Source: a virus. From it: DNA of 64,000 nucleotides. Below are positions 1 to 64,000 of the stretch, piece by piece (positions within the stretch are counted from its first letter, which is position 1; the number at the start of each line of letters is the position of its first letter). The position numbers and the translations under genes are program-made. The notes under the pieces are model-generated. The model saw only the letters and a program-made list of their open reading frames with translations. It ran no database searches and had not been told where the DNA came from. The stretch spans positions 1 through 64,000 of IMG/VR virus record IMGVR_UViG_3300031787_000064, one strand, 5' to 3'.

Positions 1-1
1 C

Positions 2-586
2 GAAAGGATCCACTACGGCTTCTATAAGCTAGTAGAAAATATTATTCATACGTTTAAGTTCTACTACACCGAAGTTGACAATATAGAAGACCTAAAGTAT
101 GAAGTGATCTCGTTTCTTTTACAAAAACTAGACCTCTACGACCAATCCAAAGGAAAGGCCTACTCTTATTTTGGGACTATTGCCAAAAGGTATTTAATCA
201 TCTATAACCAAAAGAACTACAAGAAGCTTGTATCTAAAGCAGACATTGGAGAACAACACGACGATAATGCTTTGGTCAACTCAATTCTAGTAAAAGAGCC
301 AGAACCAGAGCTAGATAAGCTAGATATAGTCGAGCTTTTTATCAAGCATGTAGACGACAACTTGTTTGAGTTATTCGATAAACCTGAGGAGATCAGAGTC
401 GCTGATGCAATCCTAGAGATCTTCAAGAAAAGAGAGAATATAGATATTTTTAACAAGAAGGCTGTCTTCATCTATGTTAAAGAAATGACTGACACTCAGT
501 CTAATACGATCACCAAAGTGATCAAGAAACTAAAAACCATCTACAAGACCATTCTAGACAACTACCTTGAAAATCACGACTTTTAA
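2..586 (+). CDS. T4 gp55-like late-transcription sigma factor (5'-truncated by window edge)
   Basis: Frame is open from position 2 (ERIHYGFYKLVENIIHTFKFYY...); region-2-like motif LYDQSKGKAYSYFGTIAKRYLI; sits at the head of the structural operon. Confidence 0.7.
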   Translation, partial: ERIHYGFYKLVENIIHTFKFYYTEVDNIEDLKYEVISFLLQKLDLYDQSKGKAYSYFGTIAKRYLIIYNQKNYKKLVSKADIGEQHDDNALVNSILVKEPEPELDKLDIVELFIKHVDDNLFELFDKPEEIRVADAILEIFKKRENIDIFNKKAVFIYVKEMTDTQSNTITKVIKKLKTIYKTILDNYLENHDF

Positions 587-593
587 TATTTAT
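586..593 (+). promoter_or_regulatory. putative late promoter ATATTTAT
   Basis: Octamer ends 10 nt before ATG 604; the same octamer recurs before about 11 other genes. Confidence 0.6.
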
Positions 594-603
594 TCTAAAA
601 GTC

Positions 604-966
604 ATGGAACTAGAAAAAGAGATATTCAAAGGCAAAAAGATAGCCGATCTAGTCGAAGAGGTTTACAACAAGCATAAAAACCAAGACTCTACCATTAAGC
701 AAGAGATCATGAGACTTGCTGATATGATCGAGACTCCTGGTGATGCTATTGTAATTGTGCCTCTTTTGAAAGGATTCATGGATTCTAGCCTCAAGAACGA
801 CGAAGTCTTGATGAAACTCCTACAGCTTTTCCAAAAAGCATCGGCAGAAGCCAAGAAAGATGGTGTCGAAGATTCTGGCATTTTGACAGAAAAGGACATC
901 GAGCAGTTGTTTTCTGAAGTAAGTAACATTAAGATTAAAGATCCTAAACAATTACCACAAGCATAA
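604..966 (+). CDS. conserved hypothetical phage protein
   Basis: 120-aa ORF downstream of the late motif, translationally coupled to the next gene. Confidence 0.75.
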   Translation: MELEKEIFKGKKIADLVEEVYNKHKNQDSTIKQEIMRLADMIETPGDAIVIVPLLKGFMDSSLKNDEVLMKLLQLFQKASAEAKKDGVEDSGILTEKDIEQLFSEVSNIKIKDPKQLPQA

Positions 967-1874
967 TGTCAGACGGATATATTTTTGGTAATAAGTTTGA
1001 CTCCAAAGTTGGTAGATCTATCGGCCAGTATTTCCAAATTGGTCGAGTTAAGTCTATTGTGTTAGGACCTTTTAAAGGAAACACTCAAGAACGTGATCCT
1101 GATTACGGAAGCCCTATTGATATAGGAAAGATCAAATATGAGCTGTTATATTCTACTTTAGGAACCTCTAAGTCTGGTGAAGTATCTGAACCGGCTTGGC
1201 CAATGTTTAACTTTATTAGGCAGTATCCTGTGGTTAATGAGATAGTGCTTATCATGGCAGGGCCTACTGAGAAGTTGAACGATCGTGTGTCTAATCAGCA
1301 ATTCTTCTATTTTCCTCCATACAGTTTGTGGAATCGTGCTAATCATGGTGCTTTTCCAAACATGAGTGAGTATAGTAACTTCTTGAAACAGTCTGTTAAT
1401 ATTCAAGGGTATTCTGGAAATGCTGTAACTGGATCATCTCTTCCTTTGGGATATACTTTCCAAGAGAATCAACAAGTTAGAAATTTGCAGCCTTTTGAAG
1501 GTGATACAATACTACAAGCTAGATTCGGTCAATCTATCAGATTTGGATCAACTGTTCCTGTTCTAAAAAGAGATAATACATGGTCTAATTCTGGAAAGAA
1601 TGGAGACCCTATAACTATTATACTAAATAGTCAAAGGCAAGAAAACCCTGGACTAAAGTTCAATAATATTGTAGAAGACATAAATAAAGACGGCTCTGCT
1701 ATCTATATGACCTCTACTCAAGAGATCTTTTTAGAGGACATAAATAACTTTCCTTTAAACTCTTTTGGAACACCAATCACAGCAATATCACAGCCTACTC
1801 TAAGAGTTCCTAAACCAGCAATATCTAATGAAGTAGTTTCTCCAGCACTACAAGACCAAGCAAGCATAGGATAA
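966..1874 (+). CDS. baseplate hub/spike protein, gp5 N-terminal (OB-fold)-like
   Basis: AWPMFNFIRQYPVVNEIVLI and LQPFEGDTILQARFGQSIRFG motifs; located upstream of gp25/gp6. Confidence 0.55.
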   Translation: MSDGYIFGNKFDSKVGRSIGQYFQIGRVKSIVLGPFKGNTQERDPDYGSPIDIGKIKYELLYSTLGTSKSGEVSEPAWPMFNFIRQYPVVNEIVLIMAGPTEKLNDRVSNQQFFYFPPYSLWNRANHGAFPNMSEYSNFLKQSVNIQGYSGNAVTGSSLPLGYTFQENQQVRNLQPFEGDTILQARFGQSIRFGSTVPVLKRDNTWSNSGKNGDPITIILNSQRQENPGLKFNNIVEDINKDGSAIYMTSTQEIFLEDINNFPLNSFGTPITAISQPTLRVPKPAISNEVVSPALQDQASIG

Positions 1875-1875
1875 T

Positions 1876-2313
1876 ATGTACAGACCAGTTTTTCCATATA
1901 AAGGCAATCAACTCATTTTAACTTCTGAAAGAGTTACTATTCACTCAAAAACAGATGCTATCTTTTTGTTTGGTAAACAAGCAGTATCTTTGTCCTCTAC
2001 TAATACAATTAATTTAGACGCTTCAAATAAGATTATATTAGCAGGCCCTGTTATTGAACTAGGAAATAAAGCAAAAGACCTAGGTGAACCTATAGTTTTA
2101 GGAGATACATTAAATAGAAAACTATTAGACTTATTGGATGCTTTAAGTTTTATTTCTACAAGAATGGCACAAGCTTCCACATCTAATCCTGGTGCAACTG
2201 CCGAATTACTACAACAAGCTGGATCTTATCTAGGTAATAAAGTTAATGAACTAAAAGGCCAATTAGAGCCAGGTTTATCAGAAATACTATCTAAAAATAC
2301 TTTTACTAGATAA
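1876..2313 (+). CDS. putative spike beta-helix protein (gp5 C-terminal-like)
   Basis: Alternating short beta-strand pattern (VTIHSKTDAIFLFGKQAVSLSSTNTINLDA) and the EPIVLGDTL motif. Confidence 0.5.
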   Translation: MYRPVFPYKGNQLILTSERVTIHSKTDAIFLFGKQAVSLSSTNTINLDASNKIILAGPVIELGNKAKDLGEPIVLGDTLNRKLLDLLDALSFISTRMAQASTSNPGATAELLQQAGSYLGNKVNELKGQLEPGLSEILSKNTFTR

Positions 2314-2315
2314 GC

Positions 2316-4259
2316 ATGTCATCTACAAATAACAATATTAACCTCAATACCACCTCAGCAAAAGGTTTAGAAAAGGCTATTGGTGTTGTTAGTAGATTCT
2401 TTATAAAAACTCAAAGCAAAATAAATGAGATTTTATATGGTAAAGCTATATCAAAAAGGCAAGATGCTAACTTAATAAAAAGATTGCTAAATAAAGGAAT
2501 TATACCTTTACTAGATAATGTAACTTCTGTAGATCTTTGTAACATATTAAATTACGCTGCTAATAATATACCTGATGCTACAGATGCTAATGGTAATAAA
2601 ATTGTTTTTAATCCAAATAATCCTCCTCCAACTAATGATGTTATAGGTAGAAAAAAATGGCAACTTCAAAAAACCGCATATGATGTTCAACAGTTTATTG
2701 ATGAATATTATAGAGAGTATTTAGATACAAATAATCCTCAAAGTAGAGTTGGATTATTTACACTACTACAACAAATTAATTCATCTTTCTCTTCTGCTGT
2801 TAATCAAACTCAAGCTGGTTTAAATGACCCTTTAATAAAAGAGAATTTTCCTCAAGCTTCTGTAGCTAGTAATTTTTTACAAAATGCTTTAGGTAAATTT
2901 AATAGATATACTGATGTCAATCAAATTACTCCTCAAGAGGTCCAAAAGCTAATTGATTTAGTAGACAAAGTTAGACAGTATTGTATTATTATACAAGCTT
3001 TTAACAACCCAAAAAATTTAGTAGGTTTAATTGATAACTCATTAAATAGTGCAATTCAAAGAGAATTATCCGATATATCTAAATTGATCATTAACCCTGA
3101 TAAATTCTTTTCAGTTTTAAAAGCTATAATTAAAACAGTAAACACAGTTAATAATATTAGTCAAAAAATATTAGGCTTTATAAATACTATTCAAGCACTA
3201 ATTAAACTATGTATTGGTATAGTCTTTTTGTTTGGTATAATTATTGGCTTCTTAGTACTTTTACCAATTCCAAATATTTTAACTTTCTTAGGACTAACAA
3301 CAAAGTTTGCAGATACACTACAAAAATTAAGAGCTTTACAACAAAAACTACTTTCAAGATTAGAACAAATATCTGCAGTTTTAAATTTAGCTGCTATAGT
3401 AGTTACTAGTTTGGTAGCAGGAATACAAAATATTATAGATAAATTAAGAATAATTCAACAAAATTTAGAGAGTTGCACTAATAAAAATGAAGACTTAATT
3501 AATGAATTTAAAGACGCTATTAATAATTTAACTAATACATCCCAACAATTAAATAACTTCTTAACACAGTATAATAACCAACAAACAAAATCACAAACCC
3601 AATTTGGTAAATATACTATTCAAATAGTAACCGAGCAGGTTGTAGATGAGGGAATAAACCTAAGAAGAAGATATGGTATAGCCAAAGATTCCAATGGGTT
3701 TGTTGTTGTTCAATCAACGCCTACTTTTGCATCTTTAGACCTAATCATAATAAATGAAGTAAAAGCACTTCTTGTATCAAAAGGATTAGTAAATGCGAAT
3801 GTAGCCGGACTGTCTTCTGAAGAACAGGTAATTATTTTGGACGCCGCAAGATTTCTTGGAGATGATGAAATAGATCTATCAAATATAGAATTAAATACCA
3901 CGGATATACAAACATTACAAGAAGACGAATTAGGTTTAGGTACTTTTGTTAATAATTTACCAGGAGGAAGGGCCTTGAGAAGGAAAGTCCGCCAAAAAAT
4001 GCTTCAAAACTATCAAAAATTAGGAACTGATTTAAAATCAACAGATCCGCAAGGCAGATTCTCTTCTGGAATAATAAAACAGCAACAGTCAGAAAGAAAT
4101 AAACTAGAGATTCAAGTTCTAGAAGACAAAATTGACGGCTGGAAAAAGGAAATAGCTCTTGCAGCAACTCAAGGTCCAATAGGCCTAGTTGTGGTAAGAG
4201 ATAGGATTAAAAAGATCAAAGACGCCGAGAAGAAGATTCAAGAATTAAGACAAGGATAA
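2316..4259 (+). CDS. large helical virion-associated protein with hydrophobic (TM-like) segment
   Basis: 647 aa, coiled-coil rich, LCIGIVFLFGIIIGFLVLLPIP segment, within the baseplate operon. Confidence 0.6.
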   Translation: MSSTNNNINLNTTSAKGLEKAIGVVSRFFIKTQSKINEILYGKAISKRQDANLIKRLLNKGIIPLLDNVTSVDLCNILNYAANNIPDATDANGNKIVFNPNNPPPTNDVIGRKKWQLQKTAYDVQQFIDEYYREYLDTNNPQSRVGLFTLLQQINSSFSSAVNQTQAGLNDPLIKENFPQASVASNFLQNALGKFNRYTDVNQITPQEVQKLIDLVDKVRQYCIIIQAFNNPKNLVGLIDNSLNSAIQRELSDISKLIINPDKFFSVLKAIIKTVNTVNNISQKILGFINTIQALIKLCIGIVFLFGIIIGFLVLLPIPNILTFLGLTTKFADTLQKLRALQQKLLSRLEQISAVLNLAAIVVTSLVAGIQNIIDKLRIIQQNLESCTNKNEDLINEFKDAINNLTNTSQQLNNFLTQYNNQQTKSQTQFGKYTIQIVTEQVVDEGINLRRRYGIAKDSNGFVVVQSTPTFASLDLIIINEVKALLVSKGLVNANVAGLSSEEQVIILDAARFLGDDEIDLSNIELNTTDIQTLQEDELGLGTFVNNLPGGRALRRKVRQKMLQNYQKLGTDLKSTDPQGRFSSGIIKQQQSERNKLEIQVLEDKIDGWKKEIALAATQGPIGLVVVRDRIKKIKDAEKKIQELRQG

Positions 4260-4273
4260 AATAACAAGGCAAA

Positions 4274-4281
4274 ATATTTAT
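4274..4281 (+). promoter_or_regulatory. putative late promoter ATATTTAT
   Basis: Octamer ends 5 nt before ATG 4287. Confidence 0.55.
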
Positions 4282-4286
4282 AAGAT

Positions 4287-4730
4287 ATGGCACAAATTGA
4301 TGCACTAAGAAAGCTAATCCGTGAAGAACTTCGCCAAGTTCTAAAGGAAGAACTCCCTAAAATTCTTAAGGAGGTACAAGCTCCTGTGGTAAAAGATCCT
4401 AAAAAGGCTCTTCAAGAACAGGTTAAGGCTAAAATTCCTGGTACTTTAAACACCCAGGCTAGTAAACCTCAAATAAAGTTTGCGTCTAACAACCCAATGG
4501 CAGCTTTTTTGAATGATACTGCAAAGTCTATGCTTCAAGAAGACTTTTCTATGACCACAGCAGATGTTCATCCTGCGATGGCCTTCCAACCTAACCAGGT
4601 ATCTGTAGGTTCTGTTGAAGGAATGCTTGGATCTGCTAGACCTAGTTCAAACTTAGCAGCAGTACAAATTAATGAAGTGCCAGACTTTTCTGGACTTATG
4701 AGTAAATTGAAAGAGAAAGGACAAATCTAA
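4287..4730 (+). CDS. hypothetical late protein
   Basis: 147-aa ORF with N-terminal LRKLIREE motif. Confidence 0.7.
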   Translation: MAQIDALRKLIREELRQVLKEELPKILKEVQAPVVKDPKKALQEQVKAKIPGTLNTQASKPQIKFASNNPMAAFLNDTAKSMLQEDFSMTTADVHPAMAFQPNQVSVGSVEGMLGSARPSSNLAAVQINEVPDFSGLMSKLKEKGQI

Positions 4731-5143
4731 TGGCATACGGATTAAAGAAAATATCAGTAGTAGATCTTAGGCCATCAACCGGTGTTGGTGTTAAAATTCC
4801 TTTTGATGCTGAAAATGTATTTTCTACCGTATATACTACCAAAGACCAGACTAAGTACAACTTGATCAACTTTTTGTTGACAGACCCAAGAGAAAGGCCT
4901 TTTAACCCTACTTTTGGAGCTGGGCTTAGAGCCAGACTATTTGAACAAATTGATCAGCTTACTTTTGAAGACATAAAAGAATCCATCAGAACTCAGATAG
5001 AGGCCAACTTTCCTAATGTGCAAATAGTTACTCTAGATATTATAGGAAACCCAGATTACAATTCAATTAATATAAAATTTAGTTATCGCTTATTAAGATC
5101 GAATGAAAACGATTCAGTCACAGTAGCTATACAAAATATGTAA
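4730..5143 (+). CDS. baseplate wedge protein, gp25-like
   Basis: NLINFLLTDPRERPFNPTFGAGLRARLFE is the GPW/gp25 signature. Confidence 0.9.
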   Translation: MAYGLKKISVVDLRPSTGVGVKIPFDAENVFSTVYTTKDQTKYNLINFLLTDPRERPFNPTFGAGLRARLFEQIDQLTFEDIKESIRTQIEANFPNVQIVTLDIIGNPDYNSINIKFSYRLLRSNENDSVTVAIQNM

Positions 5144-5145
5144 CA

Positions 5146-7002
5146 ATGCTTAACCAGGTAGACATAAAATATTTAAATAAAGACTTTACTTCGTTTAGGT
5201 CTGACCTAATTGAATACGCTAAGGCATATTATCCTACGGTTTATAACGATTTTACTCAGGCTTCTCCTGGTAGCATGTTCATTGAAATGGCTTCTTATGT
5301 AGGAGACGTTTTATCATTCTATCTAGACAATCAGATTCAAGAGACTTACTTACAATATTCAAAGCAAAAAGGAAACCTATATTCTATGGCCTATACACTA
5401 GGTTATAGACCAAAAGTTACCTCTGCTGCAACTGTTACTTTAGATGTTTATCAACAAGTACCTTCAATAACTGTAGGTGGAAGCACAAGTCCTGACTTTA
5501 CTTACGCAATGACTATTGAACAAGGAATGCAAGTAAAATCAAATGTTGATAACTCCGTGTTGTTCTATGTACCTCAAAAAGTAGACTTTTCAACATCTTC
5601 ATCTTATGATCCAACTACTGTAGAAGTATATACAATCAATGGATCAAATGTTCCTACGTCTTATCTTCTAAAGAAAAGCGTCCAAGCAATATCTGGCCAA
5701 GTTAAGACACAAACGTTTTCTTTCGGAGCTGCTCAAAGATTTGCCACAGTTAATTTACAAGACAGTAGTATTATCACTATTCTTGATGCTAAAGATTCTA
5801 GTGGTAATACTTGGTATGAGGTACCATATCTTGCTCAAGATTATATATTAAAGCCAGTTCAAAATACAGCAGCTAACTATCCTAGCTTATACCAATATCA
5901 GAATCAGGTTCCATACATGATTCAAAAGCTGACTGTTCCTAGAAGGTTTGTTTCTAGATTTAGAGTAAATGGATCATTAGATATTGAATTTGGTTCTGGT
6001 ATAAACGCTGTTGCTGATACCGCTATTATACCAAATCCTAACGCAGTTAGTGTAGGTTTAACTGGTGGAGGTTTAAGTACACTGTCTAGTTCATTCGATC
6101 CAACTAACTTTGTAACTACTCAAACTTATGGTCTTGCTCCAAGAAATACATCTATAACATTCCAATATATTGTAGGCGGTGGCGCTTCTGCAAACGTATT
6201 AACAAGTCAACTTACAGATATAGTATCATATACAGTATCAGGAAATACAACATATCAAAATACTATAGTTGTAAATAACCCTGAACCTGCTGCAGGTGGA
6301 GGAGACGGTGATTCTGTAGAACAATTAAGATTTAATATTGCGGCTGAATATCCAACACAGCTTCGTGCAGTTACTCAAGAAGACTATCTTGCAAGAGTAA
6401 TGTCAATGCCTGCTCAGTATGGTGAAGTTGCTAAGGCATATCTTACAAAAGACGATGTTACCTTTAGAAATTACATGAATCAAGATCCAGGCCAAAGAGA
6501 TCCTTTAGCTATAAGCTTGTATGTTTTAGGTTTAAATGGACAAGGTCAATTAGATGTACCATCACCGGCAATTCTACAGAACATTCAAACTTATTTGAGG
6601 GATTATAGAATGTTGACTGATGCTGTTAATATAAAGCCTGGTTATATTATTAATATAGGTTGTAACTTTGATATAGTTATCAGACCAAACTACACTAGCC
6701 AAGATGTTGTTGCAAGATGTATATTAGCACTACAAGACTTCTTTAACATAGACAACTGGCAGATCAATGAGCCTATTATTTTAGGAGACATTTATACAAT
6801 ATTAGATCAAGTAGAAGGAGTTCAAACAGTGAAAACTGTAAACATAGTAAATAAGTCTGGAGAGGCTGACGGATATTCTAAATATTCTTATGATATTTCA
6901 GCTGGTACTTTAGACGGTGTAATTTATCCATCACTTGATCCATCTATATTTGAAGTTAAATATTTAAACACAGACATACAAGGTAGAGTAGTAACAATAT
7001 AA
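5146..7002 (+). CDS. baseplate wedge protein, gp6-like
   Basis: DFTSFRSDLIEY, LGYRPK, IEFGSG, GGGDGDSVEQLR and QLRAVTQEDY motifs. Confidence 0.9.
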   Translation: MLNQVDIKYLNKDFTSFRSDLIEYAKAYYPTVYNDFTQASPGSMFIEMASYVGDVLSFYLDNQIQETYLQYSKQKGNLYSMAYTLGYRPKVTSAATVTLDVYQQVPSITVGGSTSPDFTYAMTIEQGMQVKSNVDNSVLFYVPQKVDFSTSSSYDPTTVEVYTINGSNVPTSYLLKKSVQAISGQVKTQTFSFGAAQRFATVNLQDSSIITILDAKDSSGNTWYEVPYLAQDYILKPVQNTAANYPSLYQYQNQVPYMIQKLTVPRRFVSRFRVNGSLDIEFGSGINAVADTAIIPNPNAVSVGLTGGGLSTLSSSFDPTNFVTTQTYGLAPRNTSITFQYIVGGGASANVLTSQLTDIVSYTVSGNTTYQNTIVVNNPEPAAGGGDGDSVEQLRFNIAAEYPTQLRAVTQEDYLARVMSMPAQYGEVAKAYLTKDDVTFRNYMNQDPGQRDPLAISLYVLGLNGQGQLDVPSPAILQNIQTYLRDYRMLTDAVNIKPGYIINIGCNFDIVIRPNYTSQDVVARCILALQDFFNIDNWQINEPIILGDIYTILDQVEGVQTVKTVNIVNKSGEADGYSKYSYDISAGTLDGVIYPSLDPSIFEVKYLNTDIQGRVVTI

Positions 7003-7012
7003 AAGTAGAAAA

Positions 7013-8116
7013 ATGGCCGTATATAAAATATTTGCTTCAGCTGATGCTTCATTATACTCTAGTCAACCTGCTAGAAACACAGGACTTGATGAGATATTAG
7101 AAGTTAGTGTGAAAAATAGCAATAAACCGTTGAATTTTTTCGTAGATCCTGTACCATCAGAACCACTACTTCAAGATGATCTAAGAAGGTCGCTTGTATT
7201 ATTTAGTGATAAAGATTTAACTAAAATAAAAACGTACACAACAGGATCATGGAAAGCATTTCTAAGATTATATCTTGCAAATGCAGAAAATTTAACTACA
7301 CAGTATAATTTACTAGTAGGCCAAGTTTCTCAGTCTTGGGATATGGGAACAGGTAAATTAGCTGACAATCCACAAACTAGAAACGGTGTTTGTTGGTATA
7401 ATACAGGTTCTTATGTTAGCTCTACTACAAGTTGGATTAATGCTCAATATTATCTAACTCCTGGAGGAGGTTCTTGGACTGGTTCTTTTATAAGTCAATC
7501 TTTTGGGTATAGCGATAATAAAGACATAGATTTAAATGTTACTCCTATTGTTAATAATTGGTTTAGTGGATCATTAAATGCAGGTTTTATAATTAAACAT
7601 CCACAAGCAATAGAAAATAATTCTGGTAGTTACATAGCATTGAGCTTCTTTTCTGTAGATACTCATACTATTTATCCTCCTACAATTGAAATGAAGTGGG
7701 ATGATAGTTCATATTCTACTGGTAGTTTAAGCGTTATTAATAACTCTAATACTGTTATTACGTTAGCAAATAATACGGATACTTACAAATACGGCACAGA
7801 CAAATATAAGTTCAGAATTAACGCAAGAGACAAATATCCTGCAAGAGTATTCACAACGTCGTCTTTTTATACAACTAATAAAGCGCTTCCTCAGACTTCT
7901 TATTGGGCTTTGCAAGATGTAAAGACCGAAGATATGGTAATAAACTTTGACGATGTTTATACAAAGATCAGTTGTGATCCAACAAGTAGTTATTTTAACA
8001 TGTATATGAATGGTTTAGAACCAGAAAGATACTATAAGGTACTTATTAAAACAACATTAGCAGACGGAGAAACATTTGAAGTAGATAATAACCTTATTTT
8101 TAAAGTAGTTAGATAA
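7013..8116 (+). CDS. virion structural protein (DNRLRE-like carbohydrate-binding domain)
   Basis: ADASLYSSQPARNTG...RRSLVLF...AFLRLY...SWDMGTG pattern. Confidence 0.5.
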   Translation: MAVYKIFASADASLYSSQPARNTGLDEILEVSVKNSNKPLNFFVDPVPSEPLLQDDLRRSLVLFSDKDLTKIKTYTTGSWKAFLRLYLANAENLTTQYNLLVGQVSQSWDMGTGKLADNPQTRNGVCWYNTGSYVSSTTSWINAQYYLTPGGGSWTGSFISQSFGYSDNKDIDLNVTPIVNNWFSGSLNAGFIIKHPQAIENNSGSYIALSFFSVDTHTIYPPTIEMKWDDSSYSTGSLSVINNSNTVITLANNTDTYKYGTDKYKFRINARDKYPARVFTTSSFYTTNKALPQTSYWALQDVKTEDMVINFDDVYTKISCDPTSSYFNMYMNGLEPERYYKVLIKTTLADGETFEVDNNLIFKVVR

Positions 8117-8454
8117 TGGCAAACGTACAGCTAGTTAAAGAAATATATGGTATAAACACATATACCAAAGCTGTTGATACAGAATTTGAAGAACTACTTC
8201 AACCTGTAGTTGTAGAAACAACACCTACAATAACTGTTGATGAGTTCTTTCAATACTATCAAGATCTTTTCTTTGAGATACCCGTATCTGGATCTATTAA
8301 CTCTCACACCTATCTTGTTGAACAAAGCCAACAATATATAGGAGGATCAGTTTTAGATGCAGAAAAACAGGCACTCATCGAAGAAATTAACTCTCTTCGT
8401 CAACAATTATTAGATTTAAACCAATCGTTTACAGATATCAATAGCTTAATATAA
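8116..8454 (+). CDS. hypothetical structural-module protein
   Basis: Translationally coupled 112-aa ORF. Confidence 0.7.
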   Translation: MANVQLVKEIYGINTYTKAVDTEFEELLQPVVVETTPTITVDEFFQYYQDLFFEIPVSGSINSHTYLVEQSQQYIGGSVLDAEKQALIEEINSLRQQLLDLNQSFTDINSLI

Positions 8455-11400
8455 TGGAATTAGTTAACATAACATACTCTGGTGAAGGTAGGCAGCCTGT
8501 CGAATTAACTCCGTTAGATCAGCAGTTAGTTACATCTAATTTCATTAACTCTAATTTTGGTGCTGATGGGGACTATATAGAGTTATTTATATACGATCAA
8601 CAGAATACACTAATAGACGTTGATTATGATGCGTTTGATTATTACCCGTTCTTACTAAATAATCCACAAAACAATACATACTCTGCTCTAACTCTAGAGC
8701 CAGAAAAAGATCTTCGCAATAGAGGGTACAACAGAGGAAATCTTACCATTCAGTATAACTTTTATAAGAAGCTATTTAACTCTCAGTTTGGCACTCAGTA
8801 TTGGATCAAAGAAATATCTCAGACAAGAAGAGAAATAAAATTAGCATCTCAAGTATTATCAGACGCAGTTATAAGAGATGGTTTTACACAATACCAATCT
8901 TACATTGCAACGAAGAACTACTATCCAATATTCTATTTGAACTTTGGTAATAATATAGTTATAACTGCTAACAATGTTGCATTAACAGAAGACGAAGAAG
9001 GATCTTATTTACTTATTAGATTATATGAACCCCTTCCTACAGAGTTTGATCTCAAAACTCAACTGTGGATTGTAGATAAAGTAGCTGAATCTGTTAGCTT
9101 TAATGTAGACATTCAAGTACAAGTAGATCCTACCCAAGACGTTAATGCTCTTCGTGGACCTAATTATAATGTAGTTGTTAATACTAAGAATGGGCAAACT
9201 ACACCTTATTATAACTACGATAATTTAATAACAAGCCCAGTAACATCATCTTTTCAAAAGTTACTAAGCTATTATCAAGATAGATCTATAGATATTAACG
9301 TAGACTATAGTAACTTCTCTAACTTTATACACTTTTCTAATGCAGAAGAAAGAGTTAGAAATTTTGTATATAAATTACAACTAATAGAATCAGCTAATAC
9401 TGATTTAGCTGCTCAAAGGTCTATCGTAGGAGGATCTGGTACGTCTACTATTTTATCATCTAGTATAGATGCAATACAGCAAAGAATAGATAATATAGTT
9501 AAGAATTTTGATCTATATGAATACTTCTTATACTTCAACTCATCTAGTTGGGCTTGGCCAAAAAGTAGTAATACTCAACCATATGCTTTATATTCTGTAA
9601 CATCATCTCAAGCTTCTAACTTTTTAGGAAGTACTACTACTGTACCAACCGCAACAACTCAATCACTATTATTTAGCGCATCTTACTATGACTCTACTAA
9701 TAAAGATGCACTTCGTAATTTTATTCCTCAATATCTACTAGACGATTCAAGTAACCAGCCATATATCACTTTTGTTGACATGATTGGTCAACACTTTGAT
9801 AATATTTGGTTGTACTATAAAGATGTTTCTAATAGATACAACAATACAAATAATCCTGATACTGGTATATCATTAGACCTCGTTTCTGACGCATTACGAG
9901 GCTTTGGTATGCAATTGTATACAAACAGTAACGTTTCAGATAACCTCTATTATACGTTGTTTGGTATCAATGAGGATGGATCTTTACTTCCTCCAACAGG
10001 ATCAGAAGTAATTACTAACTATGTTACTTCAAGTTTAACTACACTTCCAGCGGCTACTATACAAGATGAGTACTATAAGAGAATATATCACAACCTACCT
10101 TACTTACTTAAAACAAAAGGTACAGAAAGGAGCGTAAAAGCTTTAGTTGCTACTTATGGTATTCCTGAAAGTATATTGACTGTTCGTGAATTTGGAGGAA
10201 ACCCAATATCTGGAACTATAGGTGTTCTAGACATGCCTACCTCTGATTTTAAAGTATCAATAGCAACAGGATCAGCAGGTATTGTTACAGGAAGTTTAGA
10301 ACTCTCATCATCATTACTTTCTTCATATACTACATTACAATACTATACAAATAATGATCGATTAAATAGTTCAAATGTAGAGATAGGATTTTCACCTGCT
10401 GATGTTATTAATGCAAATATTAGTGCATCTCAAGGTTATTTTGATATCAATCAATTAATAGGAGCTCCGGGATATCAATACTCGTCTTCTTATCAACCTT
10501 TAGTTAGTGCTAGCAATGCATACTTTGCAACATATACACAACCTAATAGTATTTGGGAGTATATACGCCTGTTAAAGTTCTATAACAACTCTTTATTTAA
10601 GTTTGTAAAAGATTTCGTTCCTGCAAGAGCAAACGTATCTACAGGTATTATAGTTAAGTCTCACTTGTATGAGAGAAACAAATACCCTCGCCATGAACCT
10701 AATATAAGTTTCAATGACTATTCACAGTCTATTGATATGGTCTCTATTAGTGGTAGTTACGGTGATGCAATATCTGGATCTACTTACTGGGATGGTTTTG
10801 TTACAACCCCTTTAGGTCCTGCATCATATATTAGTTCACAAAATATAGAACTATATAACGGTGAGTTTAGTGGATCAAAAATAGTTGTAACTAGTGGCGA
10901 AGCTTTTGATCAAGATGAACCATCAAATTTACCAGGAACAGGTTCAGGTTTTATTCAAGTTAATTTAGGAGCACTTTATCAAAATGTAACTTCATCAGTA
11001 AGATCTGTTGATTTGTTTGACCTTGATTATTCTTCTGATCAATTGATACCTGTAAACTACGGTATAGTAACTCAATCTATTAGTGCATCTCAAGTAAACA
11101 ATTACGCTACATACACTAATCCAAATAGTCCATACGCTCAAGTACAAGACTATAACTATAATTTAGAAAGATCAATTATACCAAGGTATCGTGGTTCTAA
11201 AACAATCAGTGCTGAATATAATACAGAAAGCCCAGCAAATCAGTCTTATGGTGATACAGCCGCTATCGATAAAATTAAATATCAATATGCGTATCTTGTA
11301 GACATTTATTCTGGTTCTATGTTCTTGCCTAATAGATCAAATGCTCAGATTAAGTATATTATAGATAATGATCAAAATGTTCTTGACTTAACTAAAGCGA

Positions 11401-12692
11401 ATAAAAACATATTCACTGTTCAAAACGTGTTTAAGTCTCAAGAGACTACTAACATATCTTTGTTTGATTATGATGAAGCTAACCCATATACACAACAGTT
11501 AGCTAACAATCCAGACCTTGAAATATATGAAGGTGGTTGGAGATATCTTCCTATCTTACACAACTTGAGTGGATCAACTAATGCTCAAGTGTTTACATTA
11601 AGAATTCCTGAAAGAACAGAAATTCAACAAGGATCTGGGGTATCTCCGAGTTCTAGTTTCTTAGATCCTAACAACTGGTCACTTTCTTGGTGGGTTGTAG
11701 AAACGCAAATAACGCCAGGGGCGGCATGTGCTGGTGATAGTGATTTTGCATTTTATGTTTCTGCTTCTTATACAGGTCCAGGTGGAACTAATCCAGGCGT
11801 AGTACTCACTCTTTCATCAAATTTAGATATCGCATTTCAAAATTGTGTAGGAACCACACAAACATTTACTATTCCAGTTACAGCAGGAAATACTACTGGA
11901 GTATCTGATCAATATGGACCTACTTTAAGTTTATATTCAAATACCGGAAACGGTTCTGGAAATAGTGGATATTTAGGACCACATTGGCCGACTTTAACTG
12001 GTTGTACAGGAGCATATCCAGATTGTTCTATATCAATAGATTCTATTGGCACTATTAGACCTGGCGGTGGTGGAGGCGGTACTGGTGGCGGTTCAACTAC
12101 ATTCACATTTTATCAAACTGAATTTAGTAGTTCTCAAGCATGTTTATATTTTCTTTCTCAATCTAATGAGGTATTGTTTAATTCCACAATGTCTTACTAT
12201 TACAATAGTAGTAATGGTCCTATTACATTTAAATCAACTTCTGATCCTTTTTGGTCAGGTTCCTCACTTCCACCTGCAATACTTCCATTTACTTTACAAA
12301 CAGGAGACAAAATTTCTTTCTATAATACTTCTTCTCTTGGTTGGGATGAACTATTTGAATATACAATCAAAAGTGTAAGACAGTCTGGAAGTGTAAATAA
12401 TATAACTGGATCGGTTTTACTTGTAGAATTAGATAAGCCAGTTAACTTAGCATTATTTAATTCAGGTTCATCTGTTCCTACAGAGTCTATAACGGGAGCG
12501 CAATTTAGAACTTGTAGATACATAGTATGGAAACACGTACCAGATGAAACAAATGTAATGTTAAGGTACAACCCTAAAGACTCCACTCTAGTTGAAAATG
12601 GTCTACTATTCCCAGAGTACATTGACCCAATAGTTAGAGATAATGCAGGTAATGTAGTCAAAGCCTTGAAACAACAGAACTTGATACAATAA
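8454..12692 (+). CDS. large baseplate/tail structural protein (gp7-like region)
   Basis: 1412 aa; IYHNLPYLLKTKGTERSVKALV..YGIP wedge-like motif; Ser/Thr/Gly-rich. Confidence 0.65.
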   Translation: MELVNITYSGEGRQPVELTPLDQQLVTSNFINSNFGADGDYIELFIYDQQNTLIDVDYDAFDYYPFLLNNPQNNTYSALTLEPEKDLRNRGYNRGNLTIQYNFYKKLFNSQFGTQYWIKEISQTRREIKLASQVLSDAVIRDGFTQYQSYIATKNYYPIFYLNFGNNIVITANNVALTEDEEGSYLLIRLYEPLPTEFDLKTQLWIVDKVAESVSFNVDIQVQVDPTQDVNALRGPNYNVVVNTKNGQTTPYYNYDNLITSPVTSSFQKLLSYYQDRSIDINVDYSNFSNFIHFSNAEERVRNFVYKLQLIESANTDLAAQRSIVGGSGTSTILSSSIDAIQQRIDNIVKNFDLYEYFLYFNSSSWAWPKSSNTQPYALYSVTSSQASNFLGSTTTVPTATTQSLLFSASYYDSTNKDALRNFIPQYLLDDSSNQPYITFVDMIGQHFDNIWLYYKDVSNRYNNTNNPDTGISLDLVSDALRGFGMQLYTNSNVSDNLYYTLFGINEDGSLLPPTGSEVITNYVTSSLTTLPAATIQDEYYKRIYHNLPYLLKTKGTERSVKALVATYGIPESILTVREFGGNPISGTIGVLDMPTSDFKVSIATGSAGIVTGSLELSSSLLSSYTTLQYYTNNDRLNSSNVEIGFSPADVINANISASQGYFDINQLIGAPGYQYSSSYQPLVSASNAYFATYTQPNSIWEYIRLLKFYNNSLFKFVKDFVPARANVSTGIIVKSHLYERNKYPRHEPNISFNDYSQSIDMVSISGSYGDAISGSTYWDGFVTTPLGPASYISSQNIELYNGEFSGSKIVVTSGEAFDQDEPSNLPGTGSGFIQVNLGALYQNVTSSVRSVDLFDLDYSSDQLIPVNYGIVTQSISASQVNNYATYTNPNSPYAQVQDYNYNLERSIIPRYRGSKTISAEYNTESPANQSYGDTAAIDKIKYQYAYLVDIYSGSMFLPNRSNAQIKYIIDNDQNVLDLTKANKNIFTVQNVFKSQETTNISLFDYDEANPYTQQLANNPDLEIYEGGWRYLPILHNLSGSTNAQVFTLRIPERTEIQQGSGVSPSSSFLDPNNWSLSWWVVETQITPGAACAGDSDFAFYVSASYTGPGGTNPGVVLTLSSNLDIAFQNCVGTTQTFTIPVTAGNTTGVSDQYGPTLSLYSNTGNGSGNSGYLGPHWPTLTGCTGAYPDCSISIDSIGTIRPGGGGGGTGGGSTTFTFYQTEFSSSQACLYFLSQSNEVLFNSTMSYYYNSSNGPITFKSTSDPFWSGSSLPPAILPFTLQTGDKISFYNTSSLGWDELFEYTIKSVRQSGSVNNITGSVLLVELDKPVNLALFNSGSSVPTESITGAQFRTCRYIVWKHVPDETNVMLRYNPKDSTLVENGLLFPEYIDPIVRDNAGNVVKALKQQNLIQ

Positions 12693-12707
12693 AAAACCAA
12701 ATTGAAT

Positions 12708-12715
12708 ATATTTAT
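12708..12715 (+). promoter_or_regulatory. putative late promoter ATATTTAT
   Basis: Intergenic octamer upstream of ATG 12733. Confidence 0.55.
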
Positions 12716-12732
12716 TTAAAAGCCACTTTCGT

Positions 12733-13389
12733 ATGTCATATTTAAGTAGTACCTCTGTAGTAGTAGATGCAATCCTTACCAAAAAGGGTCGTGAACTCAT
12801 GGCCCGTAATGACGGTAGTTTCCAGATCACTCAGTTCAGCCTAGCTGACGATGAGATTGATTATACTCTGTACAATCCAAATCACCCTTCTGGATCTGCT
12901 TTCTATGGTGAAGCTATTGAAGCTATGCCAATTCTACAAGCATATCCTAACGATACAGAGATCATGAGATATAAGTTGATCACTCTTCCAAGAGGAACAG
13001 CTAAGATCCCAGTTCTAGATCTAGGATATACTTCAATCACTTTGAAGCAAGGCGCTTCTTTGGCAATTACTCCTCAGACGCTCAACTATCTTGGAGCTAC
13101 TTCAACATTTGAACAATCTGGCTACACTGCTACAATTGGTGATGTTAGAACTATGGCATCTTTCAACGGCGTTGGTATCAATACTCCAGAAGCAACTAGC
13201 TTAAATAGTACAACAACTATAGGAACTAATGTAAGTAAGACAGTTATCGGAACAACTATTAACATAACTGCTACTACAGTTAACACTCTATTTGGTAATA
13301 ACACCGCCTTGTACACAACACTAGTAGTAACAGGCCGTGATTCTGGTGCTAGAATCTCTATTCCTGTAACAATCACAAAAGTAAACTAA
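12733..13389 (+). CDS. virion structural protein
   Basis: DAILTKKGRELMA...FSLADDEIDY motif; Thr-rich; in the tail module. Confidence 0.6.
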   Translation: MSYLSSTSVVVDAILTKKGRELMARNDGSFQITQFSLADDEIDYTLYNPNHPSGSAFYGEAIEAMPILQAYPNDTEIMRYKLITLPRGTAKIPVLDLGYTSITLKQGASLAITPQTLNYLGATSTFEQSGYTATIGDVRTMASFNGVGINTPEATSLNSTTTIGTNVSKTVIGTTINITATTVNTLFGNNTALYTTLVVTGRDSGARISIPVTITKVN

Positions 13390-13396
13390 TTAATAT

Positions 13397-14428
13397 ATGT
13401 CATTTACTAGATTAGATCCATCAGATTTTGTAGTGTCTTCAGACTCAGTTACAGCTCCGGCATGGAGTAATAATGTAACTACGCTTACATCTTTTTTTAC
13501 AGCGTCGGCTGCTAGTACAGGAAGTTATTATCTAGATGTGTATAATGCAGCTGTAACTTCAAATACATCTTCTGTACAATTTTCTATAGCTTATGGACAT
13601 GCGCTAGGATCTGGTTCAGCTCCTTTGAATCCACTAGTTCTACAGAATACACCAACTAGGATTAATTTTGGTCAATATAGAAACTTAATCTACGGAGACG
13701 CTGAATCTGCTGTAAACTTTGGACCAGGAAATACTGCATCAATCAACTTAATTGCAATACCAGTAGATAGAAACAGATATAAAGAGAGCTTGTTCCCAGG
13801 TACATGGAACCTTTCTCTATCTGGATCAGCTGGAATAGTTAAACTAACTGACAATTCTAATGATGTTACTACAGTAAACTATGTAGACGGTGGTCGTGTA
13901 TATTATATAGTATCAGGATCTAATGGTTCAGCAGCTACTGCTCCTTTGATTACTGGAGCTTCTCAAAGAGGCTTTACTGTATCAGGTAGCTACGGTTTAT
14001 TCTTACCAGATCTTGGACTATTTGTTTTAAACCCACTAGCTTTGACTATTAATCAAGCTGGTGGTGGTATTGGATTGAACTTATCTTCTAATACTACTAA
14101 TGCTGCTGCTTCTTTGAATATGACTAATATAGTAACGTCTATAATTCAAGGTGCTAACTTCCAATTAAACTCACAAGAGACTATCTCTTCTGATTATATA
14201 TTTGTAAGAATTAAAAACCAAGATTATAACTACACAACTAATCCATCATTTATCACAGGTTCAGGAACATTGATCTATTCAAACTTTATCAATAGTCCAC
14301 AAACTTTCCCAACCACTGTTGGCCTATACAATGATAATAACGAGTTGTTAGCTGTAGCAAAAATGTCTAAGCCTCTTACAAAAGACTTCACTAAAGAAGC
14401 GCTAATAAGAGTTAAATTAGACTTCTAA
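13397..14428 (+). CDS. virion structural protein (tail/baseplate)
   Basis: C-terminal TTVGLYNDNNELLAVAKMSKP, shared with the next gene and resembling tail-fibre collar domains. Confidence 0.6.
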   Translation: MSFTRLDPSDFVVSSDSVTAPAWSNNVTTLTSFFTASAASTGSYYLDVYNAAVTSNTSSVQFSIAYGHALGSGSAPLNPLVLQNTPTRINFGQYRNLIYGDAESAVNFGPGNTASINLIAIPVDRNRYKESLFPGTWNLSLSGSAGIVKLTDNSNDVTTVNYVDGGRVYYIVSGSNGSAATAPLITGASQRGFTVSGSYGLFLPDLGLFVLNPLALTINQAGGGIGLNLSSNTTNAAASLNMTNIVTSIIQGANFQLNSQETISSDYIFVRIKNQDYNYTTNPSFITGSGTLIYSNFINSPQTFPTTVGLYNDNNELLAVAKMSKPLTKDFTKEALIRVKLDF

Positions 14429-14437
14429 TAAATAAAA

Positions 14438-15331
14438 ATGAGTAGGTCATCAAATACACTGAAGACTTCAGATGTAACCTCTGTACCTATACAAGTAAAA
14501 TATTTTGCTAGTTATAATACAGTGAGCCCAGCTCCTTTATGGTCTAATGTAGGTATTACTTACAAAAGAGGGCTTAATTATACAGGATCTGAATTCTATC
14601 AAATACCTGCAGCATCTACGGAGTCATTTTTAAATTATAAGTCTGTAGAACAGTTATATTATTCCAACTATATATCAGGATCAATTCCAACAACTGCTTC
14701 TTACGCAGATAATTGGTTACAATCAACAGCAGCATCAGGAACATTTGATAACGACTTTAGATACTTTCCTACTGCATCAAATGCAAGTGTTTGGATTGTA
14801 AGTATACCAAGATCAGTATATGGTCAACAAATAGCTAGAAAGAGTTTTTATATGTCTGGTTCTACTGTTGATGGTGTACTATTAAGAAATTGGCAAATTA
14901 CAGACGATGGAAACGGCAACTTAATAGAAGTTGTAACAGGAAGTGTTGTTAATCAAAAAGTAGGAAATTTATTTTATGCTCAAGGAATGGCAGTGATAAC
15001 ATCACAAGCTCCAGAGTTTGGCGCATTAATGTTTGACAACGCATATAATACTAGACTTGATTTGACTTCAGAACTAACAATGTACCAAAATGAAGTTAGG
15101 TGTTTAGTAAATGAAAACGATTTTAATTATACATTGAATCCTAGTGCTATACAATCTGGCACATCAGGATCTTATATCAATGCAATAACAGGATCAGATT
15201 TTGATCCATACACTACTACTATAGGTTTATATAATGACATGAATGAACTACTAGTCGTAGGTAAACTATCTAGACCGTATAGAATGCCACCTAACACAGA
15301 CATGACGTTTATAGTTAGATGGGATTCGTAA
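14438..15331 (+). CDS. virion structural protein, paralogue of the previous gene
   Basis: C-terminal TTIGLYNDMNELLVVGKLSRP; ITDDGNGNL motif. Confidence 0.6.
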   Translation: MSRSSNTLKTSDVTSVPIQVKYFASYNTVSPAPLWSNVGITYKRGLNYTGSEFYQIPAASTESFLNYKSVEQLYYSNYISGSIPTTASYADNWLQSTAASGTFDNDFRYFPTASNASVWIVSIPRSVYGQQIARKSFYMSGSTVDGVLLRNWQITDDGNGNLIEVVTGSVVNQKVGNLFYAQGMAVITSQAPEFGALMFDNAYNTRLDLTSELTMYQNEVRCLVNENDFNYTLNPSAIQSGTSGSYINAITGSDFDPYTTTIGLYNDMNELLVVGKLSRPYRMPPNTDMTFIVRWDS

Positions 15332-15342
15332 AATAAAAACAA

Positions 15343-15804
15343 ATGAGTTACAAAAAGTGGTTATATAAAGATCCAAGTGGATCTACTACGGAGTTTAAGA
15401 CACTAGAGGATTTTCCACCAGACACTTTTGGGTTCGTATATAAAATAACTAATATATGTGACGGCCGTTTCTATATTGGTAGAAAGGTCTTGTACAATAA
15501 TGTGACCAAACCATTGACCAAGAAGGAGATCGCGGAATGGGATAAACCTGGGCGCGTCCCAAAGAAGCGTAAGATACAGAAAGAATCGGATTGGGAGACT
15601 TATTGGGGGAGTAGCAAATTGATCCGTCAAGACTTGAAAGATCTAGGTGAGGATTGCTTCACTAGAGAGATATTGACACTCTGTAAAACGAAGAAGCAAC
15701 TAAGTTACTACGAAGTATATTGGCAGATGCACTTGAGAGTTCTTGCCATAGAATCATACAACGATAATATACAAGGAAGGTTCTATAGAAAGGATCTAGA
15801 ATAA
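15343..15804 (+). CDS. GIY-YIG (Seg-like) endonuclease family protein
   Basis: GFVYKITNICDGRFYIGRK...YWGSS...FTREIL...YNDNI. Confidence 0.75.
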   Translation: MSYKKWLYKDPSGSTTEFKTLEDFPPDTFGFVYKITNICDGRFYIGRKVLYNNVTKPLTKKEIAEWDKPGRVPKKRKIQKESDWETYWGSSKLIRQDLKDLGEDCFTREILTLCKTKKQLSYYEVYWQMHLRVLAIESYNDNIQGRFYRKDLE

Positions 15805-15831
15805 AAAAACCCCAACGATTAAGTTGAGGTT
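15803..15831 (-). terminator. intrinsic terminator at the convergence of + and - transcription
   Basis: AACCUCAAC-uuaauc-GUUGGGGUU followed by a U-tract on the minus strand. Confidence 0.65.
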
Positions 15832-15860
15832 AATTTATGCATGGGATTTAAGGGGTATTT

Positions 15861-16844
15861 TTACATTTCAACTCCAGAGGAGGAAACAGTTACTTCTTCT
15901 TCGAAAGGTTCACCTGCTTGTTGATCTGCTCCATAGGCAGCATTGTCAGCAGCTGTTACATTATCACCATCTTCAGCTATAGTAAAGTCTGTAGCAAAGA
16001 AGTCAACAATGTCCATTGGATCAAACCCATCATCAACAAGGTCTTTAACAGCTTGTTTAGTTATTGAGCTAGTAGAAAGCATATTGAAGATAGACTTGTC
16101 AGATATCATCATATCTCTAGCTTTATCTACTGCATTCTTAATTTTAGGAAGTTGAGCTTCTAATGTTCTATCAATAAGCCCCATCATACGATCAAACTTC
16201 TCTTGTTCAGCACTAAAAGCTTCTTTTATTTGTGGAGTGTTTGTTATAGTTAGTGTAATATAGTCATCTGTACTATCCCACCTATCAATAAAGTCTTTAA
16301 GATACTTTTCTTGCTCAGGAGTCTTTTCAATAGAATCGTCATAAAGAAGTTCATCAGCACTCATTTCAGGAAGATTATTTTGCTTCGTCCACTCTTGATA
16401 CTCTTGTGATAGTTCATCAGTTACAGTATTGTCTACAATATCAATATCAATAGTAGCATTTTTAAGTCTATCATTAATTATGTCAACAATATCTTCAATA
16501 GGAGCTAGTCTAAATTCATCGTCTTCCTCTTGTGATTTTACAACATCTTCATCATCAGAAATATTATCAAGAATCCACTCATAAGCGTCTTCACTAGATT
16601 CAGGATCAGATAGATCAAATTTCTTCTTAACTTGGCCATCTACAGCTTCTTCTACAGGAGCAACTTGATCATACTCACTACCCATACCATCAAGGTGTGG
16701 ATCAGGTCCTTTGTAAGGAATTTCAGTATCTAACTGCTCTTCTGATTCTTCTTTTAGAGGATTCAGATCAACATAAGGTTGGAACATACTAAATGGACCT
16801 TGATAGTTTTCTTTAAGGTATTTAGCGAGGTTAAAGTCTTTCAT
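15861..16844 (-). CDS. very acidic late protein, candidate internal head/core protein
   Basis: N-terminus MKDFNLAKYLKE; D/E-rich; several hydrophobic-x-E motifs. Confidence 0.65.
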   Translation of the reverse strand: MKDFNLAKYLKENYQGPFSMFQPYVDLNPLKEESEEQLDTEIPYKGPDPHLDGMGSEYDQVAPVEEAVDGQVKKKFDLSDPESSEDAYEWILDNISDDEDVVKSQEEDDEFRLAPIEDIVDIINDRLKNATIDIDIVDNTVTDELSQEYQEWTKQNNLPEMSADELLYDDSIEKTPEQEKYLKDFIDRWDSTDDYITLTITNTPQIKEAFSAEQEKFDRMMGLIDRTLEAQLPKIKNAVDKARDMMISDKSIFNMLSTSSITKQAVKDLVDDGFDPMDIVDFFATDFTIAEDGDNVTAADNAAYGADQQAGEPFEEEVTVSSSGVEM

Positions 16845-16855
16845 GTGATTATTTT

Positions 16856-17152
16856 TTATTTCATGTTTTTTGCTGCTTTTATCACCGCTCTTACATAGTG
16901 AAGTATGTCTCCTTCAGAATATCCACCTCTAACTAAACTAACTACAGCGTTTTTAATACGAGGACCTTGATATCCACCGAATACATCGTATCCCGGCTTA
17001 TCATCTATACCTGGAAGTTCATACTTTTTATCATAAGGATCATTTCCAGTATACTGGTTACTTTCTTGCGTTTGTCCAAATTTATCTGAATCATAGGACT
17101 CGCGCATCAAAGTTTTATTGCGTAAATATGCTTTTAAATTAAAATCTTTCAC
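16856..17152 (-). CDS. hypothetical late protein (probable GTG start)
   Basis: VKDFNLKAYLRN matches the N-terminus of the neighbouring gene, so the start is reassigned to 17152. Confidence 0.6.
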   Translation of the reverse strand: MKDFNLKAYLRNKTLMRESYDSDKFGQTQESNQYTGNDPYDKKYELPGIDDKPGYDVFGGYQGPRIKNAVVSLVRGGYSEGDILHYVRAVIKAAKNMK

Positions 17153-17156
17153 GCGA

Positions 17157-17417
17157 TTATTTTTTAATGCCTGCGGCTCTTTGTAATTGTGCAACTTCTT
17201 CCATTTGCTCAGTAGAATCTTCTATAACGTCAGCTCCATACATACCTCCAGGACCAAATCCAAAGTCAGTAGGATTTTCGATCTTAGCTAGATATACTGT
17301 ATCTTCTTCAAAAGCATCCTCTTTAAACTTATCAAAAACTTTTCTAGCAGCTTCTTCAGTAGCATGAATGGAGTATCTATTATCTCCATCAGGATTTGCA
17401 TGTATTACAATGAACAT
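17157..17417 (-). CDS. hypothetical late protein
   Basis: 86 aa; ATATTTAT at 17440-17447; ends QLQRAAGIKK. Confidence 0.65.
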   Translation of the reverse strand: MFIVIHANPDGDNRYSIHATEEAARKVFDKFKEDAFEEDTVYLAKIENPTDFGFGPGGMYGADVIEDSTEQMEEVAQLQRAAGIKK

Positions 17418-17452
17418 AATTAAATAAATTTATACACTAATAAATATCGATC

Positions 17453-17734
17453 TTACTTAAATAAACCTTTGATACCGATCCATAGAAGTGTGATAGGAGT
17501 TATGATAATAGCAGATATAAGACCACTAAATGCAAGAACAAGTCCTATACAAAGAAACAATCCTATAGAGGTACCAATCACTTGAGCAGATAATTCACTA
17601 TTGAAAGGTAGTATTGCTATACCTAGAAAGAACAGTCCAAGCAAGATCAAAAATATATACAATACCTTTTCAACAAATTTGACTAGTAAGAAAGAAACTA
17701 CCAGTGATAATATGATTAATGAAGTAATTAGCAT
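17453..17734 (-). CDS. small membrane protein
   Basis: Almost entirely hydrophobic 93-aa ORF. Confidence 0.6.
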   Translation of the reverse strand: MLITSLIILSLVVSFLLVKFVEKVLYIFLILLGLFFLGIAILPFNSELSAQVIGTSIGLFLCIGLVLAFSGLISAIIITPITLLWIGIKGLFK

Positions 17735-17783
17735 AAAAAAGGATTTTTTCCGTTAGAGGGCCTATTTTACAATATATACAAAT

Positions 17784-18296
17784 TTATTTACCGAAGTCTT
17801 TAGGAGTCACAGTAAGCTTGTCACCTATTTCTTTGATAACTTTTATGGCAGTATTAGAATCAATTTCAAAGCCTTCACGTTTTGGGTTGACACGGTAGCC
17901 TAGGTCTTCAAGGTGTTTGTGCACAGCCTTTTCTAAAACAAGGCTATTGATGCACTTGTATTTGAATACAGCGAACCAAGGAGTAATAACTCCTGTTGCA
18001 CTATTGATTTCTTTCACACGTTGAGGGACAGACGTAGTAGTCATACCGATCTTACAAATACCAGGCATACTCTTATTGACTAATACATATACCCATTCTG
18101 GCTTCTTTGGGCTAAGGCTAGGATCAAGGATACCTTCACCATAATAGGTAACGTCTTGCCAACCAGGCTCACCAGAATCGGTCAGGGTAAAGGCCACGGC
18201 CTTTTCCATCTTACGAGGGTCGTCACCTGTTAACTTGACGTAGAAGTGGGTCTCGTTAGCAGTTATTCTTATCATAGATAACGCCAGTTTCGTCAA
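17784..18296 (-). CDS. T5orf172 (GIY-YIG superfamily) domain protein
   Basis: WVYVLVNKSMPGICKIGMT...RVKEINSATGV...LEKAVHKHL...REGFE; true start may be slightly downstream. Confidence 0.8.
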   Translation of the reverse strand: MTKLALSMIRITANETHFYVKLTGDDPRKMEKAVAFTLTDSGEPGWQDVTYYGEGILDPSLSPKKPEWVYVLVNKSMPGICKIGMTTTSVPQRVKEINSATGVITPWFAVFKYKCINSLVLEKAVHKHLEDLGYRVNPKREGFEIDSNTAIKVIKEIGDKLTVTPKDFGK

Positions 18297-18495
18297 ATAC
18301 TTTAACTACAGGGTTTTTGGTACAACACTCTTTAGCTACTACGGCCAAAGCATATTGTTTAGGATACTTGACCAATTTATGAGTAGTAGTATAAGTACCA
18401 TCTTTAAATAAGAATGTAAGTCTACTACCACCAGGCTTACGTGTTAATGGATGAACCTGGAAATTTACGGATTTACTTTTTTGGAAGAATTGCAT
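18256..18495 (-). CDS. hypothetical protein
   Basis: ORF on the coding strand of the region. Confidence 0.45.
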   Translation of the reverse strand: MQFFQKSKSVNFQVHPLTRKPGGSRLTFLFKDGTYTTTHKLVKYPKQYALAVVAKECCTKNPVVKVFDETGVIYDKNNC

Positions 18496-18554
18496 ATTTC
18501 TGAAAGTTTAGATTTTAGTTTTTACGATTTTTTAGTAAATTTCTGTATACGGAT

Positions 18555-18764
18555 TTATAAGTTTACTTTATTAACTACCTTTTTTTTGGTCTTAGGCTTC
18601 TTGAGTCTATCAAGGCTAGATATAGCAGTCTCTAATGAAGCAAATACATTAGGGTACGTTGAATTGTATATATTAGCATCTATCCATATAAGACCTAGGA
18701 GTTTAACCTGTACTTCGTACCACTTATAGGTACCTTTTGTTACTTCGAGGATTCTGGTTGTCAT
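18555..18764 (-). CDS. hypothetical protein
   Basis: 69-aa ORF with YEVQVKLLGLIW motif. Confidence 0.6.
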   Translation of the reverse strand: MTTRILEVTKGTYKWYEVQVKLLGLIWIDANIYNSTYPNVFASLETAISSLDRLKKPKTKKKVVNKVNL

Positions 18765-18766
18765 AT

Positions 18767-18949
18767 TTAAAACTTTTTTGCATGATTATAAAATGAATGG
18801 CCAATTGCCAATAGAGATACTAAGGCTATCAACTTGACTTGTACCATATAAGAATACTGATCTATCAATAACACTATGAATGAAATTCCTAATAGGCACA
18901 AGATAACGATACATGCTACGACGAATGCTTCTATGTTAAAACCTTTCAT
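18767..18949 (-). CDS. small membrane protein
   Basis: Two hydrophobic stretches. Confidence 0.55.
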   Translation of the reverse strand: MKGFNIEAFVVACIVILCLLGISFIVLLIDQYSYMVQVKLIALVSLLAIGHSFYNHAKKF

Positions 18950-19069
18950 GTTATTTACGTATTTACAAATTAGATAAGATTGGAAAATTCCCGGGTGTTA
19001 GTGGCCAGTCAACGCGGGCCTCCCTGCTAGGGGCCCCCTATCTACCACAATTAGCCCTTTTGTGGAGCG

Positions 19070-19119
19070 CTAGCAAGGTGCTAACATGATGCTAACACCC
19101 TACTAACATACCACTAGCA
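19070..19119 (+). repeat. five CTARCA hexamers at exact 11-bp period
   Basis: Copies start at 19070, 19081, 19092, 19103 and 19114; preceded by a GC-rich tract with two inverted copies (18996, 19025). Confidence 0.8.
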
Positions 19120-19121
19120 GC

Positions 19122-19937
19122 TTAGTGCGCGTAAGCGTCAGCCAACTGCCAAAGATCTTGGTTCAACGTAAAGTCTTCAATAGGGTTCTTGATAGCCCTA
19201 GCTTGACGGTTATTCAGTTGAAAGCCACCTTTGATCAGGTTCTCTTGAACCACGTTATAGGTCTTCCATAAGGTATTGCCTTCATCAGCCTTACGCTTAG
19301 GGTTCAACATATCTAAGATCTCATACTGTTCAGGCTTTCTATCTGTAGACAGTCTTAATGCCAATGCTTCTACAGCAAAGTTATATCTGTCTTTATCTGA
19401 CATTTCTTTCATATTCCATTGACTGATCTTACTAACCACGTTCTTAAGACCATCTACCTTTTGGCTGATCAGGTCTTTAACACCTTGGAAAGACAGCTTA
19501 GTGTGACGCTCTCTAAACGATCCCATGTCTTGGTCTTTGATCACCAGACCATTCTCACATACAAGACGGAATAGACCCATCTCAAATTGAATAGGACGTG
19601 TACCGTCATGAGAGTTAATCAATACAACCTCAGGCCTTGCTTCAACGTCTCCTTCAGGGTTCTTGATAAACAGTTCAGGGTGTTGGAACTTAACGATATG
19701 GATACCCCAGTTCTTACGTAGGTCTACGTTAGATGAGGATTGGCGTACACCTGTCAAGGCATAGCCCATGTCCTTCATATAGTCAACGACTTCGAAGGTC
19801 GGGGTGAATGAGTACTTAGGACTCTTGATTGTTGGAGCAGGACTAGTTGCAAAGATAGCCGGAGCTGTACGCTTTGCTTCGTCCATAGAGATAGAGGTAA
19901 TAATACCTTGCTTGAAGTTGTTTCCTGATTTTGACAT
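19122..19937 (-). CDS. DUF932 (DUF945) domain protein
   Basis: APAIFA...VVLINSHDGT...GLFRLVCENGLV...LWKTYNVVQENLIKGG...LNQDLW. Confidence 0.85.
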   Translation of the reverse strand: MSKSGNNFKQGIITSISMDEAKRTAPAIFATSPAPTIKSPKYSFTPTFEVVDYMKDMGYALTGVRQSSSNVDLRKNWGIHIVKFQHPELFIKNPEGDVEARPEVVLINSHDGTRPIQFEMGLFRLVCENGLVIKDQDMGSFRERHTKLSFQGVKDLISQKVDGLKNVVSKISQWNMKEMSDKDRYNFAVEALALRLSTDRKPEQYEILDMLNPKRKADEGNTLWKTYNVVQENLIKGGFQLNNRQARAIKNPIEDFTLNQDLWQLADAYAH

Positions 19938-20019
19938 AACCTTTATTTTTATTTGATTAAATTTAAGACAATTACTTGATGTTAAAAAATTAAACTTTTA
20001 AGTGAACAGTATGAATGAT

Positions 20020-20047
20020 AAAGCCCAGAGTAAATACTCCAGGCTTT
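20020..20047 (-). terminator. hairpin/terminator downstream of the HTH gene
   Basis: 12-bp stem AAAGCCUGGAGU/ACUCUGGGCUUU with an AUUU loop. Confidence 0.55.
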
Positions 20048-20070
20048 GACCAATCATTGGTTGGATCTAA

Positions 20071-20307
20071 TTAGAAGCTAGAAAGCTTAACGGCGTTAGA
20101 TACACGACCACGAGTCATATCGTAGGCTTCGTTCACGATACGCTCATTGAAATACTTACCACTAATAACGTCAGAAACGTGAGTAGTAGAGAAGCCAGTG
20201 GTGTCGGCAACACGAGTGATGTCACCATTACGGAGTTTGCGATTGATGCGGCTAACTTTCTGAGTGTAGCTGAGTTTAGCATAGCTGCTAGGGCGGTTAC
20301 TGTTCAT
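20071..20307 (-). CDS. small HTH DNA-binding protein
   Basis: DITRVADTTGFSTTHVSDVISGK helix-turn-helix pattern. Confidence 0.7.
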   Translation of the reverse strand: MNSNRPSSYAKLSYTQKVSRINRKLRNGDITRVADTTGFSTTHVSDVISGKYFNERIVNEAYDMTRGRVSNAVKLSSF

Positions 20308-20382
20308 AACTGTTTGTTTTTGTTTTTAATTGTTTAACAATATAAATATAAGACTATTTTACGAACCTGGTACAGTGGATCT

Positions 20383-21273
20383 TTATAGTTTACCACTATT
20401 TTCTATACGTACAACCCACAGACTCATAACGTTCTCAAGACACTCCATAGCAGTATCTACCACCTCATCTGATTCTAGATCTACAGAGTCAAGTTCAATT
20501 CTATTGCCACTAAGACTGAACTCGGCTGTGCTGATATCAATGAACCTATCAGATCCACTATGGCCTTCGAAGTTGGCTTCAAGCCTATCACGGACAGCAT
20601 CTAAGAATCCATCATAGTTAATTTCGTCAACCAAGATCTTACTACCCGCAAGGATATTTGTAGGAGACTCCACGTGCTTAATCATGCCAACAAGGCTTGA
20701 CAAAGAATAATGAACACCATCAATCTTTACAAACGTATTGATCTGAGATATAGCATCATAGATAGCTTCTCTAGAAGGAGAAGGCTGTTGAACGGCAATA
20801 GTAACAGCATCAAAGCATGACGATAATACTGGGTATTCAACACCTTCAGTAGGATCAAGGATCCACTCTCCAGCACTATTACATACGGCAGGCTTTACTG
20901 TTATATACTCACGGCCTTCAGAAGAATAGCCAATCTTTGTAACAATACCATACCAACCTTCAACGGTCTTGCCATATCTGTTAGCGCCTGCATTACCTAC
21001 AACGACGTCTCCTACTTTAAATGATCCAGGCTTTTCAACAACAATACTAACAGGATCAAAGCATGAAGCCAATACTTGGTATTGAGCCTGATCTTTAGGA
21101 TCAACGATCCACTCATTAACACCAATACTTATGGCTGGCTTAACCGTTATATACTCACGAGCACCAGCAGCATCAACTTCTGTAACAATACCATACCAAC
21201 CTTCGATGGTAACATTATACTTGTTAGCACCAGGATTACCTACAACCACATCGGACACATTAAACTTACTCAT
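20383..21273 (-). CDS. protein with two tandem ~81-aa KOW/SH3-like repeats
   Basis: F.V.DVVVGN.GAN.Y..T.EGWYGIVT...REYITVKPA occurs twice. Confidence 0.75.
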   Translation of the reverse strand: MSKFNVSDVVVGNPGANKYNVTIEGWYGIVTEVDAAGAREYITVKPAISIGVNEWIVDPKDQAQYQVLASCFDPVSIVVEKPGSFKVGDVVVGNAGANRYGKTVEGWYGIVTKIGYSSEGREYITVKPAVCNSAGEWILDPTEGVEYPVLSSCFDAVTIAVQQPSPSREAIYDAISQINTFVKIDGVHYSLSSLVGMIKHVESPTNILAGSKILVDEINYDGFLDAVRDRLEANFEGHSGSDRFIDISTAEFSLSGNRIELDSVDLESDEVVDTAMECLENVMSLWVVRIENSGKL

Positions 21274-21316
21274 AACTTTTATTGTTTTAAAATGATTAAT
21301 AATATATAGAAAAGAA

Positions 21317-21625
21317 TTACTTCAACAAGTACTTAGCCACACAGATAAGCCCTTTGGCCTCAAGATCATTCTTGATCTCGGAATGGAACTTCTTAGGAAA
21401 CTTACCCAACTTAACCGGGTATTCACTCAACACCTGGTTAATGGTCTTAGCCTCTGACTTAAAGATAGCCAAAAACTTACTAGCCTCGTTCAAGGCTTTA
21501 CGACTCTTACACACGATCTGGTGGGTCTTGCCCATAAAGTCTGTATACTGTACAGTCACGTTGAAACGGACGTTATTACTCATTTTAGAGGCGGCAAAAT
21601 TCACGGTAGGATTGTCTTGGAACAT
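21317..21625 (-). CDS. hypothetical early protein
   Basis: First ORF downstream of promoter module 1. Confidence 0.7.
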   Translation of the reverse strand: MFQDNPTVNFAASKMSNNVRFNVTVQYTDFMGKTHQIVCKSRKALNEASKFLAIFKSEAKTINQVLSEYPVKLGKFPKKFHSEIKNDLEAKGLICVAKYLLK

Positions 21626-21644
21626 AGTAGTTATTTAAATGTTA

Positions 21645-21824
21645 TAAGTAAATATACTACAATCTTTTGACACAAAAAAATCTGGAGTCAACTATTTTGA
21701 AAATTCTCTATTGATAATCAATCAGTTATGCAAGCCCTTGGAAGCCAATCAGTTATAAGTCGTTGGTAATCAAACTGTTATATACGTAAATATGCTTTCT
21801 AAGTAATTGACTGTCAACTAGTTG
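21645..21824 (-). promoter_or_regulatory. early promoter module 1 (TATATTTA -7 element plus tandem IHF-like sites)
   Basis: GTAAATATAC...AACTATTTTGAAAATT then 18-mers at 21711, 21738, 21763 and 21807; homologous to the 32781 and 37852 copies. Confidence 0.7.
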
Positions 21825-21880
21825 TGCGCCGCCGGCGAGACCTGGCCCTAGAACCTGGCTACCCTTTCCTATATATAAAC

Positions 21881-21916
21881 TAACACAAATTGACACAAAA
21901 TAACACTTTCTAACAC
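21881..21916 (+). repeat. four TRACAC hexamers at exact 10-bp period
   Basis: taacac 21881, tgacac 21891, taacac 21901, taacac 21911; follows a GC-rich tract at 21825-21865. Confidence 0.75.
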
Positions 21917-22031
21917 TTTATTTATGGATACACATATTTTTTTAGTACCTATTCTTTATAGTAATAGGCTTCCGCCTATCTTATTTGTATGTTTCCAGTT
22001 TAAATCCATACCCAGACTTATACCCACAGTA

Positions 22032-22235
22032 TCAATTTTGGCACATTTCTACCAGCATCTTCTCCATTCTATCATATAGATCTTTGTCTTCTATCTTATC
22101 TCTCAGGCTTATAAAGTAGTCTACCTTGTCTATCAGGTTCTTTACCTTTTGACAGTGTTCATATTCTTCTATCTCTACCAGCTTATTTAGACTAGTATTT
22201 AATCTATCCTTTATATTCTGGATATTACTATTCAT
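22032..22235 (-). CDS. UVR (UvrB/UvrC)-like coiled-coil protein
   Basis: LVEIEEYEHCQKVKNLI motif. Confidence 0.5.
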   Translation of the reverse strand: MNSNIQNIKDRLNTSLNKLVEIEEYEHCQKVKNLIDKVDYFISLRDKIEDKDLYDRMEKMLVEMCQN

Positions 22236-22257
22236 TTCTATTTCTTTCTCAGGTGTT

Positions 22258-22737
22258 TTACTTCAACTTAATGCTGGTCATTTCATACCCTCTTCTAGAG
22301 TCTGTAGTTACCTCAGCATTAGGCAGGTGCTTCTGTATGTACTTGATATACAAACTGAGTCTTGCATTAGACTCTTTATTCTTTCCTTTGGTAGTTTCAA
22401 ACTGTAAGTACTTGATATTAGGATTCTTTTTGATCAAGTCTTTAAGCACCTCTACAATTGTAGCCATGATATTAAATAGGTCTCCTTTTGATGGCACAGC
22501 ATCAAAGTTCGTGAAGCCCATATCATCTTCATCTGGCTCAACAATCCCAAACTGTACAAAAGCTGAGTCACGTTCTTCATCTCCTTCTAGAACCTCTATC
22601 TCTACTTTATAGTAAAAGCCTGTCTTGGTCTGGAACATGTATTCTTTATAGTCTTCATGGTCCGCTGTCATCTTCCAATCATACGGCCTAGACGTAGCTT
22701 CTCCTACCTCTCTAAGTAGATCAATTAGCTTCACCAT
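22258..22737 (-). CDS. hypothetical late protein
   Basis: N-terminus MVKLIDLLREVGE; coupled to the upstream late gene. Confidence 0.7.
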   Translation of the reverse strand: MVKLIDLLREVGEATSRPYDWKMTADHEDYKEYMFQTKTGFYYKVEIEVLEGDEERDSAFVQFGIVEPDEDDMGFTNFDAVPSKGDLFNIMATIVEVLKDLIKKNPNIKYLQFETTKGKNKESNARLSLYIKYIQKHLPNAEVTTDSRRGYEMTSIKLK

Positions 22738-23012
22738 TAGTTATTGATTAAGTACTCTGCAAATCCTTTTATGCTTCCTGCTTCTGGAAAGTACTGCATC
22801 ATCCTTTCTTCTGATGCTACATTCATTTCCAAGAACTCTACAAGACCATCAACGTCTTTGGCCTGGATTAGACTGTAGTACTCATCAAAAGAAGCATTGT
22901 CGTCCATGAACTTGTCCATGTTCCATTGGGCTTCGGCGTAAGCTCTGTCTTCTGATTCTTTCAAAAGACCTGCGGTCTTCTTTAACTGTAGTTGTTCTAT
23001 AAGTTGCTTCAT
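22737..23012 (-). CDS. hypothetical late protein
   Basis: Start reassigned to MKQLIEQLQLKKTAGLLKES, downstream of ATATTTAT at 23025-23032. Confidence 0.65.
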   Translation of the reverse strand: MKQLIEQLQLKKTAGLLKESEDRAYAEAQWNMDKFMDDNASFDEYYSLIQAKDVDGLVEFLEMNVASEERMMQYFPEAGSIKGFAEYLINN

Positions 23013-23170
23013 CTTTCTTTTAGAATAAATATCTAGCCACATTCTTTGTCTTTATGTACTGACAAATCCACACTAATCCAAATCTTTAGTCTGGTCCCAC
23101 ACGTCTAGTAGTGCCCAAAGTGCAAAGGCACAAGCACCAACCCATATAACCAAGAATAATAATAGGTCTA

Positions 23171-23368
23171 TCATTTTATTTCTCCTCCATCCATTTTATT
23201 AGGGTATACCTTTATATCGTCGTCATAGAAGTTTCTGACACTACCGTTCTCGTATAGCACAACCTTCCATACCGTATTAACTTGGCTTCCATAGTCTATC
23301 CATGCTATGGCCTTGCCGTAGCCTAAAGGTGTTTCTACGTCTATTGTGTTTCTTAGTTCGTGTATCAT
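23171..23368 (-). CDS. conserved small phage protein
   Basis: VETPLGYGKAIAWIDYG motif. Confidence 0.65.
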   Translation of the reverse strand: MIHELRNTIDVETPLGYGKAIAWIDYGSQVNTVWKVVLYENGSVRNFYDDDIKVYPNKMDGGEIK

Positions 23369-23371
23369 AGG

Positions 23372-23746
23372 TTAACTAAATATCTTTTCTTTTTCTTTTA
23401 AAGCCACAACTTCACTATAAAACCAAATCTTTCTATTTTGCAAGTAAGACTCAAAGTTATCGACCAACTTTCTCACACTCTCCATGTCCTTGTCTTGTTT
23501 GTTGAACACTCCATAGAAATTACACTTGATCATGACAGTTTCACGGCCTTTAAACAACTCTTCTACATAAGACTGAAAAAGCCCTTCTTGTTTCCAATCA
23601 TGAAGAATATTCTCAAACTCGGAGTCATACTCTGAGTGCCTGTGAGTCTTCTCTAAAAACGTACACAACTCTGCCATATCACTAGGTATTACCAAAGCTA
23701 TTAAATACCAATCTGCTTTCTTTTCAAGGTCCCAAATTAGTCTCAT
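23372..23746 (-). CDS. hypothetical protein
   Basis: 124-aa ORF. Confidence 0.6.
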   Translation of the reverse strand: MRLIWDLEKKADWYLIALVIPSDMAELCTFLEKTHRHSEYDSEFENILHDWKQEGLFQSYVEELFKGRETVMIKCNFYGVFNKQDKDMESVRKLVDNFESYLQNRKIWFYSEVVALKEKEKIFS

Positions 23747-23874
23747 ACTCTTTTGTTTTTGGATAAGGTTGATACTTAGCTCTTAACTCTTAACTAGCCA
23801 AATGGCTTACTGGATAACATATTTGTATTTACAAGGTTTTTGGCCCCCTTCGCGAAACCCCAACCCCGCGCTCG

Positions 23875-24084
23875 TTACCACCTCAACACGATCGTCTCAC
23901 CCGTGTTATGTGTAGGCATATAGAACTGCATCTTGTGTTCTCTTAAAACCTTGTGAGTCAGTTCTTTCATTCTGTCCGAATTACCGGTTATGATCTTCAA
24001 AGGAGGTTCATTCATTAGAACCCAATTCTCTACCACGTCTTGAACGTCGTAGTGTGATACTCCATGTAGGTCTAGTTGTTTCAT
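23875..24084 (-). CDS. stand-alone Smr-domain protein
   Basis: LDLHG...LKIITG...NTG Smr signature. Confidence 0.7.
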   Translation of the reverse strand: MKQLDLHGVSHYDVQDVVENWVLMNEPPLKIITGNSDRMKELTHKVLREHKMQFYMPTHNTGETIVLRW

Positions 24085-24153
24085 GATATTATTGACATTA
24101 TGATAAAAAATCCTACCATACTAACAGTAATAACTATGGTCCAAATATTGTCT

Positions 24154-24447
24154 TTATTCAATCTCATGGTAAATTATTTGAGGCTCTAGCTTTTCAAATT
24201 CCTCTTTCTGCTTCTCTTGGTTTATGTAGAACTCGGCTTCACTTTTGCTGTGGACTATAAGCCTGTCATAAGGTCTGCCTGACTTTGTGAAAGCTATCCA
24301 ACCGTTTCCTTTATTTAATTCAGGTATCCATAGACTATAACTAGGATACTTCTCTTCTAGTATTCTGTATTGTGTCATGTCTTTATTGTTTTCAAGCCAC
24401 TCCATATAGCTGGCTCCTTTTGTTTCATAGATCTGTTCTATGGTCAT
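24154..24447 (-). CDS. hypothetical protein
   Basis: ORF in a tightly packed minus-strand array. Confidence 0.6.
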   Translation of the reverse strand: MTIEQIYETKGASYMEWLENNKDMTQYRILEEKYPSYSLWIPELNKGNGWIAFTKSGRPYDRLIVHSKSEAEFYINQEKQKEEFEKLEPQIIYHEIE

Positions 24448-24674
24448 AGCTTTTTTATCTCCTCTTTTACTTCATTCCAATACTCTCTAAACTTATCTCT
24501 AGCTGATAGTCCTATTTCTTCTCTTGATCCTCCCCAAATAAAGCCTGCATTATTTAGCATTTCATTTGCTACTATTAACGCACCTTCCTTTGCTCTCCAT
24601 TCTGGATCAGGTGTATCGGCTACCAATTCATAGATGCGGCTGTTTAACTCCTGTGCTTTGTCTTTAGGTGTCAT
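24444..24674 (-). CDS. small phage protein (MTPKDKAQEL...YWNEVKEEI type)
   Basis: 4-bp overlap coupling with both neighbours. Confidence 0.7.
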   Translation of the reverse strand: MTPKDKAQELNSRIYELVADTPDPEWRAKEGALIVANEMLNNAGFIWGGSREEIGLSARDKFREYWNEVKEEIKKL

Positions 24675-24907
24675 TTGTTTTCAAATTCAGATTTGTAATA
24701 ACCTTTTCCATCACTATAGTCTGCAAGTATATTTCCGTTCCTTCCTAAGAAGTTGCCATCATTCCAAGCTTCTTGGATCTGCTCCTTCTCCATTTGTTTG
24801 GCTTGTTGAAATAAGCCTTCAAATTGCATTTGTTGCTTATGAGTTAGTTTTAATTGAACAAACTCGTACAAAAAGTTTACTGCTGTTTGTTGTGCCATAT
24901 TATTCAC
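24671..24907 (-). CDS. QTAV...AKQMEKEQI family small protein, copy 1
   Basis: Shares 27- and 28-nt identical blocks with 25167..25370. Confidence 0.7.
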   Translation of the reverse strand: MNNMAQQTAVNFLYEFVQLKLTHKQQMQFEGLFQQAKQMEKEQIQEAWNDGNFLGRNGNILADYSDGKGYYKSEFENK

Positions 24908-25127
24908 ATTTACATTCGTTATTTAATATTGGGTTGTGCTTACATAATTTAACATTATCCCCTATTGGCATCATATTGGTAAATGTCGAATTACAAAATG
25001 CACAAGTGTAATAACCCCTACGGTGTTCAATCCATTTATGACTATTCCAAACCCAGTCGTTCCAATACATTTTTTCTGCATCTGTTTCAGATATTTTGAA
25101 AACTTCTTCTTTAATTGGTATAAACAT
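24900..25127 (-). CDS. small Cys/His-rich hypothetical protein
   Basis: HKW...CAFC...C pattern. Confidence 0.55.
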   Translation of the reverse strand: MFIPIKEEVFKISETDAEKMYWNDWVWNSHKWIEHRRGYYTCAFCNSTFTNMMPIGDNVKLCKHNPILNNECKCE

Positions 25128-25166
25128 ATTATTTGTTTTTGTATGTTTGGTTGTAGTATTGTTTAT

Positions 25167-25370
25167 TTAATGTACGTGAGGTTCTTTTGCCTTACACCCT
25201 TCCTTTCCACATCCTTGTTCGTAGAATTCTACTATTGCCTTTAGTTTATTATTTTCGATTATCTGCTCCTTCTCCATTTGTTTGGCTTTTTCTTTCCATT
25301 CACTAGGTGCTGCATATCCTGCAAAAAGAAATCTTTCATACAACCAATCTACTGCTGTTTGTTGTGCCAT
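25167..25370 (-). CDS. QTAV...AKQMEKEQI family small protein, copy 2
   Basis: MAQQTAVDWL...KAKQMEKEQI. Confidence 0.7.
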   Translation of the reverse strand: MAQQTAVDWLYERFLFAGYAAPSEWKEKAKQMEKEQIIENNKLKAIVEFYEQGCGKEGCKAKEPHVH

Positions 25371-25371
25371 A

Positions 25372-25602
25372 TTATTTGTTTTTAGCTATTTCAATCATTT
25401 TTGCTAATACTATTTCATCAACATGATCGGCTAGATCTTTAGCTACATCTGCTATTGGTTTTATTTGAGACACTTCTTTAGCCATTTCTTCAGCTAGTTT
25501 TACTCTTTTAGCTACCTCTTGTTTATCTGGTGTCATATTATTTACTTTATACTTCGTAGACCGTATGTGGATAGTATTCAACACAGTATACCTCGATAAC
25601 AT
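25372..25602 (-). CDS. hypothetical protein (true start probably the internal MTPDK)
   Basis: Helical ORF; the extended N-terminus overlaps the upstream gene. Confidence 0.5.
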   Translation of the reverse strand: MLSRYTVLNTIHIRSTKYKVNNMTPDKQEVAKRVKLAEEMAKEVSQIKPIADVAKDLADHVDEIVLAKMIEIAKNK

Positions 25603-25840
25603 CTAGCTCTGTAGTTTTCTCATTATGAATAATGCTTGTATAACTATAGGTATAATGTCCTTCATAGTCATCAGGATACTTAGTTTCATAAGGAACGAAT
25701 CCAAGACATTGAGCATCTGTTCCATCTACAGCATAATATTCATCTAAGCCTTTACGTAGATCATCAAATGTACTTGCTGACATAATAGGTTTCCCATATT
25801 CATTTAATGCTATGTATGTTACTTTAACTCTTGTTCCCAT
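25547..25840 (-). CDS. hypothetical protein
   Basis: 97-aa ORF. Confidence 0.6.
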   Translation of the reverse strand: MGTRVKVTYIALNEYGKPIMSASTFDDLRKGLDEYYAVDGTDAQCLGFVPYETKYPDDYEGHYTYSYTSIIHNEKTTELDVIEVYCVEYYPHTVYEV

Positions 25841-25841
25841 A

Positions 25842-26222
25842 TTATTTTAAATTTTCTGGTATCTCCGGTCTTATAAGAAGTTCCCACCATTCTGCACCAT
25901 CATAGTCACCTCTTTCAGCCCATGTACCATCTTCAAACCATACCGTTCCAAATATTTCTTGCAGTCCGAACCCTCTATCGTATTCGAAGTCTAGGTATTT
26001 TAAGAACTCTTTAAAATCTTCTGGGGTGTAATTACACTTAAGATCGGCTTTAGTTCTTCTCTGTACACTAGCGGGACTTAACAGACCTTCAGTCCAATAC
26101 TCATGAACGATTGTAGCACATGACACCGTCTTGTCTTTACACATGTCAAGAAACTCTTCTTTAGCGTTAATCATATTACTTAGTATATAAGTTAATGAAT
26201 ACTCCCCACTTCCACCAAGCAA
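25842..26222 (-). CDS. conserved phage protein (start probably at MINAKEE)
   Basis: LDFEYDRGFGLQEIFGTVWFEDGTWAERGDYDGAEWW motif. Confidence 0.65.
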   Translation of the reverse strand: MLGGSGEYSLTYILSNMINAKEEFLDMCKDKTVSCATIVHEYWTEGLLSPASVQRRTKADLKCNYTPEDFKEFLKYLDFEYDRGFGLQEIFGTVWFEDGTWAERGDYDGAEWWELLIRPEIPENLK

Positions 26223-26335
26223 TCTCTAGGTCTATTTGATCCTGGTAGTTATGAACTGCTATTACTGGTAGTACATAACGTTTCCACTTCTCTGTAAATT
26301 TGTAACATTGCATAAGGTAAATTTAAGACAATTAT

Positions 26336-26644
26336 TTATTTCTTCTTATGTTTTGGTAGATAGTGTTTCACTTTCTTTTTTAGCTTCTCTATTTGAATCT
26401 GTTTGTACCAGTTACCAAGCCAACTAGAAGGTTGGTGGTTTTCCCAATAGTGAAGTTGATCAAAGACTTCTCTATTTGCTTCATTCAAATAATCAATGTC
26501 ATCATAAGAGTGATCTCCTCTCACGGCTTCTTCCCACTCATCTAGAGTGATCTTAGGTGTTTCTTCATACTTCTTTCGAAGTTGCTTCTTAATTTTTTTG
26601 GTTGGCATATATTTGTTTAAATGTTTCGAAGTCTTCCCACCCAT
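26336..26644 (-). CDS. hypothetical protein
   Basis: Basic ORF; start uncertain. Confidence 0.5.
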   Translation of the reverse strand: MGGKTSKHLNKYMPTKKIKKQLRKKYEETPKITLDEWEEAVRGDHSYDDIDYLNEANREVFDQLHYWENHQPSSWLGNWYKQIQIEKLKKKVKHYLPKHKKK

Positions 26645-26831
26645 CTTCTACTTCAACCAATATCTTGCCATCTTCTGACTTTGCAATACCGCCTATTCCG
26701 AAACCTTCACATATGTAACCGTACACGCACCAACCTTTCTCTAAGTCTTCTGCTATATCTATGATTGAAAAATCTGGTTTTATTCCGTGGTGATCGTAGA
26801 TCTCACACCATTCTTTTGAAAACTCTGCCAT
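26589..26831 (-). CDS. conserved small phage protein
   Basis: MAEFSKEWC...ICEGFG motif. Confidence 0.6.
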   Translation of the reverse strand: MAEFSKEWCEIYDHHGIKPDFSIIDIAEDLEKGWCVYGYICEGFGIGGIAKSEDGKILVEVEDGWEDFETFKQIYANQKN

Positions 26832-27183
26832 ATTTACTGTTTTTTATTGGTAGTAACCAATTGTGATAAAAGAATGTTTTAGGTTTAAAGTGATCGTCTA
26901 CGCTCTTTACAAACTTGTTTACATACAACATCAGATTCATCATCTCTTTCTCTTTAACTCTCTTACCATGCTTACGATAGAAGGCATTGATCTCATCTAA
27001 TACTTTACTGATACCATGTTGTTTGATATGACCATAAGTTATATAGTAACTAGGTACGTCATAGATCTGGAATGTTTGCTTGTTTTTAAGTAAGTTTGTA
27101 GGTAGTTTAAATTTCATCTCAGCCTTGTACTTGTTCCAGAAGCAATACCAAACTGAGCCGTTACCCCATCTGCTGTATATCAT
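26803..27183 (-). CDS. hypothetical protein
   Basis: MIYSRW...WYCFW. Confidence 0.6.
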   Translation of the reverse strand: MIYSRWGNGSVWYCFWNKYKAEMKFKLPTNLLKNKQTFQIYDVPSYYITYGHIKQHGISKVLDEINAFYRKHGKRVKEKEMMNLMLYVNKFVKSVDDHFKPKTFFYHNWLLPIKNSKYGRVFKRMV

Positions 27184-27617
27184 TGTCTGTTTATTTTTTT
27201 ATATCCTTTATAGTGATAAACTCCATCTTTGAATACAGCAAGGTGCATAACTGTAGACTCATTAAAGCTAGCATGTGATATTCTCAACAACTGCTTTTGA
27301 ATCTGGTAACCATCCCAACCACGCTGATCTTCAGTAACCTTACATTCGTGTATCTCACCTGTCTCTGTATCTATTAGGTCATGGTATAGGTGATTCTTAT
27401 TCTCGTTTAGTCTTTCTATTGCCTTTATAAACTTAGGATTCTCTTGCATTAAATAATGTTCAAGAGGAAGTCCTATATATGTTCTCTTATATATGTCTTC
27501 ATCTGTTCTATTCTTACGCCTTGTTTTACTATTCTTAAGACGTTGGTAAGTGTCTTCGATATCCTTACGAAGCTTAACCTTATCTTTTATGTCTTCTAAA
27601 GTAAACTGTGTTTTCAC
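27180..27617 (-). CDS. hypothetical protein, possible PD-(D/E)XK-like fold
   Basis: HDLIDTETGEIHECKV resembles D...ExK. Confidence 0.5.
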   Translation of the reverse strand: MKTQFTLEDIKDKVKLRKDIEDTYQRLKNSKTRRKNRTDEDIYKRTYIGLPLEHYLMQENPKFIKAIERLNENKNHLYHDLIDTETGEIHECKVTEDQRGWDGYQIQKQLLRISHASFNESTVMHLAVFKDGVYHYKGYKKINRQ

Positions 27618-27778
27618 TTTACAGGATTATACATTTTGAATTTTGCTAACTGATTTACTTGCTTTATAAGTTCGTTAACTTTTAATTTCCACTCTTGGTA
27701 TTCCTGCCTCTTTCTTTTATCAGGCTTCTCTTCTAATAACTGTTCAATCTCATCAGTTAATTCAACTACGGCTGGCAT
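27614..27778 (-). CDS. small hypothetical protein (54 aa, not in the ORF track)
   Basis: MPAVVELTDEIEQLLEEKPDKRKR...YNPVK*; fills the gap and overlaps the next start. Confidence 0.55.
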   Translation of the reverse strand: MPAVVELTDEIEQLLEEKPDKRKRQEYQEWKLKVNELIKQVNQLAKFKMYNPVK

Positions 27779-27780
27779 AA

Positions 27781-28008
27781 TTAAAAACGTTTTGCTATGT
27801 TAATAATTGTTTGTTCGTCTTCTTTACTTATTGACATATAGTTTCCTTTCAGTTTATTTAGAGCATCATCATACTCTTGTTCTGATATAGACTTTATGTC
27901 TAGATCTTCTTGAGGTATAAAACCATTATCTCTTAACCAATCAATTGCATAATGAACTACACCTTGCTCATTCATTTTCTCCATTGTCTCTGATACAGTT
28001 GTTCTCAT
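27781..28008 (-). CDS. hypothetical protein
   Basis: 75-aa ORF. Confidence 0.55.
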   Translation of the reverse strand: MRTTVSETMEKMNEQGVVHYAIDWLRDNGFIPQEDLDIKSISEQEYDDALNKLKGNYMSISKEDEQTIINIAKRF

Positions 28009-28091
28009 ATTATTCTTTTTCAGTGTTTTTATGTATTTTATATAAAAGTATAATAATAACGACTAATAAAAAATTTTGCATATCATTTATT

Positions 28092-28847
28092 TTATTTTGT
28101 ATTTCCAACTCTTAATTTACCATCTTCAATAACAAGATATTCACCTGAGGTTCCCATGGTATCAACAAAGTAGTATCTACCTCCTGCTGCTTTCTCAGAA
28201 CCTTTAAGATCAAGCTTCTTCATTTCAGTATGTCCAACTACTTGAATCACACGTCTATTAAGTATGTTCTTATTTGCTTTCATTAAAGATCTAGGTCTAA
28301 TCCAAACAGGAGTCTGGTATGTATTGTCACCGTAAGGATCCATACCATTAAAGTCAAATAGTCTTGGCTTGTATTTGAATAGTTCATTTAGTTGATCAAC
28401 CATTGTTTCTACTTGCCAACCACCAACAGTGAACACTTGATCTAGGAACTCACTACTAATACCTGCATGACTGAACACAAAGTCATCGAACTGATAAGCC
28501 ATTTGTAAATGCTTTCTATTCTCGTCTATGACTTGCGTAATTGATGGAGCAATTCTAGGTTGATATCCTGACGTGCCAGTATTACCAACTTCTGGTAAAT
28601 AGTGCAAATCGTGGTTACCAAATAATAGTATCACTTCAGTCTTGCGTTCACTAAGAGTTCCTACATTACTAAATGAAGTCTCTTTGTATTCTATAATGTC
28701 TTTGAAATTTTGGATCTGTTCTACTCCTGATATATCGAATGAATCGAAGTAGTCTCCCATGAATATAACCCTTTCTGGGCTTTCTTGATCAACTGCTATT
28801 TTCCAGTTAGATCTTCCATGCGTATCTCCAAGCACCAGGGTTTTCAT
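28092..28847 (-). CDS. calcineurin-like metallophosphoesterase
   Basis: GDTHG, GDYFD, GNHD, SHAG and GHT motifs. Confidence 0.9.
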   Translation of the reverse strand: MKTLVLGDTHGRSNWKIAVDQESPERVIFMGDYFDSFDISGVEQIQNFKDIIEYKETSFSNVGTLSERKTEVILLFGNHDLHYLPEVGNTGTSGYQPRIAPSITQVIDENRKHLQMAYQFDDFVFSHAGISSEFLDQVFTVGGWQVETMVDQLNELFKYKPRLFDFNGMDPYGDNTYQTPVWIRPRSLMKANKNILNRRVIQVVGHTEMKKLDLKGSEKAAGGRYYFVDTMGTSGEYLVIEDGKLRVGNTK

Positions 28848-28892
28848 AACCTATTTTGTTAAATATACAATATTAATTGATCGTGATAAAAT

Positions 28893-29234
28893 TTATTTCC
28901 AAAGTATCTGAATAAGGATAATAACTAAACTTAAGAGTAAGCACACTCCAGTCTTTGCTGATATACCTTCTCTAAATAATACCCAACCCATAATTCCAAA
29001 GACAACGATGCCTACAGCGAATCCTAGAATACGGCTTGGATAGATCTCTCCATCGAATGCCAATATAAAATTCTGTACACTCTTCATGAAAGACCAGCTG
29101 ATTGGTAGACCTAGGAACATAAGTCCCCAGCCCCACTTCTCAGTCCAACCCCACTTGATGCCTGCTTGTAATTGAATAAATGATAAGACCTGGCCAATGA
29201 CGCCATATAAGACTCCCAAAACAAAATGTTGCAT
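28893..29234 (-). CDS. 4-TM membrane protein (DMT/SMR-like)
   Basis: Four hydrophobic helices; LFREGIS motif near the C-terminus. Confidence 0.6.
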   Translation of the reverse strand: MQHFVLGVLYGVIGQVLSFIQLQAGIKWGWTEKWGWGLMFLGLPISWSFMKSVQNFILAFDGEIYPSRILGFAVGIVVFGIMGWVLFREGISAKTGVCLLLSLVIILIQILWK

Positions 29235-29257
29235 AACCTAATTTTAGTTGCGTGTTA

Positions 29258-29530
29258 TTACTCTTCTGGATTCAGTGTTAATCCTGAACTCATATTGCCA
29301 CCCTCCTCTTCAAGAGGTTCGTGGATCAATTCGTAGATCTCTTGCTTGATCTCTTTGATAGCTTCAACATACTGCTTCAACTTTTCTTTCTTGTCTGGAG
29401 ACAGGCTAGCAATTCTTTCTTTCATGCTCATCTCACCTTTAACAGGTACAGTCTCCTCAGTCTGAGGCATTTCGTCTTCCATCAAAGATAGGATCGTGTT
29501 ACGATACTTAACTGGATCTACGTAATTCAT
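29258..29530 (-). CDS. hypothetical late protein
   Basis: ATATTTAT at 29545-29552; acidic; LSLMEDE motif. Confidence 0.65.
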   Translation of the reverse strand: MNYVDPVKYRNTILSLMEDEMPQTEETVPVKGEMSMKERIASLSPDKKEKLKQYVEAIKEIKQEIYELIHEPLEEEGGNMSSGLTLNPEE

Positions 29531-29541
29531 ATAAGTTCTTT

Positions 29542-29748
29542 CTAATAAATATTGGACAATTCAACAAGCTGTTTAGCAACCTCAGGATCCTTGATCACAT
29601 GGACCTCAAAGTCATTCTTAGATCCAGCTGCTACGATCCCGGTATACTTGGATGCAGTTGAATGATCTACACAAGTTGTACTATAACCCATCTTAACACG
29701 AAGTGGGTGGATCTGCTTCTGACATACTTTACAAAATTTCAATTCCAT
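29542..29748 (-). CDS. DksA/TraR-like zinc-finger protein
   Basis: CKVCQKQIHPLR.......CVDH. Confidence 0.55.
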   Translation of the reverse strand: MELKFCKVCQKQIHPLRVKMGYSTTCVDHSTASKYTGIVAAGSKNDFEVHVIKDPEVAKQLVELSNIY

Positions 29749-29753
29749 GTTTG

Positions 29754-30176
29754 TTATTTTTTAAATGTTTCGTTATAATATAGTTTACCGTTACTGCACT
29801 CTGATATGTCCTTTGATTTGTCTGGATCAGACTGTCCATCTTTATAACCATCGTTATAGGTTTGGATTAGTTGATTCTCCTCCATTTGTTTGGCTTGTTC
29901 AAGTATATCAGTAGATACATAACCAATCTTTGTTGTCATTTTAGCAAACCATTCTAATGCTGTTTGTTTTTCCATTTTACTACCAAATTTTTTAATAAAG
30001 TTTTCGTCTGTCTTTAGTTTCTTATTGAACTCATTTTGAGTATATGTGTCATAGTAGTACTGCACATGATCTTCTGTTTGTTTAAGCCATGTATGAATAA
30101 AGTCCCAGTCCCACTGAGTATCTCTTGTGAATTGAATGTAGTCTAGGTACTCTTTTGTGAATCTTGGTTTTGCCAT
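29754..30176 (-). CDS. hypothetical protein fused to a QTA...AKQME family domain (copy 3)
   Basis: C-terminal half MEKQTALEWF...LEQAKQMEENQL...YYNETF. Confidence 0.6.
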   Translation of the reverse strand: MAKPRFTKEYLDYIQFTRDTQWDWDFIHTWLKQTEDHVQYYYDTYTQNEFNKKLKTDENFIKKFGSKMEKQTALEWFAKMTTKIGYVSTDILEQAKQMEENQLIQTYNDGYKDGQSDPDKSKDISECSNGKLYYNETFKK

Positions 30177-30180
30177 AAGT

Positions 30181-30495
30181 TTAAGATAGTTCTAAAAGAT
30201 CAACAATAGGGCAAGATACAAAACCAGTACTAACCTCTCTTTTCACAGGTCCTACGATATTGTTATCCATCAAGAATCCAAGAACTCCTTCGTTCTCTGA
30301 ATAGTTCTTGATAATAACTTCTCTATTAGTGAGATCAACATCTGGAATGTTTACCGTTGCAGTTAACACAGGTTCACCTGTCTCTGCATCAGATAATTCA
30401 ATTGCTGTTCTACCATTAGAGTATTTCAAAAACTCTATTTGTACGTCATAAGCTCCGTACTCACCTACAAACTTGTAAACTCTACTTTTTGTCAT
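30181..30495 (-). CDS. DUF4313-like phage protein
   Basis: YSNGRTAIEL...TATVN...IKNYSENEG...N.I...STGF. Confidence 0.55.
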   Translation of the reverse strand: MTKSRVYKFVGEYGAYDVQIEFLKYSNGRTAIELSDAETGEPVLTATVNIPDVDLTNREVIIKNYSENEGVLGFLMDNNIVGPVKREVSTGFVSCPIVDLLELS

Positions 30496-30514
30496 AACTA
30501 TTTAATTTAATTTT

Positions 30515-30976
30515 TTACCAACTTGATTGATAGTAATAATCTGCCTCTTCGTCCCAATCTTGAAGGATACTCTCTAATGCTTGAATAGTATTATCGATTT
30601 GACGAAAATAGTATTCATCGTACTCTTCACTACCAAAGAAACATCCATTAGAAACAGGAAGGAAACAAGGCGCGTCGATCGGCTCTTCTTTTACCTGATA
30701 ACATAAGTCTAGTAACTCTGTAAGATTTTCTTTAGTTACATAATATTGACTACAATTATCTTTACCATCTTGAACGTTGTCAACAAACCAACCATGAATT
30801 TGATTGGCCTTTCTCCAATACGCAGCTTGCTCTTCAATGTAGGTAATTTTGTTTAGGTCAATACTAGTACAAGGTTGACCTCCTCTAGTTATTACTACAT
30901 CGTACTGTTTTTCAGCAGGCGTATAATCCCATTTTCTTACATACGTTCTCTTACTCAAATACATGTCTAATCCCAT
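30515..30976 (-). CDS. conserved phage protein
   Basis: MGLDMYL...YWRKANQIHGWF...GCFFGS...YQSSW. Confidence 0.75.
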   Translation of the reverse strand: MGLDMYLSKRTYVRKWDYTPAEKQYDVVITRGGQPCTSIDLNKITYIEEQAAYWRKANQIHGWFVDNVQDGKDNCSQYYVTKENLTELLDLCYQVKEEPIDAPCFLPVSNGCFFGSEEYDEYYFRQIDNTIQALESILQDWDEEADYYYQSSW

Positions 30977-30981
30977 AACTT

Positions 30982-31221
30982 TTATTTTTTAGTGTTTAAC
31001 ATATTCTCTTTTGCCATATTCATTAACCTAGTTTCACGTGTACCATACATCCAATGAAACAATAGATCGTTAACTAACTCAGCATAAAACTTTGGATCGT
31101 TCTTAATGTCTTCAAGAGTAGGCTCGAATGCATCTTCTACTTGTTGACTACGATCAACGTAATTAAAGTCTAGATAAGGATTGTACCTTTTGTTTGGTGC
31201 AAATACAGAAGTTGTTGTCAT
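30982..31221 (-). CDS. hypothetical protein
   Basis: AAAAGTT-ATG start context. Confidence 0.6.
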   Translation of the reverse strand: MTTTSVFAPNKRYNPYLDFNYVDRSQQVEDAFEPTLEDIKNDPKFYAELVNDLLFHWMYGTRETRLMNMAKENMLNTKK

Positions 31222-31226
31222 AACTT

Positions 31227-31667
31227 TTATTCTTTTACTAGTTTGATAATCTTGTTCCCTACATATTTAGGCGTATTCATTTCATTGAACTTGGTCTTGG
31301 CATATACCATGATACCGGCGTCTTCTTTGATCTTTGACCAATCGACCCCTCTTTCCTTTAGATAAATGTCTAGTGCACGAAACGCTGAATCGATATCGTT
31401 GTGTGCCTCTTCAAACATAAAGACCTGAGAATAGTCATACTCCTCTATTAGCTTAGCTCCATTTTCAACACATAAATTTCCAAAGCAATCAGTATAGACA
31501 CTACAACCATCTTCTATATTGACTAATGCTAGAGTCAATTCTGAAGGATCAAATGAAGTATTACTAAAATTGTCTTTTAGTTCATCGAACTTAACTAGTG
31601 CTCTACCAACACTTGTAAAATAATCTTGTGTGAAATAATCTGGGGTGTTGAAATAAACTAGATACAT
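31227..31667 (-). CDS. hypothetical protein
   Basis: AAAAGTT-ATG start; N-terminal half weakly resembles 17157..17417. Confidence 0.65.
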   Translation of the reverse strand: MYLVYFNTPDYFTQDYFTSVGRALVKFDELKDNFSNTSFDPSELTLALVNIEDGCSVYTDCFGNLCVENGAKLIEEYDYSQVFMFEEAHNDIDSAFRALDIYLKERGVDWSKIKEDAGIMVYAKTKFNEMNTPKYVGNKIIKLVKE

Positions 31668-31688
31668 AACTTTTATTTTTTTGTTTAG

Positions 31689-31760
31689 AAGTCAGAGCAG
31701 GATTCGAACCTACATCTCTCACCTACTATAGTGAGGCGTTACCATTTACGCTACCTGACT
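31689..31760 (-). ncRNA. tRNA-like RNA with non-canonical anticodon arm (isotype undetermined)
   Basis: Acceptor AGTCAGG/TCTGACT, D-arm GCGT-AAATGGTA-ACGC, T-arm GTAGG-TTCGAAT-CCTGC; anticodon loop is 8 nt (TATAGTAG) with no U33. Confidence 0.7.
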
Positions 31761-31776
31761 TAAGATAACCAAAATA

Positions 31777-32709
31777 TTAGCTCAACTTAGGAAGCCTAAT
31801 ACTAGTAGATCTTTTGCTAGCAAGCTCTTTCTCTTTAGCAATGCTTTCTAAGATCTCATCGAATCTTTTTACAGCATAATCGCTTTTCTCTTGAGCATCT
31901 TTATTTTGCCAAGAAACAACTTTATCAATAAAGTCCTCGAACTGTTTGGTAGTCACTTGGCAGGTTGTAGTTATGCCAGTATGATTGTCTATAGTAAGAT
32001 CATATTTGTAACCAACTTTCTTGTTAACCGTGAACTCACGAACAAACACGTAGTCATATTTAGATCGACCAGTTTGAAGCTTGATCTCACCAGGATTATC
32101 TTGAAGCTCACGCTCATTAGAGGAATAATCTTCTGAACGAACCCATTCAATTGACTTATAACTCTTGAGCTTAAGTGAAAAACCAGGCTTCATGAAAGAA
32201 GTCTTTTGATCGTTTTCAATATCTGACTCAAGTTCACGGATACTACGATGAAGTGCATCGATAGGTGATTGTAATTGTCTTAACGCAATACTAATCTCTT
32301 TACAACGCTTTGACCAATTATTCAAGAATAGATCTTTGATAGTCTCATGATTCTCACATATACGACCAATCGTGATGCCATACTCGATATCACTAGGATC
32401 AGAATGTGTGTTACCACTAGACCAATTGAATTGAAATTCAGGAGCCTCTTTCTCACGCCACGTGTTTCTAATACTGAATTCTAGGCGATTTGCCCAACGA
32501 TCTTTTTGAGTATGCATAGTAAGACTCTCACTACTAATGTCCGCCTTCAAAATGCTAAGACGAATGTTTTGATTGAACCACTCTAAGATCTCATCGTTAA
32601 GACTCTGTAAATTCACATTGAATACATTCGTAGTGTATTCACTAACCTCGTTTTGTTTAACGAGCAATTGCGCTTGAAGCGCTTCCAACATAACTTGTTT
32701 GTTGTTCAT
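31777..32709 (-). CDS. hypothetical early protein with coiled coil
   Basis: Start reassigned to MNNKQ (ATAGTT-ATG context); first gene after promoter module 2. Confidence 0.7.
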   Translation of the reverse strand: MNNKQVMLEALQAQLLVKQNEVSEYTTNVFNVNLQSLNDEILEWFNQNIRLSILKADISSESLTMHTQKDRWANRLEFSIRNTWREKEAPEFQFNWSSGNTHSDPSDIEYGITIGRICENHETIKDLFLNNWSKRCKEISIALRQLQSPIDALHRSIRELESDIENDQKTSFMKPGFSLKLKSYKSIEWVRSEDYSSNERELQDNPGEIKLQTGRSKYDYVFVREFTVNKKVGYKYDLTIDNHTGITTTCQVTTKQFEDFIDKVVSWQNKDAQEKSDYAVKRFDEILESIAKEKELASKRSTSIRLPKLS

Positions 32710-32780
32710 AACTATTATTGTTTTTTGGTTATCAATATACTGTGCCATTTGGACTAGCCTAAAATGGGCTTAGAATCTAT

Positions 32781-32936
32781 GTAAATATACAACAATCCAG
32801 TGAGATAAAAAAATATCTAGTGAACTATTTTAAAAATTGTCGATTGATTATCAATCAGTTGTGCAAGTTGTTGAAAGTGAATAAGTTATAAGTGGTTGAT
32901 TACCAATAGGTTAACCCTAACTTATTGATTATCAAT
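32781..32936 (-). promoter_or_regulatory. early promoter module 2 with tandem IHF-like sites
   Basis: GTAAATATAC...GTGAACTATTTT; 18-mers at 32844, 32871 and 32896 plus an inverted copy at 32918-32936. Confidence 0.7.
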
Positions 32937-33248
32937 CCCATACTTCTGGATAAGCTTGTCTATTATCTCTTTATCCATCTTATTGAACGTCTTTTGATCT
33001 TGTATTTTTCTGACGTAGTCAATATGTTTATTGATAGTGATTAATCTTAAAGCATATTGTTCGTGGTGGTGTGTATTTGTAGAACAGAACTTATACTCTT
33101 TAGTCAGTGTTTCTTTAAGTAACTTAACTCTGTTAATGTAAGGATCTGGTTCTGTCTTCTTAGGTCTATTCTCGAATAGCTCTTTAGCTTCCATAGCTTT
33201 GACAAGTTTATCACCCATCTTCGATATGGAGAAGCTATTGAATTTCAT
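32922..33248 (-). CDS. hypothetical protein
   Basis: 108 aa, coupled to the holin-like gene. Confidence 0.6.
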   Translation of the reverse strand: MKFNSFSISKMGDKLVKAMEAKELFENRPKKTEPDPYINRVKLLKETLTKEYKFCSTNTHHHEQYALRLITINKHIDYVRKIQDQKTFNKMDKEIIDKLIQKYGIDNQ

Positions 33249-33541
33249 CAGTCCTTAGATCCCTTAACTATATATTTGAGAATAGTTTTCTGTAGCTCAG
33301 ATAAGGCTTGTGTATTCTCTCTAATCAGTTCAGAGAGTCTGTCTCTCTCTTCTACAAGTAGTGCCATCATCTCTTCTTGTAGCTTATCTACTTTAGCTTC
33401 TAGCTCGTCGTTCTTTTTAACCAGTCTTTGATGCTGCATCCACGCAAAATATCCAAGGATAAATGCAACTAGACCTAGTACTCCGTATTGTAACAAATAA
33501 TCTTTTGTGCTGTGAGTCGTGACGATTTGAAGTAAATACAT
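33248..33541 (-). CDS. BhlA/UviB-like holin-type membrane protein
   Basis: LLQYGVLGLVAFILGYFAW single TM followed by a coiled coil; in a late-promoter operon. Confidence 0.5.
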   Translation of the reverse strand: MYLLQIVTTHSTKDYLLQYGVLGLVAFILGYFAWMQHQRLVKKNDELEAKVDKLQEEMMALLVEERDRLSELIRENTQALSELQKTILKYIVKGSKD

Positions 33542-33549
33542 TGTTAATG

Positions 33550-33765
33550 TTAATTTAATGGACTAATCTTTTTGTACAACATATATTCCCAATACTTGGC
33601 ATATTCATACAAGTCTTCACGCTTCTCATCTATGATGCCCTTTTCAATCATATCAATCATGATCTCTACCCACATATACCTAGGGTTAACATGGTAATAA
33701 GGATGGATCTCATTTGGTATACCTGACCCGTCTGCAATGTCGTCTAGCACGTCATAATATAACAT
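33550..33765 (-). CDS. hypothetical late protein
   Basis: ATATTTAT at 33770-33777. Confidence 0.55.
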   Translation of the reverse strand: MLYYDVLDDIADGSGIPNEIHPYYHVNPRYMWVEIMIDMIEKGIIDEKREDLYEYAKYWEYMLYKKISPLN

Positions 33766-33794
33766 AACAATAAATATTAGTTTTACTTTAAGGA

Positions 33795-34172
33795 TTATTT
33801 ACCGAATAGTTCTTTAATACATTTTTTGGCATCACGTTTGGCAATCTTGTATGCTTCTATCTCCATAGGGTGTTTACTATCTGGAAGATACATACTTAAG
33901 ATCTGGTAATGCCTCATGTTTTGCCTGTAATGTGTATATTCATGGATAATACTACAGGCTAGTTCATGTAGATCATGGTGCATACTTTTATCTATAAAGA
34001 TGGTGGATTCTATCTCATCATAGAATGCCATACACCCTTCAGTATAGTAGTCACCATTCTTGAACTCTATGTAAGGAAGGTCTCGGTTGTATTTAGACAT
34101 ACCATATTTTGCAACACACCAATCAAAGATCTTGTTGGCATGTCGCTTGGTAAGCTTTGGTTGTTTGTCCAT
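33795..34172 (-). CDS. zincin-like metallopeptidase
   Basis: IIHEYTHYRQ...HPMEIEA (HExxH plus downstream E). Confidence 0.75.
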   Translation of the reverse strand: MDKQPKLTKRHANKIFDWCVAKYGMSKYNRDLPYIEFKNGDYYTEGCMAFYDEIESTIFIDKSMHHDLHELACSIIHEYTHYRQNMRHYQILSMYLPDSKHPMEIEAYKIAKRDAKKCIKELFGK

Positions 34173-34174
34173 AA

Positions 34175-34768
34175 CTAGATTTGTTCTTCAATGAAGACCT
34201 GTTCGATCTTCTTGGGTAACTTATTATAGTTCATTCTAAAGTGGTTAGGCATCATTTTAACTAACCTCTTGTTTGAATACGGGCTATTGTTAGAGGTACA
34301 CCATTTCCTGGTGGCCAACATTCTATTATAAAAATGAATGTAACAATTGGCCTTCTTTATGTATTGATCAATGTCTATATCTAATCCGAACTTCTTTATG
34401 ATCTTGACAGCTCTTTTCTCGTTGTCTAGTTCTAGGTCTCTAGACACGGCTAGATGCTTCTTAATGTCTCTAACTTCCTCACCCATCAACCAATCGTCTA
34501 CTTTAGGGATCGATACATCTGCCTTCTTCCACAAGTCTATCTGATCTACCCATTGGGTCAAATGAGCAAACTCATGTGCCAAGATCTCTATGGAGTCTGG
34601 TCTATTCATAGAGCATACCAGCTCCTTATTATATTCGTCAAAATACCCAGAACATTGTAACTTGCCTGGGAGCCTGACGTATTTGGTGCGTCTGAGATCA
34701 CACTTGATCCCATACTTCTTGCACTCTTGTTTAACGTACTTTACGAATTCTTTTGCTTTCTTATTCAT
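34175..34768 (-). CDS. zincin-like metallopeptidase domain protein
   Basis: ILAHEFAHLTQW...ELDNEKRA. Confidence 0.7.
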   Translation of the reverse strand: MNKKAKEFVKYVKQECKKYGIKCDLRRTKYVRLPGKLQCSGYFDEYNKELVCSMNRPDSIEILAHEFAHLTQWVDQIDLWKKADVSIPKVDDWLMGEEVRDIKKHLAVSRDLELDNEKRAVKIIKKFGLDIDIDQYIKKANCYIHFYNRMLATRKWCTSNNSPYSNKRLVKMMPNHFRMNYNKLPKKIEQVFIEEQI

Positions 34769-34796
34769 AGAATGTCTTTTTAAAGGTCAAAGAATC

Positions 34797-35120
34797 CTAT
34801 GATAAATATTCCGTTTGGATTTGTTCTATATGTTTACAGGTTCCAGCCCTGCCACTAAATTTGAAGGCGTGGCAATTGCATGACCAGTTTTTATGGTCCA
34901 GCTTTACAGTATAAGAACGGCCTCCATTTCCTTCAACGTCCCAATCCAACCTCAACTTAAAGGCCTCATTTGTGCCTCCTACGTGAGGCTTACGGAACCA
35001 CATAAGGTCGGCTTCCGTAGTCCCACTAGGAACATCGATCCTCTTACCATCTACTTGGACATAAGTACCTTTGTCGTCTTGAGTAGGAAAAGGATATTGA
35101 AAGCTGTGTATTATTATCAT
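34797..35120 (-). CDS. SWIM zinc-finger protein
   Basis: YTV......WSCNCHAFKF.....CKHI. Confidence 0.8.
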   Translation of the reverse strand: MIIIHSFQYPFPTQDDKGTYVQVDGKRIDVPSGTTEADLMWFRKPHVGGTNEAFKLRLDWDVEGNGGRSYTVKLDHKNWSCNCHAFKFSGRAGTCKHIEQIQTEYLS

Positions 35121-35377
35121 AGGGGTTTAAATTTAAATAAATTCCAGACTCTGGAAAAATCAAAGCCTGTAGTTTTTGGTTTTAGTTTACCGAAGTCATA
35201 CTCACTATGGAGATTATGTGCTTGAGGTTGATCGTTTCTGCAAGCAGAACCCACTCTAAACATATTCATCCACTCTTGTTGACTTACTTTCTCAGGATAA
35301 GTTGTACTCTTAATTTTAATGTTGCTCATATTAATTTTATTTAGTGTAACCAAATATTTTTGAATCATCAATTTCAC
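35117..35377 (-). CDS. hypothetical protein (start probably MSNIK)
   Basis: Minus-strand ORF in the array. Confidence 0.5.
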   Translation of the reverse strand: MKLMIQKYLVTLNKINMSNIKIKSTTYPEKVSQQEWMNMFRVGSACRNDQPQAHNLHSEYDFGKLKPKTTGFDFSRVWNLFKFKPL

Positions 35378-36056
35378 AATAAGAATAATCTACTTTAACT
35401 ACCTTAGTTAACTCCTTTTGCTTGATAGTGCCTGTCTTACGATCTTCAATCATAACAGTAGCAACACCTGCATAAGGATCAAGATCAATTGAATCATAGT
35501 ACTCGTTAGCTTGCTCAAATGTATCAAACAAACGCGTCTCTGTATCTTTATCAGTATATCCATCTAACAACTCTGATTCAAAGTCGTCTTCATTTTCTAC
35601 AGTAAAGTAAGGACTAACTGTAACAAAGAACTTATTAGGGTCTTTTCCATCACCTATGATCTCTCTAGCTAGCTCTTTAATTTGTGCTTCACTCAATTCA
35701 ACTGTACTATTATCACGTAAAGATGAGAGAGCTTGATTGATTTGCTCGGCCGCAAGATCAGTAACTGTGCCATTAAAACCACCAATATGCCACTCGATCA
35801 TTTCATCTGTACGAAGCATACGATATTCTTTCCAATCGTATACAGTAAAGACTTCACCAGACTCGAGCTCCATTTCCCACTCGAAGTTGACTTTGTCTTG
35901 ACCTGTATTTGAATCTTCATTAGGTTCACCTAATACCTGGATTAACTGATCAACGCTTGCAGTTACAATACTATCATGGAAGCTAGTTCCTGATACACGC
36001 TTATTTGTCTTTTTCATATAACCTTTATTTAGTTTTAAATTATTGAATGTCTTCAA
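35337..36056 (-). CDS. conserved phage protein, two-domain fusion
   Basis: GTSFHDS...LGEP...DKVNFEW...FTVYDWK...WHIGG N-terminal domain; start probably MKKTN. Confidence 0.65.
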   Translation of the reverse strand: MKTFNNLKLNKGYMKKTNKRVSGTSFHDSIVTASVDQLIQVLGEPNEDSNTGQDKVNFEWEMELESGEVFTVYDWKEYRMLRTDEMIEWHIGGFNGTVTDLAAEQINQALSSLRDNSTVELSEAQIKELAREIIGDGKDPNKFFVTVSPYFTVENEDDFESELLDGYTDKDTETRLFDTFEQANEYYDSIDLDPYAGVATVMIEDRKTGTIKQKELTKVVKVDYSYCEIDDSKIFGYTK

Positions 36057-36267
36057 ATTGTCCCCAAGGAAAATTCATATCAAACTTGATATTTGCACTT
36101 CTACAAACACTACCAAGATCAACTACTACTCCATAAGGAATGTTTGATAAAATAGTATTCTCTTGTAGAGTTTCTTCAAGGCGAATAGCCGTATTTGGAT
36201 AATCTACTTTGAATGACGCAATAGCCTTCTTAAGCTCAGGCTTGGCTCTTTCTAATAATGTTTTCAT
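36040..36267 (-). CDS. hypothetical protein
   Basis: CAGTT-ATG start. Confidence 0.6.
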   Translation of the reverse strand: MKTLLERAKPELKKAIASFKVDYPNTAIRLEETLQENTILSNIPYGVVVDLGSVCRSANIKFDMNFPWGQFEDIQ

Positions 36268-36273
36268 AACTGT

Positions 36274-36450
36274 TTATTTTAATTGTTTTTTAAATTCTTT
36301 AATTGGATCTTGTTTAGCAATACGTTTAATGTAACTACTAACTCTATGCTTCTCATTTAATGAACGCATAAGTTCATCTCGTTCTAAGGTCTCTTTCAAC
36401 CATTGTTCTCTGTTAGTCTCATATAGACTAAGTTTTTTATCTTTACTCAT
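36274..36450 (-). CDS. small hypothetical protein (58 aa, not in the ORF track)
   Basis: MSKDKKLSLYETNREQWLKE...KKQLK*; ATGA overlap with the upstream stop. Confidence 0.5.
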   Translation of the reverse strand: MSKDKKLSLYETNREQWLKETLERDELMRSLNEKHRVSSYIKRIAKQDPIKEFKKQLK

Positions 36451-36737
36451 AACTCATAATTTGGTTCATAATCTTCATCTGTATCGTAGCATCCTACCAT
36501 ACGTTCTAACTCAGCATCAATACGAAGTTGATGAGGTCTCCAACGTTCATAACGTTCTGCATTTGTTTCTTTATCTTCAGGCCAATGACTATCATTGTCC
36601 CAACCTTTTGGAAACATAGGCTTAAGATCTTCACTACTTACATTAGGATTGATTGTTTGAATCTCACTATCAAACACATTTTTGTCTAGGCTAATAAGCC
36701 TCTCTAAATTTTCTTTCACACTTTTCATAACACACAA
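36447..36737 (-). CDS. hypothetical protein
   Basis: Minus-strand ORF in the array. Confidence 0.55.
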   Translation of the reverse strand: MCVMKSVKENLERLISLDKNVFDSEIQTINPNVSSEDLKPMFPKGWDNDSHWPEDKETNAERYERWRPHQLRIDAELERMVGCYDTDEDYEPNYEL

Positions 36738-36745
36738 TTTTATAA

Positions 36746-37057
36746 TTAATAATCAAATGAATCTCTCATATTGAAGTCCTCGTCTTCTAGAATGTCAATT
36801 TGCTCTTCGATCACACTATCAGGAACATGGCCATCCAAAAACATTTCAAGCTCAACCTCTTTTAGTATCTGATCAATTGGCATTGCTTTGTACTTTCTAA
36901 TTTCTACTTTGATCTCTTGACCCAAATACTCGATAACTGCAATACCTTTAGTACCTTCTTTGTAGGTATACTCTCGTCCTTTTGGACTTACGAACGTCTT
37001 ACCAACTTTAGCACTATCCCAATCTCTCTTCTTACCAACTTCTTTTCTTTGCATCAT
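36746..37057 (-). CDS. hypothetical protein
   Basis: 103-aa ORF. Confidence 0.6.
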   Translation of the reverse strand: MMQRKEVGKKRDWDSAKVGKTFVSPKGREYTYKEGTKGIAVIEYLGQEIKVEIRKYKAMPIDQILKEVELEMFLDGHVPDSVIEEQIDILEDEDFNMRDSFDY

Positions 37058-37074
37058 AACATTTATTTTTTAGG

Positions 37075-37269
37075 TTATTCAAATAAACAATTCTCTTGCT
37101 CCCATCGACCGTTTATAAGTCTCTCGATCGTATAGTCACCATTGTACTTACGATTCTCTGGGTGTGTTAGCCACACTTTCACATCGTCTTTCCAAATCTT
37201 GAGTTCGTCTCCGTCCCAAGCTTGCTCGATTGTATCGAGACTTTCTAGTTGTCTTTTTGTGTATTTCAT
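37075..37269 (-). CDS. hypothetical protein
   Basis: AAAAGTT-ATG start. Confidence 0.6.
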   Translation of the reverse strand: MKYTKRQLESLDTIEQAWDGDELKIWKDDVKVWLTHPENRKYNGDYTIERLINGRWEQENCLFE

Positions 37270-37316
37270 AACTTTTATTTGTAATTAAATATAATTATGG
37301 AGTCGCGGTCAATCAA

Positions 37317-37508
37317 TTAAAGTCCACATTCCATTCTGTATACTCTATCATGGTGTTCAGCCTCTGAATATACATCTAAATTCAAATATGTATTATTCCA
37401 AAAATTATGAAATAAATACGTATCCGCCCATTTAAGGTCAGCTTTCATCACCACTTTAGCTTCATCAGCTGTTAATACTTCTTTTTGTTTTAATTCTTGT
37501 ACGTTCAT
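37317..37508 (-). CDS. hypothetical protein
   Basis: ATAGTT-ATG start. Confidence 0.6.
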   Translation of the reverse strand: MNVQELKQKEVLTADEAKVVMKADLKWADTYLFHNFWNNTYLNLDVYSEAEHHDRVYRMECGL

Positions 37509-37522
37509 AACTATTATTTTTA

Positions 37523-37813
37523 TTAGCTTAAAGAACTTAATACCACACCTTTGTAACCAAGGCTATTAGCCTTCTCGATACCAACGAACTCGCTAAAGTC
37601 TTCACCTGGTACCTCATACAAGTATACCTGGAAGTTCTCACAAAACTTCTTAATATGCTTGGACTGCTCGGCCCAATCCATATACATCGTATTGATGCCT
37701 AACGTATAGTCAAGCCAATCGTGAACATCACAAATATTCAATACAGGAAATTCGCTTTGTAGCTCAGCGATAACTCTGTTTCTACCTTCTAATACTAATT
37801 CATTCATATTCAT
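37523..37813 (-). CDS. hypothetical early protein
   Basis: First gene after promoter module 3. Confidence 0.65.
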   Translation of the reverse strand: MNMNELVLEGRNRVIAELQSEFPVLNICDVHDWLDYTLGINTMYMDWAEQSKHIKKFCENFQVYLYEVPGEDFSEFVGIEKANSLGYKGVVLSSLS

Positions 37814-37851
37814 AACTTTTATTTTAAGTGTCCTTTAATCAATCGAACAAT

Positions 37852-37983
37852 GTAAATATACTACGAATTTTTGACACCAAAAAATTTTTAGTGAACTATT
37901 TTGAAAATTGTCGATTGATAATCAATTAGTTATGCAAGTGATTGGAAATCAATCAGTTACACACCTTGATAATCAATTAGTTA
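37852..37983 (-). promoter_or_regulatory. early promoter module 3 with tandem IHF-like sites
   Basis: GTAAATATAC...GTGAACTATTTTGAAAATT; 18-mers at 37915, 37942 and 37966, all matching WATCAANNNNTTR. Confidence 0.7.
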
Positions 37984-38015
37984 CGTATGTAGGAAAATTA
38001 ATATGTATAAGTGAC

Positions 38016-38603
38016 TCACTTCTTGTACCTGCACCTGTCAAAATGCCATTGTTTCATGGCGCTTCCTTTTCCTTTCTTTAAACAGTGCGGACACGTATAC
38101 ACGGGACGAATATCACCAGCATATTTAGGACATTTATCAAAATGATATTTTTTTGCATTATTAGATGCTGTTTTAATTCCACAATGAGGACATTCAATAT
38201 GGCTGTATACTTTTCCTATGCTAGCTTCTTTTATTTTATTTTTATGTTCTTCAGACTTAGGTTTTCTCATTCTCATTTTTGTTTCCTCAGTCTTAGGTTT
38301 TTTCATTCTACTCTTATGGTATTCTGATAAAGGCTTGCCTGTTTTAAATTCACTAATCTTTTTATTTATATGAGCTCTTTCTTCTGGTGTCATGTTTAAT
38401 CTTTGACTTATTAAGTGGGCTGCGCAATATTCACCTTTATCATAATGAATTTGATAATGCTCTTTTAATGGAAGTGCAATAAGATTAAATATATTATTGT
38501 TATTTCTATCACCATCAATGTGATGGATATCATAAGTCACTCCATTTTCATCAACTGGTATCGGTCCGTAATAATCAGACCATATTTTTCTATAATCAGC
38601 CAT
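38016..38603 (-). CDS. HNH homing-type endonuclease with NUMOD3 and CPHC zinc-ribbon repeats
   Basis: YDIHHIDGDRNNNNIFNLIAL...EHYQIH; KPKSEEHK repeats; CPHC...HFDKC twice; start reassigned to MADYRKIW at 38603. Confidence 0.85.
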   Translation of the reverse strand: MADYRKIWSDYYGPIPVDENGVTYDIHHIDGDRNNNNIFNLIALPLKEHYQIHYDKGEYCAAHLISQRLNMTPEERAHINKKISEFKTGKPLSEYHKSRMKKPKTEETKMRMRKPKSEEHKNKIKEASIGKVYSHIECPHCGIKTASNNAKKYHFDKCPKYAGDIRPVYTCPHCLKKGKGSAMKQWHFDRCRYKK

Positions 38604-38613
38604 AAAATAAAAA

Positions 38614-38712
38614 TGGACCCAGAGGAAGTAAAGGTCCCGGAATGACCGATACTCCATGAGTCCAATAAATTATTGTAGATAGTTGATTCCGGCAACTTTC
38701 TATCTATAATAA
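38614..38712 (-). ncRNA. structured 5' leader RNA: two hairpins with complementary loops (kissing-loop)
   Basis: Loop CCGGAAU (38686-38692) and loop AUUCCGG (38637-38643) are exact complements; each closes a multi-segment stem. Confidence 0.7.
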
Positions 38713-38717
38713 ATATC

Positions 38718-39467
38718 TTACTTTTTAAAATCTATAAATTCATTACCATCTTCTTGACTCAAATGATCTTCTTTAGACTTAAATAATACATCTCCAGATC
38801 CATCTAATCCGAGGTTTTTAAGATGTGTATAATAAAAATCATCGAGTTGGAATAACTCTTGTGCATCTTCTTTTATCTCTGGTGCATCTATAGGCATTGC
38901 TTCTAGACGTTGTAGCATTTTGTTTGAGAACGGATCTTCTATGAACAAGAAGTAACAATTGTAGCAAAGCCATCTTAGGTTCTCTATTCTCCAGTCACTA
39001 CGTTTACCGTTAACAAAGTTAAGTAGTAAAGGTGCTTTCATATCTGTCAATCTCTTCTCACTGAACTTACATGTTGCACATTGGTAACCTAGTCTACCAT
39101 CTTTCATTAGAAGTTCTTTCAACCTTATAATCTTCTTGGTATTGATAGGTTGATTCTCTACTAACATGTCGTCTAGATTCTTCTTCCACTGTCCACCTAC
39201 CCAGTTCTTAGGCATACCTTTGCCTGCTTGATTCTTGTGTAGTTCGAACAAGCTTTTGCCTGTAGCTTCGTCTATATGTTTCTTTGCATACTTCTTGTAT
39301 GTAACATCTGTAATGCCAAGCCATCTAGCAGCTTCTTTATTGCTTCTAGTATTAGCCATGGCTTCTCTAATTCTTTCTGGAGATAATTGCAGGCCTCGGT
39401 TCCACCAGGTTTCTGGTCTAACGCCTCTAGCCATATTTTCTTTCGTGAAGTTATATTGCTTGCTCAT
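38718..39467 (-). CDS. HTH plus degenerate HNH/zinc-finger protein
   Basis: SNKEAARWLGITDVTYKKYA HTH; CATC...PLLLNFVNGKRSDWRIENLRWLCYNC HNH scaffold lacking the catalytic His. Confidence 0.7.
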   Translation of the reverse strand: MSKQYNFTKENMARGVRPETWWNRGLQLSPERIREAMANTRSNKEAARWLGITDVTYKKYAKKHIDEATGKSLFELHKNQAGKGMPKNWVGGQWKKNLDDMLVENQPINTKKIIRLKELLMKDGRLGYQCATCKFSEKRLTDMKAPLLLNFVNGKRSDWRIENLRWLCYNCYFLFIEDPFSNKMLQRLEAMPIDAPEIKEDAQELFQLDDFYYTHLKNLGLDGSGDVLFKSKEDHLSQEDGNEFIDFKK

Positions 39468-39867
39468 CTATTTTAGGGTTTACTTTACACATCAAGTTCC
39501 ACAAATCAGTTGGGTTGTTAAGTATTACCTCGTCTTTATCATTCACTATAATTGGGTTCATAGTCCCATCAGAGTTTACTCTATCGTATAAATAGAATCC
39601 TATTAGTTCCATACATTGCTTACCGAAGTTCATATACAACAACATGTCTATGATAGTAAAGAACTTCTCATCATAGTTAGTAAAGTCAAGGTTTAGATCT
39701 GCATAGACTATATTCTGTCTAACAAAGATCTCTTCCATCATCACAATAACATTAAAGAATAGTTCACGCTTCTTGTCTATTACAGACTTCCTCTTCCTTC
39801 TAATCAAGGTTTTGGTACCTAAGATCTCATCGACAGCTAACTGAACTTGCTTATATTCTTTTTCCAT
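39451..39867 (-). CDS. conserved hypothetical protein
   Basis: 138-aa ORF overlapping its neighbours. Confidence 0.7.
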   Translation of the reverse strand: MEKEYKQVQLAVDEILGTKTLIRRKRKSVIDKKRELFFNVIVMMEEIFVRQNIVYADLNLDFTNYDEKFFTIIDMLLYMNFGKQCMELIGFYLYDRVNSDGTMNPIIVNDKDEVILNNPTDLWNLMCKVNPKIDEQAI

Positions 39868-40210
39868 GCTTTCTCTTTTTAGGTACGTCTATCTTTCCAG
39901 ACTTAGGTTTTTCTTGTATGGTGTGAATTAAGTTCTTAATGTGAGTGCACATCTCATAGTCTTCGTCTTCAACGTACCAGACTAAACAGGTCTCAAGTGC
40001 TTGGATCCAGTTGTTCTTATGAACCTCTACATACTGACCTGAATCGTTTATTTCAAATAAAGATGCGTAGATCTTCTTATCAGCGACTGCTTCTTCTATA
40101 GCAAGTGGTACATGCTTCTTAACCAGATCTTTTAGAATATCTGACTTAGCAATTTGCTCTGGAGTTAAACTATCTAAACTATCAAATAGTGCTCTAACAG
40201 GTTTACGCAT
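39851..40210 (-). CDS. hypothetical protein with UVR-like motif
   Basis: YVEDEDYEMCTHIKNLI. Confidence 0.65.
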   Translation of the reverse strand: MRKPVRALFDSLDSLTPEQIAKSDILKDLVKKHVPLAIEEAVADKKIYASLFEINDSGQYVEVHKNNWIQALETCLVWYVEDEDYEMCTHIKNLIHTIQEKPKSGKIDVPKKRKHGKRI

Positions 40211-40227
40211 AACTAAATTAATCGTTT

Positions 40228-40887
40228 TTACTTGAATCTAGGGTTATGCAGTCTCATAAACTCTGCATGCTCTGGTCTTTTCTTGCCATAGAATGGATGG
40301 TTTTCTCCTCTCATCTTTTCTTTAAAGCTTTCTGATTGTGTGTTTCTAACTCCTGTATATGTAGGACAGTTGTCGAAGTGCCATCTATGCATAACATTCT
40401 CATTTCCTTTTTTACCACAGTGAGGACACTCAGCATCTCTCTTCTTCTTTCCTTTCTGAGCTATGCTAAGTTTAAGTTTAGTTTCCTCTGACTTGACTTT
40501 CCCTAAACCAGATTTGTTACCTTTAGAAGTAATAGTCAGCTTTTGTCTATGCTCTAACGTCTTCTTTCTACCAAACCAAGGATGGGCTTCTTTACTTCCG
40601 AATCCACCATCTCCGATTTCCTCTTTCATGTTAGCCCAGTTATCTGACTTAACTACATTGAATAAGTTAGAATAATACAATCCTAACTCTTTTACTTCAT
40701 CTTCATTAATTGTTTCGTGAAGTATCCAAGTCTGTAAGTCTGAGTTCTTGAGGTTGTGCAAGTTAAGGTGTCTTTTCCATCTTAGCCCACTACCTTCATA
40801 CTTATAAGGATCTTGAACTGTCTTACCTAGATACAATAACCCTTTAGGACTCTGCTTAACGTATATGTAAGTCTTCTTATTCTCCAC
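40228..40887 (-). CDS. GIY-YIG homing endonuclease with NUMOD3 repeats
   Basis: YIYVKQSPKGLLYLGKT...YEGSG; KSEETKLKLS; CPHCGK...RWHFDNC; NHPFYGK. Confidence 0.85.
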   Translation of the reverse strand: MENKKTYIYVKQSPKGLLYLGKTVQDPYKYEGSGLRWKRHLNLHNLKNSDLQTWILHETINEDEVKELGLYYSNLFNVVKSDNWANMKEEIGDGGFGSKEAHPWFGRKKTLEHRQKLTITSKGNKSGLGKVKSEETKLKLSIAQKGKKKRDAECPHCGKKGNENVMHRWHFDNCPTYTGVRNTQSESFKEKMRGENHPFYGKKRPEHAEFMRLHNPRFK

Positions 40888-41191
40888 CTTTCATAGCTTT
40901 GATTATCATCGTAGCTACTGAATTTAAAGGTACGATGAATCCTATAACGTTACGATATGGCGATCTATCATCAAAATCTACCATTACGCCAGCAGCTCCT
41001 AGGCGTTTCTGTAATGCTATACTTATTTGTTGAGCCAAAGCTTGCTTGTCTCTAGGATCTTGGAACTCTTGATCTAGAATGAACTGGAGTTTAACTCCTT
41101 TCTTGGTAGGATTATCGTTAACGTCGAACTGAAGCTTGTACTTCTTTCCTCCGACGGTTATATTGAATAGTGGATTAATAGCCTGCGCCAT
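40877..41191 (-). CDS. conserved hypothetical late protein
   Basis: ATATTTAT at 41203-41210; FDVNDNPTKKGVK motif. Confidence 0.7.
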   Translation of the reverse strand: MAQAINPLFNITVGGKKYKLQFDVNDNPTKKGVKLQFILDQEFQDPRDKQALAQQISIALQKRLGAAGVMVDFDDRSPYRNVIGFIVPLNSVATMIIKAMKGGE

Positions 41192-41211
41192 CTTGTTTTT
41201 AAATAAATATC

Positions 41212-42495
41212 TTACTCTATTGTTAATAGTGACATATCGAACGGTGGATTTTTAACCACGATTTGATCTGGGGCTAGGCTGACCACGTTCTTTACCTCTA
41301 TTCTGGCTGATCCTAGTTCATATATTCCTGGTTCATAAGGTTCTATAATCGAGCTTATACGCGTCAGGTTTTGTAGAAAAGGATCTTGTTGAGGATCGAC
41401 TTTACCAAAGGACACTTCAATTTTAATGTTATAATCATCTGGCTGACCTACTTTGTAGATCGAATCGAAATCAACCTGATTGTAGAACTCTTTATCGTGT
41501 TCCCAATCCTCTAGTGAAAATCCTAATAGTTCGTTTGCTGGATCATGTTGGTTACTGAAGATAGATATGATCGCTTTCTTTTGATCTTCGTTTCCTAACC
41601 ACACTCTTGAAAAGAATGGTTCTATTTGTACTATGAACATCGGATTCAATTTGCCAGGTTCTGACAAAACTAGATCCATATCGATCTTATTTAGTTTGGG
41701 TTCACCATGATTAAAGTTACCCCACTTCTGTAAGAATCTCCTAATCTCTATTCCGTCTGCTATTTTCTGAAGTTCAACACGTCTTTGTGCATCTTGATTG
41801 TTCTTATCAAACCAATTCTTTCCTCTTGAAGATACACATGTGAAATGATATACCACAGCAGAGAAAGTTTGTTTTAGACTTATTCCTGCATGTAAACATC
41901 TTTGGACAAAGTCAGAATCTTCTCTAGCTCTTCTAAACAAAGTATCATATCCTCCTATCTTCATCCACGTTTCTTTATGAAATGTATATGGTGCAAAGAA
42001 GTAGTCTACTATTTCACTTCTTTTAACTGTTTCTGAAAACTCTACAAACTCATCAAATTTAAATTCAAGAGGATCTAAACCAAAGTCTTTTGTTATAGTT
42101 TTATCTGATGGTCCATGAAGTGGTGGTTCTATTCTAGTAGAACTTAATATTGTATTCTCTTCTAAAGCATTTATAACTTCCGTATCATAATGTTTAGACA
42201 CAACCATATCAGATTGTAGATAGCTTATAATGTCATACTTTGCTAGTTCAACTATCAAATTAGAGTTTCTTTGATAGCCTACTATTCCTTTTAGTTTATG
42301 AGTAACTATCTTTAGATCAGTAAAGTCATTCTTTACAGACTTTAAATAGTCAACAGTTCCATCTGTGTCTTTATCTACAAATACTATTATTTCATGGTCT
42401 TTATTATCTAGATTCTCTTTCAAAGACTTCAAGAGTAGTTTAGTATATTCTAAAGTACCAGCTCCTACATTAGTTGCAAATGTTATATTTCTCAT
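41212..42495 (-). CDS. glycosyltransferase, GT2/GT-A
   Basis: IIVFVDKDTDGT, AKYDIISYLQSDMV, IGGYDTLF...EDSDF, YHF. Confidence 0.85.
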   Translation of the reverse strand: MRNITFATNVGAGTLEYTKLLLKSLKENLDNKDHEIIVFVDKDTDGTVDYLKSVKNDFTDLKIVTHKLKGIVGYQRNSNLIVELAKYDIISYLQSDMVVSKHYDTEVINALEENTILSSTRIEPPLHGPSDKTITKDFGLDPLEFKFDEFVEFSETVKRSEIVDYFFAPYTFHKETWMKIGGYDTLFRRAREDSDFVQRCLHAGISLKQTFSAVVYHFTCVSSRGKNWFDKNNQDAQRRVELQKIADGIEIRRFLQKWGNFNHGEPKLNKIDMDLVLSEPGKLNPMFIVQIEPFFSRVWLGNEDQKKAIISIFSNQHDPANELLGFSLEDWEHDKEFYNQVDFDSIYKVGQPDDYNIKIEVSFGKVDPQQDPFLQNLTRISSIIEPYEPGIYELGSARIEVKNVVSLAPDQIVVKNPPFDMSLLTIE

Positions 42496-43268
42496 TTTAG
42501 TTTATTGTATACTTGTCTAATACCTTCTTCTAGACCAATATAGTTAATTCCAATTGGTTTATAATCACCTATATAATTAGTGACGATATTATTGTTAGAC
42601 GATATAGCAACTTTATAATTGCTAAGATTATTTACCATCATTGCAATATCTAAAAGCGATTGCTTTCTTTCATAAACACAATCATATGTTTTAGGCAAGT
42701 TATTATTGTTTATATAGTAGTCAACTACACTAACTAGATCTTGCATATAAAAGAAGTCCATGTATTTGTATTCATAAACCTGCATGTCTTCTTTATTTAT
42801 GTACTTATTGATGCAAGATTTGATAAACCTAGTGTCTAATTCATTCTCATCAAACACAGCAAACACTCTCAAATTATAAAAGTTATTTATCTCTTCTATT
42901 GATCTAGCTATAACTTTCTTACTCAATCCGTATGGTTCATCAGACATATATAGTTCAGCACCAGAACCAAAATGGATTAGTTTATCATAAGACAATTTAT
43001 TCTGAAGTAGATTATAATACATAGACAAGTTAATGTCCATGTCTAGATAATTGTCTTTTCTAAGTCTACTACCTCCTGATACTGCGGTATGTATTATTAC
43101 ATCGAAGTGCTTATCTCTCATGTAAACTCTTGTGTCAATAGAGTTAGTAAGGTCTAATGTGTCTCTGCCAATACATGTTACATCATACTTGCTAGATAGT
43201 TCTCTGTAAAGACTCTTAGCAATATAGCCAGATTTACCTGTAATTAATATATTTTTTATTCTATCCAC
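42492..43268 (-). CDS. NAD-dependent epimerase/reductase (YerF-like position)
   Basis: ILITGKSGYIA, FGSGAE, YGLSK. Confidence 0.85.
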   Translation of the reverse strand: MDRIKNILITGKSGYIAKSLYRELSSKYDVTCIGRDTLDLTNSIDTRVYMRDKHFDVIIHTAVSGGSRLRKDNYLDMDINLSMYYNLLQNKLSYDKLIHFGSGAELYMSDEPYGLSKKVIARSIEEINNFYNLRVFAVFDENELDTRFIKSCINKYINKEDMQVYEYKYMDFFYMQDLVSVVDYYINNNNLPKTYDCVYERKQSLLDIAMMVNNLSNYKVAISSNNNIVTNYIGDYKPIGINYIGLEEGIRQVYNKLK

Positions 43269-44992
43269 TGTATATTTTTTAATTCTCCTGGTATGAACTT
43301 ACCGTCTTCTCCTAACTTGGCTACTACTTTAGGTTCATGAAATTCATTAGGATCTGTGAACACTTCACATATTGCAGGACCTTCTTGACTAAAGAATTCT
43401 TTTAGCGTAGATTCAATATCACTATTGTTCTTTATAGAATAATAAGGTAAGTCGTATGCATTTATTAACTTCTTAAAGTCTGGAAAAGAAACTCCGCTTG
43501 ACTTCTCAGAAGCTACATACTTCCCTTTAAAAAAGGTTTTCTGAGATATCTTTATAGACAGATACCCATCGTTGTTTAATAGAATGAGTTTTATAGGAAG
43601 GTTATAATGTTTGATTGTTTGTAATTCATGTACGTTCAAATGTAAACTTCCATCTCCTTCAAGACAAACTATTTTGTGTTTAATAGCAGCTCCTATTGCT
43701 GCAGGCATTCCGTATCCCATCGGAGCACAACCAGTATTTGTAATTAGTCTTTGATCTTTCTTAAGATCTAAAACCTGCATAGTAACTACATTAGCAGATC
43801 CATCACTTGTTATTACATGGTGGTCGGTTGGTATAACTTTACTGAGCTGCTCTATAAAATAATAGTTACTAACAAAGTCTTGATTGTCTCTGTGTCTTTG
43901 TAAAACTTTAGGAGCTTTGTTTACTTCATTACAATGATCAATCCACTCTGTATTAGTTCTAGGTAACTCTTGAGCCAATAGCTGTTTTAAAAACTGTTTA
44001 GCATCAGACTCAACTTTAAGATCAGTAAATAGTGTTGGTTTATTTAATTCATTAACATCTACGTCTACATGTACTTTATAAGCTTGTTTAGCAAAGCTAT
44101 GAAAGTTGTATCCTGTTTGTCTAACATATAATCTGCTTCCTATAGTTAATAAGAAGTCACAATCACTGATTAAGTTGTTGGCACATATTTGTGCGTGTGT
44201 TCCAAATCTACCATAGTATTGTGGATATTCTGATGTGACTAGATCATTTCCGTTCACTGCAGTTATAACAGGAATATTGGTTGCTTCTAAAAGTTTATGT
44301 AGCTCATCAACACCACCACTTAATCTAATACCATTTCCAACTATTAGTAGTGGCTTCTTTGCCTCTTTCCATTTATTTAATATTGTTGATAGATCAATGT
44401 TGCTAGCATTTTTTATTTCTGTATTATCTTCAAAGCCTACTAATAATTCTGGTTCTATATTTGCTGATTGTACATTCAATGGTATATCTATCCAAACAGG
44501 ACCAGGTCTACCTGTAGTTGCTAACTTACAAGCCTTTTCTAAATGATACTTTATTTGATCTGGTTCATTTACCTGTACTGCATATTTAGTCATGCTTTTT
44601 ACAGACTCAACTATATTAAACTCTTGGTCTCCTAATTGTCTTAAAGGTAGGTTTGTATACTCAGTAGTCATTTCTTTATTGACTTGACCACTTATAACAA
44701 TAACAGGAATAGAGTCTAACCAACTACATAAAGTACCAGTAATAGCATTAGTTCCACCAGGTCCACTAGTAACAACACAAGCGCCTAACTTGTTATTAAT
44801 TCTAGCATATCCTTCTGCAGCGATAGACGCAGCTTGTTCGTGGTGCGTTGCTACATATTGAACTCCTTCGGTACTTCCTAATGAATCAACTAAGAATATG
44901 CAACCTCCACCAGATACTGTAAAAATTGTATCAACTCCATAGTTATCCCTTAAGTATTGAATCACAAAGTCAGATACTCTCATACGTTTCAT
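43256..44992 (-). CDS. thiamine-diphosphate-dependent enzyme (acetolactate synthase/YerE-like)
   Basis: HHEQAA, TSGPGGTN, GRPGPVWIDIP, GDGS...NN ThDP motif. Confidence 0.9.
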   Translation of the reverse strand: MKRMRVSDFVIQYLRDNYGVDTIFTVSGGGCIFLVDSLGSTEGVQYVATHHEQAASIAAEGYARINNKLGACVVTSGPGGTNAITGTLCSWLDSIPVIVISGQVNKEMTTEYTNLPLRQLGDQEFNIVESVKSMTKYAVQVNEPDQIKYHLEKACKLATTGRPGPVWIDIPLNVQSANIEPELLVGFEDNTEIKNASNIDLSTILNKWKEAKKPLLIVGNGIRLSGGVDELHKLLEATNIPVITAVNGNDLVTSEYPQYYGRFGTHAQICANNLISDCDFLLTIGSRLYVRQTGYNFHSFAKQAYKVHVDVDVNELNKPTLFTDLKVESDAKQFLKQLLAQELPRTNTEWIDHCNEVNKAPKVLQRHRDNQDFVSNYYFIEQLSKVIPTDHHVITSDGSANVVTMQVLDLKKDQRLITNTGCAPMGYGMPAAIGAAIKHKIVCLEGDGSLHLNVHELQTIKHYNLPIKLILLNNDGYLSIKISQKTFFKGKYVASEKSSGVSFPDFKKLINAYDLPYYSIKNNSDIESTLKEFFSQEGPAICEVFTDPNEFHEPKVVAKLGEDGKFIPGELKNIQWIE

Positions 44993-45980
44993 TTAAAACT
45001 TTTCTAATGACTTCAATGTCTTCTATATTTTTTAGAAAAGGTTCTTTATCAATAAGCACCATAGTCAGTTGACCTGTACTCTTTTTATCAGACTTTACAA
45101 TCTCTAAAAGTCTATCTAAGTTAAACCAATCTCTTTCTAATTCTAGTTCACTGTCTTTTATCAATTTGATTCCTTTGTCTAGAATGATCTCATAGTTGTG
45201 AACATCATAGCCAAGATACTTTGAAACTCTAGCCGCTATCATAGATCCTAATATAACAGCAAGTCCATGAGGTATCTTGTTGTTAGACGTAGTTTCTATT
45301 GCATGGCCAAATGTATGTCCATAATTTAGAAAGCGTCTTTCCTTTTTATCAAACTCATCTTTCTTTAAAATACTAATTTTATATGAAAGACCTTCATGAA
45401 TCATTTCTAGTATATCTCTAGAAAGATTAAAGTTCTTAATGTCGTTTTGTAATATGCTAAATTTATAAATCTCTCCTAAACCACTAATATAATCTTTTCT
45501 AGTGAGCGTATTTAGAAACTCTTTATTAATTAATATCTTAGTTGGTGGATAGAAAGTTCCTACTAAATTCTTCTTACTACGTAGATTAATAGATGTTTTT
45601 CCTCCTACACAACTATCAGCTTGTGCCAAAAGAGTTGTTGGTATTAAAATGTATTCTATTCCTCTGGCATAAACAGATGCACAAAATCCTGCTAGGTCTT
45701 GTATTATACCTCCACCTATAACAATTAACTTGGTTTTTACATTAGCTCTTCTTTCAGATAGCTGGCTTAATAAGTCCTCAGCTCCTTCAAGAGTCTTTGC
45801 TTTCTCAGTTGCTTCTACTATTATACCACTATTTAATTCAGGATATAGGTTAGCGACATTACTATCTACAATAGATACGGTATTAGGTTCTTTCATAAGA
45901 TCCTGAATCACTTGCATCGTGTCTATGAATTCAATAGTATAACTATGAATTGAAGACTCTATAGTTAATTTGCTGTGCAT
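44970..45980 (-). CDS. 3-dehydroquinate synthase-like sugar-phosphate cyclase
   Basis: GGGIIQDLAGF, PTTLLAQADSCVGGKT, LNYGHTFGHAIE, PHGLAV. Confidence 0.9.
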   Translation of the reverse strand: MHSKLTIESSIHSYTIEFIDTMQVIQDLMKEPNTVSIVDSNVANLYPELNSGIIVEATEKAKTLEGAEDLLSQLSERRANVKTKLIVIGGGIIQDLAGFCASVYARGIEYILIPTTLLAQADSCVGGKTSINLRSKKNLVGTFYPPTKILINKEFLNTLTRKDYISGLGEIYKFSILQNDIKNFNLSRDILEMIHEGLSYKISILKKDEFDKKERRFLNYGHTFGHAIETTSNNKIPHGLAVILGSMIAARVSKYLGYDVHNYEIILDKGIKLIKDSELELERDWFNLDRLLEIVKSDKKSTGQLTMVLIDKEPFLKNIEDIEVIRKVLNETYESI

Positions 45981-46600
45981 GTATAACCTCCGTCTATTAT
46001 AATGTTTTGTCCTGATATGAACGTATTCTCTATTGACATTTGGTATACTAGCTTAGCAACCTCTTCTGGTTTTCCAAGTCTTTTAGCCGGAACCTTCTTT
46101 ACAAGTTCTTGTAGTTCTAATTCAGTATTATTCTGATACGTCAAATCTGTTCCTATAAAACCTGGTGATATAGTATTGGCTAAAATCCCTTGGCTTGTAT
46201 ACTCTGCTGCTATTGCTTTAGTTAATGCGTGTAATGCATTTTTGCTTGCACTATAAGCAAGTCTATTAGGTTTTGCTATATTAATCCAAATGCTTCCTAT
46301 GTTTACTATTCTACCGTATCCTTTTGATATCATATAAGGTAAACACTGTTGTACAATTTGCAGAGCAGAGTTATAATTAACCTGCATCACATCATTATCA
46401 GATATGTCTACAATACTTTTTAAAGGGTTAATACCTGCATTGTTAATAACAATATCGTACTCTATATCTTCTAATAGAACATCTGATCTCAAGTCTAATT
46501 GATCTCTCGTAGGACTAATCACATAATGACCATTACTTTTAAAGTATTCTGTGATTGCTTTACCTATGCCTCTAGAACCTCCTGTGACTAATACTTTCAT
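45965..46600 (-). CDS. short-chain dehydrogenase/reductase
   Basis: TGGSRGIG, NNAG, YSASK, PGFIGT, DGG. Confidence 0.9.
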   Translation of the reverse strand: MKVLVTGGSRGIGKAITEYFKSNGHYVISPTRDQLDLRSDVLLEDIEYDIVINNAGINPLKSIVDISDNDVMQVNYNSALQIVQQCLPYMISKGYGRIVNIGSIWINIAKPNRLAYSASKNALHALTKAIAAEYTSQGILANTISPGFIGTDLTYQNNTELELQELVKKVPAKRLGKPEEVAKLVYQMSIENTFISGQNIIIDGGYTCTAN

Positions 46601-46602
46601 GA

Positions 46603-47313
46603 TTATTTAACAAATGTACTATTTCCAAATATTCTTACAATTTCACATTTAGAATTAGAAATAGAAACTGGTATTTTATTATCTCCTATTAAGTATTCTT
46701 TAAGTGCACTTTCATAAAATATTTCATTGTAATTTTTCTTATACCAATAATCATCTATAAAATAATAGTATTTTGTTTTTACATCCATGTAATTTTCTGG
46801 GCCTGCCATCCATATATCATATATACCATCAGGTCTTGAATTTGAACATAAAATATGATCTTTAGATAATTCTTCCACTTTAAATTTTTCTGTATAATTT
46901 ATATCCATTCTAGTTGAAAAATATATATCATATTTTTTATAATTTCTTGCTATTTCAAAAATCTTTCTGGATCCTTCAAGCATATTTTTAACTCCTAAAT
47001 TTGCTCTAGAAAAATGATGGTCTTTAATATACTCTATTGGAACATTAGGATCTTTATCTTGTTCTATATATAATATCTTAGGATTATAGGATGCATGTAT
47101 TCCAGATATGTCTGCTAGCTTTGAAGACTCTTCTAAATTTTTTCCAGTTAAATCATCCCAGCCATTCCAATAAGATCCTCTATTTGTATTAACTGTATTC
47201 CATGTATGAATAAAGATATCACCTGGTATTTGTGAATACACGTTATCAAAAAAATTTCTATAACATGATTTCCATGATCTTGAATGCCCGTGAAATAAAT
47301 AAGCAATTTCCAT
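46603..47313 (-). CDS. hypothetical protein, possible glycosyltransferase-like
   Basis: IAYLFHGHSR...DIFIHTW...YDIYFSTRMD; visibly more AT-rich than its flanks. Confidence 0.55.
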   Translation of the reverse strand: MEIAYLFHGHSRSWKSCYRNFFDNVYSQIPGDIFIHTWNTVNTNRGSYWNGWDDLTGKNLEESSKLADISGIHASYNPKILYIEQDKDPNVPIEYIKDHHFSRANLGVKNMLEGSRKIFEIARNYKKYDIYFSTRMDINYTEKFKVEELSKDHILCSNSRPDGIYDIWMAGPENYMDVKTKYYYFIDDYWYKKNYNEIFYESALKEYLIGDNKIPVSISNSKCEIVRIFGNSTFVK

Positions 47314-47316
47314 TAT

Positions 47317-48117
47317 TTAAATTGTATTTATTGATTGATTAATTCTATCTTGAATCATTTTAATTCTAGATAAATCATAGTTGGCATTCATATTATAATA
47401 CTCGTGTTTACTCATTAACCATTCGTATTCAAACATCTGCGCTTTTGATAATGCTCTAGATAAATTTTTAAGACTTATAGATGGATCAAATATAGCATAT
47501 CTAGTTTCAAACTTATCTAACAACCCTTCCGAATTAAGCTTCTTAAGAAAGTTGAGTGAGTCTACTGATACTGCGCCTCCTAAACAGGCTTTTAATCCCT
47601 TCTCTTTTACTTTACTAAATACAGATTTTGTCATTTTAAATATTTCGTCACTATTAACATAGGATCTATCTTTTCCCATTGAAGAAACTAGATCTACTCT
47701 ACCAACTGTAATAGCATATAAGCTGTCTGCTTCTTTTATTGAAAGTATAGAATCTATATTGGATACCGCTTGTTGGGTTTCTATATTAACTAAAAGCTGT
47801 AATGATGATACTACGTCTTCTGGAAGGGTTTTGTTTATAGAGTCTATAAACTTTTTTAATCCAAATGCTGATTCTACCATCGGAGCCACTACTCCTTTAA
47901 CTCCTATGATAGATAAGTCTTTCATATCTCTTATTGCTTCAGGGCCACCAATCTTTAAATTAAGTTTTACTTTAGATTGATTACAAACTTCTTTTAATCT
48001 AATTGTCTCATTAAAAGTTGCTCCTTCATCTTCAAAGCTTGTTTTTATTCCTATAAGCCCGTCATTCTCTACCAAGTCGGTTAATATCTTTGAACACTTA
48101 AATTCTCTTATATTCAT
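47317..48117 (-). CDS. HpcH/HpaI aldolase / citrate lyase family protein
   Basis: KIGGPEA, GVVAPMVES, NIET, GRVDL. Confidence 0.8.
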   Translation of the reverse strand: MNIREFKCSKILTDLVENDGLIGIKTSFEDEGATFNETIRLKEVCNQSKVKLNLKIGGPEAIRDMKDLSIIGVKGVVAPMVESAFGLKKFIDSINKTLPEDVVSSLQLLVNIETQQAVSNIDSILSIKEADSLYAITVGRVDLVSSMGKDRSYVNSDEIFKMTKSVFSKVKEKGLKACLGGAVSVDSLNFLKKLNSEGLLDKFETRYAIFDPSISLKNLSRALSKAQMFEYEWLMSKHEYYNMNANYDLSRIKMIQDRINQSINTI

Positions 48118-48141
48118 ACTATTTGTTTTTATTTTTTTAAT

Positions 48142-49104
48142 TTACCAAATAAATTTATACTTATAATATTCTACGATAGCTTCAATCTCTTTACTAAATA
48201 CTCTATTAGGTTCCCAACCTAAAGATCTAAGTTTAGAATCATCTAAAGCATATCTAATGTCTTGACCAGGTCTACTGATAGAAAAATCAATAAAGTCTTC
48301 AGGTATTATTGACTCTTCTTTAAAATAAGACTTAACTATAGATTCTACAGTATCTATGTTTCTTTGTTCAAATCCACCGGCTACATTGTATATTTCTCCA
48401 ATAGATCCTTTTTCAATTATAGTCATAACGGCTTCTGCTGTATCTGCTGCGTGTAACCAATTACGATACGGCATTCCATTGTCGTGTAGTGGTATCTTCT
48501 TGCCTATTCTTAAATGCTTAACAGATTTAGGAATTAGCTTCTCTACATATTGACCTATCCCATAATTGTTTGTAGGTCTTATAATCATATAAGGAACTTT
48601 ATGAGTTCTACCCCAAGCCATGACTAACATATCAGCGGCAGCTTTGGTTGCGGAGTAAGGATTGGATGGTTTTAGTATATCCTTTTCTGTATGATCTCCT
48701 GATTCGATATCTCCATATACTTCGTCTGTACTAAAATGGATTAGAACAGGCTTCTCTGTATTCTCTCCTCTGTGATTCTTAATTAGTTCTAATAGGTTGT
48801 GAACACCGTCTACATTTGATTTAACAAACTCTTTACTACTAACTATACTATTACCTACGTGCGTTTCAGCGGCAGTATTAATTACATAATCACAATCATA
48901 TAAGAACTGAACGTCGTTAATGTCTTGTCTTTCAAATGTGAATCTATCTCCGTATTTTTCTGTAAACTCAAATAATAGATCTTCATTAGAAGCGTAAGTA
49001 CATTTATCTATTCCTCTAACATACCAACCCTTTTCTAAACAAGCTCGAGTTACGTAAGATCCTATAAACCCAAAGCATCCTGTAACGTAAACAACTTTTA
49101 TCAT
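48142..49104 (-). CDS. rfbB: dTDP-glucose 4,6-dehydratase
   Basis: TGCFGFIG, AAETHV, STDEVYG, PSNPYSATKA, NNYG, EKLIP, RPGQDIRY. Confidence 0.8.
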   Translation of the reverse strand: MIKVVYVTGCFGFIGSYVTRACLEKGWYVRGIDKCTYASNEDLLFEFTEKYGDRFTFERQDINDVQFLYDCDYVINTAAETHVGNSIVSSKEFVKSNVDGVHNLLELIKNHRGENTEKPVLIHFSTDEVYGDIESGDHTEKDILKPSNPYSATKAAADMLVMAWGRTHKVPYMIIRPTNNYGIGQYVEKLIPKSVKHLRIGKKIPLHDNGMPYRNWLHAADTAEAVMTIIEKGSIGEIYNVAGGFEQRNIDTVESIVKSYFKEESIIPEDFIDFSISRPGQDIRYALDDSKLRSLGWEPNRVFSKEIEAIVEYYKYKFIW

Positions 49105-49955
49105 TTGTCTATTTTTTTATAATGTGATACTAATTTTTTTACTACTTCTTCTATACTATATTTAGTTTTAAAACCATAAGAGTTTAACTTGGCTACGTCT
49201 AAATATGAATGTTCTACCTGTACAATTTTATGAAAAAAAGGTATACTTATTTCAACGATCTTAGAAGTGGAGCTAGATTCTTTCATTGCTATGTCTACAA
49301 CATCAGCTAATTTACTTGGCTTACCACTTCCTATATTGATTATCTCGTTTACGGGTGCATTATCTAAACAACACATTATTGCACTACAAACATCATCTAC
49401 ATAAATATAGTCTCTTAATGCCGTTCCTCCGTTGTATAGATTAACATCTTCACCTTTAACAGCTTGCCTGATCAGGTGTTGCGCAGCATTTTTCTTTTTA
49501 GATATCTTATTGTCTCCTTCTCCAAGTACATTGGCCAGTCTAAAGATTCTATACTTAATATCAAATGTTTCACAAAAGCTTATTAGCATTTGCTCAGCGC
49601 ATCTTTTTGTAATTGAATAAAACCCCGTAGGATTACAAATAGACTTCTCTTCATTGAATGGCACTACTTCATTTTTACCATAGACAAACCAAGAACTTAC
49701 AAAGTTAAATACAAAATCTTTATTGTTCCTGTCTATATTATCTAACACATTCATTAAGACAGTTAGATTAGTATCAATGTCCTTATGTAGATCTACGTGT
49801 ACGTTGTAGTTGTCAATAGTACTAATTAAATACAATACCTGATTTGACTTAGGTACGTAGTCCTCTCTTTCAAGCTTAATTACTTGGTCTGGATACATTT
49901 CACAGAATCTTCCTCCTATGAATCCACTAGCTCCAAATACAGATATATTATTCAT
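49101..49955 (-). CDS. NAD-dependent epimerase/dehydratase
   Basis: GASGFIG, SSWFVYG, YSITK, RDYIYVDD. Confidence 0.85.
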   Translation of the reverse strand: MNNISVFGASGFIGGRFCEMYPDQVIKLEREDYVPKSNQVLYLISTIDNYNVHVDLHKDIDTNLTVLMNVLDNIDRNNKDFVFNFVSSWFVYGKNEVVPFNEEKSICNPTGFYSITKRCAEQMLISFCETFDIKYRIFRLANVLGEGDNKISKKKNAAQHLIRQAVKGEDVNLYNGGTALRDYIYVDDVCSAIMCCLDNAPVNEIINIGSGKPSKLADVVDIAMKESSSTSKIVEISIPFFHKIVQVEHSYLDVAKLNSYGFKTKYSIEEVVKKLVSHYKKIDK

Positions 49956-50733
49956 CTAATATTACTTTTTGAAATTTAGATATGTTATGTTTATTATTTC
50001 TAACAAATTGTTCGTAAGGGTATTGTTGATAATCGTCTAAAACTTTTACCAATGGAACAGGTGACATACCTCTTATTCCACTAGGATCTTGTTTATATTT
50101 GAAGCCAGCAAACTCTCTATTGAATCTAGGTTTATTATCTATATGCGTTTCTATGTTATCGTTTCTTAGTTCATAAGAAGCTTTATTATACAATCCTGGT
50201 ATTTCTATGTCTGGCATTCTTTGTCCAAACATTTCAATATATCTATGAACTATATCTCCGTCTTCTTCTCCAAAACCACAAAGTCTTTCATCAAAGTATC
50301 CTAATTTATGCATGATACTCTTTGTTAGAACAAAATGAGAAAATTGGTTATTGATAGTAAAGAATTGACTTTCTGTATTTTTAATAAAAGATTCTACAAT
50401 AGGAAGTGTTTTAGGATTATCGTAAACCACATCGTCGCAGATCATGAAAATATATTCAGTTTTACTAAATATGATCAACGTATTCCATAGTTTGCACAAA
50501 CTCTTAAACTCTGGGCATATGATAGGATATATGCTTTTATACTGCTTAGATAGATCTAGCATCTCTTGCCTATATTCTTCTGGCATCTCCTCTTCATTAT
50601 TTCCATTCACTGCTATCATAATATCAACCGTATCTGGGACGTGTTGCCTGATTTGGTGCACTAGTTGCTTAACTAGCTCTGCTCTTTGCTTAAATGTGAC
50701 TATTGCTATTGTTATATTAGTATTCACTTTCAA
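49948..50733 (-). CDS. glycosyltransferase, GT-A fold
   Basis: IAIVTF, ICDD, LGYFDERLCGFGEEDGD. Confidence 0.75.
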   Translation of the reverse strand: MKVNTNITIAIVTFKQRAELVKQLVHQIRQHVPDTVDIMIAVNGNNEEEMPEEYRQEMLDLSKQYKSIYPIICPEFKSLCKLWNTLIIFSKTEYIFMICDDVVYDNPKTLPIVESFIKNTESQFFTINNQFSHFVLTKSIMHKLGYFDERLCGFGEEDGDIVHRYIEMFGQRMPDIEIPGLYNKASYELRNDNIETHIDNKPRFNREFAGFKYKQDPSGIRGMSPVPLVKVLDDYQQYPYEQFVRNNKHNISKFQKVILDE

Positions 50734-52291
50734 ATGCTTTATATAGTTTAACCTTTTGTTGCTCTAATTTATCTTCAGACTCTTTACTAACTGTATTAGG
50801 ATGGTCTAAATATATAGCCAAGACTTCTGGTATCAGTTTAAACTTAGCTCCAGCTTTAGCAAACCTTGCCCACATTTCCCAGTCTCCAATGATACTATAT
50901 TCTTCTTGATTAAAATAACCTGCCTTGTCATGTAACTCTTTCTTCCATACAGGATCTGGTCCTATCAGACAAGCTACTTTATAATGATTCTCATAGTTAT
51001 CTGGAAACTGCAAAATGTTTTTCTTACTGAGATCTAGATTGTTGAAGTTTTCATTTGGATCAATAGTAGCTGCGTAATAGTTATAAGCTACATCAAAGTC
51101 GTTGTTCTCAAGAAGATCATATTTTATTTTGGTATTGATAGGATGCCTTAAGTCGTCTACATTCCAATTAGTAAGGTATTTAGTGGTAGCTGCTTTAACT
51201 CCTAGATTCCACGCATGATACATTCCGGCTTTCTTATCTTCTTGTATTAATTTAAAGTTAGGATATTTTTTAAACACATCAAATTGATCAGACCATTCTG
51301 AGTAAACTATAATGTGCTCTGTTTCTAAAAAGAAGTGTTGTTCAATTGCATTATTAAAGTATCTTAGAATATAATCTGAGTATCTGTTCAGAGGTCCTAT
51401 TGCTGTTATTACACTGAGTTTGTAAGGGTTTAGGTTTACTGTCGCTTCATTGTTCATACTCATGAAGTCATAACCCCAGTTACCTAGGTTTGGTATGTTG
51501 TGCTTTTCTGTTTTACTTTTAATGTAGTCTAACTTGTAGTTATTTAACTGGGCAGTTTTAGATATAGTATAAGGAGATATTTTTAATGGAATAAAAGTAT
51601 ATTCTTCTTCCCATTTAAAATCATTGACTGACTCATCATAGGCCTTATTTCCTACTATCTGCACATTGTGCACAAGATTGTTAACATAGTCATAAACTTT
51701 CCAATAGTATTGTTTGATAGCTACATGGGTTTTATCTAACCATTGAAGGTGTGCTATAAACAAACTTTCCGGGTCTAAAGCTTTTTGATTCTTAGGCATT
51801 GGTAAATGAGTAGAGTGGTTTTGTTTCTCTTCAAATTTACAAGCTTCACTATAACAACCTATACGATCTTTAAAATTATTCTTCCAAGGTCCATCTACTC
51901 TTAGAGTATTGCAAGATGTATATTGTTTCCACTGCAAATGAAACACTGTATCTGGGTTGTCATCTAGGAACTGTTCTAATTGTTGTTTAGACATTTGACC
52001 ATCCAGATATTCGTCTGAATCTAAACAGATAATCTTGTTTGAATATTTGTATGCTGTATCAAATAATCTTTGTCTTATATTAGTTTCTATGATAAGACTA
52101 CCATCTTCACCAGTATTAGTTATGATCTCTAGTATGTTGTATGTTTCTTTTACTTCGTTCAAATACTCAAAGCTACCATCATTGCATCTGTCCAACATAA
52201 AAACAAATCCATCAGTATGTTGGCTCCAAATAGGAAGTAACTCTTTAATTAGAGCTAGTTCATTTCTGGCCATTGTTATTTGTACAATCAT
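50717..52291 (-). CDS. two-domain GT2 glycosyltransferase
   Basis: RNE...DRCNDGS...LDSDE; second domain AWNLG...NVDD...GDWEMW. Confidence 0.8.
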   Translation of the reverse strand: MIVQITMARNELALIKELLPIWSQHTDGFVFMLDRCNDGSFEYLNEVKETYNILEIITNTGEDGSLIIETNIRQRLFDTAYKYSNKIICLDSDEYLDGQMSKQQLEQFLDDNPDTVFHLQWKQYTSCNTLRVDGPWKNNFKDRIGCYSEACKFEEKQNHSTHLPMPKNQKALDPESLFIAHLQWLDKTHVAIKQYYWKVYDYVNNLVHNVQIVGNKAYDESVNDFKWEEEYTFIPLKISPYTISKTAQLNNYKLDYIKSKTEKHNIPNLGNWGYDFMSMNNEATVNLNPYKLSVITAIGPLNRYSDYILRYFNNAIEQHFFLETEHIIVYSEWSDQFDVFKKYPNFKLIQEDKKAGMYHAWNLGVKAATTKYLTNWNVDDLRHPINTKIKYDLLENNDFDVAYNYYAATIDPNENFNNLDLSKKNILQFPDNYENHYKVACLIGPDPVWKKELHDKAGYFNQEEYSIIGDWEMWARFAKAGAKFKLIPEVLAIYLDHPNTVSKESEDKLEQQKVKLYKAFESEY

Positions 52292-53274
52292 TTTGAAAGT
52301 AGTTTAAACATTCTATGTTTCCAATCGTCTACTGAATAAAATAGTTGGTAGTTCTTTTTAGCTTGATAAGAACACTCTTCATAGAACAGTTTATCTTCTT
52401 TAAGTTGTTTAGCCAGTTCAACTGCTCTTTGTACATCATTAACATCTACAGACAAATTAGAGTGGCAAAGCTTTTGAGTATCTACTTCACGGTTACCGAT
52501 ACAAGGAATTCCTAGATAAGCGCAGTTAAGTGCAAATGTGCCTGCTGCAATGGTAGGCATCATATGAACTGCATACTTGAATGTAGATAGATTCTTCATC
52601 CAATCTAACCATGACATTCTAGGTAGGTGGTTAATGCCTCCTATTAGATTCTCATTCTCTCTTTTAGCGTGACTATCTTGAACAAATATAGGATTGTTAA
52701 ACTCTGAGGCCACTATATAACTTTCGAATCCTCCATACCATCTTGCCATGTTTCCTCCAATGATAGTCTTGTCTTCTTTGTTTGGAGTAATGTCTTTGAT
52801 CAAGTCGTGGATCATTAGAGTATGTATGGCGTTCACAGGTTTGTTTTGGAACATTCCTTTGTAATATACAGTATCATGTTCATTGTGACAGAAGATCGAA
52901 TCACACGCGGCTATCATGTTATAGTAATAGACCTGGTCATATATCTCATAATCATTCCACAACCAATGTGGACCTTCTTGAATAAAGTGTATTTTCTTGT
53001 TGTTCTTTTTTAAAGTATCTATAAAATTACTTCGAAGAATACCAGATGTAGGATTTTGTTCATCACTTAATTTAGTTCCTATTGAGTTAAGGTAGACCGC
53101 TCCTTTAGGAAAAATAATGAATACATGATCATAATCATTTATTTTATTAAAAAGAGTTATGTTGAAGTGGTCTGCGTCTAGCGCATACATCCATGCAAAC
53201 TCTGTCCTCATATTAGGATATGTAGGAAGTGTTTTTCCATTGAATGGTAATTCTGTTAAAAATGCTATTTTCAT
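52288..53274 (-). CDS. putative glycosyltransferase (GT-B-like)
   Basis: MKIAF..., AAGTFALNCAYLGIPCIG in the C-terminal domain; cluster context. Confidence 0.6.
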   Translation of the reverse strand: MKIAFLTELPFNGKTLPTYPNMRTEFAWMYALDADHFNITLFNKINDYDHVFIIFPKGAVYLNSIGTKLSDEQNPTSGILRSNFIDTLKKNNKKIHFIQEGPHWLWNDYEIYDQVYYYNMIAACDSIFCHNEHDTVYYKGMFQNKPVNAIHTLMIHDLIKDITPNKEDKTIIGGNMARWYGGFESYIVASEFNNPIFVQDSHAKRENENLIGGINHLPRMSWLDWMKNLSTFKYAVHMMPTIAAGTFALNCAYLGIPCIGNREVDTQKLCHSNLSVDVNDVQRAVELAKQLKEDKLFYEECSYQAKKNYQLFYSVDDWKHRMFKLLSK

Positions 53275-54245
53275 TTATATTCGTTTTTCCAGTATTCAAT
53301 CATTTCGTCTAGCATAGTTTCGAAAGTATATTTAGGCTGCCAACCAGTAACTTGCTTTAACTTAGTGCAATCGCCTTTCAATACATCTAGCTCTTCTGGT
53401 CTAAGATACTTCTGATCTTGCTTTACCCACTGTCTCCAGTTTAAACCAAGTTTATCAAACACATACTCACACAACTCTCTTACAGTGTGTGATATACCAG
53501 TTGAACAAACAAAGTCATCTGATTTATCTTGCTGAAGTATTAACCACATTGCTTCAACAAAATCTTTGGCATGACCCCAATCTCTTGAAGCATCTAAGTT
53601 ACCAAGTCTTAACTCATTAGACAGACCATAGTATATCTTTACAGCTTCTTTAACAACTTTGTTAGTTACGAAGTTAGTACCACGCCTTGGTGATTCATGA
53701 TTGAAAAGTATACCATTTGAAACAAATAAATTATAAGAATGTCTGTAGTTCCTTGAAATATTATAACCAAATACTTTAGCACAACCATAAGGAGATACTG
53801 GATTCAAAGGAGTTGTTTCTCTTTGGAACCCATCTTCATCTATTGAATTACCAAACATTTCTGATGAAGACGCTTGATACACCTTTGTGGTTGGGCAAAC
53901 TTCTTTTACTACCTCTAATAGATTCAATACTCCAATACCTGTTGCATTAGCTGTGTATATAGGTTGATCAAATGATATTCTAACGTGTGATTGTGCAGCT
54001 AGATTATAGATCTCATTAGGCTTTACTTTGTTAATCACTCTATAAAGAGAAGAAATGTCTGTCATATCAGCGTAGTCCAGATTGTCTCTTATGCTTTGGA
54101 ATATATCATTAAGTCTTGCTGTTTGGTTCTCTGATACAGAGTTTCTCTTGAGTATACCATGAACTTCATAACCTTTATCTAATAAGAAACTGGTTAAATA
54201 AGATCCATCTTGGCCATTGATACCTGTAATTAAAGCCTTTTTCAT
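53271..54245 (-). CDS. gmd: GDP-mannose 4,6-dehydratase
   Basis: ALITGINGQDGSYL, NLAAQSHV, SPYGCAK, NGILFNHESPRRG, RDWGHA. Confidence 0.95.
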   Translation of the reverse strand: MKKALITGINGQDGSYLTSFLLDKGYEVHGILKRNSVSENQTARLNDIFQSIRDNLDYADMTDISSLYRVINKVKPNEIYNLAAQSHVRISFDQPIYTANATGIGVLNLLEVVKEVCPTTKVYQASSSEMFGNSIDEDGFQRETTPLNPVSPYGCAKVFGYNISRNYRHSYNLFVSNGILFNHESPRRGTNFVTNKVVKEAVKIYYGLSNELRLGNLDASRDWGHAKDFVEAMWLILQQDKSDDFVCSTGISHTVRELCEYVFDKLGLNWRQWVKQDQKYLRPEELDVLKGDCTKLKQVTGWQPKYTFETMLDEMIEYWKNEYK

Positions 54246-55144
54246 TTCCTTATTGTCTCGTAGTTTTCATTGAACCAATCAATTGTTTCTTTTAATCCTA
54301 TCTCAAGTGGAATAAAATTATAATTGCCTATGATATCTATAAGTCTTTGATTAGAAGACGGCTTTCTAAACTGTCCATCTGGTTTATCTGTAAGCCATTT
54401 GACTTCACCTTTAAATTCCATGTACTGAACAATCAGATCAACCACTTCTTTAATAGAGTATTCTTTTGGATTAGAGATTATAACAGGATCAGTTCCATCA
54501 TAATTTTCTAGTAGTAGATCAATTATGTTTGCTACATCTTCTGAGAAGACAAACTCTCTTAAAGGTTTACCAGATCCCCATACTTCAAAAGCTGTATTAT
54601 TCTTTTTAGCTAGATAGCATTTATGAATAAGCATTGGAATAACGTGACCATTCTCAAGGTCAAAGTTATCATTAGGACCATAAATGTTTGTTGGTATTAC
54701 ACAGAAGTATTTTGTGCCGTATTGTTTATTGTATGCTTGTATTTGAACGTCTGCCATTCTCTTTGCATATGCGTATGGTGCATTAGAGAAGTGAGGTTCA
54801 CCTTTATGTATCTTAGTTTCATCTAATGGATATTCTACATTGTCTGGAAATACACACGTAGATAGAAAACAAACAAGCTTCTTAACTCCAAATATGTAGG
54901 CTTCATTTATAACATTTGTATTCATCATAATGTTGTTATAAAAGAAGTCAGCGGGATAATTCATATTAGCCCCAACACCACCTACTGTAGCAGCTGTATG
55001 GACCACTACACCTGGCTTATGATCCATAAACATCTTTCTAGTTTGCACTTCTGATATTAGGTTGTAGTGCTTAGAAGATAATTTAGTGCCATCTTTAAAA
55101 GCAGAACCAACCAAACCAGTTCCTCCAGTTATGATCTTCTTCAT
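54242..55144 (-). CDS. fcl: GDP-L-fucose synthase / GDP-4-keto-6-deoxy-sugar epimerase-reductase
   Basis: GGTGLVG, AATVGG..AN, LSTCVFP, YAYAKR, PTNIYGPNDNF...HVIP, WGSGKPLREF, KPDG. Confidence 0.9.
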   Translation of the reverse strand: MKKIITGGTGLVGSAFKDGTKLSSKHYNLISEVQTRKMFMDHKPGVVVHTAATVGGVGANMNYPADFFYNNIMMNTNVINEAYIFGVKKLVCFLSTCVFPDNVEYPLDETKIHKGEPHFSNAPYAYAKRMADVQIQAYNKQYGTKYFCVIPTNIYGPNDNFDLENGHVIPMLIHKCYLAKKNNTAFEVWGSGKPLREFVFSEDVANIIDLLLENYDGTDPVIISNPKEYSIKEVVDLIVQYMEFKGEVKWLTDKPDGQFRKPSSNQRLIDIIGNYNFIPLEIGLKETIDWFNENYETIRK

Positions 55145-56454
55145 AGCTTACTTACAAATTGATCTAAAATAGTTTCAATATAGTCAGTCTTTTCTTTATC
55201 AATAACAGGACTTGTGCCTAAGAAGAATGTGTCTGTTGTAACTTTACGAGCAACAGGAAAATTCTCTATCACATCTTTAGGATCCATAAGTCCTTTGTAT
55301 GCTGGTTGAAGCATAATGTTGCCAGCAAAGTAAGGTCTAGTTTGAATCATATTCGCTTCAAAGAACTTACAGATATCAGACCTTTTGAAAGGAGCATCAT
55401 CTTTTACGGTAACAGGAAATGCAAACCAATCTGGATCAGATCCTGGTTGTGCTTTATGTAAGTGGAAGTACTGTTCATATTTAGAGAATGCATTAAACAA
55501 GTTAGTATAGTTCTCACGACGTTTAACTCCTATCTCTTGTAGCTTATTCATTTGAACAAGACCAATAGACGCTTGTAGTTCAATTGGTTTTAGATTATAA
55601 CCAATCTCTTCATAAACGTATTTGTGATCAAAGATATCGTTCGGTAGTGCTGGTAGCCAATTGCTAAATCTACAACCACACGTTCCGTTCTCTAATAGGT
55701 TTTGTTTACCAATACAGTAGCAACCACGACCCCACTCTCTAAAGCTACGGATAATAGTTTCAAGTTGTGGATCATTCATAGCAACAAAACCACCTTCACC
55801 CATTGTCATATGGTGTGCAGGATAGAACGAACAACTTGCCATCATACCAAATGAACCTAAAGGCTTTCCTTCGAATGTAGAGCCTAAAGCATCACAACAA
55901 TCTTCTAACAAGATTAGTTTATACTTTTCTACAATTTCCATTAGCCTGTTCATATTAGGAGGATTTCCTAGTACGTGAGCAAATGTAATGATCTTACAAT
56001 CAGGGTATTTAATGCAGGCCTCTTCTACTTGATCAAGGTTTAGGTTTAATGTATCTAGTTCAATATCTACAAAGATAGGTGAGAATCCTACTTGAAGTAT
56101 TGGATTGATAGTAGTTGGAAAACCTGCAATAGGTGTAATTACTTTTGTACCTTTAGGAAAAGCCAAACCTCTTTTAGACGTCATTGCTAACATCATAACT
56201 AAGTTAGCACTAGAACCACTATTAAGTAGTAGTCCATATTCTTTTCCAAATAGTTTAGGAAACTTTCTCTCAAACTTGTTAGCCTCTGCTCCTAATACTA
56301 ACCACTCTCCTAATAGAGTTTTAACTGCTGCTATATACTCTTCAGAAGAAAAATAAGGTCCAGCATACTGAACCCAATCTTTTCCAGCAGTCCAGGTTTT
56401 CTTACTATGTTTTTCTTTAATGTACTGATCTACTAAGTCTAATATTTCTTTCAT
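55141..56454 (-). CDS. rfbH: NDP-4-keto-6-deoxyhexose 3-dehydratase (E1/DdhC, PMP and Fe-S dependent)
   Basis: NSGSSANL, EDCCDALG, SFYPAHHMTMGEGG (His in place of Lys), WGRGCYC...TC Fe-S motif. Confidence 0.9.
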   Translation of the reverse strand: MKEILDLVDQYIKEKHSKKTWTAGKDWVQYAGPYFSSEEYIAAVKTLLGEWLVLGAEANKFERKFPKLFGKEYGLLLNSGSSANLVMMLAMTSKRGLAFPKGTKVITPIAGFPTTINPILQVGFSPIFVDIELDTLNLNLDQVEEACIKYPDCKIITFAHVLGNPPNMNRLMEIVEKYKLILLEDCCDALGSTFEGKPLGSFGMMASCSFYPAHHMTMGEGGFVAMNDPQLETIIRSFREWGRGCYCIGKQNLLENGTCGCRFSNWLPALPNDIFDHKYVYEEIGYNLKPIELQASIGLVQMNKLQEIGVKRRENYTNLFNAFSKYEQYFHLHKAQPGSDPDWFAFPVTVKDDAPFKRSDICKFFEANMIQTRPYFAGNIMLQPAYKGLMDPKDVIENFPVARKVTTDTFFLGTSPVIDKEKTDYIETILDQFVSKL

Positions 56455-57068
56455 AACACTGCGTATAACGTATTTTGTTTTTCTTGTCTCTCGATTGTTT
56501 TAGGATGAATCAGGCAATAGAATTCCTCAGGTGGCATCATAGCATACGTATTATGCCCTGTCAAAACCTCATGAACCTTGTTGACCCAATTGATCTTAGG
56601 TGAGTTCTGTAAGATCCTTGTTTGATAGTCTGGAAAGTTTACCCAACCTTTATCGTCAACTCTCCATCTCCAGATATCAATATGTTTTTGAGCCAGTCCT
56701 TCTACTGTGTTAATCCTAGGTAATAAAAATAAATCAATTGTTGGATTATCTTGCAGAATTTCTGGCAAGTGTTGTATAAATTCTTCTTTTAAGTATTCAT
56801 CAGCGTCTATTTGAAAGATCCACTCTCCAGAACAATTTGCTTTAAGGTTATTCTTGAAAGCGCCGAAGTTGCCTTTAAGTGCAAACTCTACTAATCTAAT
56901 TTGATTCTTATATTTATCAACCACTTGATAAACTTCTCCAGTAGTGTTACCAAGATCTGCTTGAACCACAATTTCATCTTCAGGTCTTTTATTCTTAATT
57001 AGTAGATCTAACAGTCTATCTAATTCTTTATGTTCATTACAAACTGGTATGGCGTAACTGATTCTCAT
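56451..57068 (-). CDS. glycosyltransferase GT2
   Basis: ISYAIPVCNE, WIFQIDADE, PDYQTR, KVHE. Confidence 0.85.
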   Translation of the reverse strand: MRISYAIPVCNEHKELDRLLDLLIKNKRPEDEIVVQADLGNTTGEVYQVVDKYKNQIRLVEFALKGNFGAFKNNLKANCSGEWIFQIDADEYLKEEFIQHLPEILQDNPTIDLFLLPRINTVEGLAQKHIDIWRWRVDDKGWVNFPDYQTRILQNSPKINWVNKVHEVLTGHNTYAMMPPEEFYCLIHPKTIERQEKQNTLYAVL

Positions 57069-57520
57069 TATTGTTGTATATCAAATAAACCAATATAGTC
57101 ACAGGCTTCAAAGTATCCGTCTTGTCCAAAGTTTTGTAGCGTTTTAGAATCTGACTTGTGTGTCTTTCCTTTAAACCTTGGATTATCTTTCTCTTCTTCT
57201 GTTAAAGGTACAGACTTAATACCACTCCACTGCCATTCATCTTTTGAAGGACCGTTTGCAAAAACTGTTCCTAGTCCATCAACATTAACAACATTAGGGT
57301 ACCACACGCGGCCTTCTTCATCTACATGCTTAATATCTTTGAAGAGTTCAGGCATCTCGGCTTCGTATGTTTCAACATCGTATTCACCCTCTCTGATAAG
57401 GTCAGATGTATTATATCCACAGCTCAAACAAGAATATGCACTATGAAACTCGTTAATAGGAGTTTTATAACAAGCTAATGATTCTTTACATTTAGGGCAA
57501 GTAATTAAATTATCAGTCAT
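57068..57520 (-). CDS. zinc-ribbon hypothetical protein
   Basis: CPKC...CLSCG. Confidence 0.65.
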   Translation of the reverse strand: MTDNLITCPKCKESLACYKTPINEFHSAYSCLSCGYNTSDLIREGEYDVETYEAEMPELFKDIKHVDEEGRVWYPNVVNVDGLGTVFANGPSKDEWQWSGIKSVPLTEEEKDNPRFKGKTHKSDSKTLQNFGQDGYFEACDYIGLFDIQQ

Positions 57521-57755
57521 TTAATTGTTGTTTTTTCTTTTGACTATTAGTATAGTTGATTGTAGTTCCTTCAGGATATGAATATGTAGTTGACGTGTTT
57601 ATAAATCCTGTTCCACCTATTCCGATTGAAATTCCACCATCATTAACTTTTGATAACTCTTCCTGTATTTCATCCCATTGTGCAGGTGTAACATTGTATG
57701 GATTAGCAGCTTTAGAGAATCCTTTTAACCATATAACAAATTCTTTCGACGTCAT
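57513..57755 (-). CDS. small conserved phage protein
   Basis: MTSKEFVIWLKGF...QWDEIQEEL. Confidence 0.65.
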   Translation of the reverse strand: MTSKEFVIWLKGFSKAANPYNVTPAQWDEIQEELSKVNDGGISIGIGGTGFINTSTTYSYPEGTTINYTNSQKKKQQLND

Positions 57756-59062
57756 ATTTTATTTAATTTAGGAAGTTCTATTTTCTTTAACTTAGGTAGT
57801 TGTAATTGAGGTTGAGTTGACTTAGGAACTTTGTCAAAATAAGTTTTAATCAGCTCTTTCATTTTATCAAAGCTAAATTCTTCTCTTGACTTCTTAGCTT
57901 GCCTCTTTGCCAACTCTTGATACTTGTTATACTTCTCATAAACGTCTTTAAGATAATGTTTAGCTTGAGATATATCAGGGCTGAACCATTGTGCATCTGG
58001 AAGAATAATTCCTGGAACATGTGTTGATGGATGCGTTGGTTTTAATTCTCCTCCTATTTGACAAGTAAACTCACGATCTAAAAAGTCTGTTTGTCCTGAC
58101 CAGCCAGAAACAATAATAGGCTTTTTAGCCAAAGAGAATTCAAGAAGAGGTCTACCGAACCCTTCACCTTTAGTTAGATTGAACATCGCTTTAACTTTAC
58201 CGTGATTATAAAGGTAGTTAATGTCTTTGTCGTCTAATTCTCCATGAAGTAGATATACATTAGGAAGTTTTCCTTTAACTGATTCTCTGATAGCATCTAT
58301 CTTTTTTAGTAGCGCATCTCGATCCATAATACTAGAACCAGCGCCAGATACTTTCATAATCAAAGCAGGTTTATTCTTTTTATCTTTGAATGTCTCTAAG
58401 AATGTTTTAAGCATTAGGCTTACATTCTTTCTGTCTTCGCCAATTTCACCTTGAAGCCAGTGACCAACAAATAAAAAGCAAAAGTCTTCTTCAATTTGAT
58501 CTAACTCTTGAACTAATTCTGTTTCTTCAATATCATTATCTTCTAAAAAGAAGTATTTGTTTAGATCAACTCCTTCAAATAGAACATCAACAGGTTTTTG
58601 TAGTTTAATATCTTGAATAAGTTGATTAGTGTTTTTGTCTCTCTTCTGATATGCGGTTTGCTCAAATACAGTTTTAGCGTGTTTAGAAGACACTAGGGTA
58701 ACATTCATTCTATTTATTCCTTCTATCCACGCAGGATCGCAAGCAGTAGTTTCTATACCAGCAGTTATACCAATATTATAAACTCCTATTGGTTGAAATT
58801 CATTTGGTACAGTTATTTGAATCCACACATCTGGCTTTTTTGGAAGTTCTGGTGTGTGATGAATCATAGGAAGTATCCAACCCCACTCTTCCATATTATC
58901 TTGAATATAACCCCAAGGAGTAGCTCCCCATCTTTGACTTAAGATTTTAAAGTCATATTCACTTTTCTTAGTTTGATATAAAGCTCTAAAGAAATCTCTA
59001 GCTCTAGCACCGTAACCGGAGTAAGTATCAATAGGACATGATACAATACACAACTGTTTCAT
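57752..59062 (-). CDS. glycosyltransferase GT4 (GT-B)
   Basis: SGYG, FLFVGHW, RKN, GEGFGRPLLE. Confidence 0.85.
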   Translation of the reverse strand: MKQLCIVSCPIDTYSGYGARARDFFRALYQTKKSEYDFKILSQRWGATPWGYIQDNMEEWGWILPMIHHTPELPKKPDVWIQITVPNEFQPIGVYNIGITAGIETTACDPAWIEGINRMNVTLVSSKHAKTVFEQTAYQKRDKNTNQLIQDIKLQKPVDVLFEGVDLNKYFFLEDNDIEETELVQELDQIEEDFCFLFVGHWLQGEIGEDRKNVSLMLKTFLETFKDKKNKPALIMKVSGAGSSIMDRDALLKKIDAIRESVKGKLPNVYLLHGELDDKDINYLYNHGKVKAMFNLTKGEGFGRPLLEFSLAKKPIIVSGWSGQTDFLDREFTCQIGGELKPTHPSTHVPGIILPDAQWFSPDISQAKHYLKDVYEKYNKYQELAKRQAKKSREEFSFDKMKELIKTYFDKVPKSTQPQLQLPKLKKIELPKLNKI

Positions 59063-59063
59063 A

Positions 59064-60506
59064 TTAGTATATTAATTTGTGTGTAATTTTATTTTTAGGT
59101 AACTTTTCTATTTTAAGTAGTTCAAACTTCTTTCTAGGTTTAAACTTAACAAATGTTTCATCTACTGATTCAATGATATTGTCGCACATGTGTTTTGCAC
59201 TCATCATAGATTCTTCAGATAGAACCCATTTACGTCCAGCCATACCTCGTCTTTGTCTTTCTTCTATTGGCATATTATAAACCTGTTCTAGCTTTTCTGC
59301 TGCATCAATGAAGCTACAGCGATCATCTATAATATAAGGTGTAGGTATTGAACCAACTATACTTTGATTTGTTGGAAATAAAGGTATTGCCCACTCTCCA
59401 CATTCTTTATATGTACCGTAATGATTAGAACAGAATTTATCATCGAAGTCAATCCACTTACCATTCTCATCAACAAACCTCATTTGATCTTGCATACCAC
59501 CAGTTACATTTGCCATGATCATTTTACCGCACATCATACCTTCAGTTAAGCTAAGACCCCAACCTTCATTGGAAGACATTAACATAACAATGTCGCTTAA
59601 GTTATAGAGTAGATTAACTTCTTCAGCTGGTACACGTGAATCAGAGAAGTATACCTTTTGATATTCTGGGTCGCAAAGGAGTTCTATTACGGCTTCTAAG
59701 TCTGTACCGTTTTCGTCTTGTCTTTGTGTGTGAAGTACAAGCGCACATTTAGAAGCCTTTTCTTTACCTATTCTATCACAAAATACAGAATACGCTGCAA
59801 TAGTGTCTGCTGTACATTTACGTCTAATATTTCTTGAATTGTAGAACACAATAAACTCTGGTTCAAAATCACCAAAAATTTGCTTTCTTTTTGCTTCTAA
59901 CTTGTCATTTTCGGGATTCATGAATTCTGTGATAGGATAGAATATCTTCTCATTAATTCCATGAGGTACATACTTAATGATCTTGTCTTTAGCTTTATCT
60001 CCTAGAACAAGTCTATTAATATTTTGAGTTTGTTTAGAGATTGCCATTAAAGTATCACAAGACTCATAGTATGATTTGTTATATAATGGAGCTGGCATAT
60101 CGTCCCAAATATTCAAATAGATCATTGGAACTTTTTTACGTATCTCATTCTCCATCTGGAATAACCATATCCAGTATCTAGGATCAGTAAAGAACATGAT
60201 AGCGTCTGGCTTTTCTATTTCCATTAATTGCCTAATCAACTCTACCGTACCATATCCAGATATTGGGTACATATAAACACTTGCATCAGGAATATCAGCA
60301 ACACGATTAGTATCTTGAGAAATGTCTAGACGTTTGCCTTGATCTGGGTGATTAATAGCAGCTCCTAAATTAACCCAATTGTATCTGTGTGCTGTACCTA
60401 CAACTATCTCTCTAGCCATGGTAGAGATTCCAGAAGTCATGCGTATGTCATCACATAAGAACAGAATTTTCTTTCTCTGTTCTCTAGGAATGTAACCTTC
60501 TTTCAT
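59064..60506 (-). CDS. glycosyltransferase GT4 (GT-B)
   Basis: VPHGI, RNIRRK, EGWGLSLTEGM, TGGMQDQ. Confidence 0.85.
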   Translation of the reverse strand: MKEGYIPREQRKKILFLCDDIRMTSGISTMAREIVVGTAHRYNWVNLGAAINHPDQGKRLDISQDTNRVADIPDASVYMYPISGYGTVELIRQLMEIEKPDAIMFFTDPRYWIWLFQMENEIRKKVPMIYLNIWDDMPAPLYNKSYYESCDTLMAISKQTQNINRLVLGDKAKDKIIKYVPHGINEKIFYPITEFMNPENDKLEAKRKQIFGDFEPEFIVFYNSRNIRRKCTADTIAAYSVFCDRIGKEKASKCALVLHTQRQDENGTDLEAVIELLCDPEYQKVYFSDSRVPAEEVNLLYNLSDIVMLMSSNEGWGLSLTEGMMCGKMIMANVTGGMQDQMRFVDENGKWIDFDDKFCSNHYGTYKECGEWAIPLFPTNQSIVGSIPTPYIIDDRCSFIDAAEKLEQVYNMPIEERQRRGMAGRKWVLSEESMMSAKHMCDNIIESVDETFVKFKPRKKFELLKIEKLPKNKITHKLIY

Positions 60507-60513
60507 TTAAAAC

Positions 60514-60732
60514 TTATTTTATTGCGTCAATTAAAGTAGATCCTGTGTAGTATGTGTTATACTGTTCGTGAACAGATTGTCTGAAGCCTGAGTCAGTTAG
60601 ATACATGAACATAGCTCTTTCAACTATGTCTTGTAAGCTCATCTTTGTTTTTACTGATGTAACTTTAAAGTCTTCGTATAAAGTCTGTGGGATCTTTACA
60701 GACGTTATGACTCTTTTTGATTTGTTTACCAT
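60514..60732 (-). CDS. ribbon-helix-helix DNA-binding protein
   Basis: ITSVKIPQTLYEDFK....MSLQDIVERAM; two ATATTTAT motifs upstream (60745, 60767). Confidence 0.65.
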   Translation of the reverse strand: MVNKSKRVITSVKIPQTLYEDFKVTSVKTKMSLQDIVERAMFMYLTDSGFRQSVHEQYNTYYTGSTLIDAIK

Positions 60733-60792
60733 ATTCCTTTTCTAATAAATATACTAGAATATACAAATAAATATGTAAATAAAAAAATATTT

Positions 60793-61698
60793 TTAGGCTT
60801 TTTTATCACAAAGTTCTGGCTTGTTAGTATAAGGACAGAACTTACAACTGTTTAAATTCTTAGGGTATAATCTATCTTTGTTGTACTTTGCATCAACTGT
60901 GAAACACTCTCTTATAAACAGAGATAAATCTTTGATAGCATCTTCTACTTTCTTTTTACCATTTGGAGGTACGAACTCTTGTACTCTATAGATTGGATAG
61001 TCTGGATTCTGATATACTTTTCTCTTTACTATAAAGAACTTAACGTCTATCTTTTCCTCAGGCACATTCATTACCTTTGAGTAGAACCTCTTGTACAACA
61101 GTATTTGATTGATTTTAGTCTGGTCTTTCTTTTCGTAGTCTGACCAACCTTTTGTGCTGGTTTTGATATCGTAGATGGTGTAGGACTCTGTGTTTTTTTC
61201 ATAGATAATAAAGTCAATTGATCCATTCATTAATACGTTTGGTATGTCTTCTAGAACAGGCTGAAGGATAGGGATCTCTATACCAACTAATTCAGTGTTA
61301 CGAATAGAAAAGTACTTCTTCCTATTCTTCTTAAGCCAGTCTAGTGTTGATTGACCGTCAGCCAAAAACTCTTTTAACTCTTCTTTAGTAGTAAAGTGTT
61401 CGTTTTTATTTTCTTGTAAGCTTATCCTATAGTTTTCAACAAGCCTGTCTTCTAGCATTTTATTCAGATCTAATTCATCTGCAGCTTTACCAGACTTCTC
61501 ATACATTGTCTGTAAGTAACTCTGAATGGTTTCATGCATGGCAGTTCCATATACTAGGTATATAGAAGGCTTGAAGCTAGACTCTTTCTTAATATACGTT
61601 AAGTACCATTGGTATTGACACTGCTTATATATAGAATACTGAGAGTAGCTTACTGCCTTTTGATAGGCAAAGTTTATGTCTATTTTTGGCTTAGGCAT
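60793..61698 (-). CDS. PD-(D/E)XK nuclease, Cas4/RecB-like
   Basis: SYSQ....C; GTAMHE; GSIDF...IYDIKT; QILLY; CKFCPY.....C. Confidence 0.85.
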   Translation of the reverse strand: MPKPKIDINFAYQKAVSYSQYSIYKQCQYQWYLTYIKKESSFKPSIYLVYGTAMHETIQSYLQTMYEKSGKAADELDLNKMLEDRLVENYRISLQENKNEHFTTKEELKEFLADGQSTLDWLKKNRKKYFSIRNTELVGIEIPILQPVLEDIPNVLMNGSIDFIIYEKNTESYTIYDIKTSTKGWSDYEKKDQTKINQILLYKRFYSKVMNVPEEKIDVKFFIVKRKVYQNPDYPIYRVQEFVPPNGKKKVEDAIKDLSLFIRECFTVDAKYNKDRLYPKNLNSCKFCPYTNKPELCDKKA

Positions 61699-61967
61699 TA
61701 TTTCTTTTTACCTACAATAATCGTTTTGATCTTTTGTAGATATAGAATGTTATCCATTTGTTCTTCAATGGCTGCATCTATCCACTGTTCTAAAGACCAA
61801 TCTTCACGATCTAATGTAGTACCATATTTAGCTTTGCCTACGTTTGACCTACTGATAAACTTATCAACAATAGCATCAACAACAGAGTCAGCTTTAGGAA
61901 CTTCTCTTTTTTGTATAGGAACATTATCATGAATTGTGATAGTTCCCAGATCTCTATTCATTGTCAT
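61698..61967 (-). CDS. conserved phage protein, MazG-like helical fold
   Basis: RSNVGKAKYGTTLDR...W...AIEEQMDNILY. Confidence 0.55.
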   Translation of the reverse strand: MTMNRDLGTITIHDNVPIQKREVPKADSVVDAIVDKFISRSNVGKAKYGTTLDREDWSLEQWIDAAIEEQMDNILYLQKIKTIIVGKKK

Positions 61968-62190
61968 TTTGCTTCAATTCTTTAGGGTAAAAGTCATCGT
62001 TTACATGTCCACATTTAGTACACACAAAAGTAGGAATTGGAAGAACTCCATCTTGTGCTTGACCAGTTAAGAACTTACTAACTTTACGAAGCATTAGTGC
62101 TTCTTGAAATGTTTCGTTACCACACGATTCACATTTGATCCCTACAGTTTTGTCTAGAGATACGTTTACTTTTAATCTTTGATCTTGCAT
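61954..62190 (-). CDS. zinc-ribbon protein
   Basis: CESCG...RKVSKFLTG...CTKCGH. Confidence 0.7.
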   Translation of the reverse strand: MQDQRLKVNVSLDKTVGIKCESCGNETFQEALMLRKVSKFLTGQAQDGVLPIPTFVCTKCGHVNDDFYPKELKQNDNE

Positions 62191-62234
62191 GTTGTTTTAT
62201 TTAAAAATGTTGCTACTGTTCTTTAACTTATTTT

Positions 62235-62504
62235 TTATTTCTTTTTAGTTAATTTATTTTCTAATTTATCGAAGCGTGAATCTGTATAGCTATAGTTCTC
62301 ATCAATTCTACGTTCTACTAAATCTATTGCTTGATCTAGTTTACGTTCTATTGAATCATATTTATCTTGAATTTCTCTCCATAGAGATTGATTTTGTTGT
62401 TCTAGTGACTTGACCTTCTTTAACATTTTAACAATATTGATGATAAGCCAAACCAATATCCCGACTAACACTGTAGCCGAAACACCTAATAAAAATGTAT
62501 TCAT
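62235..62504 (-). CDS. membrane-anchored coiled-coil protein
   Basis: N-terminal TM, then coiled coil ending YTDSRFDKLE. Confidence 0.65.
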   Translation of the reverse strand: MNTFLLGVSATVLVGILVWLIINIVKMLKKVKSLEQQNQSLWREIQDKYDSIERKLDQAIDLVERRIDENYSYTDSRFDKLENKLTKKK

Positions 62505-62542
62505 AATTTATATCTCCTTATATGTCAAAGAACAGTAGCTTG

Positions 62543-62624
62543 TGCCCCAAGAGAGACTCGAACTCTCACATCTTTCGATACTAGATCCTAAGTCTAGCGC
62601 GGCTGCCAATTACGCCATCGGGGC
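62543..62624 (-). tRNA. tRNA-Leu (anticodon TAG)
   Basis: GCCCCGA/TTGGGGC acceptor; CTAGA-CTTAGGA-TCTAG; long variable arm; GTTCGAGTC T-loop. Confidence 0.95.
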
Positions 62625-62625
62625 A

Positions 62626-62684
62626 GGTGTTAGTCTTTTGATCTACCATAGAGATCTACAGGTACTCCGAAGAGCGCTAACACC
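62626..62684 (-). ncRNA. candidate three-way-junction RNA directly 5' of tRNA-Leu
   Basis: P1 GGUGUUAG/CUAACACC; P2 GCUC-UUCG-GAGU; P3 GAUCU-CUAUGGU-AGAUC. Confidence 0.45.
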
Positions 62685-62741
62685 CCTGCTACAGATAATT
62701 TGAATATAACTATTTACGTTAATAAAGAACTATTGATCTTA

Positions 62742-63017
62742 TTAGTGTCCATGAATAAATAAGCTGATCTCGATCCCTAATAAAGATCCTGCAACTCCAC
62801 CCATTGCATAACCAAACCACAAGTGCCAACTATCATCTGACTTGGCGATCTTCTTAATAACAAAGAAGCTAAATGTTGCTAATAGAAAATCTGATGTAGC
62901 AGACCAAAAGTAATTTGCTTGCGCAACTGCCCGATAGTTAACAACCATCATACCATAGTTTAGAGTTTGTATTCCAAACATAATAGCTGCGTCACCAATA
63001 TCTTTCCAGGTTTTCAT
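62742..63017 (-). CDS. small membrane protein
   Basis: Three hydrophobic helices; YAMGGVAGSLLG. Confidence 0.65.
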   Translation of the reverse strand: MKTWKDIGDAAIMFGIQTLNYGMMVVNYRAVAQANYFWSATSDFLLATFSFFVIKKIAKSDDSWHLWFGYAMGGVAGSLLGIEISLFIHGH

Positions 63018-63026
63018 AACTTTGTT

Positions 63027-63485
63027 TTAAATTGATAAAATGTCTTGGTGTCTTTTTATGATGTCTCTAAGTTTTTTAGCATAGCCTCTTGACTCAGAGT
63101 ATTTTCTATCGATAAAGTTTATATATTGTGATCTAGTCATTTTTCTCTTTCTCATCATGAACTCTTGATAGAGTGCATAGTCTTGAACAGAATGCATCCA
63201 TGTTTCATAGACAGCAAATCCACGTTCATTCTTTCTGATGGCAACAGTCTCTCTTACATTAGGCATCATCATACCAAATAAGTTGTTTGCTTCTTTACAG
63301 GTCTGGCTTTTGAAGTGACCTGTTTCAAGAATGGCTTGAGCAAATGCAATCTCTGGGTACATGATGTCCATTGCTTTAATGGTCAACCATAGATTTTCTT
63401 TAGTTAATAGACCAAGATCATTCTTAGCTTTTGTGTGAGGCATAAAGCTCGATAACACCAACAATAAAATGATTAGCTTTTTCAT
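63027..63485 (-). CDS. GH73 glucosaminidase-like peptidoglycan hydrolase with signal peptide
   Basis: AQAILETG, NNLFGM, FAVYETW..SV.DY, YSE...Y; N-terminal MKKLIILLLVLSS...TKA. Confidence 0.8.
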   Translation of the reverse strand: MKKLIILLLVLSSFMPHTKAKNDLGLLTKENLWLTIKAMDIMYPEIAFAQAILETGHFKSQTCKEANNLFGMMMPNVRETVAIRKNERGFAVYETWMHSVQDYALYQEFMMRKRKMTRSQYINFIDRKYSESRGYAKKLRDIIKRHQDILSI

Positions 63486-63500
63486 GTTTATTATTTTTAG

Positions 63501-63571
63501 ATGTCCCTCTAGGATTCGAACCTAGACTAAGTGGACCAAAACCACTTGTGCTACCGTTACACCAAAGGACA
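63501..63571 (-). tRNA. tRNA-Gln (anticodon TTG)
   Basis: TGTCCTT/AGGGACA; AGTGG-TTTTGGT-CCACT; GGTTCGAATCC. Confidence 0.95.
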
Positions 63572-63629
63572 ATGTAAGCCGACTTTCGTCGACCTACGTG
63601 GCGTCAATGCTTATCGCACCGTCTTCAGG

Positions 63630-63701
63630 TACTCGGTACGAGAATCGAACTCGTATCACCACCGTGAAAGGGTGGTGTCCTAACCGTTAGACGAACCGAG
63701 C
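63630..63701 (-). tRNA. tRNA-Glu (anticodon TTC)
   Basis: GCTCGGT/ACCGAGT; CCACC-CTTTCAC-GGTGG; AGTTCGATTCT. Confidence 0.95.
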
Positions 63702-63707
63702 AAGGAG

Positions 63708-63784
63708 TCGGGTTGGCTGGATTCGAACCAGCGAGTTCTCCACATCCCAAATGTGGCGGGGTAACCGGACTCCCCAACAACCCG
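63708..63784 (-). tRNA. tRNA-Pro (anticodon TGG)
   Basis: CGGGTTG/CAACCCG; CCACA-TTTGGGA-TGTGG; GGTTCGAATCC. Confidence 0.95.
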
Positions 63785-63872
63785 TTCTAATAATCAAATT
63801 ACAAAAATCTTTATTAATTTAAATATTAAATTAGCTAGTATTGTAAGTTTATACTATATAGTGTAGCCACTA

Positions 63873-63904
63873 TAAAAAAAATTGGGACAACATAGTTGCC
63901 CCAA
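63873..63904 (-). terminator. intrinsic terminator
   Basis: UUGGGGCAAC-UAU-GUUGUCCCAA followed by U8 on the minus strand. Confidence 0.75.
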
Positions 63905-63930
63905 CTCTTTATAATAATAAACTAAGTAAA

Positions 63931-63999
63931 TTACTCTTCGTTGTTTTCTGCTTCGATTTTTTCTTTTTCAACTTCTGTTTTACGGTTTGTCCATTTGTC
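63931..63999 (-). CDS. 3' end of a gene truncated by the window edge
   Basis: Open frame DKWTNRKTEVEKEKIEAENNEE* ending just before the terminator. Confidence 0.55.
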   Translation of the reverse strand, partial: DKWTNRKTEVEKEKIEAENNEE

Positions 64000-64000
64000 A

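Follow-up and report, generated by a model that had tools for sequence, protein, structure and literature searches.

A two-hairpin leader RNA with covarying loops at the 5' edge of mobile homing-endonuclease cassettes in freshwater phages

The leader and its endonuclease gene

The window, a stretch of 64,000 nucleotides from the viral record IMGVR_UViG_3300031787_000064, carries on its minus strand a short gene whose 195-residue product is assigned by Pfam to the HNH_3 homing endonucleases. HNH_3 is the sole domain of this protein, with no RuvC, and the NUMOD3 motif attributed to it in the preliminary description is not reported by Pfam. Read 5' to 3' from 38717 to 38601, the minus strand presents a promoter-like sequence, two hairpins and a U-rich tail that leads directly into the nuclease ATG. 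The features of the locus are as follows:

38718..39467, minus strand: upstream neighbour, a 249-aa protein annotated by PHROGs as an HNH endonuclease and conserved in related genomes
37985..38717, minus strand: whole inserted cassette, comprising leader, endonuclease gene and ~30 nt more, with an approximate 3' boundary
38708..38716, minus strand: promoter-like motif ATATTTATT at the 5' edge of the cassette, overlapping the 5' arm of hairpin 1
38716-38709, minus strand: core motif ATATTTAT, by direct reading
38670..38712, minus strand: hairpin 1, with a 12-bp lower stem, a GAAA bulge (38700-38697) and an apical GUUG/CAAC stem
38686..38692, minus strand: loop 1, CCGGAAU, exact reverse complement of loop 2
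38614..38664, minus strand: hairpin 2, in three tiers of 8, 6 and 4 bp
38637..38643, minus strand: loop 2, AUUCCGG, exact reverse complement of loop 1
38604..38613, minus strand: U-rich tail UUUUUAUUUU, 10 nt, between hairpin 2 and the AUG
38603-38601, minus strand: nuclease ATG, directly 3' of the tail
38016..38603, minus strand: HNH_3 homing endonuclease gene, 195 aa plus stop (Pfam HNH_3 at 2.2e-9)

The two-hairpin layout had been put forward in the preliminary description, and direct reading of the strand finds it right to the base, including the exact complementarity of the two loops and the end of the structure 10 nt before the ATG. Hairpin 1 runs in the order UAGAUA, GAAA bulge, GUUG(CCGGAAU)CAAC, UAUCUA, and its lower stem extends into the promoter motif, where UUAUUAUAGAUA is paired with UAUCUACAAUAA. 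Hairpin 2 spans 51 nt with two internal loops, its tiers being UGGACUCA/UGGGUCCA, GGAGUA/UACUUC and GGUC(AUUCCGG)GACC; in the window copy the basal 8-bp stem consists of 5 G-C, 2 A-U and 1 G-U pairs. The hairpins are joined by a linker of 5-6 nt, and the loop sites lie 42 nt apart. The sequence CCGGAAT occurs three times in the 64-kb window, two of these occurrences being the loops themselves.

The 79.7-kb genome holds 24 occurrences of the core motif ATATTTAT, about 18 of which lie 4-35 nt 5' of an ORF start on the same strand. Endolysin and baseplate-module ORFs are preceded by it, two of the remaining occurrences head 100-nt endonuclease leaders, and four fit neither class. From these genome positions it is plausible that ATATTTAT is a promoter, although a putative one. 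The promoter-like motif is unchanged across all copies of the leader, and in every copy ATATTTATT overlaps the 5' arm of hairpin 1.

Comparative evidence for the fold

Folded alone, the window copy reaches -32.3 kcal/mol (z = -2.5), with 3 of 200 shuffles equally good. Because this energy is only modestly better than that of the shuffles, the single sequence is undecisive. About 40 copies of the leader were gathered from freshwater phage contigs, and 35 of them make up the main alignment. Standard pairs occupy 94.8% of its pair cells, compared to 33-45% when the partners are slid, with double-sided changes at 25 of the 41 pairs. Pairing in the loop-loop helix reaches 99.6%, both partners having changed at 6 of its 7 pairs, and the sole mismatch proved on inspection by eye to be a misaligned row. 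The apical stem of hairpin 1 is 100% paired, all four pairs having changed on both sides, and appears as GUUG/CAAC, GUUA/UAAC, GCUA/UAGC, CUG/CAG, AUCUU/AAGAU or UCGA/UCGA. Its lower stem is paired at 95%; where this stem runs into the promoter, a U-A pair is replaced by A-U, a compensatory swap. The bulge varies among GAAA, GAGA, GGAA, GACA, GAUA and GAAU. In hairpin 2, both sides have changed at 13 of 18 pairs and predicted energies range across copies from -17 to -25 kcal/mol; nearly all of its sequence differs between loop types, internal loops included, while the architecture is retained.

The strand of the structure can also be read from the alignments. G-U pairs at columns 59/99 and 64/92 of alignment A2 are compatible only with the strand of the endonuclease gene, G-U wobbles in hairpin 1 (columns 11/46 and 16/41 of alignment A6) likewise fit one strand only, and covariance-model scores are 60-145 bits for the sense strand versus 18-33 bits for the antisense. 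Taken together, the comparative evidence for the predicted fold is strong and decisive, indicating that both hairpins and the 7-bp loop-loop pairing are kept by compensatory change. The earlier proposal of a structured RNA with loop-loop pairing, wobbling on the transcribed strand and with compensatory changes expected in the stems and loops of homologous leaders, is thereby borne out.

The one-strand wobbles bear as well on the idea that the element acts as DNA, the inverted repeat of hairpin 1 serving as an operator to which a repressor, or the nuclease itself in autorepression of the I-TevI type, would bind, or as a PeSL-type recombination module. In favour of this, sequence conservation in the stem of hairpin 1 goes well beyond structural need and the stem shares bases with the promoter motif; an operator mediates repression by I-TevI of its own late promoter (PMC2988022), and leaders have been swapped among ORFs and sites, as proposed for PeSLs (PMC4122927). 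However, the wobbles point to RNA pairing, and the promoter accounts for the conserved sequence of the 5' arm, just as the need to pair with this arm does for the 3' arm. An operator would also leave the covariation between loops 42 nt apart unexplained, and a common autorepressor is not expected of unrelated nuclease families. A DNA-level element appears very improbable.

The copies carry eight distinct loop pairs (loop 1/loop 2), every one an exact 7-nt reverse complement:

CCGGAAU/AUUCCGG (window copy)
CUACUAC/GUAGUAG
ACGGAAC/GUUCCGU
CUCUAAC/GUUAGAG
GGGCAAU/AUUGCCC
AUGCGAC/GUCGCAU
GCGGAAU/AUUCCGC
UUGCGAC/GUCGCAA

Pairing of 6-7 nt between hairpin loops is also seen in ColE1 RNA I/RNA II and in the L2-L3 contact of the lysine riboswitch, both of which use Watson-Crick loop pairing with specificity from the loop sequence. 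In ColE1 the pairing joins two antisense transcripts of one DNA segment and in riboswitches the loop contacts are located in the ligand-binding junction, whereas here two adjacent hairpins of one leader are involved and no ligand pocket is conserved. A riboswitch was rejected, as there is no conserved unpaired pocket and both the internal loops of hairpin 2 and the bulge of hairpin 1 vary.

Loops may differ at 3-4 of 7 positions while the remainder of hairpin 2 is 95-100% identical. In leaders L025 and L075, for instance, hairpin 2 is the same outside the loop and each loop differs at 3 of 7 positions, all compensated, a pattern that speaks for a requirement for loop pairing. Such changes, and the presence of eight loop pairs among otherwise very similar leaders, could alternatively mean that each loop is an address lending specificity to RNA-RNA contacts made in trans, producing dimers, cross-talk or incompatibility between cassettes. 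Indeed, loop types differ within the genome in all six contigs that hold two or three copies, and long hairpins on a short linker would dock more easily between molecules than within one. Yet the within-genome difference is no more than suggestive, at about p = 0.08 from type frequencies, among genomes that may be related; the L025/L075 pattern is also explained by a recombined top of hairpin 1 followed by adaptation of loop 2; and no trans target or effect is known. Trans contacts of this kind are decidedly unlikely, and it is quite unlikely that the loops would be private addresses under diversifying selection, by which cassettes avoid or compete with one another through trans pairing in the manner of an incompatibility code.

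Mobile cassettes and their carriers

Every complete copy is fused at its AUG to an HNH_3, HNH or GIY-YIG ORF, and in one copy a 9-codon remnant follows the leader. The same leader thus precedes HNH_3 proteins (the homologues at L014, L037, L117 and L109), classical HNH proteins and several GIY-YIG proteins, and among the copies loop type shows no association with protein family or insertion site. Judging from these sequences, the leader is exchanged among unrelated nuclease families and insertion sites. The loops were also considered as partners of sequences in the flanking phage genes or the nuclease ORF, and this was rejected because loop type is independent of both site and ORF. For the same reason, an autoregulatory site specific to this HNH protein, which had been entertained at the outset, is not borne out.

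The same distribution weighs against a guide or scaffold RNA associated with the nuclease, a reading that had been proposed by analogy with IscB and its omega/HEARO RNA and for which the sole argument is that a structured RNA and an HNH gene lie side by side. IscB comprises RuvC and HNH in ~400-500 aa, and the 195-aa protein here has HNH_3 only, RuvC being absent. The same RNA precedes GIY-YIG and other HNH proteins, and the only variable segments are the two loops, which are mutually paired. The Rfam search called for in the preliminary description matched no family, HEARO included: in Rfam 15 with E up to 10, the window element reached at best 17-19.5 bits (E 2-6) versus gathering scores of 45-90, and five other leader loci gave nothing at E up to 0.1. 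A guide RNA is scarcely credible.

A second copy of the leader, of the CUACUAC type, lies at 76.9-77.0 kb of this genome. Both sites have empty counterparts in related genomes, and in the empty sites of G001, G002 and G003 leader and nuclease are missing together. In these three relatives, TAACTAATTGATTATCAA-type repeats begin right after the stop codon of the 249-aa gene; in the window its TAA adjoins the cassette. The empty-site form is seen in contigs from two sequencing runs as well, which join 38025 to 38829/38831 and also hold the leader in another context. Because relatives lack the leader and the nuclease together, the leader is part of the mobile cassette, in agreement with the earlier suggestion that RNA and gene move as one unit. 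No conserved element was found 3' of the nuclease cassettes at the sites compared, and the leader, present only on the 5' side, shows where mobile endonuclease cassettes begin in metagenomic phage genomes.

PeSLs of T4-like phages (PMC2839356, PMC4122927) are likewise short cassettes of promoter and stem-loop that border variable genes, with apparent modular shuffling of adjacent sequence; here it is the neighbouring ORF that is exchanged. Unlike PeSLs, which are proposed as recombination points used by many kinds of ORF, this leader is specific to the 5' side of homing endonucleases, has two hairpins, and shows loop-loop covariation that indicates a function at the RNA level. Membership in the PeSL class, in which a conserved promoter and stem-loop flank swapped modules of hyperplastic regions on both sides, was rejected, since the 3' side of the nuclease ORFs has no flanking element.

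The fusions also settle the start codon. Unrelated ORFs are joined to the leader exactly at the downstream ATG, and an upstream ATG at 38657 was rejected as the start, being missing from most other loop types. Of the preliminary description, then, the covarying structured RNA, the mobile cassette and the start at 38603 stood, and the guide RNA and the HNH-specific autoregulation did not.

The carriers form a clade of freshwater myoviruses of ~160-180 kb, with Flavobacterium phage immuto as their closest relative in culture. Neither near nor distant nucleotide searches of the GenBank phage collection gave a homologue of the leader. A covariance-model search of immuto and Microcystis phage Mel-JY01 gave only weak matches (24 and 22 bits), rejected as the promoter motif with unrelated hairpins, and a pattern scan of genome-assembly contigs gave one chance match, in an Anabaena assembly, that the covariance model rejected. 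Ten DNA-pattern matches with only the first 24 nt in common were discarded (L011, L013, L020, L024, L027, L030, L033, L035, L041 and L042), some of them antisense coding sequence. No description of the leader was found in the literature searched, the comparison being with texts outside the supplement of a catalogue (PMC10690425) that lists more than ten thousand viral candidates for structured RNAs.

Start-codon context and a possible role in expression

In all copies a tail of 7-12 nt, at least ~80% U, abuts the AUG. The nuclease leaders have on average 1.7 A at positions -13 to -4, versus 5.4 for the other genes of the phage, whose leaders are A-rich and in which Shine-Dalgarno sequences show no enrichment (7% of starts versus 11% background). 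A Bacteroidota host is probable, judged from structural-protein identity (a baseplate protein 45% identical to its immuto counterpart) and codon-context statistics only. In Bacteroidetes, mRNA structure and upstream nucleotides are reported to tune initiation (PMC6847099).

The distance to the AUG is 10-11 nt from the end of hairpin 2 and 55-65 nt from the 3' arm of hairpin 1. Sequestering of a Shine-Dalgarno site or start codon is not seen here, as the tail and AUG are unpaired in the predicted fold and Shine-Dalgarno sites are not used. By nested-structure thermodynamics, positions -12 to -1 are equally accessible in long and short transcripts (0.46 versus 0.47 unpaired). This gives no support to a plain unmasking switch, and an effect of the leader would have to be exerted through the tertiary contact.

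A role for the leader in translational control is plausible, and on balance it seems probable that the folded leader acts in cis to lower, and possibly to time, expression of the nuclease. After hairpin 2 the start context is poor in A and rich in U, atypical for a phage with A-rich, Shine-Dalgarno-free leaders, and without Shine-Dalgarno sites mRNA structure would be the main tuner of initiation. Loop-loop pairing would link hairpins 1 and 2 into a stiffer fold beside the start codon, holding nuclease synthesis low and possibly limiting its timing. A consideration on the other side is that docking of such long hairpins on a 5-6-nt linker within one molecule would need bending at the bulge and internal loops, though this is plausible. 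Because the putative promoter itself forms the 5' arm, the full hairpin 1 would be present only on transcripts that read through from upstream, and those from its own promoter would carry a truncated, weaker hairpin 1. The logic would be that of T4 I-TevI, segB and mobE, but exerted at a distance through loop contact with no direct masking of a ribosome-binding site. It is likewise rather likely that the leader is one copy of a portable module, ~115 nt long and regulatory in cis, with which free-standing homing-endonuclease cassettes begin at their 5' end.

Partial termination at hairpin 2 and the U tract may add to this throttling. In its stronger form this becomes a separate explanation, a stand-alone small RNA of ~100 nt or an attenuator, in which hairpin 2 and the U tract terminate transcription and the nuclease is made by read-through. 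Promoter, two hairpins and 7-12 conserved U-rich bases are a classic layout for it, hairpin 2 is stable (-17 to -25 kcal/mol), and T4 mobE and segF have terminators at their 5' ends (PMC2988022). However, a simple terminator scan does not call hairpin 2, the real terminators just 5' of some copies are short GC-rich stems with T6 and do not resemble the three-tier, 51-nt hairpin 2, and no alternative antiterminator pairing is evident. The position of the AUG exactly at the end of the U tail, with unrelated ORFs fused there, suggests a translational constraint. In the 77-kb cassette, moreover, the nuclease gene ends within a downstream dCMP deaminase gene, for which no separate promoter motif was found; an efficient terminator would silence this deaminase gene. 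An attenuator or small RNA is unlikely, if worth keeping in mind.

A cis-acting throttle has clear relatives among T-even phages, in which RNA structure, embedded late promoters and terminators control homing-endonuclease genes (PMC2988022). The hairpins of I-TevI, I-TevII, I-TevIII, segB and Aeh1 mobE also lie directly 5' of a phage homing-endonuclease ORF and are presumed to limit or delay nuclease synthesis; a promoter in the 5' arm confines the full hairpin to read-through transcripts (PMC2988022), as the promoter-like motif in hairpin 1 may do here. Unlike them, the hairpin with the putative promoter described here contains neither a ribosome-binding site nor a start codon and involves no Shine-Dalgarno site; it is joined by a covarying 7-bp loop-loop contact to a second, start-proximal hairpin, and it belongs to a conserved, portable module common to HNH_3, HNH and GIY-YIG genes at many sites. 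In Aeromonas phage 25, the seg43(25) gene has a hairpin of great stability just 5' of its ribosome-binding site, which is not sequestered (PMC2988022). This hairpin too lies beside, not over, the initiation region of a free-standing endonuclease gene, but it is a single hairpin with no loop-loop partner and no conserved family described.

The leader represents one portable RNA module that at least three families of nuclease share across many sites of insertion, and its long-range loop-loop contact is kept intact in eight different sequence pairs. Hosts tolerate homing endonucleases, as selfish genes, only under tight limits on expression, and in T4 this expression is limited by gene-specific hairpins. 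If the proposed mechanism holds, the leader would be a new class of cis-regulatory RNA and a natural case of translation control by tertiary RNA structure in a Shine-Dalgarno-free phage, and its loops would offer a ready set of orthogonal pairs for studies of expression tuning by kissing contacts.

The leader of the window's HNH_3 gene

The leader (38717-38604) lies between a 249-aa gene (38718-39467) and an HNH_3 gene (38603-38016), and every coordinate in the preliminary description, a minus-strand reading, proved right.

Elements of the window leader in 5' to 3' order, by direct reading
38720-38718, minus strand: stop codon (TAA) of the 249-aa gene
Directly after this stop, minus strand: promoter-like segment, G-ATATTTATT
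After G-ATATTTATT, minus strand: hairpin 1, UAGAUA-GAAA-GUUG[CCGGAAU]CAAC-UAUCUA
Between hairpins 1 and 2, minus strand: linker, 5 nt
After the linker, minus strand: hairpin 2, UGGACUCA/UGGGUCCA, GGAGUA/UACUUC, GGUC[AUUCCGG]GACC
Between hairpin 2 and the ATG at 38603, minus strand: tail, UUUUUAUUUU

Hairpin 1 is present as first drawn, but its lower stem had been made too short, as pairing of UUAUUAUAGAUA with UAUCUACAAUAA extends it into the promoter-like motif. The ORF starting at 38603 encodes an HNH_3 endonuclease (Pfam, 2.2e-9), and the choice of this ATG holds up: most other leader types lack the ATG further upstream, at 38657, so hairpin 2 is non-coding. Taken alone, the window leader folds only moderately better than shuffled sequences (z = -2.5) and matched no Rfam family. 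Nor was any Rfam family found for the leader at large, or any description of it in the papers searched, which did not extend to one big catalogue of viral RNA candidates. Antisense to hairpin 1, on the plus strand at 38683-38710, is a near-consensus sigma-70-type promoter (TTGATT-16 nt-TATAAT, 10/12) directed into the 249-aa gene; it perhaps arises only as a side effect of the AT-rich palindrome.

Loop pairs, covariation and strand

The whole genome record, G000 (IMG/VR, 79.7 kb, estimated completeness 47%), carries a second leader copy outside the window, at 76,893-77,008. It precedes another HNH gene, an insertion that separates the dUTPase gene from the dCMP deaminase gene. The hairpin 1 stem of this copy is identical to that of the window copy, and its loops are CUACUAC and GUAGUAG. 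About 40 copies were collected through four pattern scans of viral contigs, one of metagenome contigs, two covariance models and model searches of whole contigs. Eight loop pairs occur among them, and in each copy both loops are exact 7-nt reverse complements. By themselves the loop duplexes come to -6.9 to -9.5 kcal/mol and contain 3-4 G-C pairs each; the genome's G+C content is 35%.

Loop pairs among the collected copies (hairpin 1/hairpin 2)
CCGGAAU/AUUCCGG
CUACUAC/GUAGUAG
ACGGAAC/GUUCCGU
CUCUAAC/GUUAGAG
GGGCAAU/AUUGCCC
AUGCGAC/GUCGCAU
GCGGAAU/AUUCCGC
UUGCGAC/GUCGCAA

In the nine copies that align without a model, standard pairs fill 99.2% of pair cells and nine pairs have changed on both sides. 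The model alignment of 35 copies has 94.8% of its cells paired, versus 33-45% after shifting the 3' partners by 1-3 columns, and both-side changes in 25 of 41 pairs; none of 500 shuffles attained the observed pairing and covariation values. Because the loop-loop helix was left out of the model, it tests the fold independently: 99.6% of its cells pair, six of its seven pairs have changed on both sides, and the sole miss, inspected by eye, is a misaligned row. The two hairpins and loop-loop pairing first proposed from the window are thus borne out by compensatory changes in stems and loops across the 35 copies.

The G-U wobbles, said to work on the transcribed strand, are indeed compatible only with the nuclease-gene strand, and covariance-model scores are 60-145 bits in sense versus 18-33 bits in antisense. 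Both observations argue that the leader is an RNA structure in the nuclease-gene sense or, less likely, a single-stranded DNA structure of that strand. A DNA operator or PeSL-like recombination module does not explain the G-U pairs, nor why two loops 42 nt apart should covary. Two observations, neither conclusive, suggest a rival reading in which the loops are "addresses" acting in trans. The loops vary while the rest of hairpin 2 is identical (between contigs L025 and L075 the stems have 0 changes and each loop 3/7), and all six multi-copy contigs carry differing loop types (about p = 0.08).

Nucleases served and mobility of the cassette

In all complete copies bar one, a homing-endonuclease ORF begins exactly at the leader's AUG, be it HNH_3, classical HNH with NUMOD modules or one of several GIY-YIG types. 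The remaining case, an ACGGAAC-type copy (contigs L008/L010; 6264-6290 in L008), has only a 9-codon remnant of an HNH-type ORF, MNYQLVYDN*, so the leader can outlive its nuclease gene. Among the collected copies no link emerged between loop type and protein family or insertion site. Three different nuclease families occupy one insertion site; one GIY-YIG family has CCGGAAU or CUACUAC leaders; and contig L117, at the same site as the window copy, pairs a GGGCAAU-type leader with a homologous HNH_3 gene. The protein architecture, together with the variety of nuclease families that share the leader, rules out an IscB-like guide RNA, one form of the nuclease-associated ncRNA once suggested.

Both G000 cassettes are absent from three related contigs (G001, G002 and G003), with flanks of 72-79% nucleotide identity. 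At the empty site of G002 a single base separates the dUTPase stop from the dCMP deaminase start (TAATATG); between the matching flanks in G000 lie 674 nt of leader and HNH gene. At the window's site, operator-like repeats directly follow the 249-aa gene's stop in all three contigs. In the window the same repeats come ~30 nt after the HNH_3 stop, which gives a cassette of ~730 nt between the 249-aa gene's stop and the repeats. Contigs from two sequencing runs have 38025 joined to 38829/38831. The first base of the cassette is the base after the upstream gene's stop, and the promoter-like motif leads. Judged from these comparisons, the leader is part of a mobile nuclease cassette, much as envisaged for the RNA and HNH gene, which are both missing at the related contigs' sites.

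Several neighbouring features were recorded. The second cassette's HNH gene starts ATGAATAAAT (G000 76,893-76,905; ~1432-1444 in L002) and the dCMP deaminase gene at the G002 empty site (127,300-127,309) starts ATGAATAAAC; this could represent insertion-junction microhomology or a coincidence. The window's repeats (37914-37983, minus), just downstream of the HNH cassette, consist of an 18-19-nt motif, (G/A)TAACTAATTGATTATCAA, in three copies spaced ~25 nt apart, one of them a variant, GTAACTGATTGATTTCCAA. In G001, G002 and G003 the motif recurs several times directly after the 249-aa gene; the array resembles a set of operators or promoters serving the gene that follows (37523-37813). A GIY-YIG/NUMOD3 homing endonuclease gene at 40228-40887 (minus) has no kissing-loop leader and begins at a GTG that overlaps the upstream gene's end. 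It is an insertion relative to the three contigs (733 nt here, 87 nt there), and its product and the HNH_3 protein have in common a C-terminal zinc-ribbon motif, ECPHCG...WHFDNC. At 31688-31760 (minus) ARAGORN calls a tRNA-like gene whose anticodon, given as two bases (ag), is undetermined; the normal tRNA cluster (Leu, Gln, Glu, Pro) is found at 62.5-63.8 kb.

The promoter-like motif and nuclease synthesis

The 8-mer ATATTTAT occurs 24 times in G000, about the base-composition expectation. Some 18 of these sites lie 4-35 nt upstream of a same-strand ORF start, two more head 100-nt endonuclease leaders and four fit neither class; the genes behind them include endolysin and baseplate-module ORFs, and the 8-mer is plausibly a phage promoter. 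It stands just 4-6 nt from some G000 start codons; if it acts as a -10-like element, the transcripts there would have very short leaders or none. At G000 65,196-65,276 (minus) another promoter motif precedes a canonical GC-rich terminator hairpin with T7 and, 24 nt later, a gene, so promoter-terminator-gene layouts are not unique to nuclease cassettes.

In the leader, the motif makes up the 5' arm of the hairpin 1 lower stem. Where it reads ATATTTATAATG, this stem carries a compensatory U-A to A-U change, which argues that full hairpin 1 is selected in promoter-containing RNA, that is, in read-through transcripts. RNA begun at the motif would retain only ~9 bp of hairpin 1 (predicted -5.8 versus -8 to -14 kcal/mol).

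Among cultured phages, Flavobacterium phage immuto comes closest (45% identity in the baseplate protein). Upstream of G000 genes there is no enrichment of Shine-Dalgarno-like words (7% versus 11% background), and positions -13 to -4 are A-rich (mean 5.4 A/10), with an A peak of 61-64% at -13 to -11. Both features fit Bacteroidetes, in which mRNA structure and the nucleotides upstream tune initiation (PMC6847099). In the nuclease leaders, positions -13 to -4 contain just 1.7 A. Across copies hairpin 2 (-17 to -25 kcal/mol) always ends 7-12 nt before the AUG, and the intervening tail is U-rich in all cases. This layout would suit an attenuator, or a stand-alone small RNA, whose end lies at hairpin 2 and the U tract; that reading is weakened by a negative terminator scan, by a hairpin shape unlike the real terminators just upstream of some copies, by the placing of the AUG exactly at the tail's end and by the dCMP deaminase gene downstream in the 77-kb cassette, which would depend on read-through.

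A covarying, conserved two-hairpin fold with a loop-loop helix abuts the start codon in mobile nuclease cassettes. The closest known systems are the T-even homing-endonuclease leader hairpins, which differ in their defining feature, a ribosome-binding site sequestered by a promoter-bearing hairpin; neither loop involves a ribosome-binding site in this leader subfamily. A stable hairpin at -11, an atypically poor initiation context and a host reliant on unstructured A-rich leaders suggest that the fold would hold nuclease synthesis low, and the loop contact would stiffen it. Nested thermodynamics, in which tertiary contact is outside the model, predict start-site accessibility to be alike for long and short RNAs, so any switch between the two must act through tertiary contact. 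Since hairpin 1 would be complete on read-through transcripts only, the effect may be stronger there than on own-promoter transcripts, following the same logic as the I-TevI, segB and Aeh1 mobE leaders (PMC2988022).
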